NCBI GenBank assembly: GCA_012646105.1
Contig: GCA_012646105.1_4328.1
Origin: a phage
Length of the DNA stretch: 43,583 bases
Direction: 5' to 3' (one strand)
In this document: piece after piece, positions 1 through 43,583 of the stretch
Position numbering within the stretch: position 1 is the first letter of the stretch
Layout of the letters: every line of letters begins with the position of its first letter
The notes under the pieces: model-generated
Seen by the model: the letters and a program-made list of their open reading frames with translations, nothing else
Databases searched by the model: none
What the model was told of the DNA's origin: nothing
Made by a program: the position numbers and the translations under genes

Positions 1-1063
1 ACGTTGCTGCCCGCATGGTAGTAATCTTTGATTCCTGATCAGCAACAGAAATACCACGTGCCCCAGGTTCGTCATAAACAGCGTACCCAAGTACCGCAGC
101 ATGGTCGGTAGTGTTCGTAATAAATGTCGTAAGGTCTGTTGTTGCCGCCGGGCTCTCTGTACCAAGAAAAACACCTAAACCAGCTGTGTAAGCATTGTTA
201 AGTAGTTTAGCCACTGTACCTGCTGAGTCTGTAGTACCATTGTTATCAAAGTAGCAGTAGTGGTTAATCGCATTAAATCCCAGAGATTTTATGTAAAGTA
301 ACTCGGCTAAATCATAGGCTGACTCTACGTAGCATATTCTTAGTTTCTCCGATGCTGTAACCCGTACATACGATGTAGCTGGAGTCTCCCCTAGCGCGTA
401 GCGAGAGGTATTAAGAATAAAATCTCCTGCTATCTTTTGACCACTGGAGTTTAAGATCTTACTTACCCCATAAACCTTACCTTTAACCCCTATGATATCT
501 TTGCCTGTATCCAATGCTGCCTGAATGGCGTCTGACCAGTCATCGCCCACCACAAGATTCGCGTAATCTTCGATGTAAGCAAACGAATCTGAGCGAACCT
601 GCAACCCATCAACTTGCGTCTGTTTCGCGGCCCCCGCCACCAAATCAACACCTTTTCCAGGCGCCGAAGACGCCAGTTCTTCACGAAGATTAGGGTCAGT
701 CTGTGGCTTCCAGTCTGCATTGCCGACAGGGTTAAATCCGGCAGGAACCGTAACAGGCAACGTACCCGCGTATGAATACCACGTTTTACTTACGGGGTCG
801 TACACCACTTTATCGCGGTCAGTTGCTGTTAAAGTTCCGCCGGTTGAGAAATCCCATGACACTGGAGAAAAACCAGCGTCCCTCAAAACCTCGGGAAGAG
901 TTTTCTGTGTCTGCCCTGTAACCTGGTTAGTGGCGTAATCAATATCAGCACCACCGGCAACGCCGCCTTGTTTACCGGTGATAACTTCAGCTTCAAAAAT
1001 CTGGTGCTTCTTTGCGGTTTGTAAATCCGCCAGGCTTAAAACGTCACTGCATCCGCTTGACAT
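1..1063 (-). CDS. tailspike / receptor-binding protein, N-terminal 354 codons (3' end lies beyond the window start)
   Basis: ATG at 1063-1061 (MSSGCSDVLSLADLQTAKKHQIFEAEV...); hand translation shows the frame open to base 1; last position of the late operon after the central fibre; glycosidase-like stretch LGYAVYDEPG. Confidence 0.55.
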   Translation of the reverse strand, partial: MSSGCSDVLSLADLQTAKKHQIFEAEVITGKQGGVAGGADIDYATNQVTGQTQKTLPEVLRDAGFSPVSWDFSTGGTLTATDRDKVVYDPVSKTWYSYAGTLPVTVPAGFNPVGNADWKPQTDPNLREELASSAPGKGVDLVAGAAKQTQVDGLQVRSDSFAYIEDYANLVVGDDWSDAIQAALDTGKDIIGVKGKVYGVSKILNSSGQKIAGDFILNTSRYALGETPATSYVRVTASEKLRICYVESAYDLAELLYIKSLGFNAINHYCYFDNNGTTDSAGTVAKLLNNAYTAGLGVFLGTESPAATTDLTTFITNTTDHAAVLGYAVYDEPGARGISVADQESKITTMRAAT

Positions 1064-1075
1064 ATAGAGTCCTCT

Positions 1076-3706
1076 TTAACTAAAACCGTTGCTGAATCCG
1101 TCGGAGAAACCGCGACCGAAAGGTGCGACGCCGTCGTATTTGTAGAAATCTGCTTCGTAGTTAACCCCGGTAATCTTAACTGTTCTGTCATCTCCCGGGT
1201 CAACTGTAGAAACAAGAATCATCTGAGCATTATGCCTTGCTTCGTTACCGAATGAAAACTCAGTTTTTAGCGCACTATTCCCTGTGTAAATTGCTTCTTG
1301 AGGCGCGGATAACATAACCACTTCTCGGTCGTGGCTTCCCTTGATAACAGAGATACTTTGCACCGAGCCGTCGCGCTTCTTGAGAATGAGTGAATGGTCA
1401 TCTCCGGGGGTAAATGTAACTGGCTGTGATAGTGTCAGGGTAAGCCCATTAACGGCAACGACATAACCATCTTGAGGTGCTACTCGCGAGCCTTTAACTA
1501 CGCTTATTGCCCGTCCTGGAAGCACAAAAACCCCTTCTTCTGTCGCCGTGAATGATACCGTAACTTTTTTCAACAAGTTCTTCTGATACCGGCGGTACGC
1601 GGCCCAATATGCTTGCCGGTAGTTGCGGATACCTTTAGAGTCATACGTTTCAGTATTAACGCCGCCCTCGGCTGGAATGCTAATAGTCTCTTTTACGTTG
1701 GTATCAGTGTCGATGTAGGAGAACTTAAGGCTATCGTATACCTGAGAGTCGTTAAATGTGCGTGTCCATTTTTCCGAAGCTGTTGTCTTGCTGCGGTGGG
1801 TGAACACCATCTCTGGCCCCATACGTGGACGTTCGAAATCCAGTAATATGTCCTGTCCTTTACGATATGGAGTGCAGAAAATAGCATCAGCTATTGTGCT
1901 GATGATATCCTGCATGGTCGTTTTATAATCGTCAAAGGTGTAGCAGAATTGTCCTGCATCAACGTTACCGAAATAGTTTTCTATCTCGGTTTGAGTTGCT
2001 AGCAATTTATCCATATTAGATGTTGTGAGGTTGAGATTCCCTACAACCGGGTCGCGGGCCAGACGGATTAAGGACTGAACCGCCTGCGTATTCGGCGTCA
2101 TTACGGTGTCAAACACACCATTACCCAGGTATTTATAAACCATCTCAGTCGCCACCATACGTAGTTGAGGCTGCTTAATCTCTGCGGCCCGAGGCGTCTG
2201 CTTACGTGCGGAGTGTACGGTAGTACGATTGCCGTAATGGGGTGTAGTGTCACGAACCTGCCCATAAAGGTTGATGTAGGAAACCTCGTCTACCACGGTA
2301 CCCTCGAAATCAAGGTCCAGGTTGGTAACACGACGGGCGCGCACCCGAACTTTAGACCTCACGGGCAAGTCGGCGTAAATAGTAACTCCAGTGTAATCCG
2401 CCGAACGCCCTGATAAAGTGGCCTGTTTCGAGTAAATATCTCCGTATGGCATGCCAGTTTCATCAAGTAGCTGATACTGAAGCTCGACAGTTACCGCCGT
2501 TCGCAATTTGCTGCCGTTATCCTTGTACATACCATTAGCGGCCGCGATGTTGGCTACTACGCGTTCAACTTCCAGGCGGTTTAAGATAGTCCAGTCGGTT
2601 AGTGTTTTTTCATAGGTGTCCACCGGCCCCACCCACGTGTCACTTCTCTGGGAAAGTGAATAGGCTGTTGAACCTAAAGCTGCCCAGTTAGACGCGCCGC
2701 CGGTGTCGACTCGCAGCTCGAAGTTATCAACATAAAGAACGCGGAAGTTGCCGTTGGTGTTTGTCACGCCCGGAACGTCGAAGTTATTGAACGACGCGGT
2801 GTCCCCTACCGATAATATTTCAGCAAAACCAGAATCCCCCGTGTCATCATACAGGTATCCAATTTTTGTAGCGGAGTCATACCTCACACGGCCAGTGTCG
2901 CTTGGGTTGACCCGAATATCGTTCTGCGCTTTAAGAACAGCACCGTCTACTTCATTAGAAGCGATAGTTATATAAAGATTCTGATTGATAGGCTCCCCTA
3001 CCAGAAGATGAGGGGTATTTGTATTGTTGGGGGATGTAAACGGCGCGTACACCGCGACAGAGGTCCCTGTAATCTCCTGTACTTTAGTATCACCGTCAGT
3101 AATGTCTTCTGCTTTGATATCAAGGTACCCGCGACCGGCGTCGTAGTATCCGTACTCAATAATGCGACCAGATTCATCGAATATCTTATACGTAGTCATG
3201 AGGTCGTTAGGGATAGTCTGGACCCTGCCGCAAATATCATACGACCGTTCATACGGACGCGGTTTATTGTTTCGGTCCGTCAGGCTGTTGTTGGGCGACT
3301 CCGCCTGCTGATTCGCTAAACTCGTTTTAGGTGTTTTCTGTGACGGAGAAATAAGTTTAGTGACAAACTTAAGTACGCCCAATGGGTCAAGCAATTTCCC
3401 GAGAAACCCACCGCCACCGCCTGCGCCTTCGATAATATGGAAAACATCATCTTCTTTCAGCGCTTCGAAGTTTTCCGTTACGTCGGTGTCCTCACCAATC
3501 TCGCCACGGTAAATACGTACTGGTACCCCGTCTGGGATGTTGGCGACAACATATTCCATAGGGGGTACGTTATGCCGTTTGTGGTCGAAAGTACCGCCTT
3601 CATTACGGGTGTAATGTATTATTAGCGCCAAAATTCTATCTCCGCATAAGTTTCGCGCAAGTCTTCCAGACGGTCTAACCGTACCTGGCGACTCGCGAGT
3701 TCGCAA
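1076..3706 (-). CDS. central tail fibre / tail-tip host-specificity protein (876 aa ORF; alternative ATG at 3559)
   Basis: six-frame ORF; size and position after minor tail genes; Gly-rich linker GGGGGF; no good RBS at either start so coupling to upstream gene likely. Confidence 0.6.
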   Translation of the reverse strand: MRTRESPGTVRPSGRLARNLCGDRILALIIHYTRNEGGTFDHKRHNVPPMEYVVANIPDGVPVRIYRGEIGEDTDVTENFEALKEDDVFHIIEGAGGGGGFLGKLLDPLGVLKFVTKLISPSQKTPKTSLANQQAESPNNSLTDRNNKPRPYERSYDICGRVQTIPNDLMTTYKIFDESGRIIEYGYYDAGRGYLDIKAEDITDGDTKVQEITGTSVAVYAPFTSPNNTNTPHLLVGEPINQNLYITIASNEVDGAVLKAQNDIRVNPSDTGRVRYDSATKIGYLYDDTGDSGFAEILSVGDTASFNNFDVPGVTNTNGNFRVLYVDNFELRVDTGGASNWAALGSTAYSLSQRSDTWVGPVDTYEKTLTDWTILNRLEVERVVANIAAANGMYKDNGSKLRTAVTVELQYQLLDETGMPYGDIYSKQATLSGRSADYTGVTIYADLPVRSKVRVRARRVTNLDLDFEGTVVDEVSYINLYGQVRDTTPHYGNRTTVHSARKQTPRAAEIKQPQLRMVATEMVYKYLGNGVFDTVMTPNTQAVQSLIRLARDPVVGNLNLTTSNMDKLLATQTEIENYFGNVDAGQFCYTFDDYKTTMQDIISTIADAIFCTPYRKGQDILLDFERPRMGPEMVFTHRSKTTASEKWTRTFNDSQVYDSLKFSYIDTDTNVKETISIPAEGGVNTETYDSKGIRNYRQAYWAAYRRYQKNLLKKVTVSFTATEEGVFVLPGRAISVVKGSRVAPQDGYVVAVNGLTLTLSQPVTFTPGDDHSLILKKRDGSVQSISVIKGSHDREVVMLSAPQEAIYTGNSALKTEFSFGNEARHNAQMILVSTVDPGDDRTVKITGVNYEADFYKYDGVAPFGRGFSDGFSNGFS

Positions 3707-3987
3707 TGACTGACCATACCGTCATAGTATACTCCAGCGTGCCAGATTACACGGTTTCTGTGTCGTGTTGCCATAAGAACGGCATCGAAGTTTTGCGGGG
3801 TTTCCGTGCGTACAAGACCTTTAGTGTCTTTATGACCTTCTTCAAATGCATCATTAATCTGTGTTGGCGAAGCGACGTTAAACTCAGGCGTGGCGAGGCC
3901 TGCGTCCGCACGGACGTTACGCACATGGTGCCAGCAATTACGACGGCGAAAATCGTACGGTAGCCCTGTATAAGAATTAATATTCAT
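3622..3987 (-). CDS. minor tail protein (121 aa)
   Basis: six-frame ORF, ATGA-type overlap with upstream gene, position in tail-tip module. Confidence 0.5.
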   Translation of the reverse strand: MNINSYTGLPYDFRRRNCWHHVRNVRADAGLATPEFNVASPTQINDAFEEGHKDTKGLVRTETPQNFDAVLMATRHRNRVIWHAGVYYDGMVSHCELASRQVRLDRLEDLRETYAEIEFWR

Positions 3988-4499
3988 GTAGACAAAACAC
4001 CACGTAACAATGGGATTACTGAAGGGGTCATTAACTCGCCAGTGGCTCTTTGGTTCAACATAGGAACGCCCACATCAGCCGTGAATACCCCTTTTTCCTG
4101 ATTGATTGTCTGTAGCTCATAAACCACCGGCCCGTCCGCCGGGTAGGTTAAGTCTGTGCTGACGAAACGGCGGAATATAAACTTAGGCAACACCGTATTG
4201 TCTGGCGGGATGCGGTCCATCTCATCGTCTAACTGGTTACCGATGTCAGGTAGCGCAAACGACGCCCTCTGGTCCATATCGTTATTGTTCGCAGCCCCTT
4301 TAGCCTCCATAGGCGTAGCCTCAAACGTAACGACTTCGCCCGTCTCTAACGTTGCCGTCAGGTCGGAAGTTCCGCGCACAAGTAAATACCGCTTCGAAAG
4401 AAGCGGGTGAACTATCTCTAATGTAGTGTAATCAATCTCACCGTCTGGGTTTGAGGCCAGCTTACGGCGGTAGGCTGCTTCTACAGATTCCTGGCTCAT
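3984..4499 (-). CDS. minor tail protein (171 aa)
   Basis: six-frame ORF in tail-tip module downstream of tape measure. Confidence 0.5.
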   Translation of the reverse strand: MSQESVEAAYRRKLASNPDGEIDYTTLEIVHPLLSKRYLLVRGTSDLTATLETGEVVTFEATPMEAKGAANNNDMDQRASFALPDIGNQLDDEMDRIPPDNTVLPKFIFRRFVSTDLTYPADGPVVYELQTINQEKGVFTADVGVPMLNQRATGELMTPSVIPLLRGVLST

Positions 4500-4502
4500 A
4501 AA

Positions 4503-5915
4503 TTAACCGTCCACATTAAAATCAATACGAGTGATATATTTACTGCCCCACGCAGAATCCGCTTGGGGGATAGTCGCGTAACCGTCAACAGCCTGAACGT
4601 TTACCACAGAGCTGTCGGAGTATGTAATGTCGATGCTTGTTGCGCCGTTCATTGCTACTTTTGCCGATGCCATAGGGCGTGCGGATGGTGATGCGTCAGT
4701 TACTATCGGCGACGTGGAGAATTCTGACTTTTCAACTTGTGAGTGTGCTACTAAAATGCCGCGAACGCCATCCCCTGTAAATGGGGCGAGTCTTGTAGAT
4801 GAAGGAGACGCCGCGGGAGATATTATGAATTGTCTATTTACCGACATATCACCGGTCGTGATGCATGTCATAGCGCAGTAATACCATCCATTTCCTAGCG
4901 GGTGTATTAATTTATTACTAGCGGTACCCGCCGACACGACCCCGTTCATTAAGTCAAAATTGGCGTACACATCAGAGATTCCGGTTGTAGACCCGAAGTA
5001 CAAAATTTGTAAAGTAGACGTGCCGTCAGCTTTAGCTATAACCGAGCACGTTAACTCTGTACCTAAAGGAACCGTAGATATATCACCGCCCATGTAGTGT
5101 GCCCCGGTCGCTGTAGTAGCTATAAGAAGGCTCGATGCGATTCCATTAAATAGCATATCAGGGTTTGACGATACAGTGACTCTACTGCGTAACGACCAAT
5201 TACCCCCGGTCAAGTCTTGACCGTATGGTAGCATATTAGTTGACGCCGCTTCAGGAGGCACACGACCAACAGCAGCACCGTCAATAAACGTAAGAGGCCA
5301 TTCGTTGGCGGCGGACCGCACAAGATTGCCGTTTCTGTCAATGTAGTAAACCTGTGGGCCGTCGTAAACTATACGGCTATCCAGCGTGGACGCCAGAAGG
5401 TTAATCGGCGGGTATCCCGCGGACCCTTCATTGCTCCAGATGCGCGGGAACGTCGTCTCGTAGTTCGCGTATATCTTCAGGAAACTGCCCAGGCAATCCC
5501 CGTAACAGCCATACAAATCTGGCAGATTCTTAGTAAGGCAAGTGTCTTCCTGAATTGCTGTGCGCTCGGCGGTAGCGGTAAACGTAATCACCCAATTCTT
5601 TCCATCGTCTGTGCTGTCACTAATGTCCGACGCAATAAGCACCTGATGGTCTTCGATACCTAACCCTGTATCATGCGGCATGATAAACGAAGACGCGCCG
5701 CCGTCTATGTTATTCAGGAAGCTATAAAAAGCCTGGCGACCGAGCGACGATACGACGAGCGTCACGCTAATCGGCACCGGTTCGAAGTATGTATCACGCC
5801 CCTGTCGAGGCACACCACCCTGAACTTCTGTACGCCAGATATTACTCCCTCGCGTTTGGGAGTACCCCTTCGACACTATAGGCCGAAGGGACATTGGGAA
5901 TCTCAAATCACTCAT
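4503..5915 (-). CDS. minor tail / distal tail protein (470 aa)
   Basis: six-frame ORF immediately downstream of tape measure gene. Confidence 0.5.
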   Translation of the reverse strand: MSDLRFPMSLRPIVSKGYSQTRGSNIWRTEVQGGVPRQGRDTYFEPVPISVTLVVSSLGRQAFYSFLNNIDGGASSFIMPHDTGLGIEDHQVLIASDISDSTDDGKNWVITFTATAERTAIQEDTCLTKNLPDLYGCYGDCLGSFLKIYANYETTFPRIWSNEGSAGYPPINLLASTLDSRIVYDGPQVYYIDRNGNLVRSAANEWPLTFIDGAAVGRVPPEAASTNMLPYGQDLTGGNWSLRSRVTVSSNPDMLFNGIASSLLIATTATGAHYMGGDISTVPLGTELTCSVIAKADGTSTLQILYFGSTTGISDVYANFDLMNGVVSAGTASNKLIHPLGNGWYYCAMTCITTGDMSVNRQFIISPAASPSSTRLAPFTGDGVRGILVAHSQVEKSEFSTSPIVTDASPSARPMASAKVAMNGATSIDITYSDSSVVNVQAVDGYATIPQADSAWGSKYITRIDFNVDG

Positions 5916-5918
5916 TGG

Positions 5919-8255
5919 TTAATACCCCGGCTGATTTCGTGTAGCCCGGCGGGACTTGGAGATTGCACTGTTGCTGTCTTGTAACGCCGCCGATACTGTT
6001 TCGCTGATGATAACACGTAACCGCCCTTCGTCGTCACGCTCTGTAACGGCAGAATCGACACGTCCGGTGGTGTTGTTGACGATTGTCACGCTGTCACCGC
6101 CTGACTTGTTGCCGTTCTCACCCATAATCTGGCGCATCTGTTCCGCGGTACGTACGCGTGACGCCCCCGCAGGCATAATAACTTCCGGCTTGTTACGTTC
6201 GGCGATAGTGGATAGCTGGCCTGCGGCTAAGTTACCGCCCTGCTCACGGGCCGAACGAATTTTGCCTATGTTTGCAAGACCCGCAGCTACCGCTGCGGCT
6301 GCCGCTACAGGCCCAAGTACCCAGCCGACAATAGGAATAGCGGACGCTGATTTATAAGCCTCAATAGCGGAGGTGTATGTGGCGATGGTGGCCTGAGCAA
6401 TGGCAAACGCTTTGTACGCAGTAGACGCTTCGCCAAGCGACGATTTAATGTTATCTGCCATCATTCCGAAAGCGTTACCTGTAGCATTGGCGCGCTTCAA
6501 AGCATACTGGTCGTTTATAGCATTAACCGCGGCCTGGTACTGTTCCTCGTTAATCAGATTCTGTTCGCGGTATCGGTCCGCAACGTCCAGTTTTTGTTGT
6601 TCCTGAATTTCCAGAAGCTCAAGCTCGGCGGCATTCTGGCCCATAATCTGTGCCATGAAGTCTTCACCTTTCTGGTTCTTCTCCTGCCGCTCTTTCTCGC
6701 GCTTAGCGAGTTCTTCCTGACGTGCGGTGTCCGCCTCTAGCATAATCTGCGTCTTGGCGTTTTCGTATTGCTGGTCGCTAAGAAGCTGATTGCCGTAAAA
6801 CTCCTGTAGCTTGGTTAACTGCTGTTCCTGGTTGGCTTCTATTTTCTGGAATACATCATCATTGAGATGAATAGACTGGTAGTAGAAATCCTCAGCGGCT
6901 TTCTTCTGGCGCTCGAATGCATCCGCAGCTTTCTTAGCGGCTTTTGCGCCAGCGCTACCATCTTCAGACCCGCCGCCGATACCAGTTACCTTAAATTTAC
7001 TAAGCCCTTCTTCCTTAGCGGCTTCTTTGTCGATGTCATATGCCGCGCGTTTAAGCGCGACGATATTTTGCTGAGCCTCCACCTGTTCGCGGAAACTTTT
7101 ACGTGTCAGGTCCGCAACATCGCGCTGAGTATCCAGTGCCATCCCCAGCTGGAAGTTAATATTTTTTGCTACGTCTACGGATTCCCCTGGTGTGAAGGCG
7201 GCCTTAACCAGCCGACCGGCATCCTGCGCCCCTTCAACCATATCCTCAAAGAAGCGCTCCATCGCGGTAAATTCTTCCGCGATGAAATCGAGCGCATCGG
7301 CGGCTGATTCCGCTATGGTTGTCGCCGTTTGTTCGCCGCTATCCGTGATACTTTTGCTACTAAAATCCCAAAGCTCATTTAGCCCGTTTATCGCATCACC
7401 AACGAAGCCAAACGCAGCGTCGAACGACATCTCTATAGCGCTTCCTACTTCTGACGCGATGTCGCCCCACATACGCATCTCAGCGGCAAGCTCACCAGAC
7501 GCTACCTGTGCGTTAAGTTCCTGGATTAAATCATCGATGTACCGGATAGGTTCAGCAAGAGCACCAACATCAAGGCTGGTAGCCAGTGTCATTTTTAACT
7601 GCGACCAAGAATCGCTTGCACTGGCTATAGCCCCGTTGAGTGTGTTGGCCTGGTCCGCCATAGCCCCCGCGAAGTTTACGTTACCAATATTGAGCAGGTA
7701 TTGCTCAATATCGGCAGCGCTCTTCTTAACCACCGTAGTAGTGCCCTGGAACGTGAATTCAACATCGTTTTTGTTCTGCTTGGCCTTGATACCAAATTCT
7801 TTAAGACGCTCGAATTCAAACGTACTGGCGTCCGCAACGGCCTCAATCATCTGATTCAGGTCTTTACCCATAGCAGCGGCGGTGTTTCCGTAGGAACGCA
7901 ACGCTTCTTCTGACGGTGTAAGACCAAGCGCCACAAGTTTACGGAATCCCTCTACCGCCTGTTCAAGGCCATACGGAGTGTCGCGCGCGAAGTCTTGCAG
8001 GATGCTTAACGCCTGTCTTGCACCCTGCGTGCTTCCGGTTAGTGTTTTCAGGCTGGCGGACATCTTGTCCAGTTGCCGTTGGGATTCTACCAGTTCCTGT
8101 GCGGCCTTGTACGCGGTAGCGGCGACGATGGAAGCGAGGCCCGCTACCGCAGCTCCGGCTACTTTTGCGGACTTGGAAAGGTTATCAAGACGGTCTGATG
8201 TAGCTTTCGCGCCTTGCTCTGATACTTTTACAACTAAACTAGCCACATCAGCCAT
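5919..8255 (-). CDS. tail length tape measure protein (778 aa)
   Basis: long alpha-helical/coiled-coil protein with Ala/Gln/Glu-rich repeats, N-terminal region typical of tape measure proteins, preceded by chaperone pair. Confidence 0.85.
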   Translation of the reverse strand: MADVASLVVKVSEQGAKATSDRLDNLSKSAKVAGAAVAGLASIVAATAYKAAQELVESQRQLDKMSASLKTLTGSTQGARQALSILQDFARDTPYGLEQAVEGFRKLVALGLTPSEEALRSYGNTAAAMGKDLNQMIEAVADASTFEFERLKEFGIKAKQNKNDVEFTFQGTTTVVKKSAADIEQYLLNIGNVNFAGAMADQANTLNGAIASASDSWSQLKMTLATSLDVGALAEPIRYIDDLIQELNAQVASGELAAEMRMWGDIASEVGSAIEMSFDAAFGFVGDAINGLNELWDFSSKSITDSGEQTATTIAESAADALDFIAEEFTAMERFFEDMVEGAQDAGRLVKAAFTPGESVDVAKNINFQLGMALDTQRDVADLTRKSFREQVEAQQNIVALKRAAYDIDKEAAKEEGLSKFKVTGIGGGSEDGSAGAKAAKKAADAFERQKKAAEDFYYQSIHLNDDVFQKIEANQEQQLTKLQEFYGNQLLSDQQYENAKTQIMLEADTARQEELAKREKERQEKNQKGEDFMAQIMGQNAAELELLEIQEQQKLDVADRYREQNLINEEQYQAAVNAINDQYALKRANATGNAFGMMADNIKSSLGEASTAYKAFAIAQATIATYTSAIEAYKSASAIPIVGWVLGPVAAAAAVAAGLANIGKIRSAREQGGNLAAGQLSTIAERNKPEVIMPAGASRVRTAEQMRQIMGENGNKSGGDSVTIVNNTTGRVDSAVTERDDEGRLRVIISETVSAALQDSNSAISKSRRATRNQPGY

Positions 8256-8607
8256 CGTTTCTACCCTCGAAAATAGCGTCTAAGCTCATGATGATGTCGG
8301 ATTCAAACATGCCTATATTCTGGCCTGAAACGGCGCTGTACGCCACTAAATCCGACCATCTTAACTGTTCGCGCGGGTACATCTTGATGCCATCATCGTC
8401 CACTCGGCGGGTGAATTTGATTTCCCTGTACTTCTCGAAGGTGGTTAATAGCTCAGGGGGGCATTCTGGCCCGGTGTCCTGCGTTGCTTCCGGCGCGTCT
8501 TGCATAACCCCCATAGCAATTAGCGCGGCTTTATGCCCGTCGGCGATACTGTCAAACTCCCGCCGTTTGTGGCGGGTTATGAAGTTCCAACGGGCAAACT
8601 GGAGCAA
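8248..8607 (-). CDS. tail assembly chaperone, second ORF (gpT-like; TTG start or -1 frameshift extension of upstream ORF)
   Basis: ORF in -1 frame relative to 8613..9029, begins at its stop codon, overlaps tape measure start by 8 nt. Confidence 0.5.
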   Translation of the reverse strand: MLQFARWNFITRHKRREFDSIADGHKAALIAMGVMQDAPEATQDTGPECPPELLTTFEKYREIKFTRRVDDDGIKMYPREQLRWSDLVAYSAVSGQNIGMFESDIIMSLDAIFEGRNDG

Positions 8608-8612
8608 CGCGT

Positions 8613-9029
8613 CTACTTTTCCTGCAATTGGCGAAGCTGTTCGTTATGGAAAACAACAACATGTTCAGCTAGACGTTTATATTGAGAGAAAAGAGTATTC
8701 AGGTTCTCTTTATTAAATTCATCGTCGAGACTCCAACCGTTAACCAGTTCAAGTGCTAACTGGCGGTTAAGGTCCGTCGCGGCGTCTTCCATCTTAATGT
8801 TGTATTCCGAGAAATCTTTCAGTTCCTCGCATTTATCACGAAGCGGTTTCAATTTACCTAATGCTGCTCGGTACGCCAGGGTAAACGCCCTCATAGCTTT
8901 AACGGCAACGTCGGCATCGGGGGAGACAACGTTAAGCCATTCTCCTGAATCGGTGCCGTCTTTCAGCGGGATTGGCATACGGGCGCCTTTTTCGGCCTCA
9001 GCTTCGTAATAAAAATCAGAAAGTTTCAT
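8613..9029 (-). CDS. tail assembly chaperone (gpG-like, 138 aa)
   Basis: acidic small protein directly upstream of the second chaperone ORF and tape measure; conserved G/GT position. Confidence 0.55.
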   Translation of the reverse strand: MKLSDFYYEAEAEKGARMPIPLKDGTDSGEWLNVVSPDADVAVKAMRAFTLAYRAALGKLKPLRDKCEELKDFSEYNIKMEDAATDLNRQLALELVNGWSLDDEFNKENLNTLFSQYKRLAEHVVVFHNEQLRQLQEK

Positions 9030-9136
9030 TATTTAATCCTTTGGTTAAGAGGTTACTGGTTAAGGTTAATGCGCCAGGCGGGAACCACCCGCTTTTCGTG
9101 TGCGACACTAGGCGCAAAATAATTCTAACACATTAC

Positions 9137-9165
9137 TTGCGCACCCCAACATAATAGGATACTAT
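9137..9165 (+). promoter_or_regulatory. sigma70-like promoter TTGCGC-N17-TACTAT with embedded AATAG-N4-CTATT operator-like palindrome
   Basis: -35 at 9137-9142, -10 at 9160-9165, 40 nt upstream of ATG 9206; near-identical copies at 18181, 28837 and 29836. Confidence 0.5.
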
Positions 9166-9205
9166 TCACTTACACCAACGATGTTATCTTAAACGGGGCT
9201 ATATC

Positions 9206-9397
9206 ATGACAAGCATTACTATGTTCTTCTTAATCATTATTGTTTTAGTTTATTTTATTCCGTTTCTCGTGGCGCATATGCGCAACCATAAAGCTAAATT
9301 AGCGATATTCATGGCTAATCTGTTTCTCGGTTGGGTTCTGCTGCCGTGGGTATTTATTTTAATCTGGGCGTGCAACTCGAATGTCAAAGAGAAGTGA
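9206..9397 (+). CDS. small inner-membrane protein resembling superinfection-immunity family proteins (63 aa, 2 TM)
   Basis: two hydrophobic helices; motif VAHMRNH...AIFMANLFLGWVLLPW matches my recollection of the Imm_superinfect family; opposite strand to flanking tail genes. Confidence 0.55.
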   Translation: MTSITMFFLIIIVLVYFIPFLVAHMRNHKAKLAIFMANLFLGWVLLPWVFILIWACNSNVKEK

Positions 9398-9435
9398 GCT
9401 AGTATAGGACAAATCCTAAACACGAGGAAGTAAGC

Positions 9436-10566
9436 ATGGCCCAGAAGAAAATAACCGACGAACAGTTGCAGGAAGAATTGAACGCCGGGATGAAGAATAT
9501 CGACATCGCCCGTAAATACGGCATCTCAGACCGCGTTATTCGTATTCGTAAAGCAAAACTAGCTAAGAAAGGCGTAGGCCACGGGCGTGACGTCAGTCAC
9601 CTTGTGCCAGACGGCTACAAGATTAAAGGCACGTCGTCACTGGTGGACGAGTTCGGCAACACTAAGTTGCAATGGGTTAAGACCGACACTGACGCCGAAC
9701 GTCAGGTCGAGTTGATGAAAGCCGTAATCGAGGGCATGAAGTCAGAGATTAAACCGGTTGCGCCTGTTAAAGCGGCCCGAGCCAAACGTGACGATAAACT
9801 ACTCAATCTTTACACTGTATCTGATTTCCATCTCGGTATGCTGGCCTGGGCTGACGAGAGCGGCGACGACTGGGACATGAGGATTGCGGAAGACCTGTTC
9901 TCCCTCTGGTTCGATGCGGCGTTTCAGAAAGCGCCAGATGCAGGAACAGGGGTTATTAACCTGCTGGGCGACCTTGCGCACTTCGATAGTCTGGATGCCG
10001 TTACCCCAGCGAGCGGTCATATTCTTGACGCTGACACGCGCTACCAGAAACTGGTCCGCTACATGATTCGTATGGTCCGCCGTGTTGTCGATATGGCCCT
10101 CGTTAAGCATAAAAATGTTCGCCTGCTTATCGTGCAAGGGAACCACGACGAAAGTGGAATGATTTGGTTAGCTGAGATGTTCAGTACGCTGTACGACAAT
10201 GAGCCTCGTGTGTTCGTCGATACGTCACCGGATGTTTACAAGATGGTGCAACACGGCAAAACTACGCTGTTCTTCCATCACGGGCATAAAGCACGATTCG
10301 ACGCTATTGAACCGGTTATGATTGCCAAGTTCCGCAAAGCGTTCGGCGAAAGCGAGTACAGCTACGCCCATGTAGGGCACCTGCACCATCAGAAGATTGT
10401 AGAAAGCCGTAACATGATTGTTGAACAACACCGCACATTAGCGGCAAAAGATGCCTACGCCTCCCGCGGCGGATGGATGTCGGGCCGTAGCGCAAACGTA
10501 ATTACTTATAGCGCCGAATATGGCGAGATCGCACGTTTAACGATTTCACCGGAGATGCTGGGATGA
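9436..10566 (+). CDS. N-terminal HTH fused to calcineurin-like metallophosphoesterase (376 aa)
   Basis: HTH-like segment aa 18-45; phosphoesterase motifs D130-x-H132, G178-D179, G235-N-H-D238, H281-H-G-H284, G314-H-L-H317; RBS AGGAAG upstream. Confidence 0.7.
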   Translation: MAQKKITDEQLQEELNAGMKNIDIARKYGISDRVIRIRKAKLAKKGVGHGRDVSHLVPDGYKIKGTSSLVDEFGNTKLQWVKTDTDAERQVELMKAVIEGMKSEIKPVAPVKAARAKRDDKLLNLYTVSDFHLGMLAWADESGDDWDMRIAEDLFSLWFDAAFQKAPDAGTGVINLLGDLAHFDSLDAVTPASGHILDADTRYQKLVRYMIRMVRRVVDMALVKHKNVRLLIVQGNHDESGMIWLAEMFSTLYDNEPRVFVDTSPDVYKMVQHGKTTLFFHHGHKARFDAIEPVMIAKFRKAFGESEYSYAHVGHLHHQKIVESRNMIVEQHRTLAAKDAYASRGGWMSGRSANVITYSAEYGEIARLTISPEMLG

Positions 10567-10793
10567 CTTCAAAATACAACCGCACAATGACAAACACTCA
10601 CGGAAGCACTATGACCGTAGACGTTTATGATGTGCTACGTGCCTTCGACATCCGTGACCCTGCGCTACAGCATGCATTGAAGAAACTATTGTGCATGGGC
10701 TTGCGGGGGCACAAAGACACCGGAACCGACTTAGCGGAAGCAATTGAAAGTCTGGAGAAGTTACGGGAGTACCGGAGTAACATTGATGAGTGA
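10563..10793 (+). CDS. hypothetical protein (76 aa), translationally coupled to phosphoesterase gene
   Basis: ATGA start/stop overlap with 9436..10566. Confidence 0.5.
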   Translation: MTSKYNRTMTNTHGSTMTVDVYDVLRAFDIRDPALQHALKKLLCMGLRGHKDTGTDLAEAIESLEKLREYRSNIDE

Positions 10794-10800
10794 GGCTGTA

Positions 10801-10962
10801 ATGAAAACAATATACGTAATCCGTGTATATGATGAAGAATGGGACGAGTGGGTTGATATTTATGCCGTAGGTAGTAAGGAAGAGGCCTCTAAAGAGATGG
10901 CAGAACGGAGTGACCGAGGTCAGTTAACTAACTTCTACGAAATGCCATTTAAAAGTGAGTAA
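10801..10962 (+). CDS. small acidic hypothetical protein (53 aa; alternative ATG at 10786)
   Basis: GAGG 5 nt upstream of ATG 10801; acidic stretch DEEWDEWVD; followed by terminator hairpin. Confidence 0.45.
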   Translation: MKTIYVIRVYDEEWDEWVDIYAVGSKEEASKEMAERSDRGQLTNFYEMPFKSE

Positions 10963-10965
10963 GAA

Positions 10966-10985
10966 AAGGCCCCGAAAGGGACCTT
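10966..10985. terminator. bidirectional stem-loop terminator between plus-strand cassette and major tail gene
   Basis: AAGGCCCC-GAAA-GGGACCTT hairpin (G-U wobble on minus-strand RNA) flanked by T-rich runs on both strands. Confidence 0.5.
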
Positions 10986-10989
10986 AGTT

Positions 10990-12162
10990 TTATGCGTAGG
11001 TGATACGCTGGATAACGATAGACGACTGGTACTGATTGCCTGTGGACTGCCCTTCTATACTCTGGGTTATTGATTCCGGGCCAGATATTTCTGGGGTGAC
11101 CGCCGTAAGCTCTGCGCGTTTCAGACTAAAAGACATGGCCCCATTTACCCCCGCCAGAATAGAGTTAATCTCCACCTGCTGCTCGTTGATAAACTTCTGA
11201 ATCATCACCATGTCGTACAGCTTGCCGGAGATGGAGAAGGTATTAGCCGCGCGACCACGTTCCACGAACGCAACGCTACTGTTGCCTAGTTCGAACTGAG
11301 CAGATGCGCCGTTGTCGTTGGTGATGGTCAGAGTATCGCAACGCAACGGCGTAGAACCGTCGAACACAGACACATCTACAGATGAGAACGGCTCGTCAGT
11401 GAACGTAACCCGGGAGAAGTCGGAACCTGCTGGCGGCTCGGTGAGAATTTCCTGACTCAGACCGATGAACGGGAAGCTGCCTGTCACCATCGCGTTCACG
11501 GCCTGCTCGATAGTAAAACCGGAGATTTCCACGCCTTTGGTCAACATGTACGCGCTAGGGTTCCCGCACTGTCCTTTGAACCATGTCAGGATAGAGAACG
11601 TCTTACATGCGTTACCTGTTTCCAGTTTATCCCCGGTCTTAGCCTTACTGGTTTTTGTCTCTGTCGTCAGCGTGTGCTGAATGCCAGCGCCTGTTACTAC
11701 GAGCGCCTCGACCGCGGTCACGATAAACGGTTTTGCGTTGTCGCCGGTTAAGTCGGTGAATGCAATCAGGTCGCCAACCTCTACACCGTCAGCAATGAAG
11801 CTACCGGCAGCGCGGGTGAATGTTTTACCTGCTGGAGCGACCGTAATTTCAGCACCCGTAATCTCTACCCCATCCTGCCACGTAGAAGTCATAGCACCCG
11901 CAAGGAAATCATCCTGGCTACGTGAGCTAAGTTCGATGGCGTACTCCCCGCTAACCTGTTTGTTACCGGTGCGGATGGATGTGGTTTCTCTGCTGCCGTC
12001 GAGTTCGTTGGAAGTCAGCGCATCACGGGTTACCGCGGGAACACCGCCGGTGTTACGCAACGGCGACCATACCGGGTTACTTGGTGTTACGCCCGGGGTA
12101 ACTTCCGCCACATAGAATTGCGCGGTATTCGCGCCCTTAAAAGGAGTTGTAGCCATATTCAC
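10990..12162 (-). CDS. major tail (tube) protein (390 aa)
   Basis: size, Thr/Ser/Gly-rich beta-type composition, position upstream of chaperones, terminator directly downstream. Confidence 0.6.
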   Translation of the reverse strand: MNMATTPFKGANTAQFYVAEVTPGVTPSNPVWSPLRNTGGVPAVTRDALTSNELDGSRETTSIRTGNKQVSGEYAIELSSRSQDDFLAGAMTSTWQDGVEITGAEITVAPAGKTFTRAAGSFIADGVEVGDLIAFTDLTGDNAKPFIVTAVEALVVTGAGIQHTLTTETKTSKAKTGDKLETGNACKTFSILTWFKGQCGNPSAYMLTKGVEISGFTIEQAVNAMVTGSFPFIGLSQEILTEPPAGSDFSRVTFTDEPFSSVDVSVFDGSTPLRCDTLTITNDNGASAQFELGNSSVAFVERGRAANTFSISGKLYDMVMIQKFINEQQVEINSILAGVNGAMSFSLKRAELTAVTPEISGPESITQSIEGQSTGNQYQSSIVIQRITYA

Positions 12163-12575
12163 AGCCTCTTGGTGAATGCAATAAAGTTAATTGACAACGG
12201 CCGTTTGGCCCATCCGTTTTCTACAATCAGCGGCCCCAGGCTAACCGATTGAACCTCGGCGCAGATGTCGTTACGTGAAAATGACTTACCTGCTTTAAAC
12301 GCCGTGTTAAGTAAGTCTGCCATTTTATTGATTGGCGCGCTACCTTTCACCGATGCGTAGTTAATGTCGACCTGATAAACACCTGAGCGTTGTTCTGTGA
12401 AGAACAAATCCGCCTGTTCTGTATCCGCAAGTAACATGTAACTTGCCAGATACGGCGTGTCGGTTGACGTCGGCGCGTCGATGTTTTCAAGCGAGACCTT
12501 GATGCCGTTGGTTGTTCCGAAGGCTACCAGCGGCACATCAAATGCTTTGGTTAAGTCCTCAAAGTAGCCCATCAT
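12159..12575 (-). CDS. tail terminator / tail completion protein (position-based)
   Basis: 138 aa ORF immediately upstream of major tail gene, 4 nt overlap. Confidence 0.45.
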   Translation of the reverse strand: MMGYFEDLTKAFDVPLVAFGTTNGIKVSLENIDAPTSTDTPYLASYMLLADTEQADLFFTEQRSGVYQVDINYASVKGSAPINKMADLLNTAFKAGKSFSRNDICAEVQSVSLGPLIVENGWAKRPLSINFIAFTKRL

Positions 12576-12967
12576 TTCACCTTGTTGGCTTCTTCGTTAA
12601 TGAGTTGCTGGAAGCGGGACACATTCACCCGGACAAATCCTTGTGGCGCTTGCTGCGACCAGCCATACTCCAGCCGTTGTGCATACGGCAGATTATTTGT
12701 CAGCGTGAACTCGTGCCAGTCTGCGGCTTTCAGTACGAAACTTGTAGCGTTTCCGGTTGCCGTGTTTCCTGATTTATCGGTGGCGTCCGTAATCCCGGAA
12801 GCAGAAGTACCACCAGACGCCATCCAGTTCATACGAAAGCGGCCGGTGTCCACTGGACTAGCCTTTATGATAGCGGAAAACAGCTTGATAGACACCTGAC
12901 GCATCACCTTCTCAGGATTCTTCTTCGCCTTTTCCACGAACTTAGAGACATCAAGCGCGAAACTCAT
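12572..12967 (-). CDS. neck protein, HK97 gp10-like head-tail joining family (by recollection)
   Basis: 131 aa ORF in connector block; coupled overlaps on both sides. Confidence 0.45.
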   Translation of the reverse strand: MSFALDVSKFVEKAKKNPEKVMRQVSIKLFSAIIKASPVDTGRFRMNWMASGGTSASGITDATDKSGNTATGNATSFVLKAADWHEFTLTNNLPYAQRLEYGWSQQAPQGFVRVNVSRFQQLINEEANKVK

Positions 12968-13323
12968 TTTCTCACCTGAATAAAGTAGGCCACGACATCA
13001 TTGTTAACCATCTTCTTCTCGATAGCTACGACAGACCATTGCTCGCCGCCGAATTGCACCTTGTCTTCCATTTTCGGGACGACACTGCAATCCGCTTTAA
13101 CAATCATGTCGCCCGCCTGAATCGTCGTACCGTTCACCAGTCCTGCGTTAACAGGAACCGGAACAGCTTTCAACGGCAGCACTTCATCCGCGGACCGGAC
13201 ATACTCACCGAGAACTTCATCCCACACTTTCGAGCCAGCACGAACCAGAGATACCGTGCTACCGAATTTGGTTAGCAGACGTGTACCCACGCCTTGCATA
13301 CGTTTACTGAAAGCGGTGCTCAT
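12964..13323 (-). CDS. head-tail connector (head closure) protein, start refined to internal ATG
   Basis: ATG at 13323 has RBS AAGAGGTG 6 nt upstream; ORF-track start 13404 has no RBS. Confidence 0.45.
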   Translation of the reverse strand: MSTAFSKRMQGVGTRLLTKFGSTVSLVRAGSKVWDEVLGEYVRSADEVLPLKAVPVPVNAGLVNGTTIQAGDMIVKADCSVVPKMEDKVQFGGEQWSVVAIEKKMVNNDVVAYFIQVRK

Positions 13324-13417
13324 TTTAACACCTCTTGCAGCGTCAAAAGAACACCGTAACTGTGCAAGACTACCGCGGTAAGAAAACCAAAAACTAAACC
13401 ACATGCGAACTTATTCA

Positions 13418-14008
13418 TCAAGCGGCCTCCAGTCTCGAGATAACCAGTAGCGCCGACGGTGCCGTACCCCATGAGGTTACTGTAGCCGCTTGTGGGTATA
13501 CACCGCCGAAGTTGGCCCCGGCGCTATCCCGCATAATCTGAACGGCAAACGTCTGGCCTGCGGTTGGGTTAATAACGACGCGGGACTCAATAGGAATTGT
13601 TATGTCGACGCTGACTATTTTTGTGGCAGCGGGAGAGCCGTACTGAGCACCGTTGATGAGGATGCGCGATAACAGGATAGATGTACCGCTCGCTCCAGTG
13701 CGCCCCGCCTGTAACTTGATGCGGACGGCATAATTACCCGCAGCATTAAGCATTACCGGGTCAGATGCGCTACCCTGAGCAGAGCCGAAAGTTAACTGCA
13801 ATGCTGTATCTACTGCGGCGGGCGCTTGCGCTACTGTTGACGCTGCGCGGAGAACTTCAACCTCTTTAACACCGGGAGTGGCGTAAATAGGTGAGTCCGC
13901 CATCTGGGTTAATACCCCGCGCAGCTTCGCTGGCGTGATAAGTCCGGTCGTGTTGTCTGGTAGCTCGGAACCGATTAGCGTGAATATCTCTGTTTTAGTA
14001 TTCGCCAT
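13418..14008 (-). CDS. structural protein of unknown role (196 aa)
   Basis: six-frame ORF within connector block. Confidence 0.45.
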   Translation of the reverse strand: MANTKTEIFTLIGSELPDNTTGLITPAKLRGVLTQMADSPIYATPGVKEVEVLRAASTVAQAPAAVDTALQLTFGSAQGSASDPVMLNAAGNYAVRIKLQAGRTGASGTSILLSRILINGAQYGSPAATKIVSVDITIPIESRVVINPTAGQTFAVQIMRDSAGANFGGVYPQAATVTSWGTAPSALLVISRLEAA

Positions 14009-14010
14009 TT

Positions 14011-14523
14011 TTAACCCCGGTACACGTTAAACGAGAAGCCATTGTTAAGACCGCCGCACAGTAACGGGCGTAAGGCGTCGTCCGCAGCCGTAATCGCGGT
14101 CGTAGCGCCACTGTTGCCGTTGTTGAAGTAGGTCACTGTCACTGCACCCTCGACACGCTCAGTCTGCACGGAACGGCCGTCTGAGTTAGCCCGCACTTCG
14201 GTGCCTGCGCCATACGTAACTGCGGCGATTACCTGCGCAAGAATTATCTGTTTCGGGATAACACTGTTCGCTACAGGGAAGCCATTTAACGTTACGCCGG
14301 TGCGAGGATACGCAAGAGACTGTTCTGCCGACACGCGTCTACCGCACATCTGCGGTTCTGCAAGCCCGACATAAGTAGCACCGTTGCGCAGGGCCACCTC
14401 TGCGGCGGTATCATCTGCCGGTAACTCAAGGCCATAATTAGCCGCTAACGCGCGGGCGTCAGCCAGGCTAATGTAACTGTCAGCGCCAGGTACTATTGAC
14501 CCATCTTCCACGATTAGCGGCAT
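14011..14523 (-). CDS. head-tail adaptor (gp6-like connector, position and N-terminus MPLIVEDGS...)
   Basis: 170 aa ORF downstream of capsid genes. Confidence 0.45.
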   Translation of the reverse strand: MPLIVEDGSIVPGADSYISLADARALAANYGLELPADDTAAEVALRNGATYVGLAEPQMCGRRVSAEQSLAYPRTGVTLNGFPVANSVIPKQIILAQVIAAVTYGAGTEVRANSDGRSVQTERVEGAVTVTYFNNGNSGATTAITAADDALRPLLCGGLNNGFSFNVYRG

Positions 14524-14526
14524 AAA

Positions 14527-14706
14527 TTATTCCTCTGACTTACGGCGGCGACGCTTAGTACCACCACCGTTGTTGTGCGCTTCTTCGCTGTCCGGTTGAA
14601 CCGCTACCAGTTCATCCGCTTCTACCGCACCGCGAACAGGCATCACCTGACCGTCAACAATATCAACGTGGGTGTACTTTTCACGGATTACATAATTATC
14701 TGCCAT
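14527..14706 (-). CDS. small hypothetical protein (59 aa, MADNYVIREKYTHVDIVDG...)
   Basis: below ORF-track size cut-off; hand translated; RBS AAGGAAAGG 6-8 nt upstream; fills gap between annotated genes. Confidence 0.4.
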   Translation of the reverse strand: MADNYVIREKYTHVDIVDGQVMPVRGAVEADELVAVQPDSEEAHNNGGGTKRRRRKSEE

Positions 14707-14720
14707 GACCTTTCCTTATT

Positions 14721-14738
14721 ACGGCCCCGAAGGGCCGT
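14721..14738 (-). other. intergenic stem-loop ACGGCCC-CGAA-GGGCCGT
   Basis: perfect 7 bp stem with tetraloop between decoration gene and 59 aa ORF; possible attenuator or processing site. Confidence 0.35.
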
Positions 14739-14742
14739 TGCA

Positions 14743-15087
14743 TTAAGACACAGTTGCTACGGTGCTACTGGAGATAATATTACCATATACATCGTGAACA
14801 ACCACTTTATACGTGCCGGAGTCGGCAGACGCGACAGTGGTGGCTTTGGTGTAGGTAGCCGCAGTAGCGCCCGCGATAGCGTTGTTGTTCTTGTACCACT
14901 GGTAAGTGTACGGAGCCAGACCGCCAGTTACGGTTACAGTAAGGGTTAGCGCGCCAGGTGAGCTTACTGCGGTAGTCGCCGCGAGTGGGGCGGAAAAAGA
15001 TGCAGGGGCGATATTCGCCATATCGATTTTAGCGCCTACGGTATCGGCGGACACACCGGTAATACGACGTTTGATTACATCAACCAT
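14743..15087 (-). CDS. Ig-like domain protein (probable capsid decoration, 114 aa)
   Basis: I-set-like pattern PYTYQWYKNN...SGTYKVVVHD. Confidence 0.55.
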   Translation of the reverse strand: MVDVIKRRITGVSADTVGAKIDMANIAPASFSAPLAATTAVSSPGALTLTVTVTGGLAPYTYQWYKNNNAIAGATAATYTKATTVASADSGTYKVVVHDVYGNIISSSTVATVS

Positions 15088-15098
15088 TTTTAAGCTCC

Positions 15099-15470
15099 TC
15101 AGGATGCGATGATTTTAGCGGCACGAAGTTGTGCCAGTAAGGCGTTAAGTTGAGTGCCTACCGCGTTAACCGCAGTCTGTGCGGACGTAGCAACCGCGGC
15201 AGCCTCTTCACCCGTAACGGTCTGCGTGCCGACGTCTGTAACCGCAGCACCCTGAACGAACTTATTTCCCGCCATCGCGGTAGTCGAAGTTGTTCCGATC
15301 GCAAGGCTTGACGTACCTGCACCAATAGCGGTACGTGCCGCCTCTTGGGTCGCCCCCTCGGCGATTACCGCCGGTTTACCTGTTACTTCTTCCCAGCCTA
15401 CGCTGATATCCAAGTCGCCGAAGTCAACATTCTGAAGGCTGCGCGGCAAGCCTTTTCCGGTCTTAGCCAT
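15099..15470 (-). CDS. Ala/Thr-rich head decoration or fibre-like protein (123 aa)
   Basis: low-complexity Ala/Thr/Gly-rich ORF directly downstream of major capsid gene. Confidence 0.45.
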   Translation of the reverse strand: MAKTGKGLPRSLQNVDFGDLDISVGWEEVTGKPAVIAEGATQEAARTAIGAGTSSLAIGTTSTTAMAGNKFVQGAAVTDVGTQTVTGEEAAAVATSAQTAVNAVGTQLNALLAQLRAAKIIAS

Positions 15471-15493
15471 AAATTACCTCTTAGTAAATGAAA

Positions 15494-15513
15494 AGAGGGA
15501 CCGAAGTCCCTCT
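15494..15513 (-). terminator. rho-independent terminator after major capsid gene
   Basis: AGAGGGAC-CGAA-GTCCCTCT perfect 8 bp stem followed by T-run on minus strand. Confidence 0.55.
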
Positions 15514-15529
15514 CGATTATATATTAACC

Positions 15530-16579
15530 TTAAGCACCGACACCAGTTACCAGAAATGCAATCGGTACATGCTTACGATCAACAACGCGGTTCCAGTTGG
15601 AGGCGTTCGCCAGGTCCTGCCAGGAGGCAGAACGTGCGACAGTCTCGGTGCCGTTGCCGGTGATTACCGCGCTTGTGAAGCTGTAACCAAACGGGTGCAG
15701 CAGCCAGGTCTTACGAGTCCACAGGGTTTCGACGCCACCACCGTTACCGCGAGACGCTTCGCGTTCGTATTCCAGCGGGTTGGACGGATTGCCTTCACCG
15801 TAACCGATAGCACCGTTGCCGAAGATGATAGAAATGAACTTACGGCTATCGCCAGTACCAACTACGGTCATGCTGTCGTCAACAATCACACGGTAGCCCT
15901 GGTAGGCGGCGAACAAGGTGTCGTTGTCGGCATCTTTGATGAAGTCGATAAGCTGCTGCTTACGCGCCTGCGCATAAACGAAGCTGTGCATCGCGATAGC
16001 GCCCAGCACTTCACCGCCGTTGCCCATCAGCGCATCACCCATAGTCTGGGTAGCGTCGATGAATGCGCCCGCGTCGAAGCCCAGAGAAGCAGACACGTCG
16101 ATAACCATATCGTTCTGCGTATGGTATTCATCGGTAGCGGCTACGTTGTCGTTGTACAGACCGAGCGCGGTAGCAATCAGACGGCGTTGCGCCTGGCGCT
16201 GCCAGAAGTTATCCAGACGGGCCGCTACGGAGCGCAGCGGCTGCTGGCTGGTCAGTTCGACGGTCAAATCCGCCTGGCCGAAACCTTCGTTCAGGTAAGC
16301 TACACGAACATCCATCTCACCGGTCTGCACGTTACGCGGGGTAGCGATGTCCTGGTATACGTCGTTCGAGTAGTTCGGCTCGATAGAGGTGTCAATCGCT
16401 TTCCAGTACGGCAGAACCGCTTTGTTGGACGGGCCGTTAGCGATAGCAGCGGCGTACGGAGTCTGGGTCAGAATACCGGACTGGAAGAACGCGGTTTTTT
16501 CTACCGGGTCCTCGGTCATGTAAGACAGAATTACCGATTCTTTACCAGTTACGATATCGCCAATAGTAGTAATTGCCAT
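15530..16579 (-). CDS. major capsid protein (349 aa)
   Basis: size and position after scaffold, terminator immediately downstream. Confidence 0.75.
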   Translation of the reverse strand: MAITTIGDIVTGKESVILSYMTEDPVEKTAFFQSGILTQTPYAAAIANGPSNKAVLPYWKAIDTSIEPNYSNDVYQDIATPRNVQTGEMDVRVAYLNEGFGQADLTVELTSQQPLRSVAARLDNFWQRQAQRRLIATALGLYNDNVAATDEYHTQNDMVIDVSASLGFDAGAFIDATQTMGDALMGNGGEVLGAIAMHSFVYAQARKQQLIDFIKDADNDTLFAAYQGYRVIVDDSMTVVGTGDSRKFISIIFGNGAIGYGEGNPSNPLEYEREASRGNGGGVETLWTRKTWLLHPFGYSFTSAVITGNGTETVARSASWQDLANASNWNRVVDRKHVPIAFLVTGVGA

Positions 16580-17283
16580 TATTTTTTCCTCAGGGCTTTA
16601 AGTTGCCGTTCAAATTCGGCAGGGTTCGATTCGTACAGAGCGATACGCTCCGCTTCACTCATGTCTTTAAACGCTGGTGCGGCCCCGCCGCCTTTGCCGC
16701 CGGAAGCCCCGCCGCCGGAAGCTGCATTTGCTTTAATCAAATGCGAAAACGCTTTGTGTTCACGCAGATATTTGCGGAACTGTTCCGGGTCAGTCGTGAT
16801 TACGTTGCCGTCTGCACCAACAAACTTAGTAACCACATCATCGCCTTCGAACTCAGTCTTAACGAACGGTGCAAGAATGTCCACTGCTTCAGGGGTGATA
16901 AAGTCGCCCGCGAAAGAGCCTAACACCGCTTTACGTTCGCTGCCGAGGATGCGCTCTGCCATTCTGGAGATGCGACCATCTTTCTCGGCTAACACCGGGT
17001 CATACTGGCTACGAATCGTCTTTTCGAACTCGTCCATCTTACCGGCGGCTTTTAACGCCTCCTGGTGTGCGCGCTGTCGTTCTTCTTCGGCCTCTTTTGC
17101 TTTACGGGCGGCTTCTTTCTTCTCCGCCAGCAATGCTTCCTGATTAGCCTTAAGCCCGGCCACTTCTTTCTCAATCAGCGCCTGAACTTCTTCAGCGGTG
17201 AACATTTTTGGCGCATCACCGCCACCAGCTTTATCTTCTGCCCCAGCTTCTTCCTGGAACGGATAACGTAAAAAACGATTCAT
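16579..17283 (-). CDS. scaffolding protein (start at ATG 17283; ORF-track start 17337 is TTG)
   Basis: charged coiled-coil-type sequence (EEVQALIEKEVAGLKANQEALLAEKKEAARKAKEAEEERQRAHQEALKAAGKMDE) directly upstream of capsid gene. Confidence 0.65.
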   Translation of the reverse strand: MNRFLRYPFQEEAGAEDKAGGGDAPKMFTAEEVQALIEKEVAGLKANQEALLAEKKEAARKAKEAEEERQRAHQEALKAAGKMDEFEKTIRSQYDPVLAEKDGRISRMAERILGSERKAVLGSFAGDFITPEAVDILAPFVKTEFEGDDVVTKFVGADGNVITTDPEQFRKYLREHKAFSHLIKANAASGGGASGGKGGGAAPAFKDMSEAERIALYESNPAEFERQLKALRKK

Positions 17284-17365
17284 AGTCAGTATGTCCCCTG
17301 GACGTTGGAACCCGGGCCACCCGGATTTACATGTCAAGAATAAATTATTCCAACATGCAAGGCAA

Positions 17366-17629
17366 CTATTCCAGAATATTCCTTACATAATCCTGCAGCA
17401 TGAACACCTTCAGGCGCAGTTGCCGTACACATTCGGCATTCTGAACATCGATAGCCAAATCCTCGTCGGCGTCGCTACTTGGCGTGGCCAGTTTGCACGG
17501 CGGCTGCATCATCGTCGTATCCGGGAATGGAATTGGCGTTTGCGACGGCGCGGGACTTGAGCAGGACGCGAGCATCATCGAAAGTGCACACGCTGCGGCC
17601 AGGCGTTCTAATGTACTTAACGACTTCAC
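17366..17629 (-). CDS. Rz1-like outer-membrane spanin lipoprotein (87 aa)
   Basis: signal peptide ending in lipobox LASC, Pro-rich mature region; ORF starts inside the i-spanin gene in another frame. Confidence 0.6.
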   Translation of the reverse strand: MKSLSTLERLAAACALSMMLASCSSPAPSQTPIPFPDTTMMQPPCKLATPSSDADEDLAIDVQNAECVRQLRLKVFMLQDYVRNILE

Positions 17630-17861
17630 GGGTAATCACCTCTGATTTCGTCTTGCCTTCGTTGTCAGCGGCGGCTGCCTTTGATTCGTCCTGCTGCTGC
17701 CGTTGTGTTTTCTTCGCTAACTCGGCCTGCGCTTCTTGCTGTTGCTGTGAAACGAGATTCGCCCGGCCTTCGTTCCAGCCGCTGCGGTATTGAAAGTAGC
17801 CGTGTGCGTAAGCCAGGATGATGAAACATGCTCCAGCTACGACAGTTGCTTTAAGATTCAT
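17475..17861 (-). CDS. Rz-like inner-membrane spanin (128 aa)
   Basis: N-terminal TMD (VVAGACFIILAYAHGYF), Gln/Glu/Ala-rich coiled coil, overlapping o-spanin ORF. Confidence 0.65.
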   Translation of the reverse strand: MNLKATVVAGACFIILAYAHGYFQYRSGWNEGRANLVSQQQQEAQAELAKKTQRQQQDESKAAAADNEGKTKSEVITREVVKYIRTPGRSVCTFDDARVLLKSRAVANANSIPGYDDDAAAVQTGHAK

Positions 17862-17885
17862 GTTTCTCCTTTCTCGATAAGTAAA

Positions 17886-17905
17886 GCCCCGCCTTAAAGC
17901 GGGGC
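17886..17905 (-). other. stem-loop GCCCCGC-CTTAAA-GCGGGGC about 25 nt upstream of spanin start
   Basis: 7 bp GC stem followed by T-rich tract on minus strand; putative attenuator or terminator. Confidence 0.35.
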
Positions 17906-18180
17906 GCTAGTCCTTATCATTTAAACACAGAAACGGCGTAATCTCAGTAAATCAGTTACTTTTTACACAAGCAATAGAGTATGGCCCTTCCGGACGCGTC
18001 AGCGTAACTACACTCAGGACTTACGTCCAGCTCCGTTACCTGCCCGCGACGCGGTCGCTTGTTCATACTTCACAAGCTCAGGTGGAGCTTAGCATATTTT
18101 TAGTGAAAAGTCAACTATTCGAATAGTTTATTCCAACATTTACAATTGAGTGGAATAACTGGAATGCGTAAACAAATAGT

Positions 18181-18209
18181 TTGCATACTCCAATATAATA
18201 GGGTACTAT
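18181..18209 (+). promoter_or_regulatory. promoter TTGCAT-N17-TACTAT with embedded operator-like palindrome
   Basis: -35 at 18181-18186, -10 at 18204-18209, RBS AGGAG at 18224-18228, ATG 18237. Confidence 0.5.
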
Positions 18210-18236
18210 TCAGTTAACTTAAACAGGAGATGAGAA

Positions 18237-18758
18237 ATGGTTACTACGGTAATTACTTTCCCTGCGTATGTAGGGGCGAAAATCTGCAGGGCTAAAAACG
18301 ATGTGCGCTACTATTTGAACGCTTTTTACATAGAACCTGAGGGGTTGATAGTGTCTACGGATGGGCATAGATTGTTCTGCGACAATGTGAAGACAAACGT
18401 TGAGAAAGGGGTTCTCATTGATATCAAAGGGAGAGAGCCTTCTAAATTTAACTACGCAGAGGTAGACCACGACAACGGCAGTGTTTCTTTCTATGACGAT
18501 AGTCGCGCGCTTATATGTACACTTCCGGTAGATGTTGTAGAAGGAAACTTTCCTGACTGGAGACGCGTGGCGCACATCACACCGGGTGTTGTCGATAGTA
18601 TAGGGTTCACTCTGCGTTATTTGGCAGACGCGTACAAGATTTCTAAGGCGTACAAAAATGAAATTTCTCGTTTCGATTTCCAGGACCAAACCAGAGGATG
18701 CAAAATATCATTTTCAAACACGGCCTTTATGGTGTTAATGCCCGCGCGATTTAAATAA
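18237..18758 (+). CDS. hypothetical protein (173 aa), counter-oriented insertion in head module
   Basis: strong RBS, own promoter and terminator; no motif recognised. Confidence 0.6.
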   Translation: MVTTVITFPAYVGAKICRAKNDVRYYLNAFYIEPEGLIVSTDGHRLFCDNVKTNVEKGVLIDIKGREPSKFNYAEVDHDNGSVSFYDDSRALICTLPVDVVEGNFPDWRRVAHITPGVVDSIGFTLRYLADAYKISKAYKNEISRFDFQDQTRGCKISFSNTAFMVLMPARFK

Positions 18759-18762
18759 AACT

Positions 18763-18783
18763 AAGGCCCCGTTAAGGGGCCTT
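18763..18783. terminator. bidirectional rho-independent terminator
   Basis: AAGGCCCC-GTTAA-GGGGCCTT perfect 8 bp stem, A/T runs on both sides. Confidence 0.6.
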
Positions 18784-18786
18784 ATA

Positions 18787-19248
18787 TCATTCTGGTTTGG
18801 TGACCTTCGCCGCTTTACTGACGGCCTCTACACCATCGGCATCAGTAACTTTAACGAAGTATTCACCCACCGCGTTAACCGTCAGAGACAAAGCCTCTTC
18901 CGGGGCGTTTACTACTTCCTTACCATCTTTGTACCAGGTCAGAACATACGGCGCTTTGCCTGCCTTAACTTCGACAGTGATAGTTGCGCTGCCGTCTACC
19001 AATTCAGTGTCTTTCGGTTGCATAGAGAAATACACATCGCCAGCATCGGCCAGATACGGAATCTCGTAAAGCATGCCCGCCGCTGGCAGCGCAATACCGG
19101 TTTTATCCGCAAACGGCATCTCGTCTACAGGCGAACCTAGTACACTTTCGTCCTCAATAAATACCACGTTCTCGCCGGAGCCAGACACACGGGCGTACTG
19201 GACTACGCGACGTGACGGCACATCAGTTACTTTGAAAAAGCCCATCAT
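18787..19248 (-). CDS. structural protein with C-terminal Ig-like domain (153 aa)
   Basis: PYVLTWYKDGKEV...GEYFVKVTDADG I-set-like pattern. Confidence 0.5.
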   Translation of the reverse strand: MMGFFKVTDVPSRRVVQYARVSGSGENVVFIEDESVLGSPVDEMPFADKTGIALPAAGMLYEIPYLADAGDVYFSMQPKDTELVDGSATITVEVKAGKAPYVLTWYKDGKEVVNAPEEALSLTVNAVGEYFVKVTDADGVEAVSKAAKVTKPE

Positions 19249-20324
19249 TATTCCCCTTTCAGATAATCAGCAACACGTTTATCGAGTTCCGCCATCTGCT
19301 TAAGCGTCAGCGGATTCCCGAAACCATCTACAGATATTACGCGAAACTCTTCCGGTGATATACCGCTGTTGCGGAAAATCTTACCGCGTGTCGGCCCGAG
19401 TGCTTCATCCTGAAACCATGCCGGTTGTTGTTTCAGGAACTCGTAATAGGTGGTGTCAGCGCTTACCTGAGTACCACCGTCCGCACCTTTAGCCACGCGT
19501 TTTGCGCCCTTATCGAGGAAGTCGAGCTCCGAACTGATTACAGGCGCAGTGGTGCTTCTGCACCCAAAATGGGCCGGTGGCATCGGCCCCTTACCGATTT
19601 CCCACGTCATTCCGTCTCTGGCTCTGCAAATCGTGCTGGTGCGGCTGTCCAGCGTCGACACCCACTCGTACTTCTCGATGATGTCGTCGTTCTGACGGTA
19701 CGTCTCGTTACGGGCTTCGTTGGATACGTGAGATAGCGCGGTGCGGATTACGGTGGCCGCGTTACGTTCAGAGATGTCAGCCAGTCCGCCAGCGCCTACG
19801 ACATTCTTAACAATCTGCCGTGTTGTCTGGCCCTGTACAAAGCCCATCTTAACGCCGGTTACGAGGCGCGCGACTTCGGTTTCACCCCAACCTGACATCA
19901 GCTTAGTGAAATCAACAGGCTTGTCGTTCAACGCCAGAGGTTGAAACTCGGCGGCGGCCCACACCTGTTCGACGGTAGGCGTAACAAATTCCGCGTTAAC
20001 GTTAGCGGTCAGTGTCTTTACGTTCCACTCGGCCTCATACGCCGCCAGTTCCTTAAGGTCTTCTGTCAGCTTTGTTTGCCAGTCACCTGTAAGTCCCGCC
20101 AGTGCTTCTTCGAGGTCACGTAACAGTTTATTCAGTCGCGCAGTGCTGCGACCGTCGTCACCGAATAGCAGAACCTGCCGTTTGATTTCGTCTCGCATCT
20201 CCTGAATAAACGGCGTAAGGTCTTTCACTTCGCCGGATGCGGTGCGTTGCAGCCATATCTGGTGGCTGATTAGAGATGTAAGTAAGCTCATAGATAAACC
20301 CTGTGGTGCTAAAGTTAATAGCAT
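19248..20324 (-). CDS. head morphogenesis / minor capsid protein (358 aa)
   Basis: position directly downstream of portal gene, size. Confidence 0.6.
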   Translation of the reverse strand: MLLTLAPQGLSMSLLTSLISHQIWLQRTASGEVKDLTPFIQEMRDEIKRQVLLFGDDGRSTARLNKLLRDLEEALAGLTGDWQTKLTEDLKELAAYEAEWNVKTLTANVNAEFVTPTVEQVWAAAEFQPLALNDKPVDFTKLMSGWGETEVARLVTGVKMGFVQGQTTRQIVKNVVGAGGLADISERNAATVIRTALSHVSNEARNETYRQNDDIIEKYEWVSTLDSRTSTICRARDGMTWEIGKGPMPPAHFGCRSTTAPVISSELDFLDKGAKRVAKGADGGTQVSADTTYYEFLKQQPAWFQDEALGPTRGKIFRNSGISPEEFRVISVDGFGNPLTLKQMAELDKRVADYLKGE

Positions 20325-20360
20325 ACTATAAGAAAGCCCCTTTCGGGGCTATATGCGAAC

Positions 20361-21842
20361 TTACGGTTGAGCGGTATCTTGTGGTTGCGCCGACTGCGGA
20401 ATCTCTCCTGCTACCCGAGCAACAGCACCTACCGGCAGCGGAGCGTCCTCGATAGCGTTCTGAATGTCCTCGTCGGTCCAGTCAGTTACACCGGCCTTAC
20501 GCAACGCAGCATAATAAGCGGTGGCGGGCAGCAAGCCAGCGTTAATATCCGCCATCCACTGAGAACGGTCCTGAGCTGTCATCGGTTGCAGGAAGAACTC
20601 CATATTCAGCTTGAACTCAATCTCTGTGCCTTCACGCAGCCCTAGCATCGCAGCCACCCAGCGCAATGCATCGGTGTACGCCATGCTTACGTTACGTGCG
20701 ATTGTCGCCATAACAGACGTATCCGCTCCGCGTTGCAGGCGGGCCGATTCCGCGGTGATTTGCTGCGTCGGGGTGATAAGCTGCGCCCCAATCTGGATGG
20801 CCTGATTCTCTTTATCGAGCATGTTCTGTTTGGCAAGGTTGTTCTCCCCAGCCTGGACCAGAAACGCATTGCCGCCGTAACCGATGTTATGGCCCGAACG
20901 CGACCCCATGCGCACGCCGTGTGGGTTAGCCTCTTTCCACTGTTCCATGCTCATGTTCTCGCCGGGGGCGATAAACAGCGTGGGCTGGCCTACAACGAAG
21001 CTCGACTCCTCATTGTCCGCGCTGTTGCGGAAATGCCCAATATTAAGCTCAGCCAACGGCAGCAAAGGCGCGTCGTCAATGGTTGCGTCGTTGTTGCTCG
21101 CCCCAATGAACGTGAAGGGGATTTTGCCGCGCAACTGTTCGCCGAGTTCCGGGAAGATTTCGATTACTTCATCCTGGGCGCCACCTTCGGCATCGAAGCG
21201 GTAAATGCGCTGGCGGTAGCGCCCGTCAATCAAATCGAGAACACGGTATTGTTCTCCGAACTTGGTTTCGAACTCTGTTCCAGGTTCAGAGTATTCCCAT
21301 ACTTCGCGCAACACGACCATTGTCACACGGTTAACTGAGCCAACACGGGTAAGTCGCCAGTTGATGATGTTCTCCGCAGTGTAGAATGCGATTACCGGGT
21401 TTAATAATCCTGCGTTCTGCTCTGCCGCCGTTGCCGCGGCGGTCTCCGGGGCGTCAACCAGCAACCCGCCACGGCCAACCGAGTCAATCTCCATAAGCGT
21501 ATCCTGCGCGTGCTGCCACAGCCCGACACCGGAACCGTCGGCATTACGTAGCAGATATTCCATCTCAGGCGGGATAATCTGCTCGGGGTCTTTGCGCATC
21601 ACGGACCCGACCATCCCGGCCAGGGTACGTTTAGTGAAGTTGTAGCAGATAGCTCCGTTCTCGTATTCTTCCTGGCGCTGCGCTGCGTAGGTAGGGTCCG
21701 GCTCGTTCTTCCCAACGTTGCGCAGATAGCGAATAAGGTCGCCTTCCAGTGCGTGGCGTACCTTCTGCCATTTATCGAAGTGATGCAGCCATTCCAGGTG
21801 TTTAGTCTTAACACCCTGATTCTGACCGTTCATAGTTAACAT
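20361..21842 (-). CDS. portal protein (493 aa)
   Basis: size, position downstream of terminase large subunit. Confidence 0.8.
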   Translation of the reverse strand: MLTMNGQNQGVKTKHLEWLHHFDKWQKVRHALEGDLIRYLRNVGKNEPDPTYAAQRQEEYENGAICYNFTKRTLAGMVGSVMRKDPEQIIPPEMEYLLRNADGSGVGLWQHAQDTLMEIDSVGRGGLLVDAPETAAATAAEQNAGLLNPVIAFYTAENIINWRLTRVGSVNRVTMVVLREVWEYSEPGTEFETKFGEQYRVLDLIDGRYRQRIYRFDAEGGAQDEVIEIFPELGEQLRGKIPFTFIGASNNDATIDDAPLLPLAELNIGHFRNSADNEESSFVVGQPTLFIAPGENMSMEQWKEANPHGVRMGSRSGHNIGYGGNAFLVQAGENNLAKQNMLDKENQAIQIGAQLITPTQQITAESARLQRGADTSVMATIARNVSMAYTDALRWVAAMLGLREGTEIEFKLNMEFFLQPMTAQDRSQWMADINAGLLPATAYYAALRKAGVTDWTDEDIQNAIEDAPLPVGAVARVAGEIPQSAQPQDTAQP

Positions 21843-21854
21843 TGAATAATCCTC

Positions 21855-23105
21855 TTAAAGTGCGAAAGTCACCGGGATGTTGATTACTGGTTTAACCACC
21901 GGCATCTCGTAAACTACAGGATAGCCGAGCGCATCTGCCATATGGTCGATGATGCCATCTTTAGCTGGCTCTCCGTTATCGTCGTAAGCCTGCTGCTCCA
22001 GCGTCTTCGCTATCTCGGGGCATAAGTGGTCGTTAACCCACAGCTTACCTTTTTCCAGCGCGGTATTCACGGCTAAAACACGGTCTTTAACCGGGGGGTT
22101 GGCGGATTTAGCGCGAACATCGAAACCGGCCTGCTGGAGTAATGCAATATCTGAGATTGACGCCGAGTTGGTCTTGCGGTTCTTGCCGCTGGCGTCGGGG
22201 TAAACGACGATGCGGTGGCCCTGCGACTTCCACTTCTCAGTAATTACGCGCACGGTGTCTGGCGTGTCAAACAAGCCTTTCAGTTCTGCCACCGCGTGCC
22301 AGCCATCCTTACGCTGCACATACACGGCGCTGGCGTTCTTTGTAACGTTGAAGTCCTGCCCGATGTACAGCGTGTCGCCTGGTTGAATTGTCTCTTTGCT
22401 GCGGTGCTTACGGCGATCGTAGGCGTAATACACGCTGCCGGAGGTAAGGTTGACGAACTCACCATTCAGATACGCGTTAATCAACTGCGCAGGGTAAGTC
22501 TCGGTCAGTGAGCTAATGTAGTCAGGCGGCAGGAATCGCGCGTTCTCGTGTGTAGAAGCCTGAACCATTGAGTAACTCGGCGTCGGGTTCTCTTTGAACT
22601 TGGCGTATACGAACTTGAACCCTTCCGGCGTCGTGGTGACGGAGATGTGGTTAATTACCCCCGGAATAACAAGACGCATACGGGCTACGATTTTGTTCCA
22701 CGCCATCTCGGCTTTCTCGCGGCTCAGTACATCGAGCTCATCCACGACAGCAGCCGCGATTTTGAAGCCGACTATCGAGCCGGGGTTATCCATCGAACGG
22801 CAGATAACGGTCCCGAGCACCGTCTTACCGCGGGTAACCACGACTTCTTTGTCGCCGGATTTAACCAGCACATCAAGGCCAAGCAGGTTAGCCGCTTCCT
22901 CGAATGTTGGGTAGAAGATGTCACGGATAGCCGGGTATGTCGGGCCGAAGTAGCCCAGGCGCGTACCGGGGTGTTTGAGCATGAACGTAAGCAGGTCGAG
23001 GCAACCAACAAATGTCTTGCCGCTTCCGAAGCCGCCGACATAGGCTTTGTATTTGTTATCGCAATTCAGGAACAGAGCCTGTGGTGCGGATAGCTGAATA
23101 CTCAT
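21855..23105 (-). CDS. terminase large subunit (416 aa)
   Basis: Walker A-like GGFGSGKT near N-terminus, acidic nuclease-type C-terminal half, position. Confidence 0.85.
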   Translation of the reverse strand: MSIQLSAPQALFLNCDNKYKAYVGGFGSGKTFVGCLDLLTFMLKHPGTRLGYFGPTYPAIRDIFYPTFEEAANLLGLDVLVKSGDKEVVVTRGKTVLGTVICRSMDNPGSIVGFKIAAAVVDELDVLSREKAEMAWNKIVARMRLVIPGVINHISVTTTPEGFKFVYAKFKENPTPSYSMVQASTHENARFLPPDYISSLTETYPAQLINAYLNGEFVNLTSGSVYYAYDRRKHRSKETIQPGDTLYIGQDFNVTKNASAVYVQRKDGWHAVAELKGLFDTPDTVRVITEKWKSQGHRIVVYPDASGKNRKTNSASISDIALLQQAGFDVRAKSANPPVKDRVLAVNTALEKGKLWVNDHLCPEIAKTLEQQAYDDNGEPAKDGIIDHMADALGYPVVYEMPVVKPVINIPVTFAL

Positions 23106-23686
23106 TCCTCTACCTCGCCCATATTAGTTGTTACGATTTTACCTACAGGCTCTGCGACACTGAAAACAATCTCCGTCGGTGCTGTTTCTTCGGTGGGTTC
23201 AACCGGTTTCTCTTTGCTAAGGCCCAGCTTCGCGGCGGCAAACGTAGCGGAGATGCCAGCGGCCCCGGTCTCAGTGAAATAGGCCTCTTCCAGCGCCTGT
23301 GCTGTTTCATATGCTTCTGCAAATGCAGGAATCTCGCGCAGCCACAGCTTAATAATCGGGATAGTGACGCCGATGTGTAAGGCGAAGCGGGCCAGTGACG
23401 GTGGTTTATCCTGAATCAGCGGGCGTTCGTCACCCTTGGACGTAGGCACAAGTTCCCACGACGTGCGGTCGAAGAACTCGATTAACGCGTCGCAATAGTC
23501 CGGGTCCCACAACGCGGCGGAATTACGGGATGATTGATAAAGGCTCTGTTTACTGCGCGGTCGTTCACGGCGACGGTTTGCGCTAACAGCTTCTTCATGT
23601 GCAGCTTGCACCACCTCTGGCGATGGCTGCTTAAGTTTCAGCTTCATAGAATCCCCTTGCATATGCGTCTGACCATCAGAGCGCAC
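23102..23686 (-). CDS. terminase small subunit (position-based; GTG start)
   Basis: 194 aa ORF overlapping large subunit start (ATGA), basic N-terminal region. Confidence 0.5.
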   Translation of the reverse strand: MRSDGQTHMQGDSMKLKLKQPSPEVVQAAHEEAVSANRRRERPRSKQSLYQSSRNSAALWDPDYCDALIEFFDRTSWELVPTSKGDERPLIQDKPPSLARFALHIGVTIPIIKLWLREIPAFAEAYETAQALEEAYFTETGAAGISATFAAAKLGLSKEKPVEPTEETAPTEIVFSVAEPVGKIVTTNMGEVEE

Positions 23687-23713
23687 CAGACGCGCCCTAC
23701 GCGTCTAAAGGGA

Positions 23714-23742
23714 TTATATAAGTGGATTGGGCGGGATGTACA
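23714..23742 (-). promoter_or_regulatory. candidate late-operon promoter TGTACA-N17-TATAAT
   Basis: perfect -10 TATAAT on minus strand downstream of terminator 23745-23766 and upstream of terminase small gene. Confidence 0.35.
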
Positions 23743-23744
23743 GA

Positions 23745-23766
23745 AAAGCCCTCCGTAGAGGGCTTT
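23745..23766. terminator. bidirectional terminator separating early-left operon from late operon
   Basis: AAAGCCCTC-CGTA-GAGGGCTTT 9 bp stem with flanking A and T runs. Confidence 0.6.
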
Positions 23767-23866
23767 TCTCAGTTATATAGGCCGTGTCGTGGTGCTCTTT
23801 TACCATCGCCGCCGTAATGGTCGTTAGCTGCGGGAATGGCCCATGCGTTCGGGATGATTAGTAGTC

Positions 23867-24046
23867 TCATTTTAAGAATCTCAACAGGGCATCAGCGATA
23901 CCAGACATAACTAGCCCAAAAAACATAGGCCACCAGATATACCGTGGCAGATTGGTGAATGTTTCTGGCTTAGCCCAAAAAGCCATTAAAAACGCGAACC
24001 AAAACACCAAATAACTAATGTTGCTAAGTAATTCTAAAATATTCAT
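23867..24046 (-). CDS. small membrane protein (59 aa, 2 predicted TM)
   Basis: hand translated (MNILELLSNISYLVFWFAFLMAFW...); ATGA overlap with stop of 24043..24279. Confidence 0.4.
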   Translation of the reverse strand: MNILELLSNISYLVFWFAFLMAFWAKPETFTNLPRYIWWPMFFGLVMSGIADALLRFLK

Positions 24047-24279
24047 TCCCCACTCTCCTCTTTAGCAATACGTTGCTCTGTTTTAGTGATACCACGGCGT
24101 GTGAATAACACCGGGCTGGTCTTAACGTGCGTCATTAGACGGTTGTTATAAATTACATGGCGCTCGCATTTCACGTCTTTGCTGTACTTCGCAATCGTCA
24201 TTTCGTTGAGGCCAGTTTGCCGGCACGTCTCCGCCATCGTGCCGAATTCTTTAATCAGGTTCGGAATGCTGGTAATCAT
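24043..24279 (-). CDS. hypothetical early protein (78 aa, possible HTH)
   Basis: six-frame ORF, coupled overlaps. Confidence 0.5.
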   Translation of the reverse strand: MITSIPNLIKEFGTMAETCRQTGLNEMTIAKYSKDVKCERHVIYNNRLMTHVKTSPVLFTRRGITKTEQRIAKEESGE

Positions 24280-24473
24280 TTACCCTCCGGGTTTACATCT
24301 AAATCGTAACGTTCCTGCAATTCGGCGTACTTATCCATGTAATCAAGTAACATCCGATACGCCTGTAACTGGAACTCTTCGTTCAGTGTCATACCAAGCC
24401 CGAACTCTGGATTACCTTTAGACGCCAGGTGGCCTATCTGTTGGCGCAACGTCTCTTTACATACTCTACTCAT
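24276..24473 (-). CDS. hypothetical early protein (65 aa), paralog-like to 24812..25060
   Basis: shared motif EEFQLQAYRMLLDYM versus GEFQLEAFKLLLERM. Confidence 0.5.
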   Translation of the reverse strand: MSRVCKETLRQQIGHLASKGNPEFGLGMTLNEEFQLQAYRMLLDYMDKYAELQERYDLDVNPEGK

Positions 24474-24640
24474 TTCTTAAACCCTCTCGTTGTCCACATC
24501 GCATTCGGATATTTGTTATCGCGGTCCTGTACTACGGCAATCATGTTACCGCGTTGTACCAGGCAGAAGTGCCGTTGCTGCTCGCCGTTGTAACGACGCC
24601 AGATTGCTTCTTCGATTGCCGCGTTGATGTCACTGAACAT
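24470..24640 (-). CDS. hypothetical early protein (start refined to ATG 24640)
   Basis: GGAG 5 nt upstream of ATG 24640; ORF-track start 24670 overlaps upstream gene. Confidence 0.45.
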   Translation of the reverse strand: MFSDINAAIEEAIWRRYNGEQQRHFCLVQRGNMIAVVQDRDNKYPNAMWTTRGFKK

Positions 24641-24642
24641 AA

Positions 24643-24825
24643 TCACTCCACTATCTCGTCGCCAAGCCAAGCCGTTTCTCGTATATCATCGACCACACAG
24701 GCGGCGTGCTCACGGCTAATCGCAAAAATGTAGAAGCTGAACTTCTTCCCGTCGGCGTCGATGTGGTTAACCGAGTAGGGTTTCCACAGGACGCCATCGA
24801 TAACTACTGGTTCAGGTGCGCCCAT
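24643..24825 (-). CDS. hypothetical early protein (60 aa)
   Basis: six-frame ORF. Confidence 0.45.
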   Translation of the reverse strand: MGAPEPVVIDGVLWKPYSVNHIDADGKKFSFYIFAISREHAACVVDDIRETAWLGDEIVE

Positions 24826-25060
24826 ACACTTTACCGCATTTCAGGCATGTGATACGTCGAGACCCGCCAACAACACGTATGTAGTAATCGTGCTCGCAAG
24901 GCTTTTCGTCCGCTTTCATGCGCTCAAGCAACAACTTAAACGCCTCCAGTTGAAACTCACCGTTAATCGACAGTTGCCCACCTAACGTCTGTTTCTCTGA
25001 CTCGAGCACCAGAATACGGCGCTCAAGTGATGCGATTGTGATTTTAGGCATTAGTGTCAC
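24812..25060 (-). CDS. hypothetical early protein with C-terminal Cys pairs (zinc-ribbon-like)
   Basis: CEHDYY...CLKCG; shares EFQL motif with 24276..24473. Confidence 0.5.
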   Translation of the reverse strand: MTLMPKITIASLERRILVLESEKQTLGGQLSINGEFQLEAFKLLLERMKADEKPCEHDYYIRVVGGSRRITCLKCGKVYGRT

Positions 25061-25229
25061 CTTTGTTCAGGTTGAAGCGATTAATCAGTTCACGGCGCGT
25101 CTCGTAAAGTGACTCAACCATTTGCTCGGCTACCGCGATTTTAGTATTCAGGACGTGCATCACGTGACCGATGTCTACGCCACTGTTAACGGCCTCTACC
25201 ATCATCTTTTCATATTCACGGTCAGTCAT
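25044..25229 (-). CDS. hypothetical early protein (61 aa)
   Basis: six-frame ORF. Confidence 0.45.
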   Translation of the reverse strand: MTDREYEKMMVEAVNSGVDIGHVMHVLNTKIAVAEQMVESLYETRRELINRFNLNKGDTNA

Positions 25230-25383
25230 TTTTACGCTCTCCCCACATGCGATTGAGATACTTGTTCTTGTCCGGCCCCGGGAAACTGTTACGTTTCATC
25301 AGTTCCTCACGTGTCGGGAACGGGGTGTGACTGACTTTACGGCCTACTCGTAAGGGTTGACTTACTTGACCTTGTTCGCTCAT
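25222..25383 (-). CDS. small hypothetical protein (53 aa, MSEQGQVSQPLRVGRK...)
   Basis: hand translated; RBS AGGAG 9 nt upstream; ATGA overlap with upstream ORF. Confidence 0.45.
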   Translation of the reverse strand: MSEQGQVSQPLRVGRKVSHTPFPTREELMKRNSFPGPDKNKYLNRMWGERKND

Positions 25384-25529
25384 TTCTTCTCTCCTGCATA
25401 AGCTGCTTTAAGTGTCTGCATTGCGGCGAACCAGAACGCGTCAGCCGGAATGCTGTTGCTCAGGTTACTAACGGCGATGCGCGCCATAAGTTGTGCGTCT
25501 TTGAATGCTTCGATATCTGTGATTTTCAT
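25380..25529 (-). CDS. small hypothetical protein (49 aa, MKITDIEAFKDAQLMARIAV...)
   Basis: hand translated; RBS GGAG; ATGA overlaps on both sides. Confidence 0.45.
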   Translation of the reverse strand: MKITDIEAFKDAQLMARIAVSNLSNSIPADAFWFAAMQTLKAAYAGEKK

Positions 25530-25714
25530 TTATCATCTCCGTAAAAAGCCGCCACTTGCCCAACAATAGTCATAAAATCATCCATACTCACGCTAACACT
25601 AACTGATTCGTCGGTATCTCCGTCTGTACAAATTATAAGTAATGTCCCGTCACGGCATTTCTCTATCTCCATGAAATCACCCCAGTTATCGGTATGCTTA
25701 ATCTTAGTCATCAT
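25526..25714 (-). CDS. hypothetical early protein (62 aa, acidic)
   Basis: six-frame ORF, first gene after promoter 25749-25777. Confidence 0.5.
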   Translation of the reverse strand: MMTKIKHTDNWGDFMEIEKCRDGTLLIICTDGDTDESVSVSVSMDDFMTIVGQVAAFYGDDK

Positions 25715-25748
25715 TTCTCTCTACCCCGTTCTCGTTGTCGATGGAGTA

Positions 25749-25777
25749 AATATAATAGGGTCGACGGTAATAGTCAA
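25749..25777 (-). promoter_or_regulatory. promoter TTGACT-N17-TATATT (minus strand) with operator half-site
   Basis: -35 at 25777-25772, -10 at 25754-25749, upstream of gene starting 25714. Confidence 0.4.
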
Positions 25778-25805
25778 CTAGTCATTGCAGAAATAGATAA
25801 AAAAA

Positions 25806-25830
25806 ATCCCGGCTGGGTCAGGGCCGGGAT
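25806..25830 (-). terminator. rho-independent terminator ending the lysis transcription unit
   Basis: ATCCCGGC / GCCGGGAT stem with 9 nt loop, followed by T8 run on minus strand. Confidence 0.5.
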
Positions 25831-26061
25831 AAAACTGGAGAGCAGAGGGATGGAACAGGAGGTGATTTAAGTATCGTCGGATTAGTCTCAGGTGTCAATT
25901 GGTAAAATAAAACCCGGATTCGCGGTCCGGGTTTCTGTCATAAGCCCCTGAACCCTACGCAGTCTCCACCGCTTGGGCTGCTGCTTCGGGTTTACCGGGG
26001 CTTAGTATGCGGGCACAAACAGCGTGGATGTAAGTTTACTAAACGCCTTCGTATTCGTCCA

Positions 26062-26598
26062 TCATTTAACAGCCCTCCCAATAGCCTCAGCCTCTTGCCA
26101 CGGTTTACCGTCGAACAGCGCCAGACGCCCGGCTGTACGGCGACGCAGGCCAAGTAGTGGTTTGCCGTTCTGGTTGATGAACAGTGCCAGCTTAGCCCGC
26201 AGTGTTGCAGTATCACCAGAACGCAGTGCCTTGCCTGTGCCCGTAGTAGACGCAATCACGCCAGCACCTGCGTTATACACCAGGTCACACACTGCATCGA
26301 ACTGCGACTGTGTCAGTGAATGGTGTGCTACTGCATCAACCGCAGCTACGGCCTTAGCCATATCGCGATTCAGTAACAGGAGGCCTTGCCCCTTCGTAAT
26401 CTTCTGCCCTTCATACACATGAGGGCCATAGCTTCCGTAGCCTATGGTTAAGTATTTTTCCGAAGGTGTCGCGCGGTATGCGGTCCCGCGGAAATCTTCC
26501 CACGCAGCGGTAAAATGCAATCCGTTATCTGAAATGTTTCGAGACACGCTTATGTCCTCCGTATGACAGCCACGCCTGACGAATCTGGCGCAGCGCAA
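26062..26598 (-). CDS. endolysin, T4-lysozyme-like (likely GTG start at 26547 preceded by GGAGGA)
   Basis: catalytic-region pattern NGLHFTAAWEDFRGTAYRA...LTIGYG. Confidence 0.8.
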   Translation of the reverse strand: MRCARFVRRGCHTEDISVSRNISDNGLHFTAAWEDFRGTAYRATPSEKYLTIGYGSYGPHVYEGQKITKGQGLLLLNRDMAKAVAAVDAVAHHSLTQSQFDAVCDLVYNAGAGVIASTTGTGKALRSGDTATLRAKLALFINQNGKPLLGLRRRTAGRLALFDGKPWQEAEAIGRAVK

Positions 26599-26797
26599 CT
26601 AATGTGATTAATGTCTCGGGTAGCGTAGGCGACATGCTGCCCTGTAACAGGTGGATACATCCGGCGGCGCAGACGATGGCGGTCAGAATATAGAGCACCC
26701 TGCCAAATAACCCGTCGTCCACGCGTTCATTATACACGTTGAACAAGGACGAAGCGCCCATCGCCAGCATTACGACAAACCAGAATAGCTCAGTCAT
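26525..26797 (-). CDS. second lysis membrane protein (2 TM; antiholin or pinholin candidate)
   Basis: ATG 26797 with RBS GGGAGG; two hydrophobic helices; between holin and endolysin. Confidence 0.5.
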   Translation of the reverse strand: MTELFWFVVMLAMGASSLFNVYNERVDDGLFGRVLYILTAIVCAAGCIHLLQGSMSPTLPETLITLVALRQIRQAWLSYGGHKRVSKHFR

Positions 26798-27098
26798 GCG
26801 GTCCTCCCGGGCGGGCAATATCACCGCCCGATACGATGCCAGAAAGGCGGGAATAGATAGGCATCCAGAGAATGGCAATGATGAATCCGAGGCCAGCTAT
26901 CTCGCGCTCACCGGTAATACCGAACCATTGAGCGGCAAGAGGTGCGCCGAAAATAGCACACGCGAAGCCGGTTAGAAGAAATACCAGTCCGTCGACTGGA
27001 CCGGATATAGACTTTTTATGTTGTCTTAGTCCGACCAATCCACCGACCAGTGCGGCAGCGAGAAGCCAGCCTGTCACTGTTTCAGTAAATTTATCCAA
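26790..27098 (-). CDS. holin (102 aa, three predicted TM, TTG start with GGAGGA RBS)
   Basis: three hydrophobic segments, charged C-terminus, upstream of endolysin. Confidence 0.6.
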   Translation of the reverse strand: MDKFTETVTGWLLAAALVGGLVGLRQHKKSISGPVDGLVFLLTGFACAIFGAPLAAQWFGITGEREIAGLGFIIAILWMPIYSRLSGIVSGGDIARPGGPHD

Positions 27099-27119
27099 GA
27101 TAAATCCTCCAGGTGCGTA

Positions 27120-27608
27120 TTAAGTATGCAGTAACTGGAGGATAGCACGGTTAGGAATTATCCTAATAGTTGTTTGGTAATAATCTTGCCGCCTGTGTTG
27201 GTGTCGAACTTCGATGCAACGGCTACGCCGCCATGCGCCGCCATGCGCCGAATATCCGCACTCCATAGCGGCTAATGCATATGGCGAGCCAGACCCCACG
27301 GCGGCGTACACATCAGCAACCGGAATAACTGAACTAAGCGCACAATCCCATGATTTATAGAACGCGACTTTGTACACCTTTTCTGTGTCTTTCACGAACA
27401 CCAGGGCTTCGAAATCGAAGTCATAGTGCTGTGGCCGAAGAATACCAGGGCAATCGATAAGCATAGTGCCAACTCCTGCGTCGCCAGCCACACCAATAAC
27501 AGCAAAATCATTCTCATATATCTTTGTGTCTGTGTTGTAGCAGTTACTTCCGCACACAACACGGGTGTCACAACCCATTGTCTTTCCGTCAAATGCGATA
27601 GTAGTCAT
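27120..27608 (-). CDS. HslV-like Ntn-hydrolase peptidase homolog, C-terminus possibly frameshifted by a 10 bp duplication
   Basis: MTTIAFDGK N-terminus, NDFAVIGVAGDAG and AVGSGSPYALAAM blocks resemble HslV; tandem CCATGCGCCG x2 at 27231-27250. Confidence 0.5.
   Translation of the reverse strand: MTTIAFDGKTMGCDTRVVCGSNCYNTDTKIYENDFAVIGVAGDAGVGTMLIDCPGILRPQHYDFDFEALVFVKDTEKVYKVAFYKSWDCALSSVIPVADVYAAVGSGSPYALAAMECGYSAHGGAWRRSRCIEVRHQHRRQDYYQTTIRIIPNRAILQLLHT
27231..27250. repeat. perfect 10 bp tandem duplication CCATGCGCCG-CCATGCGCCG inside coding sequence
   Basis: seen directly in sequence. Confidence 0.9.
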
Positions 27609-27901
27609 TTATGTCTCCAGATGTATTGTCGTCTCTGTGGTTTCGTCGGAGTATCATCGTATCCCAGCGATTTCCAGTAATTAAATAGCCGATTAGCGAT
27701 AGCCGCGCGTTCCTGTGTTTTAAACTCACCGAGATTCACCGCCTTCCCGTTCTGGAACCCGCAGGCGCGGACAGCTTTTCGTCTGGCCTGAATCTCAGGG
27801 TACAGCGCGTTACGGTGGCGCTTGTGTATACGCGTCTTAGCTCTCGGTGACAGCGGCGCAAGACCGCTTCGTTTCAGGATGTCAGTTGCAAGAGACATCA
27901 C
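27605..27901 (-). CDS. hypothetical early protein (98 aa, basic)
   Basis: six-frame ORF, ATGA coupling. Confidence 0.45.
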   Translation of the reverse strand: MMSLATDILKRSGLAPLSPRAKTRIHKRHRNALYPEIQARRKAVRACGFQNGKAVNLGEFKTQERAAIANRLFNYWKSLGYDDTPTKPQRRQYIWRHK

Positions 27902-28101
27902 TTCTCCTGTTTACCAAGCCGCTTAGGTGAGCAGATAGCGCGTACCTCTGAATCGTTAGGCTTGTCGGCCTGAAACAGGAAGTGCGCGTTCTCTGCGGCG
28001 CGTGCCGCTGACTGGCACGCCTCCATCGAGTAAAACGTTTCTGATGCCGCCAGTTGCATCTGGCCCGCGGACAATACCCAGATAAATAAGATGCTGGTCA
28101 T
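27898..28101 (-). CDS. small secreted-type protein (signal-peptide-like N-terminus MTSILFIWVLSAGQMQLAA)
   Basis: start refined to ATG 28101; hydrophobic N-terminus; two Cys. Confidence 0.4.
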   Translation of the reverse strand: MTSILFIWVLSAGQMQLAASETFYSMEACQSAARAAENAHFLFQADKPNDSEVRAICSPKRLGKQEK

Positions 28102-28421
28102 TTGGTCGCTCCACAATTAATACATACGGCGGGAGCCTTACCATTAACGAATCGCCAGTTATGGTGGCATTCCTGGATATCGTCCTTACGGCAACCAGAT
28201 TGCTCCCGTGCGCGGATAAGTTTGTACGCCTCTACATCACCCGTAGCTTTGACCAGAGCCAGATGCAACTCCTTAATCCGCGCCGACGCATCACGTAACT
28301 GATTCTTAAGTGACTGCACCTCATGCGCCAGGTCTTCGCACTGCTGCTTGTATGGGTTGCTGTTTACTTGCTGCCGTAGTTGGTCGATCAGGTACTCGAA
28401 TACTTCGTTTTTGTTACTCAT
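28098..28421 (-). CDS. hypothetical protein with coiled coil and C-terminal zinc-ribbon-like CHHNW...CINCG (alternative start 28466)
   Basis: six-frame ORF. Confidence 0.45.
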   Translation of the reverse strand: MSNKNEVFEYLIDQLRQQVNSNPYKQQCEDLAHEVQSLKNQLRDASARIKELHLALVKATGDVEAYKLIRAREQSGCRKDDIQECHHNWRFVNGKAPAVCINCGATK

Positions 28422-28641
28422 CAGTTTCTCCCAACACCGACTCAATAATGTAAGTATGGACCGCATGGGTTAATGTGTCGCCGTATGACACGCCTGGCGT
28501 ACCAGGGATACCCGCCATCCAACGCATATCACCTTTCGACTGGCGACCTATCATGTGGATGCCGTATCTCTCTACAAGGATGTCCACCTCATCGAGAATC
28601 CCCTTGCGGCGTAACAGCGCACGTGCTTTTGCGGGGGTCAT
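28414..28641 (-). CDS. hypothetical early protein (75 aa)
   Basis: six-frame ORF. Confidence 0.45.
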   Translation of the reverse strand: MTPAKARALLRRKGILDEVDILVERYGIHMIGRQSKGDMRWMAGIPGTPGVSYGDTLTHAVHTYIIESVLGETDE

Positions 28642-28805
28642 TGCGCAACCTCATACAAAGTTTCCGGGTAACCCCATGTTGCTTTAGCAACAAGATTATT
28701 ATCACTATCAACGTATATAGACTCTGGCGTACCTGCATTAATAACCATGTGATACATAAGACCTTCTACTGTGCTGAAAAACTCATCTTTAGTTACTGCT
28801 TTCAT
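28638..28805 (-). CDS. small hypothetical protein (55 aa, MKAVTKDEFFSTVEGLMYHM...)
   Basis: hand translated; RBS AGGAG about 10 nt upstream; first gene after promoter 28837-28865. Confidence 0.45.
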   Translation of the reverse strand: MKAVTKDEFFSTVEGLMYHMVINAGTPESIYVDSDNNLVAKATWGYPETLYEVAQ

Positions 28806-28836
28806 CTTCTGTCTCTCCTCTCGTTTGTGTAAATGA

Positions 28837-28865
28837 ATAGTAGCCTATTCTATCTTAGTGTGCAA
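28837..28865 (-). promoter_or_regulatory. promoter TTGCAC-N17-TACTAT (minus strand) overlapping GAATAG-N4-CTATTC palindrome
   Basis: -35 at 28865-28860, -10 at 28842-28837. Confidence 0.5.
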
Positions 28866-28872
28866 GTAAATT

Positions 28873-29043
28873 TTATTGGTGTTTTAAATATAATCGTTCA
28901 CTGCGAATCCAGTAGTACCTCGGGCGTCGTACCCACTGACGCCATCGCATAACACGGTACTTGTTGCCGTCTGACGCAACAATAAGCCCGAATCGCTTTT
29001 CTCCGTTTCTACCGGTCCAGGTTACGATGTCATTCAGTTTCAT
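28873..29043 (-). CDS. hypothetical early protein (start refined to ATG 29043 with AGGAG RBS)
   Basis: ORF-track start 29067 is GTG without RBS. Confidence 0.45.
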   Translation of the reverse strand: MKLNDIVTWTGRNGEKRFGLIVASDGNKYRVMRWRQWVRRPRYYWIRSERLYLKHQ

Positions 29044-29114
29044 TGTTGCATCTCCTGCAATAGTCACTTCGATTGTTGCGTTTGGTGAAATAGAACAAAA
29101 ATGAGAAAAATGAT

Positions 29115-29134
29115 ACGCTGCTGTGTAGCAGCGT
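29115..29134 (-). terminator. rho-independent terminator (minus strand)
   Basis: ACGCTGCT-GTGT-AGCAGCGT 8 bp stem followed by T-rich tract on minus strand. Confidence 0.45.
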
Positions 29135-29157
29135 AAGTCACTCAGTAAAATCCCAAA

Positions 29158-29319
29158 CTATTGACCTGTTACACCACCTGTCATACCGGCACGATATTGC
29201 ACACCAGCTTTCCACGCCCGCCACGCGAGACGCGTCTTAACGTTCAGGTACTCTTTCTTCGAACCCTTGTTAACTGGCAGACCCTCGACGACGGCCCACC
29301 GTTCGAATGCTTCTCTCAT
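29158..29319 (-). CDS. small hypothetical protein (53 aa)
   Basis: hand translated (MREAFERWAVVEGLPVNKGSKKEY...); weak G-rich RBS. Confidence 0.35.
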   Translation of the reverse strand: MREAFERWAVVEGLPVNKGSKKEYLNVKTRLAWRAWKAGVQYRAGMTGGVTGQ

Positions 29320-29370
29320 ACCAACCCCCACAACGCGTGCGCCACATAAATAGCGCTGACAATTAAAATG

Positions 29371-29613
29371 TTATTCACGGCAACCTCCCTCAGAGTCGTC
29401 GGCACAAGCATCACGATTCGATGCCGCTGTGAATGAGGCTTTCAGTCCGCCATCGAATACCCCATATTCGCCGTCGCCGAACTGGTCAACTACCAACTCG
29501 CACCCTGTTTCATCTATTACATAATCGTAATCAGGTGTTGAATAACCGCTGTATGATCTTCCCGGCTTGAACCCCGATAATTTACTTTTCACGCAAATTA
29601 ATTCTTCCATCAC
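29371..29613 (-). CDS. hypothetical early protein (80 aa, acidic, Cys-containing)
   Basis: six-frame ORF, ATGA coupling. Confidence 0.5.
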   Translation of the reverse strand: MMEELICVKSKLSGFKPGRSYSGYSTPDYDYVIDETGCELVVDQFGDGEYGVFDGGLKASFTAASNRDACADDSEGGCRE

Positions 29614-29810
29614 TTCACCCCTTTGAATTTAAAATTGTTGCCAATTAATTCCAGATTATCGCGTAAGGCGAACCCGGGTTTCTTTCTTACCAGGCTCCAT
29701 ACGTCGACTATATTATCCTCGTCATACTCGTTCTCGTCCTGCAACACTATTACGTACTGCCCACCGCGTTCCGTTTTCACCAACTGACCACGTTTAAACA
29801 TAACCCTCAC
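29610..29810 (-). CDS. hypothetical early protein (66 aa; ATG at 29801 or GTG at 29810)
   Basis: first gene after promoter 29836-29864. Confidence 0.5.
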   Translation of the reverse strand: MRVMFKRGQLVKTERGGQYVIVLQDENEYDEDNIVDVWSLVRKKPGFALRDNLELIGNNFKFKGVK

Positions 29811-29835
29811 TCCTCTGTCTCGTTTCGATAAGTGA

Positions 29836-29864
29836 ATAGTAACCTATTATGTTGGGGTGTGCAA
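29836..29864 (-). promoter_or_regulatory. promoter TTGCAC-N17-TACTAT (minus strand) with embedded operator palindrome
   Basis: spacer ACCCCAACATAATAGG is almost identical to that of the 9137 promoter. Confidence 0.5.
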
Positions 29865-30296
29865 GAAAATAGTTACGTTGCCGTTGTGATTCTTTGGGGA
29901 AGGTTGTGCCTTTATTCTTATTACTTGGTAACTAAAGGGCAGGCCTTAAGCCTGCCCAATAATCGTTACATTTTTACGGTTGCGAATCTACGGCATATTA
30001 AGAAAATCAGATACTTAAGAGATATGCTGCCGATGTGAATAGAGCTTGCCCAGGGCAACCGGAGATACTTAGGAAGGAAAGTTACGATAATTCATATGTT
30101 CAGTAAGCCTGCTGCTTAACCCTTTGCTTAACGCACGGGTTAAGCATTCTTACAAGGTGAACAGGAATCAAAGTAACTAAGATATAGAAGCACCTTAAAC
30201 GAAGATTTTCATAATGTCAATAGGTGCGATTATGTTTTATTTCCCATTATTCGCAATGTATACTTGGTTTCGTTAACTGATAATGAGGGTTTGAGA

Positions 30297-30467
30297 ATGA
30301 CGCAGAATGAGGTAGCTGAGCGTATCGGGGTTACTCGTCGCACGCTGAATAACTGGTTAAAGAGTGGGAAGTTCCCTGATTGTTGTATTCGCATTATGGG
30401 CCGCCGTCAGCCAGGTACGTTCGACCCGGAGAAAGTGGAAGCGTGGATTAAGGAGAACGTGAAATGA
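30297..30467 (+). CDS. AlpA/Xis-like HTH transcriptional regulator (57 aa)
   Basis: MTQNEVAERIGVTRRTLNNWLKSGKFPD...WIKEN pattern; RBS GAGGG. Confidence 0.6.
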   Translation: MTQNEVAERIGVTRRTLNNWLKSGKFPDCCIRIMGRRQPGTFDPEKVEAWIKENVK

Positions 30468-30697
30468 CAGAGTTCCAGTCACGCGTATTTACGGCAGTCG
30501 TTTCGTTAACACGTAAAAAAGGTTCGTGCAGCGTTATCGACTTGCGCCGTAGTTATTTTAAGTACTATAGTTCAGCCATTATTGAAGGGTCGTTACGCGT
30601 GCTGGTTAAATCCGGTGTCGTGAAAAATGTTGGCGGGAAATATAGCGCCGTTGCTGAAGTGCGCGGAATGACCGCTACTTTAGAAGACCTGGAATAA
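30464..30697 (+). CDS. hypothetical protein (77 aa)
   Basis: six-frame ORF, ATGA coupling. Confidence 0.5.
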   Translation: MTEFQSRVFTAVVSLTRKKGSCSVIDLRRSYFKYYSSAIIEGSLRVLVKSGVVKNVGGKYSAVAEVRGMTATLEDLE

Positions 30698-30756
30698 AAG
30701 AAAGCCCCGACGCGGTGAACGCCGAGGCTAAATTACTTGCTGAAGGAATATACAAC

Positions 30757-32997
30757 ATGTCCGATGTAATTTTATCCTACTCGTGGTCTCGTCGCAACGC
30801 GCGGGCGGAGAAAAAGGATATAAACGTCAGAACCACACACACGGCAACACTGGACGACCTGAAAGAGTTAATCCAGCCGCTCGATGCCGTTCGCGATGGG
30901 GTTAACCTGAAGACCGCGCCCGGCTATATCACGGCCGCGTGTGACTCTACGCACAGCACCGTAAAAGACCCGGAAACAGGTGACTTTAAGCAAGCTCGTA
31001 AAGGCTTCTTCTATCGCTGTGACGCGTCTGTAAGCAAATCGTCGCTGGCATATCTGGACTTCGACAGCGCAACGCCGGAAGAGTATCAGGAAGCTGTGCG
31101 CCTGGTTAAGCGCAGCCGTAAAGCCATGTGCCTTTACACCACGGCATCACATACCGATGAGTCCCCACGCTTTCGCGTCGTCATGCCGCTGGCCCGCCCG
31201 GTCGAAGGCGGCGACATCATCCGTGTTCGCCACGGGTTGCTGGAGCATTTCTTTAAGGGCATGGGTGCTGACCGCAGCGGGTTCACTCTGTCCCAGCCTA
31301 TGTACCTGCCGCCGGTCGGCTCGCAGGTTATCTGGTCGCGTCGCAATGACCCGATTGACCCGGACGAGTTACTGGAAGGCATCCCGGATTACGAGGTGAG
31401 CAGCGCATCTGACTACCAGATACCGGAAGAACTGCGCACAGCGTTTACGGACGCGTTTGAGGCACTGGCGTTCGAGTACGGCGGCATCATGACGCCACGC
31501 GGCCTTAAGATGCCCGCCACACTAGAACACGCAGAAAACTACAGCGACCCGACGCCGCGTCCTGACGACTTCCTGCTGTGTTTCCCGCGTGAAGGATATG
31601 AAGCGCCGAACGTAACCATGATTCACGACACCGACATTACGGCAACCGAAGGCATGTCGCCGAAAGAGGTGTGGAAGTACGCGTGTGATGCTACAGGGCT
31701 TCCGTTCAGTGAAGTTGCAGAGGCTATCGGCTGGGGTGCGCGTGAATCTGTTTCATGCAGCCTCGACGACCTGGAAGACGACGATGACTCAGAGGAGGAC
31801 GAGCTACCAGAACCAGTAAAGGCTGATTTCGTCGTTGAAGGGTACATGCCGTCGGATTGCATCTGGGACATCGTCGGGGAGTCTGGTACGTATAAATCCT
31901 TCTATACGCTGGGGATGATGTACCTGAGCGCCGCCGGATACCGGTTTGCAGGGGCAGACACCCAGCGTTGCCATCACTTCTATATCGACGGTGAAGGCGG
32001 CGCAGCTACCCGCACCCGTATCGATGCGCTCACGGCTAAATATGGCGAGGAAGGTAAAGATTATGTGCATGTCATAGATATGGGCGAAGTCGGCAAGCTG
32101 AAAAACCTGATTAAGTTGATGCGTGAAACTGCTGGCGACGAGCCAATTGGCATGGTCGCGTTCGACACTCTCAACCAGACACTGGCCCTGACGATTGATA
32201 AGTTCGACGAGAACAGTTCATCAACGGCAATCGGCATGGGTAAAGTTATCGCCATCCTGAAAGAAGTACGTGACGCAACTAAAGCCGCGGTGGGCGTCGT
32301 CCACCATACACCGAAGGGCGGAAAGAAAGCCCGTGGCAGCGGGGCGCTGTATGCGGGTGTCGATGTGGAACTGACAATAGAACGTGCAACCGACCGTCAG
32401 ATAAACGTATACCACTCGAAATTTAAGCACGGGCCTCAACAGAAAACGGTTGGTATGGTGCTCGAGTCTGTACAGTTCCGTGAAGCACCACCGCCGAAAG
32501 AGTACCGTGCTGTTGAGTTCTTGGGCAGCACAGAGGAATACGGCACAATCGTAAACCTCGACCTGCCGGAACCACACAAGGCGCTTGTTCTGATGCCGTG
32601 GGGCTTCGAGCCGTTCAAAACTGACGAGGAGAAAGAGCGGGAAGAAGGGTTAACTAACGAAGGTAAACAAAAAGTAAAGGAAGAAGTTAAACGCGGCAGG
32701 GATGAAGTAAGGAAGGAGTCGATACTTTCGGCACTGGAAGACCTGCAACAGTCAGATGACACAGGTCGCGGTTTTACTCAGCAGCAGATAGTGGCCCGTT
32801 CCGGTGACTTTTCTGTGACTAACACCCATCTTGATAAAATGCTGAAAGATGGTGAACTAATGCTAGGCTGTGATGCTAATGGCGAAGTAGTACCGAGAAC
32901 GTATCGTATACCTGAAAGAATAGGGGATAGACTAAGACCGAAGACAATATACGAACCGAATGAAATGCTGGTAGTGACAGAAGAGGATTTGGAATAG
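30757..32997 (+). CDS. DNA primase / replicative helicase fusion (alternative GTG start 30715)
   Basis: C-terminal Walker A GESGTYKS and Walker B VAFDTL, N-terminal primase-like region; RBS GAAGGA. Confidence 0.7.
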   Translation: MSDVILSYSWSRRNARAEKKDINVRTTHTATLDDLKELIQPLDAVRDGVNLKTAPGYITAACDSTHSTVKDPETGDFKQARKGFFYRCDASVSKSSLAYLDFDSATPEEYQEAVRLVKRSRKAMCLYTTASHTDESPRFRVVMPLARPVEGGDIIRVRHGLLEHFFKGMGADRSGFTLSQPMYLPPVGSQVIWSRRNDPIDPDELLEGIPDYEVSSASDYQIPEELRTAFTDAFEALAFEYGGIMTPRGLKMPATLEHAENYSDPTPRPDDFLLCFPREGYEAPNVTMIHDTDITATEGMSPKEVWKYACDATGLPFSEVAEAIGWGARESVSCSLDDLEDDDDSEEDELPEPVKADFVVEGYMPSDCIWDIVGESGTYKSFYTLGMMYLSAAGYRFAGADTQRCHHFYIDGEGGAATRTRIDALTAKYGEEGKDYVHVIDMGEVGKLKNLIKLMRETAGDEPIGMVAFDTLNQTLALTIDKFDENSSSTAIGMGKVIAILKEVRDATKAAVGVVHHTPKGGKKARGSGALYAGVDVELTIERATDRQINVYHSKFKHGPQQKTVGMVLESVQFREAPPPKEYRAVEFLGSTEEYGTIVNLDLPEPHKALVLMPWGFEPFKTDEEKEREEGLTNEGKQKVKEEVKRGRDEVRKESILSALEDLQQSDDTGRGFTQQQIVARSGDFSVTNTHLDKMLKDGELMLGCDANGEVVPRTYRIPERIGDRLRPKTIYEPNEMLVVTEEDLE

Positions 32998-33016
32998 GTA
33001 AAAAAAGAAAGGGGCG

Positions 33017-33232
33017 TTAAGCCCCTTCACCGAACGCCAGCCACTTGGCGTCTACTTGCAGAACTTCCGCCAGTTTAAACAGCGTCGCCGGGCGGACGTC
33101 CTGAGTTACCCCAAGTGCAAGCTGGTTAATCGCGCCCTGGGAAACGCCGGCCAGGACAGCCAGACGGCGCTGGGAGATGCCGAGTTCTTTACGGCGTTGT
33201 TCTACACGGATGCCTAGTTCAGATGGTTGCAT
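33017..33232 (-). CDS. XRE/Cro-type HTH regulator (71 aa)
   Basis: LGISQRRLAVLAGVSQGAINQL helix-turn-helix; perfect RBS AAGGAG; divergent from plus operon. Confidence 0.7.
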   Translation of the reverse strand: MQPSELGIRVEQRRKELGISQRRLAVLAGVSQGAINQLALGVTQDVRPATLFKLAEVLQVDAKWLAFGEGA

Positions 33233-33252
33233 GTCAATTACTCCTTAGTCAG

Positions 33253-33325
33253 TTGATATGTGAATAGTACCATATTAATTATTTTAGAAAAGCCCATTGA
33301 CATGTGAATAGTTCGCTATTATAGT
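33253..33325. promoter_or_regulatory. divergent promoter/operator region with two operator palindromes
   Basis: TTGATA-N17-TAATTA and TTGACA-N17-TATAGT, each spacer containing TGTGAATAGT; leftward -10 TACTAT at 33269-33264. Confidence 0.5.
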
Positions 33326-33357
33326 TAGCCCATACCAAACGAGAGGAGAGAAACAAA

Positions 33358-33534
33358 ATGGCTAAACGTAAAGATTATGATGCTAACTGGAAAGTGTGGT
33401 TTCCCAACGTCATCCTAGAAGGACGTGGGAATGTTGAAGGTATGATTACTCAGGCATTCCGTTTCTTACCCGAAAACATGCAGAAAGACATTCTTAAAGA
33501 ACTTAACAATATCGCCGAACAGGAGAACAAATAA
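33358..33534 (+). CDS. small hypothetical protein (58 aa, MAKRKDYDANWKVWFPN...)
   Basis: hand translated; RBS AGGAG 9 nt upstream; TAATG coupling to next gene. Confidence 0.5.
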   Translation: MAKRKDYDANWKVWFPNVILEGRGNVEGMITQAFRFLPENMQKDILKELNNIAEQENK

Positions 33535-34061
33535 TGTTAGAGAAATTCTTAGTATTACTGGAACGTTTCGTAGTTGCGCATGAACTGATTGCTGCGAACA
33601 GTGTGAAACAACCGACTAATAAATCTGTAGGTGAATTGACTGTTGACGTCGCGGTAACGGGGGTAGAGACAGTTAAAAAAGAACTGGCTAAAGCACTTGA
33701 AGAAGTCGAGAAGGCGAAAGAAATCCCGGTTGAAGGTGAAGACGTCGTTGACACTAAACCGGCAGAAGATGAGAAGCCGAAACGCAAGCCTGGCAAATCA
33801 AAACCAGCCCCTAAACCTGTAGAGGAACAAACACCGGAGCCGGAAGAAGAAGTCGATTACCAGTCTCTGCGTGACCAGATTCAGGCTATCGACGATGCGA
33901 TTAACGAAGGTCCGAGCGATGCCGCGTGCGACGATTCCGATGAACTACTGGAAGAGTTCACCGGTAAGAAAATGAAGATTGCCGCGATTAAAGACGAAGA
34001 CCTGGCTGAATATCTGGAACGCCTCACGGCAATCAAGAACAAGTATTTCGAAGAAGAATAA
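33534..34061 (+). CDS. acidic hypothetical protein (175 aa)
   Basis: six-frame ORF; Glu/Asp/Pro/Lys-rich central region. Confidence 0.5.
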   Translation: MLEKFLVLLERFVVAHELIAANSVKQPTNKSVGELTVDVAVTGVETVKKELAKALEEVEKAKEIPVEGEDVVDTKPAEDEKPKRKPGKSKPAPKPVEEQTPEPEEEVDYQSLRDQIQAIDDAINEGPSDAACDDSDELLEEFTGKKMKIAAIKDEDLAEYLERLTAIKNKYFEEE

Positions 34062-34074
34062 CTACTTAACTTAT

Positions 34075-34098
34075 GGTGCCCTCGCTATTGAGGGCACC
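34075..34098 (+). other. perfect 9 bp stem-loop GGTGCCCTC-GCTATT-GAGGGCACC
   Basis: no T-run follows; possible attenuator or RNA processing site. Confidence 0.4.
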
Positions 34099-34116
34099 AA
34101 ACTGAGGGTCAGAATT

Positions 34117-34389
34117 ATGATTTACCAACTCTACCGAGCCGTAGACAGGCGGGATAGCACAGAGGCGTTATGGCTGTTGCGCGCTCCGTCCGGTGCGCAC
34201 CAGATGGAAGAGATGGCGTACTTAGGCAAAGTACCACGGCCTAAAGATATAGGCCGTCACGTGTCGCAGATTAAGCGCACGACTTTCGCCAAACCTGACT
34301 TTTATGTCTTCGAGTCGATGTATGGATGGGCGATGCATTGCCACCACCAGACACGACATTTAATTGACCAGTGGGAGAGCAGAGTATGA
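34117..34389 (+). CDS. hypothetical protein (90 aa)
   Basis: ATG 34117 with RBS GAGGG; ORF-track start 33979 overlaps upstream gene. Confidence 0.5.
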   Translation: MIYQLYRAVDRRDSTEALWLLRAPSGAHQMEEMAYLGKVPRPKDIGRHVSQIKRTTFAKPDFYVFESMYGWAMHCHHQTRHLIDQWESRV

Positions 34390-34883
34390 ATTGGCATGAA
34401 GTTTTTGACTATGACCCTGATACCGGTAAATTATTTTGGAAAATAAGTCCGTCAAAATCTGTAAAAATAGGGCAAGAAGCTGGCAGTACGAGGGAGGACA
34501 ACGACGGGAGTGAATTTAAAATACTACGTTTTAACGGGACTACTAAACTTATCCACCACGTAGTTTGGGAGATGTTTAACGGGCCGATAGCGCCGGGGGA
34601 AGTAATTCGTCATAAAAATAAAGATAGAACTGATAACAGAATAGAAAATCTTATAAAAATGCGCCGAGGTAGTATCGCACACGGCACCAACATACGGACG
34701 GACAATACTTCAGGGGTTAAAGGTGTTGGGTTTCATAAACGCTACGGTAAGTGGGTCGCGAGAATTTATGTAGACGGCAGGCCGATTTATTTAGGGGCCT
34801 ACGATAAGTTAGAGAACGCGGCTAAGGCTCGTAGGCAAGCCGAGATTAAATATGGGTTTACAGTTAACGGGGCTGAGAAATGA
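34386..34883 (+). CDS. HNH endonuclease with AP2-type DNA-binding domain (free-standing homing endonuclease)
   Basis: HHVVWEMFNGPIAPGEVIRHKNKDRTDNRIENL HNH motif; GVKGVGFHKRYGKWVARIYVDGRPIYLGAY AP2-like. Confidence 0.75.
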   Translation: MNWHEVFDYDPDTGKLFWKISPSKSVKIGQEAGSTREDNDGSEFKILRFNGTTKLIHHVVWEMFNGPIAPGEVIRHKNKDRTDNRIENLIKMRRGSIAHGTNIRTDNTSGVKGVGFHKRYGKWVARIYVDGRPIYLGAYDKLENAAKARRQAEIKYGFTVNGAEK

Positions 34884-36121
34884 TTCTAAAAGAACGCGGT
34901 GGCAATAACGATGTGCACGCCTTATTATCGCCGTCAGGTGCTAAGAAGTGGCTGACGTGCAGTGCATCACTGGCCTGTGAAAAAGATATTCCTAACACGT
35001 CTGGTAAAGCTGCCGTTACAGGGACCGCGTGTCACACCATAGCCGAGGTCCATTTAAATCAGTACATCAAAGGTACTGCGTTGCCGTTAGAGCGTGAAGT
35101 CGGTGCTTATGTGCTGGATGAGGGTAAAGGCCAGATTAAGGCGCTAATCAGTCCGATGAAAGGCGCGGTACTGATTACGGCTGATATGATTGAGCAGGTA
35201 CGCAAGTATACCGACTACTGCAAAGCGATTATCGATGTAGCGACTTACGCCAAGCTGGAAATGCGTGTCAATCTTACTGAGGTATTGCATCCCGGTTACG
35301 AAGGCGTTGGGACATTCGGAACTGCTGACCTTGTTGCCGTTCAGGAACTGGCGAACACAGACGAGCACATGCTCATTATCGGAGACCTGAAAACCGGACG
35401 GCACCGTGTCGAAGCGAAAGAAAACAAGCAGCTTATGCTTTACGCTCTCGGAGTTTATCGCCGACTCAAGAGACGTTATAACGTCACAGTTGTCCGTCTG
35501 GTCATCTTCCAGCCGTATGCTGGCGGTGCGTCAGAGTGGGATATCTCTGTTGAAGGCCTGGAACTGTTCGCTAAGTTCGCGCAGAAACGTGCGCTGTTAG
35601 CGTTAGATGCCTATTCCCGTGGCAAGAAGAACCTGAAAGCGTCAGACTTCAAGCCGTCTGTCGATGGTTGCCAGTGGTGCCGGTTCTCGGAACAATGCGC
35701 CGCACGTACAAAAACCGTTAACGCAGTACTGGTGGAAGAACTGGAAGACGACTTTGCGCTGGAACTTACGCCTGAGCAACTCGTGGCTGAGTATGAGAAG
35801 TTGCCGTTGTTGCGCCAGCACATCGATAAGGTCGAAAAAGCTATGGCTGCTGCGTTGCATTCCGGTAAGAAAGTGCCAGGGTACAAGCTGGTCGAGGGTC
35901 GTCCTGGTAATCGTGCGTGGAAAGATGCAGAGAAAGTAGCAGAACTCTACGGCGACAAGCTGACTAAAGACGTGCTCATGACGCCGACCGAAGCTGTTAA
36001 AGTAATACCGGAAGAAGAACTGAAAGACTTCATTACTCGTAAGCCAGGCGCGCCATGCGTCGCAACGGCGGACGACAAACGGCCTGAATGGAATCAGGTT
36101 AGTGAAGAAGATTTAGAATAA
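34880..36121 (+). CDS. Cas4/RecB-like PD-(D/E)xK exonuclease with Fe-S cysteines (DUF2800-like)
   Basis: GTADLV, IGDLKTGR, QLMLYA motifs; CQWCRFSEQC cysteine cluster. Confidence 0.7.
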   Translation: MILKERGGNNDVHALLSPSGAKKWLTCSASLACEKDIPNTSGKAAVTGTACHTIAEVHLNQYIKGTALPLEREVGAYVLDEGKGQIKALISPMKGAVLITADMIEQVRKYTDYCKAIIDVATYAKLEMRVNLTEVLHPGYEGVGTFGTADLVAVQELANTDEHMLIIGDLKTGRHRVEAKENKQLMLYALGVYRRLKRRYNVTVVRLVIFQPYAGGASEWDISVEGLELFAKFAQKRALLALDAYSRGKKNLKASDFKPSVDGCQWCRFSEQCAARTKTVNAVLVEELEDDFALELTPEQLVAEYEKLPLLRQHIDKVEKAMAAALHSGKKVPGYKLVEGRPGNRAWKDAEKVAELYGDKLTKDVLMTPTEAVKVIPEEELKDFITRKPGAPCVATADDKRPEWNQVSEEDLE

Positions 36122-36125
36122 AGTG

Positions 36126-36154
36126 TTGACACCTGAATAGTTAGCTATTATATT
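36126..36154 (+). promoter_or_regulatory. promoter TTGACA-N17-TATATT with TGAATAG-N4-CTATTAT operator in spacer
   Basis: consensus -35, upstream of 36208 gene. Confidence 0.5.
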
Positions 36155-36207
36155 TCTAATCACTGGCCGGGCAGCTTCCCGGAGTAAACTTAAAAGCGAG
36201 AAATCAA

Positions 36208-36837
36208 ATGGGTATTAAACTGAATCTGCGTAAAGTAAACACTGCATGGGTTAACGTATTCGAACGTGCTGCCGACTCTGAGGACAAGAAAACAGGTAAA
36301 CTGATTAAGGGTAAATACCAAGTTACGGTTCTTATGCAGCCTGACCATCCTCAAATTGATGCGCTTTATGATACCGCGCTGGAAGTTGTAACCGAGGCAA
36401 TCGGGGCCGCTGCTGCCGAGAAATGGATGAAAGCCAACTATGGCGTCGACCACCACGCGGACAAGTGCTGTGTACGTGACCTGGCAATGCGAGACAATCC
36501 TATTGAGGATTTTGAAGAAGGTCTGTATTTCCGGGCCACTAACAACCGTCAACCGGTGATTATGACATCGGCTAAAGGTGAAAAACAAACCGAGCCTGAT
36601 TTCAACATCGACGGGAAAGAAATCGAAGGCGAGCAGGTATATAGCGGATGTGTCGCAAACGTATCTGTAGAATTATGGTGGCACAAAGATTGGAAAAACC
36701 TGTGCGCTACCATCCTCGGCATCAAGTATATGGGCGAAGGTAAACGCTTCGGAGGCTCCAGTGTAGTAGCGAGCACCGATGACCTGGAAGACGACGAAGA
36801 AGATGAAGCACCGCGCCGCGAACGTCGTCGCCGTTAA
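36208..36837 (+). CDS. DUF2815-like putative ssDNA-binding protein (209 aa)
   Basis: position between Cas4-like nuclease and DNA polymerase; acidic C-terminal tail. Confidence 0.55.
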   Translation: MGIKLNLRKVNTAWVNVFERAADSEDKKTGKLIKGKYQVTVLMQPDHPQIDALYDTALEVVTEAIGAAAAEKWMKANYGVDHHADKCCVRDLAMRDNPIEDFEEGLYFRATNNRQPVIMTSAKGEKQTEPDFNIDGKEIEGEQVYSGCVANVSVELWWHKDWKNLCATILGIKYMGEGKRFGGSSVVASTDDLEDDEEDEAPRRERRRR

Positions 36838-36856
36838 TATCTGAATCAATTTAACT

Positions 36857-36882
36857 AAGGCCCTTCATTGGGCCTTTTTATT
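36857..36882 (+). terminator. rho-independent terminator
   Basis: AAGGCCC-TTCATT-GGGCCTT stem followed by TTTATT. Confidence 0.6.
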
Positions 36883-36896
36883 AAGGGTCGAAAATA

Positions 36897-37052
36897 ATGA
36901 TTTTCTGTAAGCACGTATACCGCTATATAAAACCGCTTCCGTGGTACGCAGATGAGTACCGGGCCGGGTACAGGCATGTGTGGATTTGCCGCGATTGTAT
37001 GAAAATAAGATTAAGCGAAACGAAGGTACTGGATTTAAGGAAAAAGAAATGA
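36897..37052 (+). CDS. small zinc-ribbon-like protein (51 aa) coupled to polymerase
   Basis: hand translated (MIFCKHVYRY...ICRDCMK); RBS AAGGG; ATGA overlap with polymerase start. Confidence 0.4.
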   Translation: MIFCKHVYRYIKPLPWYADEYRAGYRHVWICRDCMKIRLSETKVLDLRKKK

Positions 37053-39298
37053 GCTATTTATACCTGGACTTTGAAACATTCTCCGAAGCCGATTTAAAGA
37101 AAGTCGGTTCCTACGCTTACGCCGAACACCCAACTACAGAAGTGCTTATCTGTACGTATGCTTTTGACGACGAGCCTGTACAGGTATGGGATTGCACCGA
37201 CGGCAGCGACATGCCGGGAGATTTGCACCGCGCCTTGCGCCGCCTGGTTAAGCCAAACAGCCGCACCAAGATGGTGTGGCACAACGGCTCAATGTTCGAT
37301 AGGCTCGTCATGAAGCACTGCTGGGGTTTTGATATTCCCGTAAGCAACACCATTGATACGATGATTTGGGCGTTTCGCCACGCGTTGCCTGGTTCACTTG
37401 ATGCGTTGTGCGAAGTGCTGGGCGTATCCGCAGACAACGCGAAAGACAAACGAGGCAAGGCGCTGATTCAGCGTTTTTCTAAACCTACACCGAAGAACTA
37501 CAAAATCCGCCGATACACCGCCGAAACGCACCCGGATGAGTGGGCGCTGTTCATCAAGTACGCCGTGAGCGACATCACTGCGATGCGTGAAGTGTTCCAC
37601 AAGCTGCCGCGTTGGGGTAACTCAGAGTTCGAGGACCGTGTACTGGAACTGGACCAGTTAATCAACGACCGCGGGTTTAAGGTTGACGTCGCACTGGCGG
37701 AAGCCGCAATTGAAGCAGTAGAGAAACACAAAGCGCAGTTACAGGAAGAAGCACAGCGCAAATACGGCGGCTCGCTTACGGGTAAAGACTTCCTACCGAT
37801 TCTGCGTGAACTTGCACCAGCTCACCGCATCCACAATGCGCAGAAGTCGACGCTTAACGACCTGCTGGCAGATGATGATTTGCCCGACGACGCCCGAACG
37901 ATTATCGAGATGCGCCTCGGAGCCGCGTCCACCGCTTCGACGAAATATAACCCGCTGCTGTTAGGTCGCTCGTCTGACGACCGTCGCCGTGGTTGCATTC
38001 AGTATGGCGGGGCAAAGCGTACATTACGGTTTGCGGGTAAAGGCTTCCAGCCACAGAACCTCGCACGCGGGTACTATCACGACGACCCGAAGAATAAAAA
38101 GAAGAAAGTACGTTATGACTGGATGTCAGAGAAGGACTGGTGGAGAGTAACGCACCCATTGTCCTACGGAATTGACCTGCTGTTTAAAGGCCGTGCGCAT
38201 CGCCGTTTTGATGTGGCAAAACTGACAGCATCTACGGTGCGTAGCTGCATCATACCGGAAGTGGGGCATAAGTTTGTCGTCGCTGATTACTCTAACGTCG
38301 AAGGCCGCGGGTTGGCATGGCTGGCGGGAGAAGAAACCGCTCTCGATACGTTCCGTGCGGGATTGGATATTTACTGCGTAACCGCGGGTAAGATGTTCGG
38401 CATGGATCCTGATTACATTCTCGAAAGCCGTAGTGACCTGCGCCAGATTGGTAAAGCCTGCGAACTTGGCCTCGGCTACGCAGGCGGTGTCGGAGCTTTC
38501 GTTCAGTTTGCTAAGAACCTCGGCTTAAACCTGGTTGATATGGCAAAAACAATGGACGGGACTTTCCCTGACCACATCTGGGCCGCTACCGCACGTGGGT
38601 ATGAGTGGGCACGTATTCAGGAAGCCAAGAGACCGCCACGTCCTGGTGAAAAAGATGACCGACCATCATATATTCTTGATAAGAAAGTGTGGCGCACCTG
38701 CGACGCTATCAAGCGCATGTGGCGCGAGTCTCACCCGGAAACAGTAGCTTTCTGGCGAGATATTGAAGATGCAGCTATGGCGGCTATCCGTAATCCCGGT
38801 AAAGAGTTCACTGCGGGGCCGCGCGGCGTTAAGTTTTCGCGCAGCGTAGAGACAGACAACAACGGCAACAAAGTCGCTGGTTGGTGGTTGCGCATGACGT
38901 TGCCGTCGGGTCGCGTTATGTCCTACCCTGGCGTAGGGTTAAGTGTGTCGAAAGAGACCGACGAAGACGGAAAGGTATCTACTAACGTGCGCATCAAGTA
39001 CCAGGGCGAAAATCAGTTAACACGACAGTGGGGCTTCCAGTACACCTACTCCGGTAAACTGGTGGAAAACTGCACTCAGGCGCTGTGCCGTGATTTGCTG
39101 GCGAATGCGCTGCTGAACGTAGAAGCAAACGGCTACCCGATTGTACTTCACGTACACGATGAGATTATCTGCGAGACACCCGATTTACCGGAATACAATG
39201 TAGCTGAACTGGAAAAATTAATGTGCGCGTTGCCTGAGTGGGCTGAAGGGTTCCCTCTTGTAGCAGAAGGTCAGGAGTTAAAACGCTATGCCAAGTAA
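37049..39298 (+). CDS. DNA polymerase, family A, with 3'-5' exonuclease domain
   Basis: exo motif YLDFETFS, motif B RQIGKACELGLGYAGG, motif C HVHDEI; ATG 37049 with AAGGA RBS (ORF-track start 36980 is GTG). Confidence 0.85.
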   Translation: MSYLYLDFETFSEADLKKVGSYAYAEHPTTEVLICTYAFDDEPVQVWDCTDGSDMPGDLHRALRRLVKPNSRTKMVWHNGSMFDRLVMKHCWGFDIPVSNTIDTMIWAFRHALPGSLDALCEVLGVSADNAKDKRGKALIQRFSKPTPKNYKIRRYTAETHPDEWALFIKYAVSDITAMREVFHKLPRWGNSEFEDRVLELDQLINDRGFKVDVALAEAAIEAVEKHKAQLQEEAQRKYGGSLTGKDFLPILRELAPAHRIHNAQKSTLNDLLADDDLPDDARTIIEMRLGAASTASTKYNPLLLGRSSDDRRRGCIQYGGAKRTLRFAGKGFQPQNLARGYYHDDPKNKKKKVRYDWMSEKDWWRVTHPLSYGIDLLFKGRAHRRFDVAKLTASTVRSCIIPEVGHKFVVADYSNVEGRGLAWLAGEETALDTFRAGLDIYCVTAGKMFGMDPDYILESRSDLRQIGKACELGLGYAGGVGAFVQFAKNLGLNLVDMAKTMDGTFPDHIWAATARGYEWARIQEAKRPPRPGEKDDRPSYILDKKVWRTCDAIKRMWRESHPETVAFWRDIEDAAMAAIRNPGKEFTAGPRGVKFSRSVETDNNGNKVAGWWLRMTLPSGRVMSYPGVGLSVSKETDEDGKVSTNVRIKYQGENQLTRQWGFQYTYSGKLVENCTQALCRDLLANALLNVEANGYPIVLHVHDEIICETPDLPEYNVAELEKLMCALPEWAEGFPLVAEGQELKRYAK

Positions 39299-39416
39299 AC
39301 TGATTATTGCGGTACTGGCGGGATTCGCCGCCGGTGTCTACTGTCACGAGAGTCAATACAGCATGATGGTTGCCGTATTGGGCATGTTCATCGCAATTTA
39401 TCTGTGGGTGATGGAG
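39288..39416 (+). CDS. small membrane peptide (42 aa)
   Basis: hand translated (MPSKLIIAVLAGFAAGVYC...); RBS AGGAG; overlaps polymerase 3' end. Confidence 0.3.
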
Positions 39417-39578
39417 TGAAAATTTATTGGTTCTACGAAGAAGACTGTCGAATCTGTCCGCGCTGCGGGATTGAGCATACGAAACGTGAGGGGTGCATAT
39501 TATGACAATGCTTACCGTTATTATGGTAATCGTAGCCGTGTTTTTAGGTGTCGCCGTTTTGTGTAAGGTAACGGACTG

Positions 39579-39863
39579 ATGACCCCGGAAGGAAAGATTC
39601 AGAAATACGCAAAAGAGCAATTCGAGGCCATTGGCGGCCTCGTTCGTAAGATGGCATTTGAAGGTCGGCGGGCCGCCATGGACCTCCTGGTAATTCTCCC
39701 CGGCGGCATCGTCTGGTTCGTCGAGGTTAAGAAAGACGAAAACACGAAGCCAGACCCGCACCAACTACGGGAACATGAGAGATTTCGAAAACGTGGCGCT
39801 AATGTTTTTGTCGTTGGTTCGTTTAAACAGGTTGACGACCTAATAGCGAACTATTATAGTTAG
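39579..39863 (+). CDS. VRR-NUC domain nuclease (94 aa)
   Basis: DLLVILPGGIVWFVEVK PD-(D/E)xK-type core. Confidence 0.6.
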   Translation: MTPEGKIQKYAKEQFEAIGGLVRKMAFEGRRAAMDLLVILPGGIVWFVEVKKDENTKPDPHQLREHERFRKRGANVFVVGSFKQVDDLIANYYS

Positions 39864-39893
39864 TCCCACACCAACAATATAAGGAATTGAGAA

Positions 39894-40064
39894 ATGAAAC
39901 ACGAATATGACCGCAAACCAGCACGTGACATCGTACCGGGCGACATGATTTTCAACGTTAAGACACGTCGTCCTGTTGCCGTTGATACGGTGTTCGTCGA
40001 GTCGAACGGTAAACTGGTTATCGAAGATGTAACCGGTAACGTTACGGCGTTCGGGCGTAAATAG
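39894..40064 (+). CDS. small hypothetical protein (56 aa)
   Basis: hand translated (MKHEYDRKPARDIVPGDMIF...); RBS AAGGA. Confidence 0.45.
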   Translation: MKHEYDRKPARDIVPGDMIFNVKTRRPVAVDTVFVESNGKLVIEDVTGNVTAFGRK

Positions 40065-40081
40065 CTGGTGCTGGTGGCGAA

Positions 40082-40915
40082 ATGAGTAAATTTGATGTGA
40101 TTATTGGTGACTGTAGGCGCACCGTACGCGGCATCGCAGCTAATAGCGTTGATACCATCATAACTAGCCCACCGTATTTCAATCTAAGAGACTATGGCAA
40201 CGACTTACAGATAGGTAGGGAAAAACAATTAGATGACTATATAGCATCGCTGGTATCAGTATTCAACCGTGCTAAACGCGCGCTTAAGCCAGACGGAACA
40301 TTATGGATTAACATCGGCGACTCTTACGGGAAAGGAAAACAACTGTTAGGTGTACCGTGGAAACTTGCGTTTGCGCTTCAGGATGCTGGATGGATTCTAC
40401 GCCAGGACATAATCTGGAGTAAGCCAAACCCTATGCCGGAAAGCGTTAAAGACCGATGCACACGAGCGCATGAATACATATTTCTTTTTAGTAAATCAGA
40501 GAAATATTATTTCGACTATAACGCGATAAAAGAGCCAGCCGTTAGTGCGCCACGTAAGCGAGAGAAGAACAACGGCGAAAGTGCGGTAGATACTAAGTTA
40601 CGAGGCAACAGTGGTTGTTGTGGTGTTACTAGCGAATTTCGTAATAAACGCGATGTATGGAGCGTTTCTACCAAATCATATCCTGGTGCGCATTTCGCTA
40701 CATTTCCGCCAGATTTGATAATTCCGTGCGTTCTGGCTGGAAGTAGAGAAAGCGGCGTAGTTCTTGATGTTTTTGGCGGTTCGGGTACAACGGCGGGAGT
40801 GGCCAATGCATTAGGACGAGACGCGATCATTTGCGAACTAAACGAAGATTACGCCGCGCTGATACCAGATAGAGTGGAAAGCATAATCGCTAAATACGGG
40901 AGTAGAAATGTCTAA
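40082..40915 (+). CDS. DNA methyltransferase, beta-class amino-MTase (N6-adenine or N4-cytosine)
   Basis: motif IV SPPY near N-terminus before motif I FGGSGTT; no cognate endonuclease found. Confidence 0.8.
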   Translation: MSKFDVIIGDCRRTVRGIAANSVDTIITSPPYFNLRDYGNDLQIGREKQLDDYIASLVSVFNRAKRALKPDGTLWINIGDSYGKGKQLLGVPWKLAFALQDAGWILRQDIIWSKPNPMPESVKDRCTRAHEYIFLFSKSEKYYFDYNAIKEPAVSAPRKREKNNGESAVDTKLRGNSGCCGVTSEFRNKRDVWSVSTKSYPGAHFATFPPDLIIPCVLAGSRESGVVLDVFGGSGTTAGVANALGRDAIICELNEDYAALIPDRVESIIAKYGSRNV

Positions 40916-42332
40916 GTTTCAAAGGCGCGAGTACCAGAAGCTAATGACTTCGTTCATGTTGCAGCACCATCGCTGCAACATATGGGCAAGCATGGGTGCC
41001 GGGAAGACTGGCAGCGTACTGTGGGCTTTAAACCGCTTGTTCCGCAACGGTCAGCTTACGGAAGAGGACCGCGTGTTAATCCTCGCCCCGTTACGCGTTG
41101 CATCGGGTACATGGCCCGCAGAACAAGAGAAATGGAACTTCCCGTGTCTGCGTGTCGTAGACGCGACCGGTTCAGAGAAGCGCCGCATCGCGGCGCTGGA
41201 GTCGGACGCTAACGTGGTATGCACCAACTACGAAGTTATCGAGTGGCTGATTGACTACTACGGCAAAGACGACTGGCCTTTTACGGTTATCGTTGCCGAT
41301 GAGAGCACGAAGCTGAAATCTTTCCGTAGCCGTTCAGGGGGCAGCAAGCGGGCAAAGGCGCTTAGTAAAGTGGCATTCGGTAAGGTTAAGCGTTTCATCA
41401 ACCTTACCGGTACGCCATCACCAAATGGCCTCAAAGACCTGTGGGGCCAGAACTGGTTTATCGACGCTGGCGAGCGCCTCGGTTCTTCATACACGGCATT
41501 CACCGACCGATGGTTTAACTCTGTCCAGAAAGGTAAGTCGGCGATGGCGCGAGAGTATCATGCGCGCCCGGGGGCGGATAATGAGATTCACCAGAAGATG
41601 AAGGACATTAGTCTCACGATTGACGCTGCCGAGTGGTTTGGCTGCGAAGCGCCGATTATTGTACCGGTTGAAATCGACCTGCCGAAGAAAGCGCGTCAGG
41701 CGTACATCGATATGGAGGAGAAGTTATTCGCGGAACTGGAGAGCGGAGAAGTTGAAGCTGCTAACGCCGCGGCGAAGACATCTAAGTGTCTGCAGATTGC
41801 ATCCGGTGCCGTATATGTGTCGGGGCCAGATGGTGAAGCAACGAAAGACTGGGAGAAAGTGCACGACACGAAACTGGATGCGCTGGAGTCGATTGTTGAG
41901 GAGTTACAGGGTGCGCCGCTGCTTGTGGCCTATCAGTTTAAGCACGAACTGGAGCGCATCCTTAAGCGATTCCCGCAGGCTCAGGCGTTTGCCAAAGGCG
42001 CTAAGGGTAATAAGCAGATGGAAGCGTGGAACCGAGGTGAGATACCTATGCTCTTGATACACCCAGCCTCAGCAGGCCACGGACTGTCGCTACAACACGG
42101 CGGGCACCACATGGCCTTTATGAGCCAGGGGTGGAACCTGGAACATTATCTGCAGGTTATCGAGCGTATAGGCCCAGTAAGGCAGATGCAATCCGGATAC
42201 AAACGGTCTGTATTCATTTATCAAATAATAGCACGAGATACTCTTGATGAAGTTGTCGCCTCTCGTACAGACGAGAAAAGGTCTGTGCAGGATGAACTAC
42301 TTAATTATATGAAGCGCAGAGGTAAGAAATGA
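40908..42332 (+). CDS. SNF2/DEAD-like superfamily 2 helicase (474 aa)
   Basis: Walker A ASMGAGKT, DEST box VADESTKLK, C-terminal helicase domain; overlaps MTase by 8 nt. Confidence 0.7.
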   Translation: MSKFQRREYQKLMTSFMLQHHRCNIWASMGAGKTGSVLWALNRLFRNGQLTEEDRVLILAPLRVASGTWPAEQEKWNFPCLRVVDATGSEKRRIAALESDANVVCTNYEVIEWLIDYYGKDDWPFTVIVADESTKLKSFRSRSGGSKRAKALSKVAFGKVKRFINLTGTPSPNGLKDLWGQNWFIDAGERLGSSYTAFTDRWFNSVQKGKSAMAREYHARPGADNEIHQKMKDISLTIDAAEWFGCEAPIIVPVEIDLPKKARQAYIDMEEKLFAELESGEVEAANAAAKTSKCLQIASGAVYVSGPDGEATKDWEKVHDTKLDALESIVEELQGAPLLVAYQFKHELERILKRFPQAQAFAKGAKGNKQMEAWNRGEIPMLLIHPASAGHGLSLQHGGHHMAFMSQGWNLEHYLQVIERIGPVRQMQSGYKRSVFIYQIIARDTLDEVVASRTDEKRSVQDELLNYMKRRGKK

Positions 42333-42514
42333 AACTTAATGTTGGCGATGAAATATACAGCGTTCACTCATTCAATACTTTCACCGTCGAGTACATATCA
42401 AAAGACGGCAACAGCTTCGTTTTGGTAAGCTCAGATGGTAGATATGAAAAGTCATGGTGCTACACGCTACCAGATATAAAGCGCAGTTTTAAGAAAAGCG
42501 AAGGTAAGAAATGA
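42329..42514 (+). CDS. hypothetical protein (61 aa)
   Basis: six-frame ORF, ATGA coupling. Confidence 0.45.
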   Translation: MKLNVGDEIYSVHSFNTFTVEYISKDGNSFVLVSSDGRYEKSWCYTLPDIKRSFKKSEGKK

Positions 42515-42645
42515 ACATCATAGCCCCAATTCCAGCATTGCAAAAACGTATCAAGGAACTCGAAGAGGAGGTTCTACGACTACGGCAGAAAAGAGACGCC
42601 GCTAATGCGCAACTGGCGTTTGTACTGGAGAAGTTATCAGAATAG
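42511..42645 (+). CDS. small coiled-coil protein (44 aa)
   Basis: hand translated (MNIIAPIPALQKRIKELEEEVLRLRQ...); ATGA coupling. Confidence 0.4.
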   Translation: MNIIAPIPALQKRIKELEEEVLRLRQKRDAANAQLAFVLEKLSE

Positions 42646-42652
42646 TAGAGAA

Positions 42653-42672
42653 AAGGCCCCATTCGGGGCCTT
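42653..42672. terminator. bidirectional rho-independent terminator
   Basis: AAGGCCCC-ATTC-GGGGCCTT perfect 8 bp stem, T-run after, A-run before. Confidence 0.65.
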
Positions 42673-42676
42673 ATTC

Positions 42677-43583
42677 TTACCAGTCAGTGTAAACGATTAA
42701 TCCACGCATTAAGTTTCTATATATTGTTGTGGTGCTGGAAGGAAAGTTGAATTGTATTGTAGACATTTTACCTTTTACAGGTGATGCAATAGCACTCTTC
42801 ATCCCAAACTTAAATGGCGCTGCCGAAGTGATAGCGGTATAAGTTACGTCCTCTCCGAAGTATCCATCCTCTGTAGCCCCCATTAAGACTGCACCATTTA
42901 TAGATGCACCACCATTCAGTGCGATCATCTGAACCCAAGCGCTAAAGCCTTTCCTATACCTGATAGTGGTAGCAAAAGCTGACGATGCACCTTTGAATGC
43001 AATACCAGACACTTTTACATCGGTTTGCGTGGTTGTATGGTCACTATTGGCAGAAGCCGTAATTATACGGGTAGGCCATGCATTATTGGTAATCAAACCA
43101 TCGCTACTATTTGGGTCTTTAGGCATAGCCTTTTGGAGTAAACCACCTAAACTCCAATGAGTTCCTGATGTACGCCCACCTCCAAATAGATAAGCCTCAG
43201 TAACGAGGGGTTTAACATAGGTTTTCGCAGCGAGTCCTTGTACCAGTTCCCTAAACCTTTGTGTATCTCGTATTCTTGCTGTGATCCCAGCATCACCGAC
43301 ACCATCCCATACAAAAGCACCAAATTCACCATTGCCGGCTTGTCCGAAGATATCACCAGCTTTTTGCATCTGCTCTACGGTGCCAAAGTTTGCACCTGAA
43401 AAGGCTGCTACTACAGGGATAACACGCGTAGTATTAAGCATCTGCATTAAGCCGCCATAGTCTAAGCGCATATGAATCAAGTCCTCTTCTACTGCCTCGT
43501 CAGTAGTAACACCATCCCGTGCTAATGAGTATGAGTTACACAGGACTATGTCATATTTGGTTGAGTAGCACTGTTCGAATGGA
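42677..43583 (-). CDS. 5'-truncated ORF (at least 302 codons), possible C-terminal part of tailspike or other tail protein
   Basis: frame open to the window end with no stop; ORF-track start 43480 is only the first TTG; ends at bidirectional terminator. Confidence 0.45.
   Translation of the reverse strand, partial: PFEQCYSTKYDIVLCNSYSLARDGVTTDEAVEEDLIHMRLDYGGLMQMLNTTRVIPVVAAFSGANFGTVEQMQKAGDIFGQAGNGEFGAFVWDGVGDAGITARIRDTQRFRELVQGLAAKTYVKPLVTEAYLFGGGRTSGTHWSLGGLLQKAMPKDPNSSDGLITNNAWPTRIITASANSDHTTTQTDVKVSGIAFKGASSAFATTIRYRKGFSAWVQMIALNGGASINGAVLMGATEDGYFGEDVTYTAITSAAPFKFGMKSAIASPVKGKMSTIQFNFPSSTTTIYRNLMRGLIVYTDW

Follow-up and report, generated by a model that had tools for sequence, protein, structure and literature searches.

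The window, i.e., the whole stretch of DNA analysed here (43,583 nucleotides), is a Kagunavirus (Guernseyvirinae) genome. In this genome, two divergent early operons are separated by an intergenic gap of 486 bp (29811–30296). A preliminary description had placed a divergent intergenic region of about 430 bp here, beginning at 29865. The divergent arrangement was confirmed, while the extent had to be corrected: position 29865 lies at the upstream limit of the leftward operon's promoter (P_left, Table 1), which was thus left outside the region. The leftward genes extend from 29810 down to about 11 kb in the open reading frame map of the window, and the first of them, judging from its sequence, starts either with a GTG at 29810 or with an ATG at 29801, three codons in. 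The right edge of the gap is set by the ATG (30297) of a gene, hereafter the HTH gene, whose product is an HTH_17/MerR-like, excisionase-like DNA-binding protein; the exact sequence of this protein was found in 1949 blocks of the public collection. The gap lies about 420 bp upstream of the gene for a helicase-primase with an AAA_25 domain (PHROG 3228), for whose N-terminal part a PDB sequence search gave no match. Candidate terminase ORFs lie elsewhere in this siphovirus-type genome.

The GC content of the gap region is 38.9%, against 50.4% in the window, in agreement with the AT-rich stretches described earlier. The lowest values (30–32%) occur at 30150–30275. This stretch coincides with two of the promoters described below (P_x and P_right), a back-to-back pair that may account for the AT-richness. 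The comparison of relatives also revealed that the gap is visibly mosaic, a recombination hotspot with exchangeable segments: L017 and L024, for example, have the P_right/HTH segment in common with the type B alleles, yet carry a different module at the 5′ side of the RNA proposed below.

Table 1 Positions and characteristics of the features in the gap (promoter starts and transcript ends are predicted)
Feature	Position	Strand	Characteristics
P_left	29829..29864	-	promoter of the leftward early operon; start ~29829
P_left hexamers	-35, 29864..29859; -10, 29841..29836	-	TTGCAC; 17-nt spacer; TACTAT
Near-universal element	29870..29892		TAGTTACGTTGCCGTTGTGATTC; between hairpin 1 and the -35 hexamer of P_left
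Hairpin 1	29937-29957; tail, 29936..29927	-	GGGCAGGC-CTTAA-GCCTGCCC; minus-strand tail UUUAGUUACC
Proposed non-coding RNA	29930..30185	-	~255 nt
3′ half of the proposed RNA	29958..30079	-	repeat pair, CU-rich stretch, small hairpin
UC(C/U)U(A/U)AGUAUCU, two copies	30074..30063; 30020..30009	-	found by repeat search
Small hairpin	30058..30046	-	UUGCC-CUG-GGCAA, then conserved UCUAUU
5′ domain	30080..30178	-	one extended imperfect stem-loop, ~100 nt
5′ domain helices		-	P1 AGUUAC/GUAACU; P2 UGAUUC/GAAUUA; P3 UGUUCA/UGAACA; P4 GUAAG/CUUAC; apical stem
Apical stem-loop	30113..30146	-	stem 30113-30122/30137-30146, perfect 10 bp
P_x	30185..30220	-	candidate sigma-70 promoter of the proposed non-coding transcript; start ~30185
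P_x hexamers	-35, 30220..30215; -10, 30197..30192	-	TTGACA; 17 nt; TAAGGT
P_x equivalents			Jersey TTGACA-17-TAAGTT; type B TTGACT-17-TAAGCT
P_x equivalents, 11/12 consensus each			L017 TTGAAA-18-TATAAT; L055 TTGACA-16-TAAAAT
P_right	30236..30271	+	promoter of the HTH/helicase-primase operon; start ~30271
P_right hexamers	-35, 30236-30241; -10, 30259-30264	+	TTTATT (relatives: TTGATT); 17 nt; TATACT

Three promoters of the sigma-70 (host) type were found in the gap, two on the minus strand (P_left and P_x) and one on the plus strand (P_right), and the phage appears to rely on such host-type promoters. P_left is present in almost all relatives and lies 20 nt from the first leftward gene. Its core motif, the palindromic GAATAGTANCCTATTAT, occurs 7 times in the window, where 0.24 copies are expected, and the element of about 40 nt recurs directly upstream of genes at 9133–9172 and 18181–18220 (both on the plus strand), as well as at 28835–28851. 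PMC9825357 reports this motif as a repeated 'phage promoter'. The records of the Salmonella phages PVP-SE2 and phi135 list a promoter at the site homologous to P_right, and in the type B alleles this site reads TTGCTT-17-TATACT. The candidate promoter P_x has not been noted before. It agrees with the consensus at 9 of the 12 positions, with a perfect −35 hexamer and with −12T, −11A and −7T present; its −10 hexamer is weak (3 of 6 positions), for which reason a generic promoter scan did not report it. Every allele class examined has a minus-strand promoter at the equivalent place, 77–121 nt from the HTH start codon, and in the alignment of relatives (A2) the P_x hexamers are invariant and the spacer is variable. 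On the plus strand upstream of the structured part, neither the promoter scan nor the comparison of alleles gave a comparable conserved promoter. A literature search for a Kagunavirus transcriptome found one paper, which gives gene-level counts.

The perfect stem-loop that the preliminary description had placed at 29937–29957 (hairpin 1) is present in the sequence and has a folding energy of −17.1 kcal/mol as RNA. With its stem of 8–9 bp, including 7 G-C pairs, and its loop of 3–5 nt, it corresponds to the GC-rich stem and short loop (5–12 bp and 3–8 nt, respectively) of an intrinsic terminator. A terminator scan flags it on the minus strand only, likewise in L021, and the homologous hairpin of L025 passes as well; the homologous hairpins of type B (L023) and of the L015-type alleles were not flagged. 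The tail UUUAGUUACC has 5 U in 8 positions, only 3 of them consecutive (UUUAGUU, short and interrupted), and no U-tract exists on the plus strand. The pairing is maintained among relatives: compensatory changes give GGGTGGGC/GCCCACCC in L014 and L004, four Jerseyviruses have GGGCAGGT/ACCTGCCC, and other alleles carry a different GC-rich hairpin with a U-rich minus-strand tail at the same place. Hairpin 1 may thus be regarded as the putative, intrinsic-terminator-like 3′ end of a minus-strand RNA. Read-through may nevertheless be substantial, because the U-tract is short and interrupted and the type B (L023) and L015-type hairpins are not flagged. A further terminator-like site, which leftward transcription would have to cross, lies at 29135..29114.

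All Kagunavirus allele classes have the element TAGTTACGTTGCCGTTGTGATTC, beyond hairpin 1, including those in which the remainder of the gap has been replaced, and it recurs in some Jerseyvirus relatives. When viral contigs were scanned for the exact 17-mer, this family and a few chance matches were obtained. The element may be a site for an activator or another regulator, or a 3′ extension of a read-through transcript.

The 5′ domain of the proposed RNA has a folding energy of −39.9 kcal/mol, and the same architecture was obtained for all 24 variants, with z values from −3.3 to −7.6. Helices P1 and P3 are invariant, and invariant basal helices give no covariation signal. The P1 sequence, AGTTAC/GTAACT, occurs four times in 310 bp and is likewise invariant. 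Changes that preserve pairing were seen in the other parts: P2 has two pairs in which both partners differ between the genera; in P3, a one-base insertion occurs on both sides in a coordinated manner in Jerseyviruses; and the closing pair of P4 is GC in 25, UA in 9 and AU in 7 cases. The 5′ AGUUAC could alternatively pair with 30085..30080 or with the near-universal element at 29880..29870.

The apical part of this domain had been described as a direct repeat of GCTTAAC with an inverted partner forming a hairpin at 30126–30145. The repeats (30114–30120 and 30126–30132) and the inverted partner (GTTAAGC, 30139–30145) were verified. The conserved pairing, however, is that of the 10-bp stem in Table 1, which is also the minimum free energy one (−19.2 kcal/mol), and the inner GCTTAAC copy becomes GCTTGAC in relatives without compensation. 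By our estimate, about 0.01 perfect 10-bp inverted repeats with a short loop are expected in 486 bp. Both sides of the stem change together in relatives, from TGCTTAACCC/GGGTTAAGCA to TGTTTAACCC/GGGTTAAACA. The apical stretch is the least conserved one of the gap (59–62% identity). The 44 relatives provided 24 distinct apical segments; 23 of them were extractable, and each of these 23 forms a stem-loop whose inner hairpins differ in size.

The 3′ half of the proposed RNA shows 87–89% identity to the Jerseyviruses. For 29871–30079, the identity between Kagunavirus and the Salmonella Jerseyviruses is 87–94%, against 68% for the helicase-primase gene and 86% for the HTH gene; the non-coding core is better conserved than the neighbouring protein genes and is the best-conserved DNA of the early region. 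As the region is visibly mosaic, a recent exchange of the module could partly explain this identity between the genera. A helix of the 3′ half (153–166/173–186 in alignment A5) persists through switches between G-U and G-C and between A-U and G-U. Indels of 1 nt occur inside this most conserved part in L007, L004 and the Jersey group, and they argue against coding. No ORF conserved across the relatives was found on either strand of the gap. The plus-strand ORF at 29832–30038 mentioned in the preliminary description exists, and it is no gene: it is truncated or absent in relatives. This 68-aa ORF and a 30-aa minus-strand ORF were rejected as unconserved and as having no PHROG family match. A 51-aa plus-strand ORF annotated in SHAK7693 is also unconserved and is interrupted by a stop in the window, and the apparent conservation of a 20-aa plus-strand ORF (30214–30276) comes only from its overlap with the P_right hexamers, its substitutions being non-periodic and clustered in the spacer and its frame being lost in type B.

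For the minus strand as a whole (256 nt), the folding energy is −81.0 kcal/mol with z = −5.97, and none of 200 dinucleotide shuffles was as stable. The plus strand gave −72.9 kcal/mol and z = −3.84, with a much more diffuse ensemble; in the Jerseyviruses, the plus-strand energy is as good as that of the minus strand. In the alignment of relatives, 90.5% of the cells at paired positions hold pairs, against 33–44% when the partners are slid. Double-sided changes amount to 58 cells against 18 ± 3 in shuffled alignments (none of the 500 shuffles reached 58), a signal that comes from 6 of the 40 pairs, many of the pairs being invariant and the sequences being related to one another. G-U cells outnumber A-C cells (129 against 56), and several helices rest on G-U pairs, which would be A-C mismatches on the plus strand; this strand bias is modest, and the structure used to determine it came from the minus strand. 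As to the strand, the wobble pairs and the energies are no more than suggestive. As for a plus-strand RNA ending at hairpin 2, it was rejected: such an RNA has no conserved upstream promoter, no U-tract after the long stem and a weaker fold.

A covariance model of the RNA (R1) matched exactly once per genome in all 44 type A loci, with E values between 1e-35 and 1e-43 and in every case antiparallel to the HTH gene. It does not recognise the type B, C and D alleles, whose equivalence is one of architecture only. Rfam was searched with the window at the gathering score, with the region up to E = 10 and with eight relatives up to E = 1; only terminator-like noise was returned, and nothing on the proposed RNA was found in the literature searches or in the database annotations inspected. 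Scanning metagenomes for a 17-nt core pattern gave mostly chance matches and six close relatives; L045 and L046 were rejected as family members, both being unrelated high-GC phages. Searches for targets were made as well. Exact complementarity of at least 10 nt within the phage is at chance level, the duplex energies of the RNA with 120 phage translation-initiation regions showed no outlier, and blastn against complete E. coli genomes found no similar sequence on either strand. With respect to the characteristics of Hfq-type sRNAs, conserved exposed motifs are present, the tail has 3 consecutive U, and the complementarity to the phage is no better than chance. The boxA-like UCUCUUAA was rejected as a lambda-type boxA: it is missing in the type B alleles, and no boxB-like loop follows it.

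The gap probably contains a structured RNA gene of about 255 nt, a phage non-coding RNA not annotated previously. The regulatory RNA locus suggested in the preliminary description thus received indirect support from the minus-strand promoter, the terminator-like 3′ hairpin, the lack of a conserved ORF, the stable fold, the covariation and the conservation. The explanation that we prefer, and to which we give about even credence, is that most of the gap is a small minus-strand transcription unit, preceding the leftward early operon in tandem and standing back-to-back with the replication-operon promoter, and that its released product acts as an early regulatory RNA. Host sigma-70 RNA polymerase would start at P_x (around 30185), the promoter conserved in all allele classes, and run leftward. 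The first 100 nt or so (30178..30080) would form the long imperfect stem-loop, as the covariation supports, with a base invariant in sequence and a tip that varies freely and yet is always paired. The following segment, highly conserved and predicted to be largely single-stranded, would display the two UC(C/U)U(A/U)AGUAUCU copies and the CU-rich run. Most polymerases would then stop at hairpin 1 and its UUUAGUU (around 29930), and P_left, immediately downstream and insulated by hairpin 1, would fire independently. More speculatively, the released RNA may act through its exposed conserved motifs, by base-pairing or by protein binding, as the most likely mode, and the long hairpin may serve as a stability or recognition module.

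A rather improbable extension is that the RNA, with its invariant base and exchangeable 5′ cassette, is a specificity determinant. It might then be a decoy or inhibitor directed at an anti-phage system of the host, a mark of 'self' in mixed infections (an incompatibility or exclusion determinant between related phages), or a put-like element that makes the host polymerase termination-resistant and so times the long leftward transcription in a virulent phage without a polymerase of its own. If it were such a determinant, the replacement of 5′ alleles independently of the HTH allele would point to diversifying selection.

The same minus-strand RNA could instead act in cis, as a structured leader of the leftward operon, when polymerases from P_x read through hairpin 1. 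It would control the read-through, in the manner of HK022 put antitermination, or the processing and stability of the mRNA as an RNase III site (cf. the early region of T7), and the read-through would reach the early genes and then the lysis and structural genes. The RNA does lie directly upstream of the leftward genes in the same orientation, its U-tract is weak and its hairpin is unscored as a terminator in some alleles, while host-type promoters are apparently used and further terminator-like sites, e.g., that at 29135..29114, must be crossed. Furthermore, the alternative pairing of AGUUAC with the universal element would allow a conformational switch upon read-through, and the 100-nt imperfect duplex is shaped like an RNase III substrate. 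However, P_left is strong, belongs to a 7-copy family and lies 20 nt from the first gene, so that the operon can do without P_x, and the L021-type Jerseyviruses have a second hairpin between the RNA and P_left, which looks like insulation. The architecture also appears to differ from the two short stem-loops of put, and the boxA-like UCUCUUAA is missing in the type B alleles. On balance, we regard a leader function as possible and unlikely.

Two further readings were weighed. According to one, the gap is a replication origin, as the preliminary description had also proposed: the inverted repeats would serve the helicase-primase as single-stranded initiation hairpins or a cruciform, or the P_x transcript would activate or prime replication, and the AT-rich 30150–30275 would be the unwinding element. 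Precedents are RSF1010 ssiA/ssiB for the hairpins, and T4 ori(uvsY)/ori(34) and ColE1 RNA II for the transcript. The position about 420 bp upstream of the helicase-primase gene, the stretch of 30–32% GC, the extreme conservation of non-coding DNA and the four invariant copies of AGTTAC/GTAACT in 310 bp are consistent with an origin, and the structure-preserving substitutions suit single-stranded DNA hairpins equally. The suggested check of GC skew and repeats gave a cumulative skew minimum at about 30 kb and no iterons. However, the skew switch coincides exactly with the switch of transcription direction and is thus uninformative on the origin; 8-mers occur at most twice in 29811–30296, where the repeat families are two-copy, or three-copy at 79–86% identity; and neither a DnaA box (within one mismatch), nor an IHF consensus, nor GATC was found there. 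A single TGTTCACC, the sequence of the P4 alpha iteron, was rejected as due to chance, since the window has 3 copies where 1.1 are expected. The two back-to-back promoters, conserved hexamer by hexamer, may fully account for the AT-rich stretch, the freely varying hairpin tips do not suggest sequence-specific recognition by a conserved primase, and the helices depend on G-U pairs, whose G-T counterparts in DNA are weak. Positive evidence for the proposed origin is thus limited to the position and the skew switch, and we hold it to be distinctly doubtful. According to the other reading, the gap holds neither a functional RNA nor an origin, and is a crowded DNA control region, with promoters, operators for two phage HTH proteins and an insulating terminator; recent recombination would account for its conservation, and protein-binding half-sites would make up the long inverted repeat. 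Three promoters and a widely shared upstream element within 486 bp, the exchangeable segments of a recombination hotspot and the HTH_17/MerR-like protein of the neighbouring gene fit this reading, and the invariant P1 and P3 would suit sequence-specific DNA sites equally well. It leaves unexplained, however, why P2, P3, P4 and the apical stem show compensatory double substitutions and coordinated indels that maintain pairing while the sequence is free, and why every allele preserves an outward-facing promoter (P_x) if the transcript has no use; moreover, about 250 bp far exceeds the needs of operators. We consider it very improbable.

Few virulent phages of E. coli and Salmonella are isolated as often as those of Kagunavirus and Jerseyvirus, and their use in therapy and biocontrol has been widely proposed. 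Annotations of these genomes treat the gap as empty. Within the early region, however, no DNA is better conserved, and the gap probably holds the gene for a structured RNA that is produced in the first minutes after infection. If this is true, a new RNA family is added to the few non-coding RNAs known from virulent phages, a handle on the organisation of early transcription in phages without a polymerase is obtained, and the recombination hotspot is explained. The finding also cautions against calling this region an origin from position and GC skew alone.

Among the known systems, the T4 origins ori(uvsY)/ori(34) and RSF1010 ssiA/ssiB resemble the gap in lying beside replication genes; like it, they bring together hairpins, AT-rich DNA and a promoter. 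In its broad helicase class, the AAA_25 domain agrees with RepA, the helicase of RSF1010. The gap differs from these origins in that it has no iterons or host initiator sites, its hairpin tips are unconserved and its AT-rich DNA is located at the promoters themselves, on the upstream and not the downstream side of P_x; moreover, the highly self-structured transcript would disfavour R-loop formation. The int-alpA motif (Rfam RF02996) occurs in the same genome, at 9054–9118, at the head of a minus-strand gene. It too is a structured RNA in a divergent promoter region, named for AlpA-type HTH genes, and an HTH_17/excisionase-like neighbour exists here; the proposed RNA, however, is four times longer, has a different architecture and gave no match to int-alpA even at E < 10. 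With HK022 put and other antitermination RNAs acting in cis, the proposed RNA shares the character of a structured RNA that directly follows an early promoter and precedes a terminator (here a candidate promoter and a terminator-like hairpin), with a long co-oriented operon behind it, in a phage using the host polymerase. The put RNA has about 70 nt and two short stem-loops, whereas the proposed RNA has one 100-nt stem-loop and a long single-stranded segment, with the strong P_left between the element and the genes.

The pRNA of the phi29 family has about 170 nt, and its early promoter is situated at the edge of the early region. Its structure is conserved and its sequence divergent, especially in the loops. 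The proposed RNA resembles the pRNA in being non-coding and in keeping its structure while the sequence diverges. However, the phages with pRNA are protein-primed podoviruses, in which it docks on the connector for packaging, whereas the present genome is of the siphovirus type, and the two have no similarity in sequence or fold. Lambda OOP, P22 sar and the c4 and CI RNAs of P1/P7 and P4 each have an identified target transcript, to which they are antisense or from which they are processed. The proposed RNA, in contrast, is divergent to the replication operon, without overlap with any gene, and its target searches were empty; it is also larger, at about 255 nt, dominated by the 100-nt stem-loop and without an Rfam match. 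What it has in common with these RNAs is that they are short, non-coding and located in an early or regulatory region beside replication genes, and that they depend on the host polymerase, with a sigma-70 promoter of their own and a GC-rich hairpin end, both predicted here. The P4 CI RNA likewise lies in the control region of a primase-helicase operon.

The window is an essentially complete Kagunavirus (Guernseyvirinae) genome; its segment 29400-30900 matches many E. coli phages at 90-96% identity, among them ZCEC5, ULINTec2, K1ind1 and SHAK7693. When the intergenic stretch between the leftward early operon and the rightward HTH/helicase-primase operon (hereafter, the gap) was used as the sole query, 447 phage records were found, 325 of which were Salmonella phages (Jerseyvirus) with 70-79% identity over nearly the full gap length. 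The preliminary description had put an AT-rich, divergent gap between the early-left and replication operons; this is correct by gene content and strands, the exact limits being 29811-30296, and the GC content is 38.9% in the gap versus 50.4% in the window. The two hairpins, the GCTTAAC repeat and the 68-aa ORF it listed all lie where it had placed them. At the second site, conservation favours another register than 30126-30145: the thermodynamically preferred and evolutionarily kept pairing is a perfect 10-bp stem. Among the relatives, the inner GCTTAAC copy decays, and the two arms of the outer stem change in concert.

Several peculiarities were found in the relatives' records. Escherichia phage vB_EcoM_SHAK7693 (OR594180.1) is classified as Autographiviridae/Kayfunavirus and carries the name 'EcoM', but the ~95% identity of its sequence to the window's Kagunavirus region and the shared gene order suggest that the taxonomy or the name in the record is wrong. 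An additional, inserted ~50-aa ORF (MVTLTEEQLEKLL...) separates the HTH gene from the P_right ribosome-binding site in the loci L003 (~1590-1737), L012 and L210/L212/L219 (1362-1514), with the RNA region intact. In Salmonella phage PVP-SE2 (NC_073186.1), an unannotated 44-aa ORF (MLKKGQLVRCAISHEYYIVLDQ...; 303-437 of its locus, minus strand) resembles the window's first leftward gene, and the seeming 895-bp unannotated gap is really ~590 bp.

Features in and around the gap and related elements in the window
Feature	Position	Strand	Sequence or content
Leftward genes	left of 29810	-	small early ORFs, then lysis and structural genes
P_left (candidate promoter)	29829-29868 (40-nt element)	-	TTGCAC-17-TACTAT
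Other P_left-type elements	9133-9172 (+), 18181-18220, 28835-28868		directly upstream of genes
GAATAGTANCCTATTAT copies	9151, 18195, 28835, 29834, 33262, 33306, 36135		palindromic core of the P_left element
Hairpin 1	29937-29957	-	terminator-like
Second-site stem	30113-30122 / 30137-30146		perfect 10-bp stem
P_x (candidate promoter)	-35 30220..30215; -10 30197..30192	-	TTGACA-17-TAAGGT; back-to-back with P_right; unannotated
P_right (candidate promoter)	30236-30264	+	TTGATT/TTTATT-17-TATACT
Rightward genes	right of 30297	+	56-aa HTH_17/MerR/excisionase-like protein, PHROG-5169 ORF, 760-aa helicase-primase with AAA_25 domain
Superinfection-immunity gene	9206-9394	+	63-aa membrane protein (Imm_superinfect, E = 8e-14)
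int-alpA RNA motif (RF02996)	9054-9118	-	36.9 bits (Rfam gathering cut-off 35.8)
Tail-assembly-chaperone-like gene	8613-9029	-	directly downstream of the int-alpA match

The window holds seven copies of the palindromic core of P_left, where 0.24 would be expected. Four of them supply the -10 of the TTGCAC-17-TACTAT promoter with one palindrome half; at least two others (33298, 36127) sit within the spacer of plus-strand TTGACA promoters, in the other orientation. Two copies precede the intergenic space next to a Cro/CI-like HTH_3 gene (33017-33232, minus strand). The palindrome has the appearance of a common operator for some phage regulator; in the related phage fBC-Eco01, the same motif was reported as a seven-copy promoter consensus (PMC9825357). 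A P_left-type promoter drives the superinfection-immunity gene, one of the few plus-strand genes of the left arm, and the int-alpA match lies within a further divergent promoter region, in which the P_left-type copy at 9133-9172 (+) is found. Because no more than 60 nt separate P_left from the first leftward gene, it leaves the remaining ~430 bp of the gap unexplained. On the other side, P_right shows the classic promoter pattern among the relatives, with invariant hexamers and a variable spacer, and two Jerseyvirus records annotate it as a promoter; a window-specific T at 30238 weakens the -35 of P_right (TTGATT to TTTATT).

The stretch between P_x and P_left is conserved, structured and non-coding. 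No reading frame conserved among the relatives was found there on either strand, and single-base indels fall within its most conserved part. The 29871-30079 segment is 87-94% identical between the window phage and Jerseyviruses, as compared with 68% for the adjoining essential helicase-primase gene and 86% for the HTH gene, although part of this conservation may reflect recent exchange, as the compared sequences are related and mosaic. Taken from the predicted start (~30185) through the U-run, which ends at ~29930, the 256-nt minus-strand sequence has a folding energy of -81.0 kcal/mol (z = -5.97; none of 200 shuffles equally stable); the plus-strand values are -72.9 kcal/mol and z = -3.84, and the ensemble there is diffuse. 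On the minus strand, the first 100 nt (30178..30080) are predicted to form a single long imperfect stem-loop (helices P1-P4 and an apical stem; -39.9 kcal/mol), a fold common to all 24 distinct variants first examined. The closing pair of P4 is found as G-C, U-A or A-U; both partners of two P2 pairs differ between Kagunavirus and Jerseyvirus; each side of P3 is one base longer in Jerseyviruses; and the 24 versions of the apical part all pair. In a 44-sequence alignment built with the covariance model R1, 90.5% of cells were paired, versus 33-44% with slid partners, and 58 cells were doubly changed, versus 18 +/- 3 in shuffles; the basal helices, being invariant, are uninformative for covariation. 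R1 detects a single copy in each genome (E 1e-35 to 1e-43), invariably antiparallel to the HTH gene, and no second copy was found in the window. Two UC(C/U)U(A/U)AGUAUCU copies and a CU-rich run, which fall in segments that the predicted fold leaves unpaired, are kept between the genera, with related motifs in other allele classes. In the 3′ helix, a window-specific T at 30033 introduces a mismatch at a G-U/G-C pair; the substitution also makes a stop that breaks a 51-aa ORF annotated in SHAK7693.

The minus strand is favoured on four counts. A minus-strand promoter motif exists at the place of P_x in every gap allele class, near-consensus in two (TTGAAA-18-TATAAT, TTGACA-16-TAAAAT), and no comparable plus-strand promoter was found ahead of the structured part. 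U follows hairpin 1 on this strand only, and the analogous hairpins of other alleles carry U-rich tails on it. Several helices rely on G-U pairs, which would be A-C mismatches on the opposite strand; this argument is modest, and folding energies in Jerseyviruses do not tell the strands apart.

The gap is a mosaic of several allele classes with little common sequence, and types B, C and D are linked to the window's RNA (type A) by architecture only. L017 and L024 match type B in the terminal 80 nt and in the HTH allele, match type A in the 3′ half, and have a 5′ module of their own. The 5′ cassette, including P_x, can thus be exchanged without the P_right/HTH allele beside it, which suggests that selection acts on the cassette as a separate unit. 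In L021-type Jerseyviruses (L021, L035, L027 and others), a type-A 3′ half is inserted at a GTAACTG junction ahead of a shorter L015-type 3′ end, giving two tandem hairpins upstream of P_left; the recombination joints are marked by AAGT(A/T)ACTGA-like sequences.

The preliminary description had offered the gap as a regulatory RNA locus or a replication origin. The former reading ranks first: given the conservation, structure, lack of coding and ordered promoter and terminator motifs, which occur in every allele class although two fail the terminator scan, we give a free early regulatory RNA about an even chance. The case is computational throughout; the synthesis of the RNA and its two ends are inferred, and its role is speculative. 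No target was found by complementarity within the phage, nor any similarity to E. coli genomes. As the U-tract of hairpin 1 is short and two classes fail the scan, the 3′ end at ~29930 is putative and some transcripts may read through into P_left; a small hairpin at 30058..30046 followed by a conserved UCUAUU is a possible earlier 3′ end. A cis-acting leader of the leftward operon, working by read-through control or RNase III processing, is unlikely, and a purely DNA-level control region is very improbable.

An origin-related element is also quite improbable. The GC-skew minimum does lie at the gap, but it coincides with the change in transcription direction, and the AT-rich stretch is the promoter pair. 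Structure-preserving substitutions would equally suit single-stranded DNA hairpins as priming signals, whereas the freely varying hairpin tips argue against sequence-specific recognition. With no repeat of three or more copies, DnaA box, IHF consensus or GATC in the gap, the origin proposal is without positive support. The octamer of the P4 alpha iteron is present at chance level, with one copy in the gap and three in the window. The whole window is strongly GATC-depleted, with 12 sites in 43,583 bp versus ~170 expected from length.

The proposed RNA has no relative in Rfam and no mention was found in the literature. It would best be filed as an undescribed phage-encoded small or leader non-coding RNA, specific, so far, to Kagunavirus and Jerseyvirus.

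Follow-up and report, generated by a model that had tools for sequence, protein, structure and literature searches.

A dispersed 14-bp dyad in the promoters of a Kagunavirus-type virulent phage and a Cro-like protein as its candidate repressor

Among the described regulators, the Cro protein of phage 434 is the closest to the protein considered here: both are 71 aa long with the five-helix HTH_3 fold, and both genes adjoin a divergent promoter region. The sites are also alike, each being 14 bp long, conserved in its outer arms but variable at the centre, and overlapping sigma-70 promoter elements, and the role expected by analogy is that of 434 Cro, i.e., early turn-down together with self-limitation. 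The two systems differ in that phage 434 has three adjacent shared operators (OR1-OR3), whereas here two sites lie 44 bp apart, one per promoter; the half-site is AATAG here and ACAA in 434; and, unlike in 434, there is no CI partner or lysogeny module in the window (the whole stretch of DNA analysed, 43.6 kb), while approximately eight further copies of the dyad are found at other promoters genome-wide.

Dispersed sets of repressor sites are found in temperate phages, such as the P1 C1 operators, the mycobacteriophage L5 gp71 sites, and the conserved inverted repeats of phiC31. The set described here resembles them in that one short site is found at many places, so that a single protein could control many units. 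The repressors of P1, L5, and phiC31 maintain lysogeny and many of the L5 sites are inside operons; by contrast, the phage of the window is virulent, no prophage was found in the bacterial genomes searched (see below), and every convincing copy of the dyad is located in a promoter. The C proteins C.AhdI and C.BclI, which were among the Foldseek matches, share with the Cro-like protein a small XRE-type HTH, dyads in the promoter of the gene itself, and (proposed for the Cro-like protein) autoregulation, but the C proteins are concentration-dependent activator-repressors of a single operon in restriction-modification systems, a different context, and their similarity is lower than that of 434 Cro.

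The window is the DNA of a Kagunavirus-type virulent siphophage of E. coli. The region around the divergent gap is matched by 476 phage records, nearly all of them E. coli Kagunavirus or Salmonella Jerseyvirus (subfamily Guernseyvirinae); since the matching genomes are 40-45 kb long, the window is genome-sized for the group. Pfam matches on the replication side include a helicase-primase (AAA_25), a DUF2800/PD-(D/E)XK nuclease, an Enc34-type ssDNA-binding protein, a family A DNA polymerase, a methylase, and a SNF2 helicase, and those on the structural side include terminase, portal, tail tube, and tape-measure proteins. The phage appears to use the host sigma-70 RNA polymerase throughout. In this work we describe a 14-bp dyad, AATAG-N4-CTATT, that recurs in the promoters of this phage and its relatives. 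From sequence comparisons we put at about an even chance the proposal that an orphan Cro-type repressor turns down the early and replication promoters through this dyad and autoregulates its own gene, the result being a feedback circuit and not a bistable switch. The feature is an ordinary Cro-type repressor/operator arrangement in a known group of virulent phages, and no new kind of biology is involved.

The divergent region and the Cro-like gene

A gap of 125 bp (33233-33357) separates the minus-strand Cro-like gene from the plus-strand gene that starts at 33358 (Table 1). It holds a 25-nt direct repeat (33253-33277 and 33297-33321, 84% identity, 44-bp spacing), each copy of which contains the 14-bp dyad. 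A first-pass annotation of the window had placed two palindromes in this gap, one over the -10 of a leftward promoter with the weak -35 CTTTTC and the other in the spacer of a rightward TTGACA-N17-TATAGT promoter; both palindromes and both promoters are present as described, and the palindromes are referred to here as the candidate operators O_L and O_R. The 11-mer ATGTGAATAGT is found as an exact match only at the two gap dyads, and five times with at most one mismatch against 0.53 expected. No other repeated or dyad element that could be the operator of the Cro-like protein was seen in the divergent region. A 9-nt inverted repeat, CATGTCAAT/ATTGACATG (33230-33238 and 33296-33304), is not conserved in relatives and was taken as chance.

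Table 1. Positions of genes, promoters, and candidate operators in the window.
Feature	Position	Strand	Remarks
Cro-like gene, 71 aa, HTH_3/XRE	33017-33232	-	Pfam HTH_3, E 1e-12; 434 Cro homologue
Terminator-like hairpin with T-run at end of Cro-like gene, overlapping the stop codon	33008-33028	-	Terminator scan
P_R, rightward promoter, TTGACA (33297-33302)-17-TATAGT (33320-33325)	33297-33325	+	11/12 consensus; joint best in scanned region
O_R, right operator candidate, AATAGTTCGCTATT	33307-33320	.	Perfect dyad in P_R spacer, ~-25 to -12; dyad search
O_L, left operator candidate, AATAGTACCATATT	33263-33276	.	One mismatch; covers leftward -10; repeat and dyad search
Leftward promoter of Cro-like gene, -35 CTTTTC (33292-33287), 17-nt spacer, -10 TACTAT (33269-33264)	33264-33292	-	Read from sequence
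Alternative leftward promoter, TTCACA (33308-33303)-16-TAAAAT (33286-33281)	33281-33308	-	10/12 consensus
First gene of rightward operon, 58 aa, variable	33358-33534	+	ORF; only three other loci have it
Spacer-type promoter TTGACA-17-TATATT with dyad AATAGTTAGCTATT (36136-36149)	36126-36154	+	Ahead of ssDNA-binding protein and DNA polymerase genes
Spacer-type promoter TTGACG-17-TATAGT with dyad AATAGCGAACTATT (39842-39855)	39832-39860	+	Ahead of methylase and SNF2 helicase genes
Dyad AATAGTAACCTATT over TACTAT of TTGCAC-17-TACTAT	29835-29848	-	Ahead of small genes starting at 29810
Dyad AATAGTAGCCTATT over TACTAT -10 of a leftward promoter	28836-28849	-	Ahead of small genes starting at 28805
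Dyad AATAGGGTACTATT over TACTAT of TTGCAT-17-TACTAT	18197-18210	+	Ahead of RusA-like gene (18237-18758)
Dyad AATAGGATACTATT over TACTAT (9160-9165; -35 TTGCGC, 9137-9142)	9153-9166	+	Superinfection-immunity gene (9206-9397) and exonuclease gene (9436-10566) downstream
Imperfect dyad AATAGTCAACTAGT overlapping the -35 of TTGACT-17-TATATT	25769-25782	-	Ahead of small-gene and packaging block
Imperfect dyad AAAAGTCAACTATT with embedded TTGACT, possible -35 type, poor -10	18106-18119	-	Ahead of head genes; tentative
HTH_17 (Xis/AlpA-like) gene, 56 aa, rival binder, first gene of helicase-primase operon	30297-30467	+	Pfam HTH_17, PHROG 66

Variability of the divergent region was assessed among 30 distinct Kagunavirus-type versions. 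Both hexamers of P_R are invariant in these and O_L is nearly so; in O_R the arms are invariant, and two centre positions, together with the 3 nt that separate the dyad from the -35, are among the most variable columns of the region. The leftward promoter of the Cro-like gene has a layout common to four other promoters of the window, and at the equivalent place Jerseyvirus has TTGCAC-17-TACTAT with a good -35, which supports TACTAT as the -10 and makes the weak CTTTTC -35 a feature particular to Kagunaviruses. The alternative leftward promoter TTCACA-16-TAAAAT is less likely because it is absent from the relative L022 and from Jerseyvirus, and it was set aside as a minor possibility. If used, it would put O_R near -40, as in lambda PRM activation. 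The spacing of the two local sites is 44 bp in Kagunavirus and 55 bp in Jerseyvirus, a difference of one helical turn that may or may not matter. The 58-aa gene at the head of the rightward operon had no match in Pfam or PHROG.

The first-pass description of the leftward gene product as Cro-like is borne out by sequence comparison as well as by the modelled fold. Among PDB entries, phage 434 Cro gives the best sequence match (E 5e-7), and the AlphaFold2 model, which has five helices (pLDDT 79), gives as its best Foldseek PDB match 2cro, i.e., 434 Cro, with 40% identity. The gene is kept at the same position in all Kagunavirus and Jerseyvirus loci. The terminator-like hairpin at its end, when read on the plus strand, has no T-run after it; phage PVP-SE2 has an annotated terminator at the corresponding position. 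A homologue with 45% identity in the lambdoid Klebsiella phage RCIP0098 is an annotated cro located between CI and cII, and it adjoins 14-bp ACAA-N6-TTGT operators, equal in size to the dyad of the window. Alleles of the protein with 77-100% identity share one unchanged recognition helix, VSQGAINQLALG, and are all found with the same dyad. The glutamine that touches the outermost adenine in the 434 structures is conserved in the Cro-like protein, where Gln32 aligns with Gln28 of 434 Cro. The dyad, too, begins with A. The Kagunavirus and Jerseyvirus proteins share approximately 51% identity and their recognition helices differ at four positions (SQGAINQ vs SQSLITH). When close homologues were sought in unrelated contexts, only contigs of phages of the same group were returned. 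In an RNA-seq time course of the Kagunavirus K1B4 only four genes are early, the sole annotated one among them being the HTH-domain gene '008', which is three genes after an AAA-domain gene and may or may not be the equivalent of the Cro-like gene (PMC12645636).

The divergent layout and the relatedness to Cro proteins from temperate phages would also suit a genuine lysis/lysogeny switch whose partner repressor and integrase are located elsewhere or went unrecognised. We regard this as highly improbable. In agreement with the first-pass annotation, Pfam scans of 29 ORFs of this genome-sized window detected no integrase or recombinase, nor was a CI-type partner detected. Searches of bacterial genomes gave no match to the region 30264-34061 in 5,426 complete E. 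coli genomes and no integrated copy among 185,579 species genomes. In the latter set, the sole relative of the helicase-primase is on an 18-kb contig belonging to the genome assembly of Taishania pollutisoli, an unrelated bacterium; with Jerseyvirus DNA covering 97% of its length and no bacterial flank in evidence, this contig is probably a contaminant. Published descriptions of Kagunavirus-type phages are of virulent phages (PMC7203180, PMC9825357). The preference of the first-pass annotation for timing within lytic growth over lysogeny is therefore upheld. Its further reading of the gap as an autoregulated switch stands in part: the layout, with one dyad per divergent promoter, is as expected for repression of an operon combined with negative autoregulation, but the idea of a self-contained or bistable switch is not supported, as the same dyad is found at eight or more other elements and in two genera, and a single regulator with no antagonist gives nothing to suggest bistability.

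Distribution of the dyad in the window and in related phages

The exact dyad is found seven times in the window against 0.02 expected, and 12 copies with at most one mismatch are found against 1.2 expected. All exact dyads and three or four imperfect ones (the copy at 18106 being tentative) are inside sigma-70-like promoter-like elements, and downstream of each exact-dyad promoter a start codon with a ribosome-binding site, oriented as the promoter is, follows within approximately 25-70 nt. Beyond the gap, the dyad is present in at least eight such elements, for a total of about ten copies. All three plus-strand promoters of the window that match the consensus in at least 10 of 12 positions carry it. 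The promoter of the helicase-primase operon, TTTATT-17-TATACT, is without a full dyad.

There are three registers of the dyad with respect to the promoter hexamers. In the spacer register (TTGACA-N4-AATAGnnnnCTATT-ATAGT), the dyads at 33307, 36136, and 39842 are all on the plus strand and belong to three replication operons; the promoter of the last of these falls within the 3' end of a 94-aa gene. In the -10 register (TTGCAC-N10-AATAGGnTACTATT, -10 = TACTAT), two copies are on the plus strand (9153 and 18197) and three on the minus strand (28836, 29835, and 33263), and the genes served are those for superinfection immunity and exonuclease, the RusA-like gene, two leftward blocks of small genes, and the Cro-like HTH gene. 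In the -35 register, an imperfect dyad containing TTGACT is found at 25769 and possibly at 18106, ahead of the packaging and head blocks; the copy at 25769 is conserved in relatives, the Jerseyvirus mismatch being on the other arm.

Among the 46 Kagunavirus or Jerseyvirus loci fetched, every one has the exact dyad, two to seven times per locus and at matching promoters. Over 32 Kagunavirus-type loci the information content approaches the maximum of 2 bits per position in the arms and is low in the centre, apart from centre positions that belong to a -10. At approximately -25 to -21 the left arm is invariant, in contrast to the variable spacer bases next to it. In both promoter classes the base adjoining the dyad differs between the genera in the same way, being G in Kagunavirus and T in Jerseyvirus. 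The exact dyad was not found in two Cornellvirus-type genomes (SP031 and St162) or in one unrelated lambdoid phage. The two Cornellvirus-type genomes keep the Cro-like gene, with the recognition helix TQSAISH, close to the Jerseyvirus one, and lack the dyad set; a dyad with two mismatches is found only at the equivalent of P_R, beside the Cro-like gene. No other operator emerged in these two genomes. The sequence TATTA-N6-TAATA is found three times in each of SP031 and St162, and TAATACT recurs in SP031 promoters, but neither element is beside the Cro gene; a census of palindromes with one mismatch was too noisy.

Repeats of this kind have been reported in relatives of the phage, with a different interpretation. 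Seven 20-mers found by PHIRE in phage fBC-Eco01, with the consensus tgAATAGTa-ccTATTat-T, were assigned as promoters of a phage-encoded RNA polymerase (PMC9825357), and seven PHIRE promoters were likewise listed for the Golestan phage (PMC7203180). The fBC-Eco01 element PP5, TGAATAGTACCATATTAATT, is identical to O_L of the window (comparison with the supplement of PMC9825357), and the fBC-Eco01 promoters are the same element as the window dyad. No gene for such a polymerase was found in the window, however: no RNA polymerase domain was detected in Pfam scans of 29 of its ORFs, and the ORFs without a Pfam match occupy the positions of structural genes. The assignment to a phage polymerase is therefore probably wrong. 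A promoter of that kind would also be expected to keep a fixed orientation and register, whereas the dyad is found in the spacer, the -10, or the -35, in both orientations, and together with sigma-70-type hexamers in all three registers. Judged by their sequence context, the repeats are probably better read as operators in host-type promoters. The repeat as such is thus not new to the literature, but in the papers searched it is nowhere read as a set of operators.

More generally, the 20-mer may be a mere promoter module, spread by duplication and kept for promoter strength, read by a host factor, or read by a phage polymerase, with no phage repressor acting on it. Parts of the dyad do coincide with -10 hexamers (TACTAT and the first T of TATAGT), the leaders downstream are also alike between copies, and the PHIRE 20-mers of fBC-Eco01 were taken for promoters as such. 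Against this, the left arm is invariant at approximately -25 to -21, where the sigma-70 polymerase reads no sequence, and the conserved arms and free centre, found in three registers and in both orientations, point to the site of a dimeric DNA-binding protein and not to a promoter element. To our knowledge, the consensus sites of CRP, ArgR, and Fur offer no convincing match to the dyad, which counts against a host factor. We thus consider a promoter module free of any phage repressor distinctly unlikely.

Candidate binding proteins

Nearly every strong promoter of the window has the dyad, so that a copy beside the Cro-like gene says little about which protein binds it. Several observations speak for the Cro-like protein: the 14-bp geometry of the site fits the 434 family; its own control region shows no other repeat or dyad suited to be its operator; the flanking G/T change between the genera parallels the change in the Cro helix, and not the helix of the HTH_17 protein described below, which is unchanged; and in the Cornellvirus-type genomes the two-mismatch dyad survives only beside the Cro-like gene. 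Other observations speak against it: the recognition helices of the two genera have four differences, yet the dyad arms are identical; the Cornellvirus-type helix is near the Jerseyvirus one, yet the multi-site set is absent; and a single repressor acting on nearly all promoters leaves late gene expression poorly explained.

The rival is a 56-aa protein of the HTH_17 (Xis/AlpA-like) type, encoded by the first gene of the helicase-primase operon with a likely start at the ATG at 30297, whose PHROG family is labelled 'excisionase and transcriptional regulator'. The dyad may be regulatory but bound by this protein, acting as a repressor or using the site as the marker of a phage-specific promoter class, in which case the Cro-like protein would have another or a local role; on the sequence comparisons that follow, we find this rather unlikely. 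Between Kagunavirus and Jerseyvirus, HTH_17 retains 80-88% identity, compared with 64-65% for the helicase-primase and approximately 51% for the Cro-like protein, a conservation that is expected of a protein that has to fit many fixed sites. All genomes examined from these two genera have both HTH_17 and the dyad, and SP031 and St162, of the Cornellvirus type, have neither HTH_17 nor the dyad set. Homologues of HTH_17 were found in 443 phage records, all of the Kagunavirus or Jerseyvirus type with none outside the group. HTH_17 thus fits the pattern of dyad presence and absence better than the Cro-like protein does, and the promoter of its own operon is one without a full dyad. That contrast, however, comes from three lineages only and is confounded by the rearrangement of the helicase-primase module in Cornellvirus. 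Small winged-helix proteins of the Xis/AlpA type are typically monomers or bind head-to-tail on direct repeats, and not on 14-bp dyads, so that the dyad is unlike the usual binding mode of the family. Furthermore, the HTH_17 helix is the same in the two genera though the flanking base changes in concert, and an activator should not be needed at dyad promoters that are near-consensus.

As to mechanism, AlpA of Pseudomonas aeruginosa is an antiterminator whose binding site falls between the -35 and the -10, but the protein is much larger and has a C-terminal HTH (PMC9371919). Because of this difference in size its mechanism is not simply transferable to HTH_17, and antitermination is kept as a low-probability lead. 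The particular version in which the dyad would not be an operator of the Cro-like protein but would mark a phage-specific class of promoters for HTH_17 seems to us quite improbable. If it were true, HTH_17 would be a minimal winged-helix protein working within the core of about ten promoters in a virulent phage, where it might be a global repressor, a spacer-binding modulator, or a polymerase-loaded factor.

Proposed circuit and its significance

With the Cro-like protein as the binder, we propose the following circuit. On infection, the host polymerase would fire P_R, the other dyad promoters, and the promoter of the Cro-like gene early. As the Cro-like dimer accumulates, it would occupy the perfect dyads first; these are located at approximately -25 to -12 or -19 to -6, so that binding should occlude the polymerase. 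At P_R and about six other promoters, the replication, recombination, superinfection-immunity, and small early genes would thereby be turned down. The weaker O_L would be occupied at a higher level of the protein, giving negative autoregulation, and the imperfect dyads at the -35, i.e., the one at 25769-25782 (packaging) and the weaker candidate at 18106-18119 (head genes), would be the least affected. We infer the binding of the protein to these sites, repression by that binding, and the order in which the sites are filled. The outcome would be negative feedback by one regulator together with an early turn-down, as for Cro in lytic growth but extended genome-wide.

Genome annotations in the group routinely name a "repressor", "Cro", or "DicA" gene, and such a label can be taken as a sign that the phage is temperate. 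For safety annotation, the analysis supports a regulator of the lytic cycle without a lysogeny partner. Kagunaviruses and Jerseyviruses are common isolates for phage therapy and biocontrol, and their small size makes them an attractive engineering chassis. Should the model prove right, most of the transcription units of the phage would be under the control of a single small protein and a single 14-bp site, a compact timing circuit that lends itself to rewiring.

Gene order and variable genes among relatives

In two Cornellvirus-type relatives, FSL SP-031 (L045, 11098-13749) and St162 (L047, 9779-12685), the helicase-primase gene has the opposite orientation to that of the window; it is encoded downstream of, and on the same strand as, the Cro-like gene, occupying the position held in the window by a 77-aa gene and the gene for HTH_17, the 56-aa protein encoded first in the helicase-primase operon. 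The rightward replication operon, which carries an inserted endonuclease gene, also has leading genes that differ among relatives, and a counterpart of its first gene (58 aa, at 33358) was detected at only three other loci. An 18-kb contig (scaffold22, L049) from a genome assembly of Taishania pollutisoli, an unrelated bacterium, aligns to Jerseyvirus DNA over 97% of its length, at approximately 93-94% identity, and is probably sequencing contamination.

Noncoding elements

The gap that separates the leftward small-gene operon from the helicase-primase operon (see table) is kept in long segments in Jerseyvirus PVP-SE2 (L048, 4950-5470), and may act as an origin, as a packaging site or as a small RNA. 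The stretch ahead of the minus-strand gene starting at 17861 could be a regulated leader/terminator or, alternatively, a small RNA. The int-alpA RNA motif, with a score above the Rfam gathering score of 35.8, is located directly upstream of the minus-strand gene starting at 9029, and is arranged back to back with a dyad promoter at 9137-9165.

Noncoding elements, inserted gene and internal promoter in the window
Feature	Coordinates	Strand	Remarks
int-alpA RNA motif (RF02996)	9054-9118	minus	Rfam match, 36.9 bits
~240-nt stretch	17862-18105	minus	possible promoter (18106-18119) to gene start 17861
Strong hairpin and T-run	~17885-17908	minus	immediately before the gene
Gap of ~400 bp	29850-30296		no convincing ORF
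Hairpin GGGCAGGCCTTAAGCCTGCCC	29937-29957		within the gap
Endonuclease gene	34371-34883		HNH_3 and AP2 domains, homing-endonuclease type; insertion
Third spacer-type promoter with dyad	39832-39860		last ten codons of 94-aa gene 39579-39863

Dyad sites within a gene and between strains

The third spacer-type promoter, with the 14-bp dyad (AATAG-N4-CTATT) between its -35 and -10, lies inside a coding sequence, and therefore the same bases carry codons, a promoter and a candidate operator. One additional exact dyad (AATAGTAACCTATT then GACCTGTTAC) is found in some Kagunavirus relatives at the equivalent of 29157-29184, where the window has a decayed dyad with two mismatches; thus the number of sites differs between strains.

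Follow-up and report, generated by a model that had tools for sequence, protein, structure and literature searches.

An optional HNH-AP2 gene with an altered catalytic site at a cassette-exchange junction in the replication operon of a Kagunavirus-like phage

HNH-AP2 proteins form a family of homing endonucleases of phages, cyanobacteria and protists, according to the work cited as ref. 45 of PMC10448857, and HNH-AP2 genes have also been reported in Xanthomonas phages (PMC2248197). A structurally characterised relative is I-HmuI, the intron-encoded HNH nicking endonuclease of Bacillus phage SPO1 (PDB 1U3E), whose conserved catalytic residues are D74, H75 and N96 (PMC12724721). Other endonuclease-family genes have taken different paths: T4 I-TevIII is a defunct homing endonuclease mobilised in trans by MobE (PMC2790892), and I-TevI acting as a repressor and the domesticated nucleases of ICP1 are discussed in PMC10448857. 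Here we analyse a gene, allele HNH-1, which like members of the HNH-AP2 family encodes an N-terminal HNH domain followed by a C-terminal AP2 domain, is free-standing, lies between conserved phage genes and is variably present. It differs from I-HmuI in not being intron-encoded and in that the C-terminal DNA-binding part of its product is an AP2 domain. In the reading that we favour below, HNH-1 would resemble I-TevIII, I-TevI and the ICP1 nucleases as an endonuclease-family gene whose persistence or function is independent of its own homing cleavage.

The window, that is, the whole stretch of DNA analysed, comprises 43,583 nt (GenBank assembly GCA_012646105.1, contig GCA_012646105.1_4328.1) and derives from a Kagunavirus-like siphophage of the subfamily Guernseyvirinae. 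The 4 kb surrounding the HNH gene match 452 phage records, chiefly Salmonella Jerseyvirus and Escherichia Kagunavirus, with Escherichia phage EcoPhCCP1 as the best match (92% identity). The gene, defined from the ORF list, the sequence, Pfam and PHROGs, occupies 34386..34883 on the + strand, with its ATG at 34386 and its stop codon at 34881-34883, and encodes 165 aa. A sequence-only reading of the window had placed the ORF at exactly these positions and had described it as a free-standing HNH-AP2 homing endonuclease with a clear HNH motif.

Both domains named in that reading were recovered by profile search. Pfam HNH_3 (PF13392) matched with 53.3 bits against a cut-off of 24.8, covering profile positions 2-37 of 46, and PHROGs assigned the protein to phrog_99, 'HNH endonuclease' (E 3.5e-51). 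The match to Pfam AP2 (PF00847), at 27.2 bits (E 4.8e-6), lies below the curated cut-off of 33.3, and is backed by solved AP2 domains: a single-sequence search against solved structures found the plant AP2 domain of WRI1 (E 1.1e-5), and a 26-sequence profile found WRI1 (1.6e-9) and TEM1 (3.1e-6). The same 26-sequence profile also found I-HmuI (1u3e, E 6.2e-6), which the predicted beta-beta-alpha-metal fold resembles over 103 aligned residues. More specifically, the protein begins with a beta-strand region (aa 1-54, 34386..34547, +) that includes a conserved F-DYDP-TGKLFWK hairpin, with predicted strands in this part of the protein at residues 7-10, 15-18, 34-37, 43-49 and 52-55. This region is followed by the HNH_3 beta-beta-alpha core (aa 55-100, 34548..34685, +), delimited by Pfam, the alignment and mapping onto I-HmuI, and by the AP2-type DNA-binding domain (aa 107-156, 34704..34853, +), whose three strands and single helix are predicted to form a three-stranded sheet packed on the helix, like solved AP2 domains. 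The two-domain HNH_3 and AP2 architecture is real, and we are highly confident that the protein is homologous to the HNH-AP2 homing endonucleases of phages and that its gene is a mobile, dispensable cassette. At E up to 1e-10, related proteins are encoded in 1665 phage records.

The ORF list, the sequence and a promoter scan also agree with the earlier description of the gene as free-standing, coupled to its neighbours by ATGA overlaps at both ends and set inside the replication operon. Its left anchor is a conserved 90-aa gene (phrog_4965; 34117..34389, +) and its right anchor a 413-aa DUF2800 / PD-(D/E)XK exonuclease (34880..36121, +; Pfam, PHROGs), which corresponds to the Cas4-like nuclease of the sequence-only reading and is labelled 'Cas4-like' in Raoultella phage RP180. 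Translation of the exonuclease reveals a C-x2-C-x5-C cluster in its C-terminal part (35660-35700, ...DGCQWCRFSEQCAAR...) together with N-terminal cysteines (LTCSASLAC), which we take to be the Cas4/AddB-type iron-sulfur nuclease pattern and which fits that label. At the upstream junction (34373..34389, +), a GGGAGAG Shine-Dalgarno sequence (34373-34379) lies 7-13 nt 5' of the HNH ATG, followed by an ATGA stop/start overlap (34386-34389); in relatives where the junction is empty, this Shine-Dalgarno sequence and ATGA are used by the exonuclease. The downstream junction (34869..34883, +) is part of the cassette and consists of a purine-rich stretch, GGGGCTGAG, and a second ATGA overlap (34880-34883), which is predicted to restore coupled translation of the exonuclease. 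A candidate sigma-70-like promoter (33297..33325, +; TTGACA-17-TATAGT, 11/12), found by consensus scan alone, precedes the gene, and the next strong promoter-like site is at 36126-36154. The scan from the promoter to the HNH gene gave no convincing promoter or terminator in between, and a search for a promoter of the cassette's own returned weak 9/12 matches inside the HNH gene, none of them convincing, so expression is taken to come from the operon. The predicted operon likely runs orf58 - orf175 - 90-aa gene - HNH - exonuclease, and is flanked by the primase-helicase gene on one side and by the genes for DUF2815 and DNA polymerase on the other.

Comparison of the junction with relatives bears out the suggestion that the gene is an optional insertion. 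The cassette proper measures 494 bp (34386-34879) and is missing from empty-site relatives (including L002); in Henuyfy11N, the 90-aa gene is joined straight to the exonuclease by a single ATGA (...GAGCAGGGTATGATTTTAAAGGAACGC...). The 494 extra bases open with the ATG of the empty junction and close with a new ribosome-binding stretch and ATGA. The HNH gene is thus a separate ORF rather than part of an intron or intein, and both neighbours are intact with and without the cassette. To survey the junction, 45 related IMG/VR loci were fetched with the 90-aa protein and the distance between the anchors was measured. Among the 43 loci that have both anchors, 23 are empty and joined by one ATGA, three carry the HNH-1 allele (L038, L043, L045), three an 85-aa DUF551 ORF, seven a 114-aa ProQ-C-like ORF (one frameshifted) and five 46- or 52-aa ORFs, single or combined; one contains a 67-aa HNH remnant that has lost about 300 nt internally, and one distant relative has an unrelated 188-bp spacer. 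Tandem combinations of small ORFs are also found at this junction. A parallel count of empty sites in GenBank, in which a 241-bp empty-junction query returned 169 records with at least 80% coverage, mixed empty and occupied sites because the search joins pieces up to about 620 bp apart; it was set aside and the IMG/VR census was used. All occupants start at the same ATG, use the upstream Shine-Dalgarno sequence and bring a new Shine-Dalgarno sequence and start overlap for the exonuclease. Since unrelated small ORFs occupy exactly the same junction, it is a general cassette-exchange site and not an endonuclease-specific target, and the presence of a gene there does not by itself show homing.

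In GenBank, HNH-1 is found in EcoPhCCP1, ZCEC5 and LM02P1, and two further alleles occupy the same insertion point with the same coupling: HNH-2 in Kagunavirus BCH953P1 (45% aa identity to HNH-1) and HNH-3 in Jerseyvirus phages such as horsemountain and SE-W109 (54-57%). The first ~27 codons of HNH-1 share 81-86% nucleotide identity with the other HNH alleles of the site (matches over nt 1-80 or 1-98). The 67-aa remnant (L011:3270-3470) derives from an HNH-2/3-like gene: some 145 nt from the 5' end and some 40 nt from the 3' end survive, the HNH core and AP2 domain having been deleted in frame; it is a decay stage of the endonuclease life cycle at the same site. Additionally, weak HNH-like matches (27-29% identity) at L046:5333-5578 and L049:2132-2539, about 2 kb downstream of the exonuclease start, suggest that some genomes have another HNH insertion site, distinct from this one and close to the DNA polymerase gene.

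In HNH sites, an Asp and an Asn serve as metal ligands and a His as the general base, as in Cas9 (D839/H840/N863) and T4 endonuclease VII (D40/H41/N62). We mapped these positions onto the window protein using the 26-sequence profile with I-HmuI and an alignment with 25 homologues. The His of I-HmuI (H75) is retained as H76 (codon 34611-34613), as are N83 (N84) and N87 (N88), whereas D74 is replaced by R75 (codon 34608-34610), N96 by I97 (codon 34674-34676) and N99 by G100, which adjoins His99 (codon 34680-34682). Only the His of the D74/H75/N96 triad is kept in HNH-1, which therefore falls outside the catalytic definition of the family. R75, H76, I97, H99 and G100 are invariant across five HNH-1 alleles. 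All homologues in the alignment except the two closest cluster representatives carry x-D-H...D-N-R...N-L-R...N..N, whereas those two and the window protein read V-I-R-H...N-L-I...S-I-A-H-G. The altered site is consistent with the truncated Pfam match of HNH-1, which ends at profile position 37 of 46, compared with matches of HNH-2 and HNH-3 over positions 1-44 or 1-45. HNH-2 and HNH-3 keep IDH...N..N and are thus better candidates for active endonucleases at the site. Accordingly, the 'clear HNH motif' of the sequence-only reading stands as HNH_3 homology with a conserved His76 and fails at the Asp and Asn positions; its term 'homing endonuclease' holds for family membership, but with Arg75, Ile97 and Gly100 in place of D74, N96 and N99 a working nuclease cannot be assumed.

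A HMMER scan of 1.84 billion cluster representatives identified 63,948 homologues at E up to 0.001. Among about 230 HNH modules in 186 homologues (the best 150 of the 63,948 plus earlier hits), D-H-N-N-N-N is kept in 165, and in this respect the HNH-1 clade, without the Asp and the Asn, is unlike the typical HNH-AP2 member. The degenerate modules are mostly the first module of two-module proteins with an intact second one, and single-module proteins that lack both the Asp and the Asn are rare among the scored homologues. For example, P0006, P0040, P0137 and others are tandem proteins of 250-360 aa in which a first HNH_3 module without the Asp and the Asn-bearing helix precedes an intact module and an AP2 domain. 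Degenerate HNH_3 modules thus seem, from these sequences, to have been reused as non-catalytic domains in tandem proteins. The first module of such proteins resembles that of the window protein in reading x-H ('IRH' in P0006), with the Asp lost and the Asn-bearing helix missing; unlike the P0006 type, with its second, intact D-H...N..N module, the window protein has the altered module alone.

These substitutions make catalysis by HNH-1 doubtful, to judge from the residues at the site. Against a loss of cleavage, His76 and the structural Asn84 and Asn88 are retained, and His99 could act as a substitute metal ligand. It lies 23 residues after His76 and is conserved in the HNH-1 clade; the spacing between H840 and N863 of Cas9 is likewise 23 residues, and a single protein ligand suffices in some beta-beta-alpha-metal nucleases. 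The structure prediction is least confident at the helix of the Asn position (mean pLDDT 64 for residues 91-100), and the homologue alignment contains no indel by which His99 could be shifted into register.

Five distinct HNH-1 alleles (the window, EcoPhCCP1, ZCEC5, L038 and LM02P1) were compared, and the reading frame is intact in all of them. For four of these alleles, with dS reaching 0.33, dN/dS is 0.04-0.11, and the same holds for each half of the protein. Within core codons 70-101, pairs among the five alleles differ by 4-8 synonymous and 0-2 non-synonymous changes. The whole HNH-1 protein, altered core included, is under strong purifying selection. Together with the invariance of the altered residues, this constraint indicates that the substitutions predate the HNH-1 clade and that selection on the protein continued after them.

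Composition and phylogeny indicate horizontal exchange, in agreement with the mobility proposed from the sequence. The HNH gene has a GC content of 43.0%, compared with 50.4% for the window, which places it in the lowest 3.7% of 498-bp windows, and its GC3 is 41%, compared with 53-60% in its two neighbours. Neighbour-joining trees of each flanking gene, which are star-like and weakly resolved, show the HNH-1 carriers scattered among genomes with empty sites. Between carrier pairs, dS is 0.11-0.35 for the HNH gene and 0.41-0.79 for the adjacent exonuclease, with the window/L045 pair left out; these two show no differences in the HNH gene or in the first 400 nt of the exonuclease, and share a near-identical block of about 2.1 kb (about 33.2-35.3 kb) outside which they show from about 4 to more than 10 differences per 100 bp. 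An AT-rich gene, scattered over the phylogeny of its flanks and less diverged than the exonuclease, points to a cassette that has been exchanged horizontally. Nuclease genes are known to sit at boundaries of genetic exchange (PMC10448857), and the exchange data presented here fit that pattern. They would look no different under ordinary recombination in the conserved flanks.

A further observation concerns exonuclease codons 3-4 (34886-34891), which read CTA AAA (or CTT AAA) at 17 of 18 occupied junctions and at 7 of 23 empty ones, the latter being mostly TTA AAG (Fisher p 3e-5, uncorrected for relatedness and counting occupied junctions whose exonuclease starts ATGATT). The exception is the HNH-1 carrier LM02P1, which has TTA for CTA (T at nt 7) without the AAG of the full empty haplotype. 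Judged on its distribution, the haplotype could be a footprint of co-conversion or linkage, or a target-site variant. The ~2.1-kb block and this haplotype fit co-conversion; non-nuclease cassettes are linked to the haplotype in the same way, and general recombination is an equally good explanation.

We consider it fairly probable, on the strength of these comparisons, that the optional HNH-AP2 cassette HNH-1 has lost canonical one-metal cleavage, persists as a sequence-specific DNA-binding factor or non-canonical enzyme and spreads by recombination in its flanks. The cassette begins at the start codon that the exonuclease uses where the junction is empty, and brings its own ribosome-binding stretch and second ATGA, by which translation of the operon would be preserved; the HNH gene would be expressed by coupling from the promoter near 33300. 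The cassette has moved between diverged phage backbones via homing, ordinary recombination in conserved flanks, or both. With the metal ligands replaced (Asp by Arg75, Asn by Ile97) and the general-base His76 alone kept, canonical one-metal cutting of DNA has most likely been lost. The protein would now use its AP2 domain and N-terminal strands for sequence-specific DNA binding; at most, it would be a non-canonical nuclease. The present spread would then rest on flank recombination rather than on the protein's own cleavage. Unlike the I-TevIII/MobE pair, HNH-1 has no evident partner: crude scans of the window for GIY-YIG, LAGLIDADG and D/E/H-H..N motifs detected no endonuclease able to mobilise it in trans, and a profile search of all six-frame ORFs in the window for a further HNH or AP2 gene found only the 34386-34883 ORF. 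As to what selection has kept, we tentatively suggest, at somewhat less than even probability, that the HNH-1 clade lost both metal ligands and was retained for a new role, either as a sequence-specific DNA-binding regulator or protector, or as a beta-beta-alpha nuclease with a rebuilt Arg-His...His site. One possibility for a protector is that it shields the junction from the intact HNH-2 and HNH-3 endonucleases of competing phages.

The main competing explanation, which we regard as rather unlikely, is that HNH-1 is a fully active free-standing HNH homing endonuclease that nicks or cuts HNH-less relatives near the junction during co-infection, with repair copying the cassette and adjacent flank. 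Its site would have to be a non-canonical R-H...H arrangement in which His99 is a metal ligand and Arg75 perhaps stabilises the transition state. The family consists of homing endonucleases (PMC10448857), and active homing would account for the presence/absence polymorphism at one exact site, for the shared ~2.1-kb block that spans the HNH gene, for the linked haplotype at codons 3-4 of occupied sites and for a divergence below that of the backbone; continued nuclease function would also predict the constraint on the nuclease core, with its invariant His76 and His99. Yet Arg75 and Ile97, which replace both canonical ligands, cannot bind metal, and His99 stays out of register. Moreover, the non-nuclease cassettes are equally scattered and carry the same linked haplotype, so a nuclease is not required for either pattern, and nt 7 of the exonuclease is the 'empty-type' T in LM02P1, a carrier. 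Substituted catalytic residues, together with the genuinely decayed HNH remnant that L011 has at this junction, might instead describe a recently inactivated pseudogene drifting towards loss; we consider this very improbable, since all five alleles retain an open frame despite differences at as many as a third of their synonymous sites, and the low dN/dS and near-invariant core rule it out. Even less probable is that the gene is not mobile and encodes a packaging-associated HNH protein of the HK97 gp74 type or another essential replication factor. Predicted co-transcription with replication and recombination genes would suit such a factor, but most relatives lack the HNH gene, and the 165-aa protein is of the HNH_3-AP2 type. 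A terminase-associated HNH gene of the HK97 gp74 type would be expected beside terminase or portal genes and in all relatives, whereas HNH-1 is variably present and, on the EcoPhCCP1 map, does not lie beside those genes; its position in the replication operon and its dispensability exclude a packaging role.

An HNH-AP2 gene as such is routine, the family being widespread in phages, and a 98%-identical protein in EcoPhCCP1 is already annotated 'HNH endonuclease'. A literature search returned no description specific to the HNH gene or the junction in Kagunavirus or Jerseyvirus. The existing annotation does not convey the altered catalytic site under constraint or the rich series of cassettes at the junction. 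An endonuclease homologue that lacks two catalytic residues yet is under strong purifying selection could be a repurposed selfish gene, and warns that the label 'HNH endonuclease', given by domain match, may overstate the activity of HNH-1. The junction itself provides a well-sampled natural series at one nucleotide-precise site (empty, three diverged HNH alleles, a deleted remnant and unrelated small ORFs), and is convenient for investigating how phage operons exchange optional genes while translational coupling stays unbroken.

A 71-aa HTH repressor-like gene (33017-33232, -) faces the operon promoter, and promoter-like sites lie back to back at 33297-33325 (+) and 33308-33281 (-); the arrangement resembles a divergent regulatory switch ahead of the operon with the HNH gene. 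A perfect GC-rich hairpin of 10 bp (34074-34099, UGGUGCCCUC-GCUAUU-GAGGGCACCA), located in the 55 nt that separate orf175 from the 90-aa gene, has a free energy of -22.4 kcal/mol (z -4.5) and is not followed by a T-run. Of 52 related loci, only 4 have this hairpin, and in one of these a G-C pair has become C-G by a compensatory swap; it could be an attenuator or an RNA-processing site.

Follow-up and report, generated by a model that had tools for sequence, protein, structure and literature searches.

Com of phage Mu is a translational activator, a small zinc-finger protein whose gene lies directly before mom and overlaps it. The Lar-type restriction-alleviation zinc-ribbon proteins are accessory proteins borne by prophages. 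Closest in sequence to the gene described here is a 'hypothetical protein' of 51–52 amino acids that is annotated in phages of the Guernseyvirinae and to which no function has been assigned. The DNA analysed is a stretch of 43,583 nucleotides (the window) from a Kagunavirus-like phage (Guernseyvirinae). It contains, at 36897..37052 on the plus strand (ATG at 36897, TGA at 37050-37052), an open reading frame, ORF51, for a basic and putatively zinc-binding mini-protein of 51 amino acids with a pI of 9.8 (MIFCKHVYRYIKPLPWYADEYRAGYRHVWICRDCMKIRLSETKVLDLRKKK). The product is 86–96% identical to the Guernseyvirinae protein, lies at the same position and shows the same ATGA overlap with the gene for DNA polymerase.

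The likeness to Com lies in the combination of a small, basic, putative zinc-finger protein with a gene that stands directly before, and overlaps, a downstream gene. However, none of 23 members of the ORF51 family matched the Com family of Pfam (E<=1 to 10), there is no inhibitory RNA hairpin at the polymerase ribosome binding site (RBS) beside ORF51, and members of the family elsewhere are not tied to one downstream gene. Lar-type proteins, likewise phage accessory proteins, contain a zinc ribbon within ~50–65 amino acids and may be carried by one phage and lacking in its close relatives, but ORF51 has no HMM match to them and its ligand pattern is a different one; an anti-defence role for ORF51 is pure conjecture. 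Zinc-ribbon and rubredoxin-like zinc-knuckle mini-domains resemble ORF51 in that two ligand pairs are placed ~25 residues apart on a sheet that is predicted to be three-stranded, and the second ORF51 pair has the form of the classic hairpin-turn knuckle, [WIL]-[IVC]-C-x-x-C. The first pair in the ORF51 family, in contrast, is C-x-H, C-x-x-H or H-x-H and not CxxC, and no significant sequence or fold match links ORF51 to any solved zinc ribbon. We consider ORF51 to be best filed in an unnamed family of hypothetical phage proteins already annotated in several GenBank records.

A megablast search with positions 36200-37700 matched 132 phage records at ~90–95% identity. The relatives are nearly all members of Kagunavirus or Jerseyvirus (Guernseyvirinae), with Escherichia, Salmonella, Raoultella and Klebsiella as hosts. 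Locally, the gene for a PD-(D/E)XK exonuclease is followed by that for a Gp2.5-like ssDNA-binding protein and then by that for a family-A DNA polymerase. For the ORF of the ssDNA-binding and annealing protein (DUF2815; 36208..36837, plus strand), the annotation of relatives gives either 'ssDNA binding and annealing protein, Gp2.5-like' or 'DUF2815'. Behind it, on the same strand, a consensus scan and RNA folding identified an intrinsic-terminator-like hairpin, AAGGCCC-TTCATT-GGGCCTT, with a T-rich tail (36857..36882; hairpin 36857-36876), which is kept in all relatives, including the phages in which the slot taken by ORF51 is empty. Next come, again on the plus strand, a Shine-Dalgarno sequence, AAGGG (36883..36887), 9 nt before ATG 36897, and ORF51 itself, whose conserved Cys and His residues C4 (36906-36908), H6 (36912-36914), C31 (36987-36989) and C34 (36996-36998) are candidate ligands. 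A second Shine-Dalgarno sequence, TAAGGA (37036..37041, plus strand), lies inside ORF51 codons L47-R48-K49 and 7 nt before the ATG of DNA polymerase I (family A; 37049..39298, plus strand; MSYLYLDFETF..., with the start as annotated in relatives). The polymerase ATG occupies 37049-37051 and the ORF51 stop codon 37050-37052, which gives the ATGA overlap. The elements thus stand as the initial annotation had described them: 51 codons with C4-x-H6 and C31-x-x-C34, downstream of a hairpin and a Shine-Dalgarno sequence, and joined to the polymerase start by ATGA. Its statement that ORF51 has an RBS of its own is only partly apt: the Shine-Dalgarno sequence is present, but in relatives with an empty slot the very same RBS directly serves the polymerase.

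No promoter-like site was found between the terminator (36876) and ATG 36897. The interval leaves no room for a promoter, so that ORF51 and the polymerase gene are probably expressed together by read-through of the hairpin. Folding of the RNA from 36840-37090 gave a z score of 0.51 relative to shuffled sequences; the terminator hairpin is the only stable structure, and the polymerase RBS is A-rich and open. A structured RNA or riboswitch in place of a gene was considered and rejected on the basis of this z score and of the lack of any Rfam match in the region. The sole Rfam match above the gathering score in the window is an int-alpA RNA (RF02996) at 9054-9118 on the minus strand (36.9 bits, E = 3.8e-4). 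The GC-content of ORF51 is 42.9%, compared with 50.4% for the window, a value that reaches only the 11th percentile.

The gap between the exonuclease gene and the gene for the ssDNA-binding protein (window 36122-36207) is a second polymorphic slot (compare L001, L002, L003 and L016). The window has at this place a sigma-70-like promoter close to consensus, TTGACA-17-TATATT (36126-36154); in RP180, AV104 and Bas72 a 67-amino-acid ORF is found there, and in SHAK7693 and Ivi an HNH endonuclease. SHAK7693 (GenBank OR594180.1, L001) is filed as Autographiviridae/Kayfunavirus, which is odd given that its DNA is ~95% identical to the Kagunavirus-like window.

The 5 kb surrounding ORF51 are overlapped by 52 ORFs of at least 30 amino acids. 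The size of ORF51 is therefore not significant in itself, and the case for a gene has to be made by comparison with relatives. Using tblastn, the protein was found in 36 GenBank phage records at 82–96% amino-acid identity; 16 of the 33 annotated GenBank relatives call it as a 'hypothetical protein' (the annotated copies include SHAK7693_0047/WVW77726.1, Bas72_0043, Schulenberg_044/QEG06832.1 and YP_010749023.1 of vB_EcoS_fFiEco02). The copy in the window differs from the Guernseyvirinae copies at I2, I11 and V44. Pairwise pN/pS values (Nei-Gojobori) for ORF51 copies mostly lie between 0.02 and 0.3: between L001 and L003 there are 11 synonymous differences and one that is non-synonymous (pN/pS 0.02). 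The 12 distinct intact DNA copies differ in 33 columns, 22 of which correspond to the third position of a codon (chi-square p = 2.6e-4). The 3' block GGATTTAAGGAAAAAGAAATGAGCTA, which contains the second Shine-Dalgarno sequence, is near-invariant at the nucleotide level across ORF51 copies. It is the conservation, the synonymous-biased substitution pattern and the existence of remote homologues that set ORF51 above chance, and the comparison argues that ORF51 is a genuine, conserved small phage gene under purifying selection.

The gene is not a constant feature of the locus. In phages phiSD1 (L004) and ST20 (L009) the sequence ...ACTAAGGGTCGAAAATA-ATG runs directly into the polymerase; in the window the same Shine-Dalgarno sequence and ATG start ORF51, and the polymerase follows 153 nt later. 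A precise 153-nt indel between the common RBS/ATG and the polymerase thus separates the ORF51 allele from the empty allele. The last codons of ORF51, TTA AGG AAA AAG AAA TGA, comprise a new Shine-Dalgarno sequence and the ATGA overlap for the polymerase. The frequency of the alleles was determined in IMG/VR, using the terminator and RBS sequence as search pattern: among the 34 contigs with the same terminator and RBS, 23 are empty, seven carry ORF51 and four carry a different ORF (ORF92). In GenBank, ORF51 is present in 36 of the 132 relatives and ORF92 in 14 (at 80% identity or more); ORF51 is missing from roughly 60% of the relatives with an orthologous polymerase at ~92% nucleotide identity. 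Neighbour-joining trees of both flanking genes show the ORF51 and empty states interleaved, which points to repeated loss, gain or recombinational exchange.

ORF92 is a 92-amino-acid ORF (phrog_9585) that occupies the same slot in vB_Eco_K-01 (L005:1702-1980; XKC20960.1) and in L032, L039, L043 and L044. Like ORF51, it starts at the shared ATG behind the shared upstream RBS and at its end overlaps the polymerase by ATGA, and it contains CxxC...CxxHxH; homologues were found in 100 phage records, which span very different groups of phages and genome sizes of 40–313 kb. Kinship between ORF51 and ORF92 was considered and rejected: the hhalign probability of ORF92 against the ORF51 family is 0.25%, and the two are unrelated.

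Two copies of ORF51 appear damaged. That of Salmonella phage Jersey, the Jerseyvirus type phage (L014:1201-1356, L042), has an in-frame TAG at codon 20 together with several extra missense changes, the result of either gene decay or faulty sequencing. A Logan contig of 44,652 nt (P0002) encodes a 45-amino-acid variant whose residues 22–45 follow a second frame across ~29 nt that are read twice; this indicates that the variant, which corresponds to window positions 36897-37005, has been frameshifted by a short internal duplication. The Jersey and P0002 copies fit a gene that can be lost, and also one of weak or conditional benefit. The presence and absence of ORF51 between close relatives with conserved flanks, and its patchy distribution, are those of an accessory cassette. 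The own promoter and terminator of classical lambdoid morons were not found; ORF51 borrows the polymerase RBS and appears to be co-transcribed with the polymerase gene. Judged by this distribution, ORF51 is an optional, dispensable accessory cassette that most close relatives lack.

Beyond the Guernseyvirinae the family is small. A word-indexed search returned two, and then 11, clusters of the ORF51 family; an exhaustive HMM search among 1.84 billion proteins returned just 16 representatives at E <= 1e-3. All members whose source was examined belong to phage genomes or phage-like contigs. The initial annotation had named conservation of the ORF and of its Cys residues in relatives as a means of checking its proposal: the ORF is conserved in the 36 GenBank records, and among 23 family sequences (23–92% identity) H6, C31 and C34 never vary and G24 hardly does. 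In every family member H6 is preceded, at a distance of one or two residues, by a Cys or His, in the form C-K-H, C-x-K-H or H-K-H, and most have in common the motif W-[YF]-E-D-x-Y...G-x-R. The four Cys/His candidate ligands accordingly fall into two pairs, as expected of a zinc knuckle, and the pattern probably reflects a single four-ligand zinc site. The pI is 9.3–11 in 22 of the 23 members and the proteins are rich in aromatic residues, a composition that fits a nucleic-acid binder without proving it.

An AF2 model of the protein (mean pLDDT 69, core ~75–79) predicts strands at residues 8–13, 27–31 and 37–40, with both ligand pairs at strand ends: the first pair precedes strand 1, and strand 2 is joined to strand 3 by a turn that contains C31 and C34. 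Comparison of two AF2 models with the PDB using Foldseek gave no significant match (best E = 0.57), and a fold search of BFVD returned only the ORF51 protein itself and other uncharacterised phage proteins. A profile search of the PDB yielded nothing beyond generic CxxC-knuckle noise (E >= 0.23). Scans of ORF51 and 22 homologues with Pfam, NCBIfam and PADLOC found no family match, the curated defence models of PADLOC giving 0 matches for the 23 members; in PHROGs there was a weak match only, to phrog_7696 (unknown function). The CxxCH found in some homologues prompted consideration of a remnant of an HNH or homing endonuclease, which was rejected, as no HNH family was matched in Pfam, PHROG or NCBIfam. 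The literature on Kagunavirus returned by our search consists of genome announcements, with nothing on ORF51.

Remote homologues, at 30–56% identity, occur in Drexlerviridae, in other siphoviruses and in a podovirus-like contig with a single-subunit RNA polymerase. In Drexlerviridae the gene lies in tightly packed arrays of small genes upstream of terminase; in Klebsiella phage VLCpiS13d and related contigs it lies in an island of small genes between tail genes; and in the siphovirus Flyfo it adjoins DUF2591 and superinfection-immunity genes. A homologue of 53 amino acids (P0011, L051:4001-4162) is encoded immediately upstream of the single-subunit RNA polymerase gene of a 44.9-kb contig. In none of the contexts examined does a remote homologue have a DNA polymerase as its neighbour. 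In L051 the family is again found before a polymerase-type gene, though one for RNA and not DNA polymerase. Three of the Drexlerviridae homologues (IMM-001, TR1 and TR2; ATI17068.1, UVD31729.1 and UXQ90327.1) bear the label 'transcriptional repressor'; no evidence was found behind it, and the label was not adopted.

Several other explanations of the locus deserve consideration, and two of them turn on the frame of the polymerase. In the window this frame is open upstream of the ATG as far as GTG 36980, which yields an apparent N-terminal extension (36980..37048, plus strand), and the initial annotation had held that only one of the two overlapping readings was likely to be real. Were the polymerase to initiate at GTG 36980, ORF51 would be a chance ORF overlapping the extension; in Schulenburg the polymerase is annotated from a point 57 nt upstream of the ATG, which agrees with a start of this kind. 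The frame is, however, open in this window alone, because R32 of ORF51 is encoded by CGC and not CGT, a difference without effect on the ORF51 protein. The other distinct copies, 12 out of 12, read V-D-L-P-stop in this frame, the fifth codon being TGA, and some of them contain additional stops. Nine sites vary within the overlap, and six of these combine the third codon position of ORF51 with the first of the polymerase frame. Furthermore, the polymerase of empty-slot relatives begins M-[S/G]-Y-L-F-L-D-F-E-T right behind the common RBS, and annotation in relatives generally puts the start at the position equivalent to ATG 37049. Initiation at GTG 36980 has next to no probability. The stops in the other copies and the polymerase starts of the empty-slot phages place the true start at ATG 37049 and mark the extension as an artefact; of the two overlapping readings it is ORF51 that holds. 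Relative to ORF51 the polymerase frame is the -1 frame, and no copy has a stop in it between 37037 and the ATG. Within this stretch lies G-AAA-AAG (37040-37046), whose AAA-AAG is known from dnaX-type sites as the slippery pair at the A site, and -1 slippage of some ribosomes would here produce a fusion of the putative zinc finger to the polymerase. Yet the heptamer is imperfect, with G and not A at position 1, RNA folding detected no downstream stimulatory hairpin, the ORF92 cassette has no such slippery site, and the Shine-Dalgarno sequence, spacer and ATGA fully explain the sequence; we regard the production of such a fusion as extremely improbable.

The two remaining explanations concern the relationship between ORF51 and the expression or activity of the polymerase. 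ORF51 could be a leader ORF of which only the translation matters, setting translation of the polymerase by coupling, with a functionless peptide as by-product. The ATGA overlap and the Shine-Dalgarno sequence in the last codons, invariant at the nucleotide level, accord with this, as does the fact that the cassette has displaced the polymerase from its original RBS. Purifying selection at the amino-acid level nevertheless extends along the whole of ORF51 and not just its 3' end, and homologues that do not lie upstream of a polymerase have kept both the Cys/His ligands and the WY.DEY..G.R motif; a mere leader is thus very improbable. The initial annotation had itself suggested a polymerase accessory or regulatory peptide, that is, a subunit or dedicated regulator that binds the polymerase or its mRNA and is needed for normal replication. 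Within the Guernseyvirinae ORF51 always lies directly upstream of, and overlaps, the polymerase start; both genes would be transcribed together behind the same terminator; and the protein is basic, as a nucleic-acid binder would be. The suggestion fails on distribution. ORF51 does not consistently co-occur with the polymerase, given the 23 IMG/VR contigs and the large share of GenBank relatives without ORF51; in some relatives (four contigs of the census) the unrelated ORF92 replaces it; the Jersey copy is an apparent pseudogene; and homologues elsewhere stand not beside a DNA polymerase gene but beside an RNA polymerase gene, tail genes or terminase-proximal arrays of small genes. Nor does any RNA structure sequester the polymerase RBS. 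Relatives that lack ORF51 or carry a stop within it, which had been named beforehand as evidence against the proposal, do therefore exist; they count against a polymerase cofactor and not against the reality of the gene. While we consider an accessory subunit or dedicated regulator improbable, the constant place of ORF51 before the polymerase within the Guernseyvirinae would be compatible with a modulatory effect on polymerase expression.

The explanation that we favor, and hold to be probable, is that ORF51 is a translated gene for a strongly basic mini-protein, carried as an optional 153-nt cassette, and is not a subunit of the polymerase; its zinc site, its coupling to the polymerase and its role in the cell are putative components of this account. 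The argument against a subunit is that ORF51 is dispensable, patchy in distribution, interchangeable with the 92-amino-acid cassette and represented by homologues in the small-gene arrays of other phages. On this account the hairpin at 36857 would attenuate transcription after the gene for the abundant ssDNA-binding protein, and those transcripts that read through would carry both ORF51 and the polymerase. Upon its arrival the cassette would have taken over the original RBS and start codon of the polymerase, while its last codons supply a replacement Shine-Dalgarno sequence and the ATGA, such that the polymerase could still be translated, either by direct initiation or by termination-reinitiation. 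As the polymerase RBS is not hidden in the folded RNA, coupling is probably not obligatory but permissive. The protein probably holds a single zinc ion by means of C4/H6 and C31/C34 in a zinc-ribbon-like arrangement of knuckle, beta strand and hairpin knuckle. Its most plausible activity would be to bind nucleic acid or an acidic protein of the host or its defences; produced alongside the replication proteins, it would act as an accessory factor in the interaction with the host and provide a conditional advantage of the host-interaction or counter-defence type.

A bolder reading is also possible, though we think it unlikely. ORF51 would found a family, as yet uncharacterised, of zinc mini-proteins that are basic and follow the pattern [C/H]-x(1,2)-H...C-x-x-C. 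The genes of this family would pass from one phage to another, unrelated one and plug in as cassettes at the start codons of replication or transcription genes (DNA polymerase here, RNA polymerase in L051), and the products would be counter-defence or host-takeover factors that bind, for example, host nucleic acid or an immunity protein. A more exotic variant, in which a low-level -1 frameshift on G-AAA-AAG fuses the ORF51 protein to the polymerase, is conceivable.

For annotation, the consequences are immediate: the polymerase starts at ATG 37049 and not at GTG 36980, and ORF51, which about half of the GenBank relatives omit, should be called as a gene. As far as can be judged from the sequences compared, ORF51 is real but ordinary, an accessory gene of unassigned role that gives no sign of a new principle. 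The locus is nonetheless a clean example of how a small accessory gene can be slotted into an essential operon without breaking it, and should the ORF51 protein turn out to act in counter-defence or host takeover, a small new family would be added.

Follow-up and report, generated by a model that had tools for sequence, protein, structure and literature searches.

Beta-class DNA amino-methyltransferases are circularly permuted, with motif IV (D/S/N-P-P-Y/F) placed before motif I (FxGxG) (PMC7544214). Within motif IV, SPPY is common to most bacterial N4-cytosine (N4C) methyltransferases and DPPY is found in N6-adenine (N6A) enzymes (PMC8885841; PMC10406627). By genome position, the nearest described counterparts of the locus reported here are the C5-type 'C-specific methylase' cassettes of Kagunaviruses and Jerseyviruses (K1ind1, ORH_001, Bas70-72/75/76, EC3-1 and FSL SP-101). 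These are orphan genes located between a small gene of phrog_4879 and an SNF2 helicase gene, and their junctions are codon-exact: they share an ATGA at the start, and their stop codon overlaps or abuts the helicase ATG. By protein family, the counterparts are orphan methyltransferases of phrog_67/PF01555 found in Serratia phages Smarc2, ChibiTotoro and Tsm2, Dickeya jumbo phages, T4-like cyanophages, mycobacteriophages and the E. coli lambdoid prophage P0005. Solved beta-class enzymes include the N6A enzymes M.BceJIV (8URK), CcrM (6PBD), M.RsrI and M.MboIIA and the N4C enzymes M.PvuII (1BOO) and rotifer N4CMT (8S9M).

The window analysed here, a stretch of 43,583 nt, is an almost complete genome of a Kagunavirus (Guernseyvirinae), a phage of E. 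coli. Both of its ends lie inside the tailspike gene and thus essentially the whole genome was inspected. The features of the region of interest are collected in Table 1. The reading that we favour, with a probability of roughly 0.62, is that this region carries an intact, horizontally acquired orphan beta-class methyltransferase, probably N4C, which protects phage DNA from restriction.

Table 1. Coordinates of features in and around the methyltransferase cassette, numbered from the first nucleotide of the window.
Feature	Position	Strand	Basis
VRR-Nuc family nuclease, 94 aa, Holliday-junction-resolvase-like; backbone gene outside the cassette	39579..39863	+	4QBN homology, phrog_93, phrog_5702
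Sigma-70-like promoter match, TTGACG-17-TATAGT, 10/12	39832..39860	+	promoter scan, weak evidence
Small conserved gene of unknown function, 56 aa	39894..40064	+	phrog_4879, E = 9e-42
Beta-class amino-methyltransferase cassette, orphan, 277 aa, probably N4-cytosine specific	40082..40915	+	PF01555, phrog_67, PADLOC MTase_II, predicted fold
Catalytic motif IV, T-S-P-P-Y	40163..40177	+	aa 28-32
SAM-binding motif I, F-G-G-S-G-T-T	40772..40792	+	aa 231-237
Exchanged cassette extent, without nucleotide homology to close relative ORH_001	40086..40905	.	local blastn, junction alignments
Overlap of methyltransferase stop (TAA) and helicase start (ATG), 8 nt	40908..40915	+	sequence
SNF2-family helicase, 474 aa, conserved backbone replication gene	40908..42332	+	PF00176, phrog_62, relatives

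Relatives share the nuclease, the small gene and the helicase, and the position between the last two is variable. It is filled by unrelated C5-type methyltransferases, by an HNH endonuclease gene (SS3e), by a gene of unknown function (ST20) or by nothing at all (fFiEco02, G AB-2017 and most Jerseyviruses). The window gene resembles the C5-type cassettes in its position, its orphan state and its codon-exact junctions. However, these match the C5-cytosine family PF00145, whereas the window protein is an unrelated member of PF01555. The methyltransferases of EC3-1 and ORH_001 showed no relationship to it (BLASTP E>0.2), and matched PF00145 weakly in the case of EC3-1 and clearly in that of ORH_001. 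Junction alignments and blastn place the end of homology to the relatives exactly at the cassette start codon and at the helicase ATG. Against ORH_001 the unaligned stretch runs from just past the shared ATGA to just ahead of the helicase ATG. All remaining genes of the window correspond to conserved Kagunavirus genes. Judged from these alignments, the locus is a new cassette in a known accessory-gene hotspot of the Guernseyvirinae replication module.

The cassette looks foreign in composition and horizontally acquired. GC3 amounts to 0.40 within it and to 0.49-0.60 in the flanking genes. Copies of the methyltransferase with 97-100% identity were found on metagenomic Kagunavirus contigs, to which the cassette is 94.6% identical in nucleotides and the flanks merely 87-90%. 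Among 50,697 GenBank phage records no match to the methyltransferase exceeded 60% protein identity. Moreover, a search for a donor among 5,426 complete genomes of E. coli gave no near-identical cassette and only two matches, of 135-148 bp at 70% identity.

The product of the gene matched PF01555 (N6_N4_Mtase) over profile positions 1-218 of 221 (E = 3.1e-53; 181.4 bits against a cut-off of 26.7), phrog_67 (E = 5e-71) and PADLOC MTase_II (E = 6e-94). TSPPY (motif IV) lies N-terminal to FGGSGTT (motif I), which is the beta-class order, and the first-pass annotation, which had called a beta-class amino-methyltransferase with SPPY before FGGSGTT, was borne out in this respect. The protein is full length and retains 82 of the 82 columns that are invariant across 18 homologues; by this measure the gene is intact. 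Its AlphaFold model (pLDDT 76.8, pTM 0.78) has a Rossmann-like methyltransferase fold, with a low-confidence variable region (aa 116-127 and 168-205). Foldseek matched the model to M.BceJIV, CcrM, RsrI, MboIIA, N4CMT and PvuII (E = 2e-17 to 5e-15, TM 0.62-0.72). The solved beta-class enzymes, N6A and N4C alike, share the fold and the motif order with the window protein at 21-29% identity, and the N4C enzymes M.PvuII and N4CMT also share an S-P-P-aromatic motif. However, all of them are only distant sequence kin, and since the window protein does not conserve their recognition elements, the target sequence is not transferable from them. Unlike CcrM (366 aa), the window protein (277 aa) has no CcrM C-terminal domain. 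On profile, motif and predicted-fold evidence, the gene is one for a beta-class DNA amino-methyltransferase.

The phrog_67/PF01555 relatives of this protein are likewise phage-borne orphans, with 47-64% full-length identity and invariant TSPPY and FGGSGTT, but differ in host phage and in genome position. Their target-recognition segment (approximately aa 145-190) varies between subgroups. The type found in the Serratia phages is unlike that of the window, whilst P0005, P0006, P0007 and P0103 have the window's type, 'EK.NGES..D.K.RG...CCG'. Target specificities probably differ among these subgroups.

No restriction endonuclease model was matched by any of the 82 ORFs of at least 75 aa in the essentially complete genome when these were searched against PADLOC, in line with the earlier remark that no endonuclease partner is visible, although profile searches can miss restriction endonucleases, which are a diverse group. 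The other PADLOC matches were weak only, to SNF2 helicase, PD-(D/E)XK nuclease, AAA/DpdD and homing endonuclease (HEase) models, the last being the sole endonuclease model matched. Nine homologue contexts, all phage or prophage, were inspected and in none was there an endonuclease neighbour; the settings were lambdoid prophages beside NinB, methyltransferase arrays and phage replication modules. The methyltransferase is, on this survey of its own genome and of its homologues, an orphan (stand-alone) enzyme. Given a beta-class enzyme and no endonuclease in the genome or in the homologue contexts, self-protective methylation of phage DNA would be the most reasonable function.

As to the base that is methylated, TSPPY was present in 120 of the 120 closest homologues, and DPPY or NPPY in none. 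Motif IV thus begins with the serine (SPPY/F) of the N4-cytosine subgroup, by a rule that is a correlation and not proof. The invariant TSPPY suggests N4-cytosine rather than adenine methylation. The first-pass annotation had listed the motif and was silent on SPPY, as opposed to DPPY, pointing to N4-cytosine. The principal competing reading is an N6-adenine methyltransferase, of Dam- or CcrM-like chemistry, in the same orphan cassette. Public records name homologues 'DNA adenine methylase' or 'dam', CcrM is the best NCBIfam match (100 bits, far under the cut-off of 830), and the N6A enzymes M.BceJIV and CcrM are the best PDB matches in both sequence and fold. However, the public names are automatic annotation without experimental basis, N4CMT and PvuII fit the fold nearly as well (TM 0.67), and the motif IV count in the closest homologues speaks against it; we consider adenine methylation unlikely, though by no means far-fetched. 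Overall similarity was also tried as a guide to base specificity and was set aside, as searches with the sequence against the PDB and with the fold of the AlphaFold model ranked N6A and N4C enzymes about equally and did not discriminate between them. Prediction of a target motif had been proposed in the first-pass annotation. Observed against Markov-expected counts of 4- and 6-bp palindromes, compared between the window and ORH_001, gave no site that differed and hence no candidate from which a target is inferable.

A broader and more tentative proposal, which we hold to be possible but on balance doubtful, combines two parts. The TSPPY family, represented here by the window protein, would be phage-borne, very large and habitually mislabelled 'Dam/adenine methylase' in cyanophages, mycobacteriophages and enterobacterial phages, and would really write N4-methylcytosine. 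The position between the small gene and the helicase might serve Guernseyvirinae as a dedicated site at which anti-restriction methyltransferases of both C5 and N4 type are exchanged codon-exactly. Going by the invariant SPPY, many of the 'adenine methylase' labels in this large phage family would be wrong. If the TSPPY family is indeed N4C, 4mC would be a far commoner mark of phage DNA than annotations suggest.

In the favoured reading of an orphan, probably N4C enzyme, the methyltransferase would modify freshly replicated phage DNA ahead of its packaging. It would methylate cytosine at N4 within a short specific site, which the variable region at approximately aa 145-190 would determine. The likely benefit is that progeny genomes would be shielded from host Type II restriction enzymes of matching site, and the likely cost would be susceptibility to Type IV restriction that depends on methyl-cytosine, for example by McrBC. 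Such a trade-off would explain the strong variation of this position among near-identical phages. When challenged with a set of restriction-modification systems, the BASEL Kagunaviruses proved highly sensitive (PMC11990801). BASEL phages Bas70-72, 75 and 76 have other methyltransferases at the same position, and therefore any protection must be narrow. Literature searches on characterised members of the family and on Kagunavirus methylation yielded generic annotation, the BASEL sensitivity data and one transcriptome only. The conceptual change is small, since phages are well known to carry both orphan methyltransferases and mosaic hotspots of accessory genes, and an ordinary orphan accessory methyltransferase with an anti-restriction role is the most likely description of this gene. 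Nevertheless, Kagunaviruses are in development as small model and therapeutic phages and their host range is limited by restriction. The identity of the cassette, together with knowledge of its target, helps to predict plating on clinical strains. Moreover, a phage with methylated cytosines would be open to restriction of the McrBC type, a point to consider when a production host is chosen.

The first-pass annotation had further suggested that methylation is coupled to replication or recombination functions through the flanking genes. Here the methyltransferase would cooperate mechanistically with the VRR-Nuc nuclease and the SNF2 helicase in replication, recombination or packaging, maybe by marking DNA so that strands or junctions can be told apart, instead of countering restriction. 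The gene does sit tightly within the replication module, with an 8-nt overlap (helicase ATG at 40908-40910, methyltransferase TAA at 40913-40915) that agrees with the earlier description, and on one unrelated phage contig (L020) a homologue directly follows an SNF2 helicase gene with a 4-nt overlap. However, the nuclease and helicase are conserved, at 79-95% protein identity, in relatives that have nothing at this position or a methyltransferase with another chemistry, other homologues adjoin NinB, RdgC or other methyltransferases, and the cassette is compositionally foreign. We regard coupling as very improbable, and the suggestion is not supported, given the conservation of the flanking genes across Guernseyvirinae whether the position is empty or filled. 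The sole link to these genes that was seen is probable co-transcription, with overlapping or adjacent start and stop codons in the replication module. The bracketing by nuclease and helicase is, on the comparison with relatives, positional and not functional, and both would be ordinary replication/recombination genes that are independent of the methyltransferase.

A reading of nuclease, methyltransferase and helicase together as a restriction or defence-like system carried by the phage (Type III/ISP- or DISARM-like), in which the 'VRR-NUC' protein would be the endonuclease, is effectively refuted: although some records label the nuclease a 'putative restriction endonuclease' and the helicase weakly matches DrmD, ZorD and DpdE models, the three genes are not co-inherited as a unit, the helicase falls far below family cut-offs (DrmD, 30.9 against 950 bits), the nuclease is close to a dimeric protein with a Holliday-junction-resolvase fold (see below), and many relatives keep nuclease and helicase without any methyltransferase, a combination that would be lethal if this were a genuine restriction system.

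The nuclease aligned over 92 residues with PDB 4QBN (E = 2.5e-49, ~82% identity), the crystallised VRR-Nuc enzyme saNUC from Salmonella phage SETP3. saNUC is dimeric, folds like a Holliday junction resolvase and cleaves junctions weakly (PMC4103454). The catalytic D (in 'MDLLV') and E-V-K (in 'FVEVKK') are kept in this alignment, with MD in the window protein and PD in saNUC ahead of the catalytic aspartate. It also matched phrog_93 (E = 1e-30) and phrog_5702, 'Holliday junction resolvase' (E = 2e-17). The Pfam VRR-NUC model gave no match, even at E<=1, and the sole Pfam match was a sub-threshold one to pPIWI_RE_REase (E = 0.13). By close homology to saNUC, the nuclease is a member of the VRR-Nuc family. 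The helicase, named as SNF2-like from the outset, matched PF00176 (SNF2-rel_dom; E = 1.1e-13, 51.4 bits against a cut-off of 24.9) and phrog_62 (E = 3e-168), with a Helicase_C domain just under its cut-off (20.4 against 23.5). Its first 165 residues show 91-95% protein identity in four relatives, and its conserved codons 2-3 supply the stop codon of the methyltransferase.

The cassette shares its strand with the replication genes, and no convincing terminator separates them. Its 3′ end overlaps the helicase start, and therefore the methyltransferase is probably transcribed with the replication genes. Methyltransferase genes of Kagunavirus K1B4 share a temporal expression class with the gene for its family A DNA polymerase (PMC12645636). 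The promoter match shortly ahead of the small gene could serve this gene as well as the methyltransferase and the helicase, and was one of 5 found in the region against 6.3 expected from shuffling; counts from both the promoter and the terminator scans of the region were at shuffle expectation.

Lastly, the methyltransferase had been said to follow the nuclease. The nuclease does lie upstream, but the small gene between them had been overlooked. The idea that this gene encodes a regulator of controller type for the methyltransferase was considered and rejected because the gene is conserved in relatives without any methyltransferase. Its product is 56 aa long in the window, where a point change creates a TAG, and 63-64 aa in the relatives, in which the gene ends in an ATGA that overlaps the cassette start.

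The region from nuclease to helicase matched 453 phage records. Nearly all are from phages of Escherichia or Salmonella, and the records with a taxonomy line were placed in Guernseyvirinae, as Kagunavirus or Jerseyvirus. Escherichia phages Ivi, fBC-Eco01, ORH_001 and EC3-1 share ~90% nucleotide identity with the first 25 kb of the window (85-92% covered), and judged from these matches the window is a Kagunavirus genome. Both ends of the window fall within the tailspike gene, so that the genome can at most lack some of the tailspike sequence and is essentially complete. Joining the ends puts the halves of this gene in different reading frames, an open stretch of 370 codons for the N-terminus overlapping one of 314 codons for the C-terminus by ~70 nt at the join; the cut has either lost or duplicated a few bases, or the gene is incomplete. 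Both tailspike stretches are unrelated to the ORH_001 tail fibre.

Coordinates and best matches of the features discussed (positions in the window unless a compared DNA stretch, L013, L014 or L020, is named)
Feature	Coordinates	Strand	Product	Matches
Tailspike stretches	1-1075; 42680-43583	-		
RusA-like ORF	18237-18758	+	173 aa	phrog_3007 'RusA-like Holliday junction resolvase' E 8e-37; weak sliding-clamp-like matches
HslV-like ORF	27120-27608	-	162 aa	phrog_1040 'peptidase HslV family' E 7e-26; weak Pfam Proteasome family match
Stretch without nucleotide alignment to ORH_001	30471-31755	+		
Primase-helicase	30715-32997		760 aa	
HNH_3 + AP2 homing endonuclease	34371-34883	+		PF13392 E 2e-14; phrog_99 E 9e-52
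Nuclease	39579-39863	+	94 aa	PDB 4QBN, ~82% identity over 92 residues, E 2.5e-49
Small gene	39894-40064	+	56 aa	phrog_4879 E 9e-42
Methyltransferase	40082-40915	+	277 aa	PF01555 (N6_N4_Mtase) E 3.1e-53; phrog_67 E 5e-71; PADLOC Type II methyltransferase model E 6e-94
SNF2 helicase	40908-42332	+	474 aa	SNF2-related domain PF00176 E 1e-13; phrog_62 E 3e-168
Extra gene, XY1	L013 515-718			
Extra gene, phiSD1	L014 517-771			
Helicase-methyltransferase pair	L020 3604-5897			

The nuclease, small gene and helicase are common to the relatives (79-98% protein identity), and it is the content between the small gene and the helicase that differs. This position is empty in fFiEco02, G AB-2017, NRG857CP3 and most Jerseyviruses. 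It holds a 227-aa protein with a weak PF00145 match in EC3-1, horsemountain, FSL SP-101 and Klebsiella phage D1, a C5 methyltransferase of ~265-275 aa (PF00145, E 3e-21) in ORH_001, K1ind1, Bas70-72, Bas75 and Bas76, an HNH protein in SS3e and a 217-aa protein with no Pfam match in ST20. BLASTP of the window methyltransferase against the EC3-1 and ORH_001 occupants (E 3.3 and 0.21) indicates that they are unrelated. At the left junction, homology between the phages reaches a shared 'GGTGGCGAAATGA', the ATG of which is the start codon of each of the three cassettes (window, EC3-1 and ORH_001); at the right it starts again exactly at the helicase ATG, the non-homologous stretch spanning 40086-40905 (local blastn against ORH_001). 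Conserved helicase codons 2-3 supply the methyltransferase stop codon, and the unrelated EC3-1 gene has the same 8-nt overlap with the helicase. The ORFs lie at the coordinates given in the first-pass annotation, and the overlap reported there is indeed exactly 8 nt (helicase ATG at 40908, methyltransferase TAA at 40913-40915) and, since homology resumes at the helicase ATG, is a property of the junction. Bracketing by the nuclease and helicase is likewise positional, and the suggested coupling to the replication or recombination functions of these neighbours finds no support, as both are kept in relatives whose position is empty or otherwise filled.

The Pfam VRR-NUC model gave no match to the nuclease even at E<=1, but the structure that it resembles, 4QBN, is that of the Salmonella phage SETP3 VRR-Nuc protein saNUC, which forms a dimer, has a fold like that of Holliday-junction resolvases and cleaves junctions weakly (PMC4103454). 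The methyltransferase had been said to follow a VRR-NUC nuclease; the nuclease assignment stands, but the small gene lies between the two. In relatives, including metagenomic contigs with the window's methyltransferase, the small gene encodes 63-64 aa and has an ATGA overlap with the next gene. In the window a point change to TAG at 40062-40064 shortens it, so that its stop is no longer directly coupled to the methyltransferase start. Upstream of the small gene, after the VRR-Nuc gene, is a second point at which insertions vary: XY1 and phiSD1 have a further gene of 67-84 aa there, which is absent in the window.

The cassette appears to be foreign and mobile, with a GC3 of 0.40 compared with 0.49-0.60 in five neighbouring genes. 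No protein >60% identical was present in 50,697 phage genomes, the best being from Serratia phages (59%), and no copy was found in complete E. coli genomes. Identical or 97-99% identical methyltransferases do occur on metagenome-derived contigs of 43-44.5 kb; the 97% version (homologue P0003) is on two of these, with the gene order of the window and the cassette at the same place. Between the window and these two contigs the cassette is 94.6% identical at the nucleotide level whereas the flanks are only 87-90% identical, which is consistent with spread among Kagunaviruses by recombination.

The enzyme had been called a beta-class amino-methyltransferase, and this is borne out by its PF01555 match and by TSPPY (aa 28-32) preceding FGGSGTT (aa 231-237), the motif order defining that class (PMC7544214). 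Solved beta-class enzymes match its AlphaFold model (pLDDT 76.8, pTM 0.78) at TM 0.62-0.72. Its family is very large (8,000 candidates at E<=1e-10) and the enzyme an ordinary member; as a cassette it is of a new type, at a hotspot of a known kind. Similarity in sequence or fold does not separate N6-adenine from N4-cytosine chemistry, and public annotations of homologues read 'adenine methylase/dam'. However, TSPPY is present in 120/120 best homologues, and most bacterial N4-cytosine methyltransferases have SPPY as their catalytic motif, N6-adenine enzymes having DPPY instead (PMC8885841; structural rationale in PMC10406627); mutation of SPPY abolished 4mC formation by N4CMT (PMC8885841). From the motif, N4-cytosine methylation seems more likely than the annotated adenine activity. 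The segment at ~aa 145-190, which varies between homologue subgroups and is poorly modelled by AlphaFold, is probably the target-recognition region; no target could be inferred from palindrome site statistics in the window and ORH_001.

No restriction endonuclease model was matched when 82 ORFs of >=75 aa from all six frames were scanned with PADLOC, in agreement with the claim that no partner is present in what is an essentially complete genome. The matches obtained, apart from that of the methyltransferase, were weak SNF2-type ones to the helicase, weak PD-(D/E)XK ones to the DUF2800 exonuclease, a homing-endonuclease match to the HNH/AP2 protein and three marginal AAA/DpdD matches. Stretches not aligning to ORH_001 encode proteins of other kinds, namely the HNH, phrog_3007 and HslV-like proteins, small proteins of unknown function, the divergent primase-helicase N-terminus and the tailspike. 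All homologue contexts inspected were phage or prophage, none with an endonuclease neighbour: an E. coli lambdoid prophage, where the gene follows NinB, another prophage encoding an S24 repressor, RusA and a holin, methyltransferase arrays of two or three genes, and replication modules that include RdgC or an SNF2 helicase. The arrays, of different methyltransferase genes (PF01555 and PF00145), are on 49-89-kb contigs (L010, L011, L012 and the phage-like, 49-kb L017) and look like a multi-methyltransferase anti-restriction arrangement. Contig L020 (54.9 kb, metagenomic, phage-like) is unrelated to the window; on it, a homologue whose recognition region is of the window's type directly follows an SNF2 helicase (4-nt overlap, PolA upstream), the reverse of the order in the window.

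The methyltransferase gene lies within a replication module ordered primase-helicase, DUF2800 exonuclease, Enc34-type SSB, PolA, VRR-Nuc and SNF2 helicase, and a terminator scan gave no convincing terminator near it. Kagunavirus K1B4 expresses methyltransferase genes in the same temporal class as the gene for family A DNA polymerase (PMC12645636). Under the best-supported model, the enzyme would methylate replicating phage DNA and so shield progeny from a Type II restriction enzyme of matching specificity. The self-protective, anti-restriction role proposed earlier is thus probable, orphan status having held. BASEL Kagunaviruses were highly sensitive to the restriction-modification systems tested (PMC11990801) although several, Bas70-72, 75 and 76, carry methyltransferases at this position, which argues that such protection would be narrow. 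Turnover of unrelated methyltransferases here fits host-specific selection. McrBC cuts DNA containing 5mC, 5hmC or N4mC. Such cleavage may be the cost of cytosine methylation, and would plausibly explain empty positions. McrBC digestion has been applied to N4CMT-modified DNA (PMC8885841).

Elsewhere in the window, the HNH_3/AP2 gene immediately precedes that of the DUF2800 exonuclease and probably represents a mobile insertion of a homing endonuclease, 34390-34879 being absent from ORH_001. The stretch with the RusA-like ORF, which is encoded on the other strand from the structural genes around it, is also absent from ORH_001, where an HNH gene is found nearby; that with the HslV-like ORF is partly absent. 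The unaligned stretch at the primase-helicase comprises an upstream 77-aa gene and ~350 N-terminal codons, and the highest GC of the window (0.577) is in the 31-32 kb interval. CTAG is low (24 sites against 74 expected). GATC occurs 12 times in the whole window (37, 455, 10527, 15297, 15577, 22415, 28386, 29555, 38405, 40825, 42923 and 43283) against 153 expected under a maximal-order Markov model (z = -11.4), and is likewise depleted in ORH_001 (14 against 159), suggesting that selection has long acted against Dam or GATC-restriction sites in phages of this group.

Follow-up and report, generated by a model that had tools for sequence, protein, structure and literature searches.

Gene content at the two ends of the window

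The window, by which we mean the whole 43,583-nucleotide stretch of phage DNA that was analysed, opens and closes within minus-strand coding sequence (Table 1). At the right edge, a mechanical listing of open reading frames gives 42677..43480 on the minus strand, and translation of 42677-43582 on that strand yields 301 residues and a stop codon, with no in-frame stop upstream, so that the frame is open to the window's end. At the left edge, translation of 1-1063 on the minus strand yields 354 codons from the ATG at 1063, again with no stop and with one base over; a Shine-Dalgarno sequence, AAGAGGA, lies ahead of this ATG at about 1071-1077. When the window is joined directly, 43583 to 1, six-frame translation leaves the two edge frames offset by one nucleotide. 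The preliminary description of this DNA had already noted both a right-hand frame open to base 43583 and a one-nucleotide mismatch across the join, and the minus-strand and six-frame translations bear it out on both points.

Over more than 90% of a 24-kb query, the window shares about 90% identity with Kagunavirus genomes of 42-45 kb in INPHARED, and since its size and content match those of these genomes, it can be taken as one genome unit. In the relatives, the gene order runs from the tail protein through the tailspike to a convergent helicase region. The edge frames occupy the same slot as Kagunavirus tailspikes: directly downstream of the gene for the distal tail (J-like) protein, the last gene of the late operon, and convergent with the helicase region. 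The stop of the tail protein gene lies 12 nt ahead of the tailspike start. Alternative start codons account for window ORFs of 876 aa (TTG) and 470 aa where the gene calls give 851 and 463 aa.

Four bases past the tailspike stop begins a GC-rich hairpin, toward which a convergent plus-strand ORF of 44 aa, ending at 42645, is also directed. The hairpin folds on both strands with a U-rich tail, at -23.4 and -20.7 kcal/mol (z about -5; none of 200 shuffled sequences folds as well), and it is likely a bidirectional intrinsic terminator, although a simple consensus terminator scan made no call at 42653-42672. The earlier proposal of a bidirectional terminator at the end of the right-edge ORF is thus a reasonable one, supported by folding on both strands and passed over in silence by the consensus scan.

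Conservation among related phages brackets the locus from both sides. In a megablast search, 116 phage records match the left edge of the window only at 669-1100, with 80-86% identity, a stretch that comprises the tailspike N-terminus and the end of the tail protein gene. At the other edge, 42600-42680 (extending to 42693, and thus comprising the terminator region and the last tailspike codons) is 90-95% identical across 77 records of related phages, where it lies directly downstream of tailspike genes that differ from one another. In every one of the relatives, the left and right conserved stretches flank a single tailspike gene of about 2 kb. The same type of search with 41500-43583 found no match in complete E. 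coli genomes and, among plasmids (PLSDB), only a partial match at 84%. The opening 40 nt of the window had no exact match among the contigs of IMG/VR, the JGI metagenomes or the GTDB genomes.

Table 1. Features at and around the divided tailspike gene, in window coordinates
Feature	Position	Strand	Remarks
Tailspike, 5' part	1..1063	-	ATG at 1063; codons 1-354 and first base of codon 355 (window base 1)
Tailspike, 3' part	42677..43583	-	last base of codon 369, codons 370-670, stop TAA at 42677-42679
N-terminal anchor (particle-binding), residues ~1-135 (to 150)	659..1063	-	conserved in Kagunavirus
Barrel, first half, residues 242-354 (β1-β4, helix α4)	2..340	-	predicted; includes D331-E332-P333
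Barrel, second half, residues 370-504 (β6-β8)	43178..43582	-	predicted; base 43583 is the third base of codon 369
C-terminal β-sandwich, residues 537-668, CBM-like	42686..43081	-	predicted; model secondary structure all-β; Foldseek
GC-rich hairpin, AAGGCCCC-ATTC-GGGGCCTT	42653..42672	both	42653-42660 pairs with 42665-42672; likely terminator
Distal tail protein (tip attachment, J-like), 851 aa	1076..3631	-	gene calls of the identical contig (L007 13795-16350); annotation of relatives

Several other features of the genome deserve mention in their own right. Between the tailspike and the SNF2 helicase genes, two relatives (L003 at 12176-12661 and L006 at 10512-10997) carry a gene for a 161-aa HNH endonuclease (PF13392), and the window has in that place, at 42329-42645 on the plus strand, two small ORFs of 61 and 44 aa. 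A motif of about 29 nt (...AGGTAAGAAATGAA) is repeated at the start regions of these two ORFs, at 42305-42333 and 42487-42515. A further endonuclease gene, of the HNH/AP2-domain type, lies at 34371-34883 on the plus strand (L007 3479-3976), just upstream of a PD-(D/E)XK nuclease gene. Homing-endonuclease content varies among near-identical genomes, because the HNH genes of L003 and L008 differ or sit elsewhere. At 40082-42332 on the plus strand, the gene for an N6/N4 DNA methyltransferase (277 aa) runs 8 nt into the SNF2-family helicase gene (474 aa); three Logan contigs that derive from different sequencing runs share this helicase at 100% protein identity. Within the tail-gene block, three opposite-strand ORFs at 9206-10793 (plus strand), also present in relatives, form a moron-like island that is flanked by the genes for the tail assembly chaperones and for the tail tube. 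They encode a superinfection-immunity-like protein of 63 aa (PF14373), a protein of 376 aa without an assigned family and a protein of 76 aa.

The two edge frames are parts of one tailspike gene

When the two partial proteins were concatenated and used as a tblastn query, single-piece matches ran across the junction in Escherichia virus TH27 (55% identity, query 7-490) and in Dickeya phage Monomax (42% identity, query 1-490), and in these alignments the two halves abut with a hole of 14-15 residues. From a large protein collection came three proteins of 670 aa, at 96, 91 and 91% identity and 100% query coverage, each 15 residues longer than the sum of the 354 and 301 residues that the window encodes. 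The same relation holds at the level of DNA: the left half aligns ungapped to nt 1-1063 of a 2013-nt gene in the relative L003 (98.7% identity), and the right half aligns ungapped to nt 1107-2013 (98.9%), leaving 43 nt between the halves unaccounted for. Besides the identical Logan contig described below, four relatives from different samples have the uninterrupted 2013-nt gene, and the 43 nt are carried without an indel in all 5 of these loci.

Both edge ORFs belong to one tailspike of 670 residues, of which the left supplies residues 1-354 and the right residues 370-670. The preliminary description had suggested that the right-edge ORF might be the C-terminal part of the gene starting at 1063 and had proposed aligning both partial proteins to those of relatives; in that alignment, the halves fall without overlap on adjacent parts of the same proteins, and not on different proteins, the finding that was to have counted against the suggestion.

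An identical closed assembly supplies the missing 43 nucleotides

The SNF2 helicase protein of the window led to a Logan contig, SRR10990360_67 (L007), of 43,656 nt, which was rebuilt in full from five overlapping fetches with no conflicts. Its ends carry an exact terminal repeat of 30 nt, which corresponds to the k-1 overlap left by a circular path at k=31, and the contig closes into a circle of 43,626 nt. Rotated to base 1 of the window, this circle is the window at 43,583 of 43,583 bases, with zero differences. The remainder of the circle consists of 43 nt between window positions 43583 and 1, CCTCCACCGGGAGGGATTTGGCCTACCATAATAAGGCTTTTGG in the plus orientation (L007 12677-12719). In the contig, the tailspike ORF reads through from the N-terminal part in the window (354 aa) by way of SKSLIMVGQIPPGGG to the C-terminal part (301 aa), for a total of 670 aa; the missing nucleotides encode residues 355-369, which are predicted to form strand β5 of the barrel described below. 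Since 43 is 3 x 14 + 1, the direct join is one base out of frame.

The preliminary description had marked circularity and terminal redundancy for checking. The independent identical assembly is circular, and the unit that it closes exceeds the window by just 43 nt, rather than extending well beyond both edges. The window itself has no terminal direct repeat of 5-399 nt, and the 43 nt do not occur anywhere in it, even when as many as 3 mismatches are allowed. Junction repeats, terminal redundancy or a displaced copy of the 43 nt, as causes of a misassembly, were looked for in the window, and none was found. We are very confident that the two edges belong to one gene in one genome unit, with an artefactual gap of 43 nt. 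The window is accordingly a complete genome unit of a Kagunavirus-like (K1G-like siphovirus) E. coli phage, less 43 nt.

Origin of the gap

We infer that the gap is an artefact of the assembly or of the record, in which a circular assembly would have been linearised inside the tailspike gene, losing 43 nt there. A more particular version of this account arises from the comparison with relatives. Only six of the 2013 positions of the tailspike gene distinguish the present genome from all four close relatives, and one of the six, at nt 1085 (GAC to GGC, D362G; L007 12698), is the exact midpoint of the gap at nt 1064-1106, with 21 nt missing on each side. Residue 362 is Asp in 80% of 85 homologs and Gly in the present genome, and lies at the C-terminal end of the predicted barrel strand β5. 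Under this version, the assembler would have broken the circle at the variant site and trimmed a k-mer overlap of about 21 nt off each end. We consider a break of the assembly graph at the polymorphic site to be as good an explanation as all others taken together, and not better, since the placement of the SNP at the centre of the gap is one coincidence, roughly 6 in 2013 by chance, that was noticed post hoc. Moreover, a standard de Bruijn unitig ends beside a SNP, and not 21 nt away from it, so that an extra trimming step has to be assumed.

Other accounts of the open ends fare worse. The window might be an excerpt whose source record holds the 43 nt (for example, a permuted contig of 43,626 nt or longer) and whose ends were cut or trimmed. 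This reading, another of those put forward in the preliminary description, agrees with a window that falls 43 nt short of the circular unit, but an excerpt would have to cover one genome unit exactly, start and stop within a single gene and lack a terminal repeat, and a symmetric loss of 21 nt on each side of a genome-specific SNP resembles the behaviour of an assembler and not arbitrary excerpting. We hold it to be improbable, and even if it were true, the conclusion of one gene in one genome unit would be unchanged. The preliminary description had also allowed for two different genes, the left one a tailspike and the right one a late gene, unrelated to it, that stops at the terminator. The frame mismatch at the direct join is the sole support for such a pair. 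Against it stand the single-piece tblastn matches across the junction, the full-length 670-aa homologs at 91-96% identity, the uninterrupted gene in a sequence-identical genome and a predicted barrel that requires strands from both halves; the first three of these refute it, and its probability is negligible. Of the three causes originally named for the mismatch, then, missing sequence is the one that stood, in that exactly 43 nt restore the frame, and separate genes fell, in that the halves match the same protein.

Two further possibilities would make the gap real. In one of them, the phage truly has a 43-nt deletion and frameshift, and hence a defective tailspike, and it is by chance that the opening of the record falls at this deletion. 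The absence of the 43 nt from the window, even at up to 3 mismatches, is what such a deletion would give, but the arbitrary opening point would have to match both boundaries of the deletion to the base, the gene is intact in an assembly that agrees with the window at all other bases, and the loss would remove barrel strand β5 and shift the frame of 301 residues of the adsorption protein. We consider this very unlikely. We attach just as little weight to the idea that the window ends are the physical termini of virion DNA (cos or fixed-end) inside the tailspike gene. Beyond the linearity of the window, nothing speaks for this idea; the independent assembly is circular and opened elsewhere, at window position 16888, and five relatives are contiguous across the junction. 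Fixed ends with 43 nt unrepresented would also leave the gene unexpressible after injection unless the DNA were terminally redundant, and the window shows no terminal redundancy.

Domain architecture of the tailspike

The N-terminus is that of a Kagunavirus tailspike. PHROG tail-spike families match residues 1-147, and the anchor profile matches the N-terminal domains of solved tailspikes such as CBA120 TSP3 and TSP4, at E values of 1e-11 to 1e-14. In the tailspikes of other Kagunaviruses, including the endosialidases of K1G and K1H, the proteins of K1ind1-3 annotated as "63D sialidase", and those of Golestan and fFiEco03, which sit in the same slot with a shared terminator, the same anchor is found, with a nucleotide identity of about 80-86% in the first ~400 nt and a protein identity of 73-92% in the first 22-33%. 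From about residue 150 on, these proteins are unrelated to the present one, carrying β-propeller endosialidase, β-helix/pectate-lyase, SGNH esterase or GDPD modules; a set of proteins in our collection (P0092-P0120) likewise shares only the first 22-33% of the query, with SGNH, pectate-lyase or β-helix modules downstream instead. The label "tailspike" that the preliminary description had attached to the locus is borne out by this genus-wide anchor homology together with the position in the genome.

Beyond the anchor, sequence searches are of limited help. Pfam and PHROG gave no family over the barrel, Pfam contributing only a sub-threshold match to Tail_spike_N, and a phmmer search against PDB sequences found no match for the tailspike, the ~520 receptor-binding residues being without a sequence relative there. 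Structure prediction is more informative. An AlphaFold2 monomer model was made of P0001, the homolog that is 96% identical, with 85 homologs; it has a mean pLDDT of 89.3 and comprises a small β domain, a (β/α)8 barrel (about 242-504) and a C-terminal β-sandwich (537-668). Foldseek returned CBA120 TSP4 for the N-terminus, GH5 and GH113 for the barrel, and CBM4-2 and the mannanase 1wky (a catalytic domain with a CBM) for the C-terminal domain. The prediction thus assigns the receptor-binding module, with high confidence, a (β/α)8 glycosidase barrel, and it is this barrel with its β-sandwich that sets the present tailspike apart from its Kagunavirus relatives.

In the arrangement that we propose, the N-terminal ~135 residues would dock the tailspike to the tail tip, as in other Kagunaviruses, and the remainder would be a horizontally exchanged receptor-binding cassette made up of the small β domain, a clan-GH-A-like barrel and the β-sandwich. 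The cassette would bind and cleave a host surface polysaccharide, O-antigen or capsule, and so bring the virion to the outer membrane. That the tailspike is a glycan-cleaving depolymerase is, from homology and the predicted fold, probable.

Candidate active-site residues

Six residues (D251, D331, E332, Q343, D380 and Y387) are invariant in 85 homologs, and four more (H268, Y269, W461 and D462) nearly so. In the hydrolases of clan GH-A, the acid/base Glu lies in an N-E-P motif at the end of β4 and the nucleophile Glu at the end of β7. The predicted model has the (β/α)8 barrel fold of the clan, and E332 lies at the end of predicted β4, in a Y-D-E-P motif, which makes it the probable general acid/base. 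In contrast to the clan members compared (GH5 mannanases and cellulases, GH2 β-glucuronidases, GH42 and GH164), in which an Asn precedes the acid/base Glu, the residue before E332 is an invariant Asp. There is also no conserved carboxylate at the position of the nucleophile. Predicted β7 reads RVIPVV(A/S)AF, with Ala or Ser where the nucleophile Glu would be; at positions 428-436, save A429 and F430, no residue exceeds 36%, and no conserved acidic residue was found at or after the predicted end of β7 in the 85 homologs. Sequence similarity to the clan is below significance: an alignment to a GH2 β-glucuronidase profile is weak (E about 0.08-0.09) and not significant alone, although it sets H-Y against H-Y, D-E-P against the N-E-P of the GH2 acid/base, and N-S-Y against the β6 Tyr motif. 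On the model, then, the barrel resembles a clan-GH-A glycosidase in fold and acid/base and fails one defining feature of the clan. A GEFG motif was considered as a GH5-type nucleophile and set aside, its Glu, E455, being at the start of β8 and not conserved.

Enzymes of the GH20 and GH18 types use substrate-assisted cleavage at N-acetylhexosamine. By analogy, the invariant Asp-Glu pair D331-E332 suggests, as a hypothesis only, substrate-assisted catalysis on N-acetylhexosamine; D462, on β8, would hypothetically serve as an alternative second carboxylate. Any specific catalytic mechanism is, at this stage, doubtful. A bolder pair of propositions, which we think unlikely, is that the protein is a nucleophile-less GH-A-like barrel with substrate-assisted cleavage by D331-E332, and that the gap marks a real D362/G362 polymorphism in the population. 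If the former were true, the barrel would represent an uncatalogued glycoside-hydrolase family, spread as a receptor-binding cassette and spanning siphoviruses, podoviruses, myoviruses and prophages of Escherichia, Enterobacter, Dickeya and Acinetobacter; if the latter were true, a variant in tailspike activity or host range, at the mouth of the barrel, would be segregating in the sequenced stock.

Relatives of the barrel in other phages

The cassette also occurs in other phage lineages. TH27 (Drexlerviridae, Nouzillyvirus), Monomax (Autographiviridae), P22-like prophages of E. coli and the tail fibres of Enterobacter prophages have the same barrel-plus-β-sandwich cassette at 42-76% identity, and share with the present tailspike a C-terminus of the form ...RGL(I/L)V(x)(T/S)DW. 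The anchors ahead of it are those of each lineage: TH27 has a Drexlerviridae anchor, Monomax and the Enterobacter prophage "tail fibres" have T7-like adaptors, and the P22-like prophages (P0008, 76% identity) have the PF09008 head-binding anchor. The exchange of receptor-binding cassettes across phage families has been described in general terms (PMC10408124), and by its sequence distribution, the barrel cassette behind different lineage anchors is a classical case of it; recombination probably had its borders in the two conserved stretches, the anchor on the 5' side and the terminator region on the 3' side.

The prophages offer some leads of their own. In an E. coli contig (L014, PQIM01000057.1, 3001-6914), a P22-like prophage tailspike with the same barrel cassette, at 76% identity, adjoins a gene for a 636-aa acyltransferase-3/SGNH protein, probably an O-antigen acetylase. 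The P22-like type of barrel cassette was found in only one complete E. coli genome, that of CUPF06 from pig faeces (NZ_CP182174.1, 1408986-1410286), and the O-serogroup of this strain would predict the receptor of the cassette.

More distant is a group of Acinetobacter phages, vB_AbaP_46-62_Aci07, Bestia, APK26 (gp48) and AB3P2, whose spikes are homologous over 80-98% of the receptor-binding part (tblastn E values of 2e-44 to 2e-9, 22-29% identity, 80-98% coverage). The best viral match in BFVD is the capsular depolymerase of Aci07 (E 2e-46, TMq 0.69 over 571 columns), followed by a "lyase" of E. coli phage PE3-1 (TMq 0.58); both are distantly homologous in sequence as well. The tailspikes of Aci07, Bestia, AB3P2 and APK26 have been reported to contain TIM-barrel domains and linked to depolymerase activity (PMC11823257), and the activity of the APK26 protein on the K26 capsule is noted as established in a further report (PMC11126041). 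The Acinetobacter spikes differ from the present tailspike in their podovirus and myovirus anchors and in hosts that are defined by Acinetobacter capsule type. Hence, the present fold is unusual for a tailspike but not new, because the TIM-barrel spikes of Acinetobacter phages have already been described (PMC11823257).

Implications for annotation and for the Kagunavirus tailspike

The explanation that emerges is a mundane one: the split is a commonplace artefact of the record, and the tailspike that it affects is somewhat unusual in its predicted TIM barrel. An annotation should join the edge fragments into a single tailspike of 670 residues and describe the record as a genome of 43,626 bp, circularly permuted, in which 43 nt are missing. 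If the fragments are left apart, the only host-recognition protein of this phage would either seem to be absent or appear as two ORFs, truncated or frameshifted.

The gain for biology is modest. On the predicted fold, the present gene would be a new Kagunavirus member of a known and uncommon class of TIM-barrel tailspike depolymerases, with which a Kagunavirus of E. coli would join the small set of phages that have a TIM-barrel glycosidase as tailspike, and not the usual β-helix. The occurrence of the same cassette on at least 4 types of anchor would be useful for the swapping of receptor-binding proteins and for the prediction of host serotypes.
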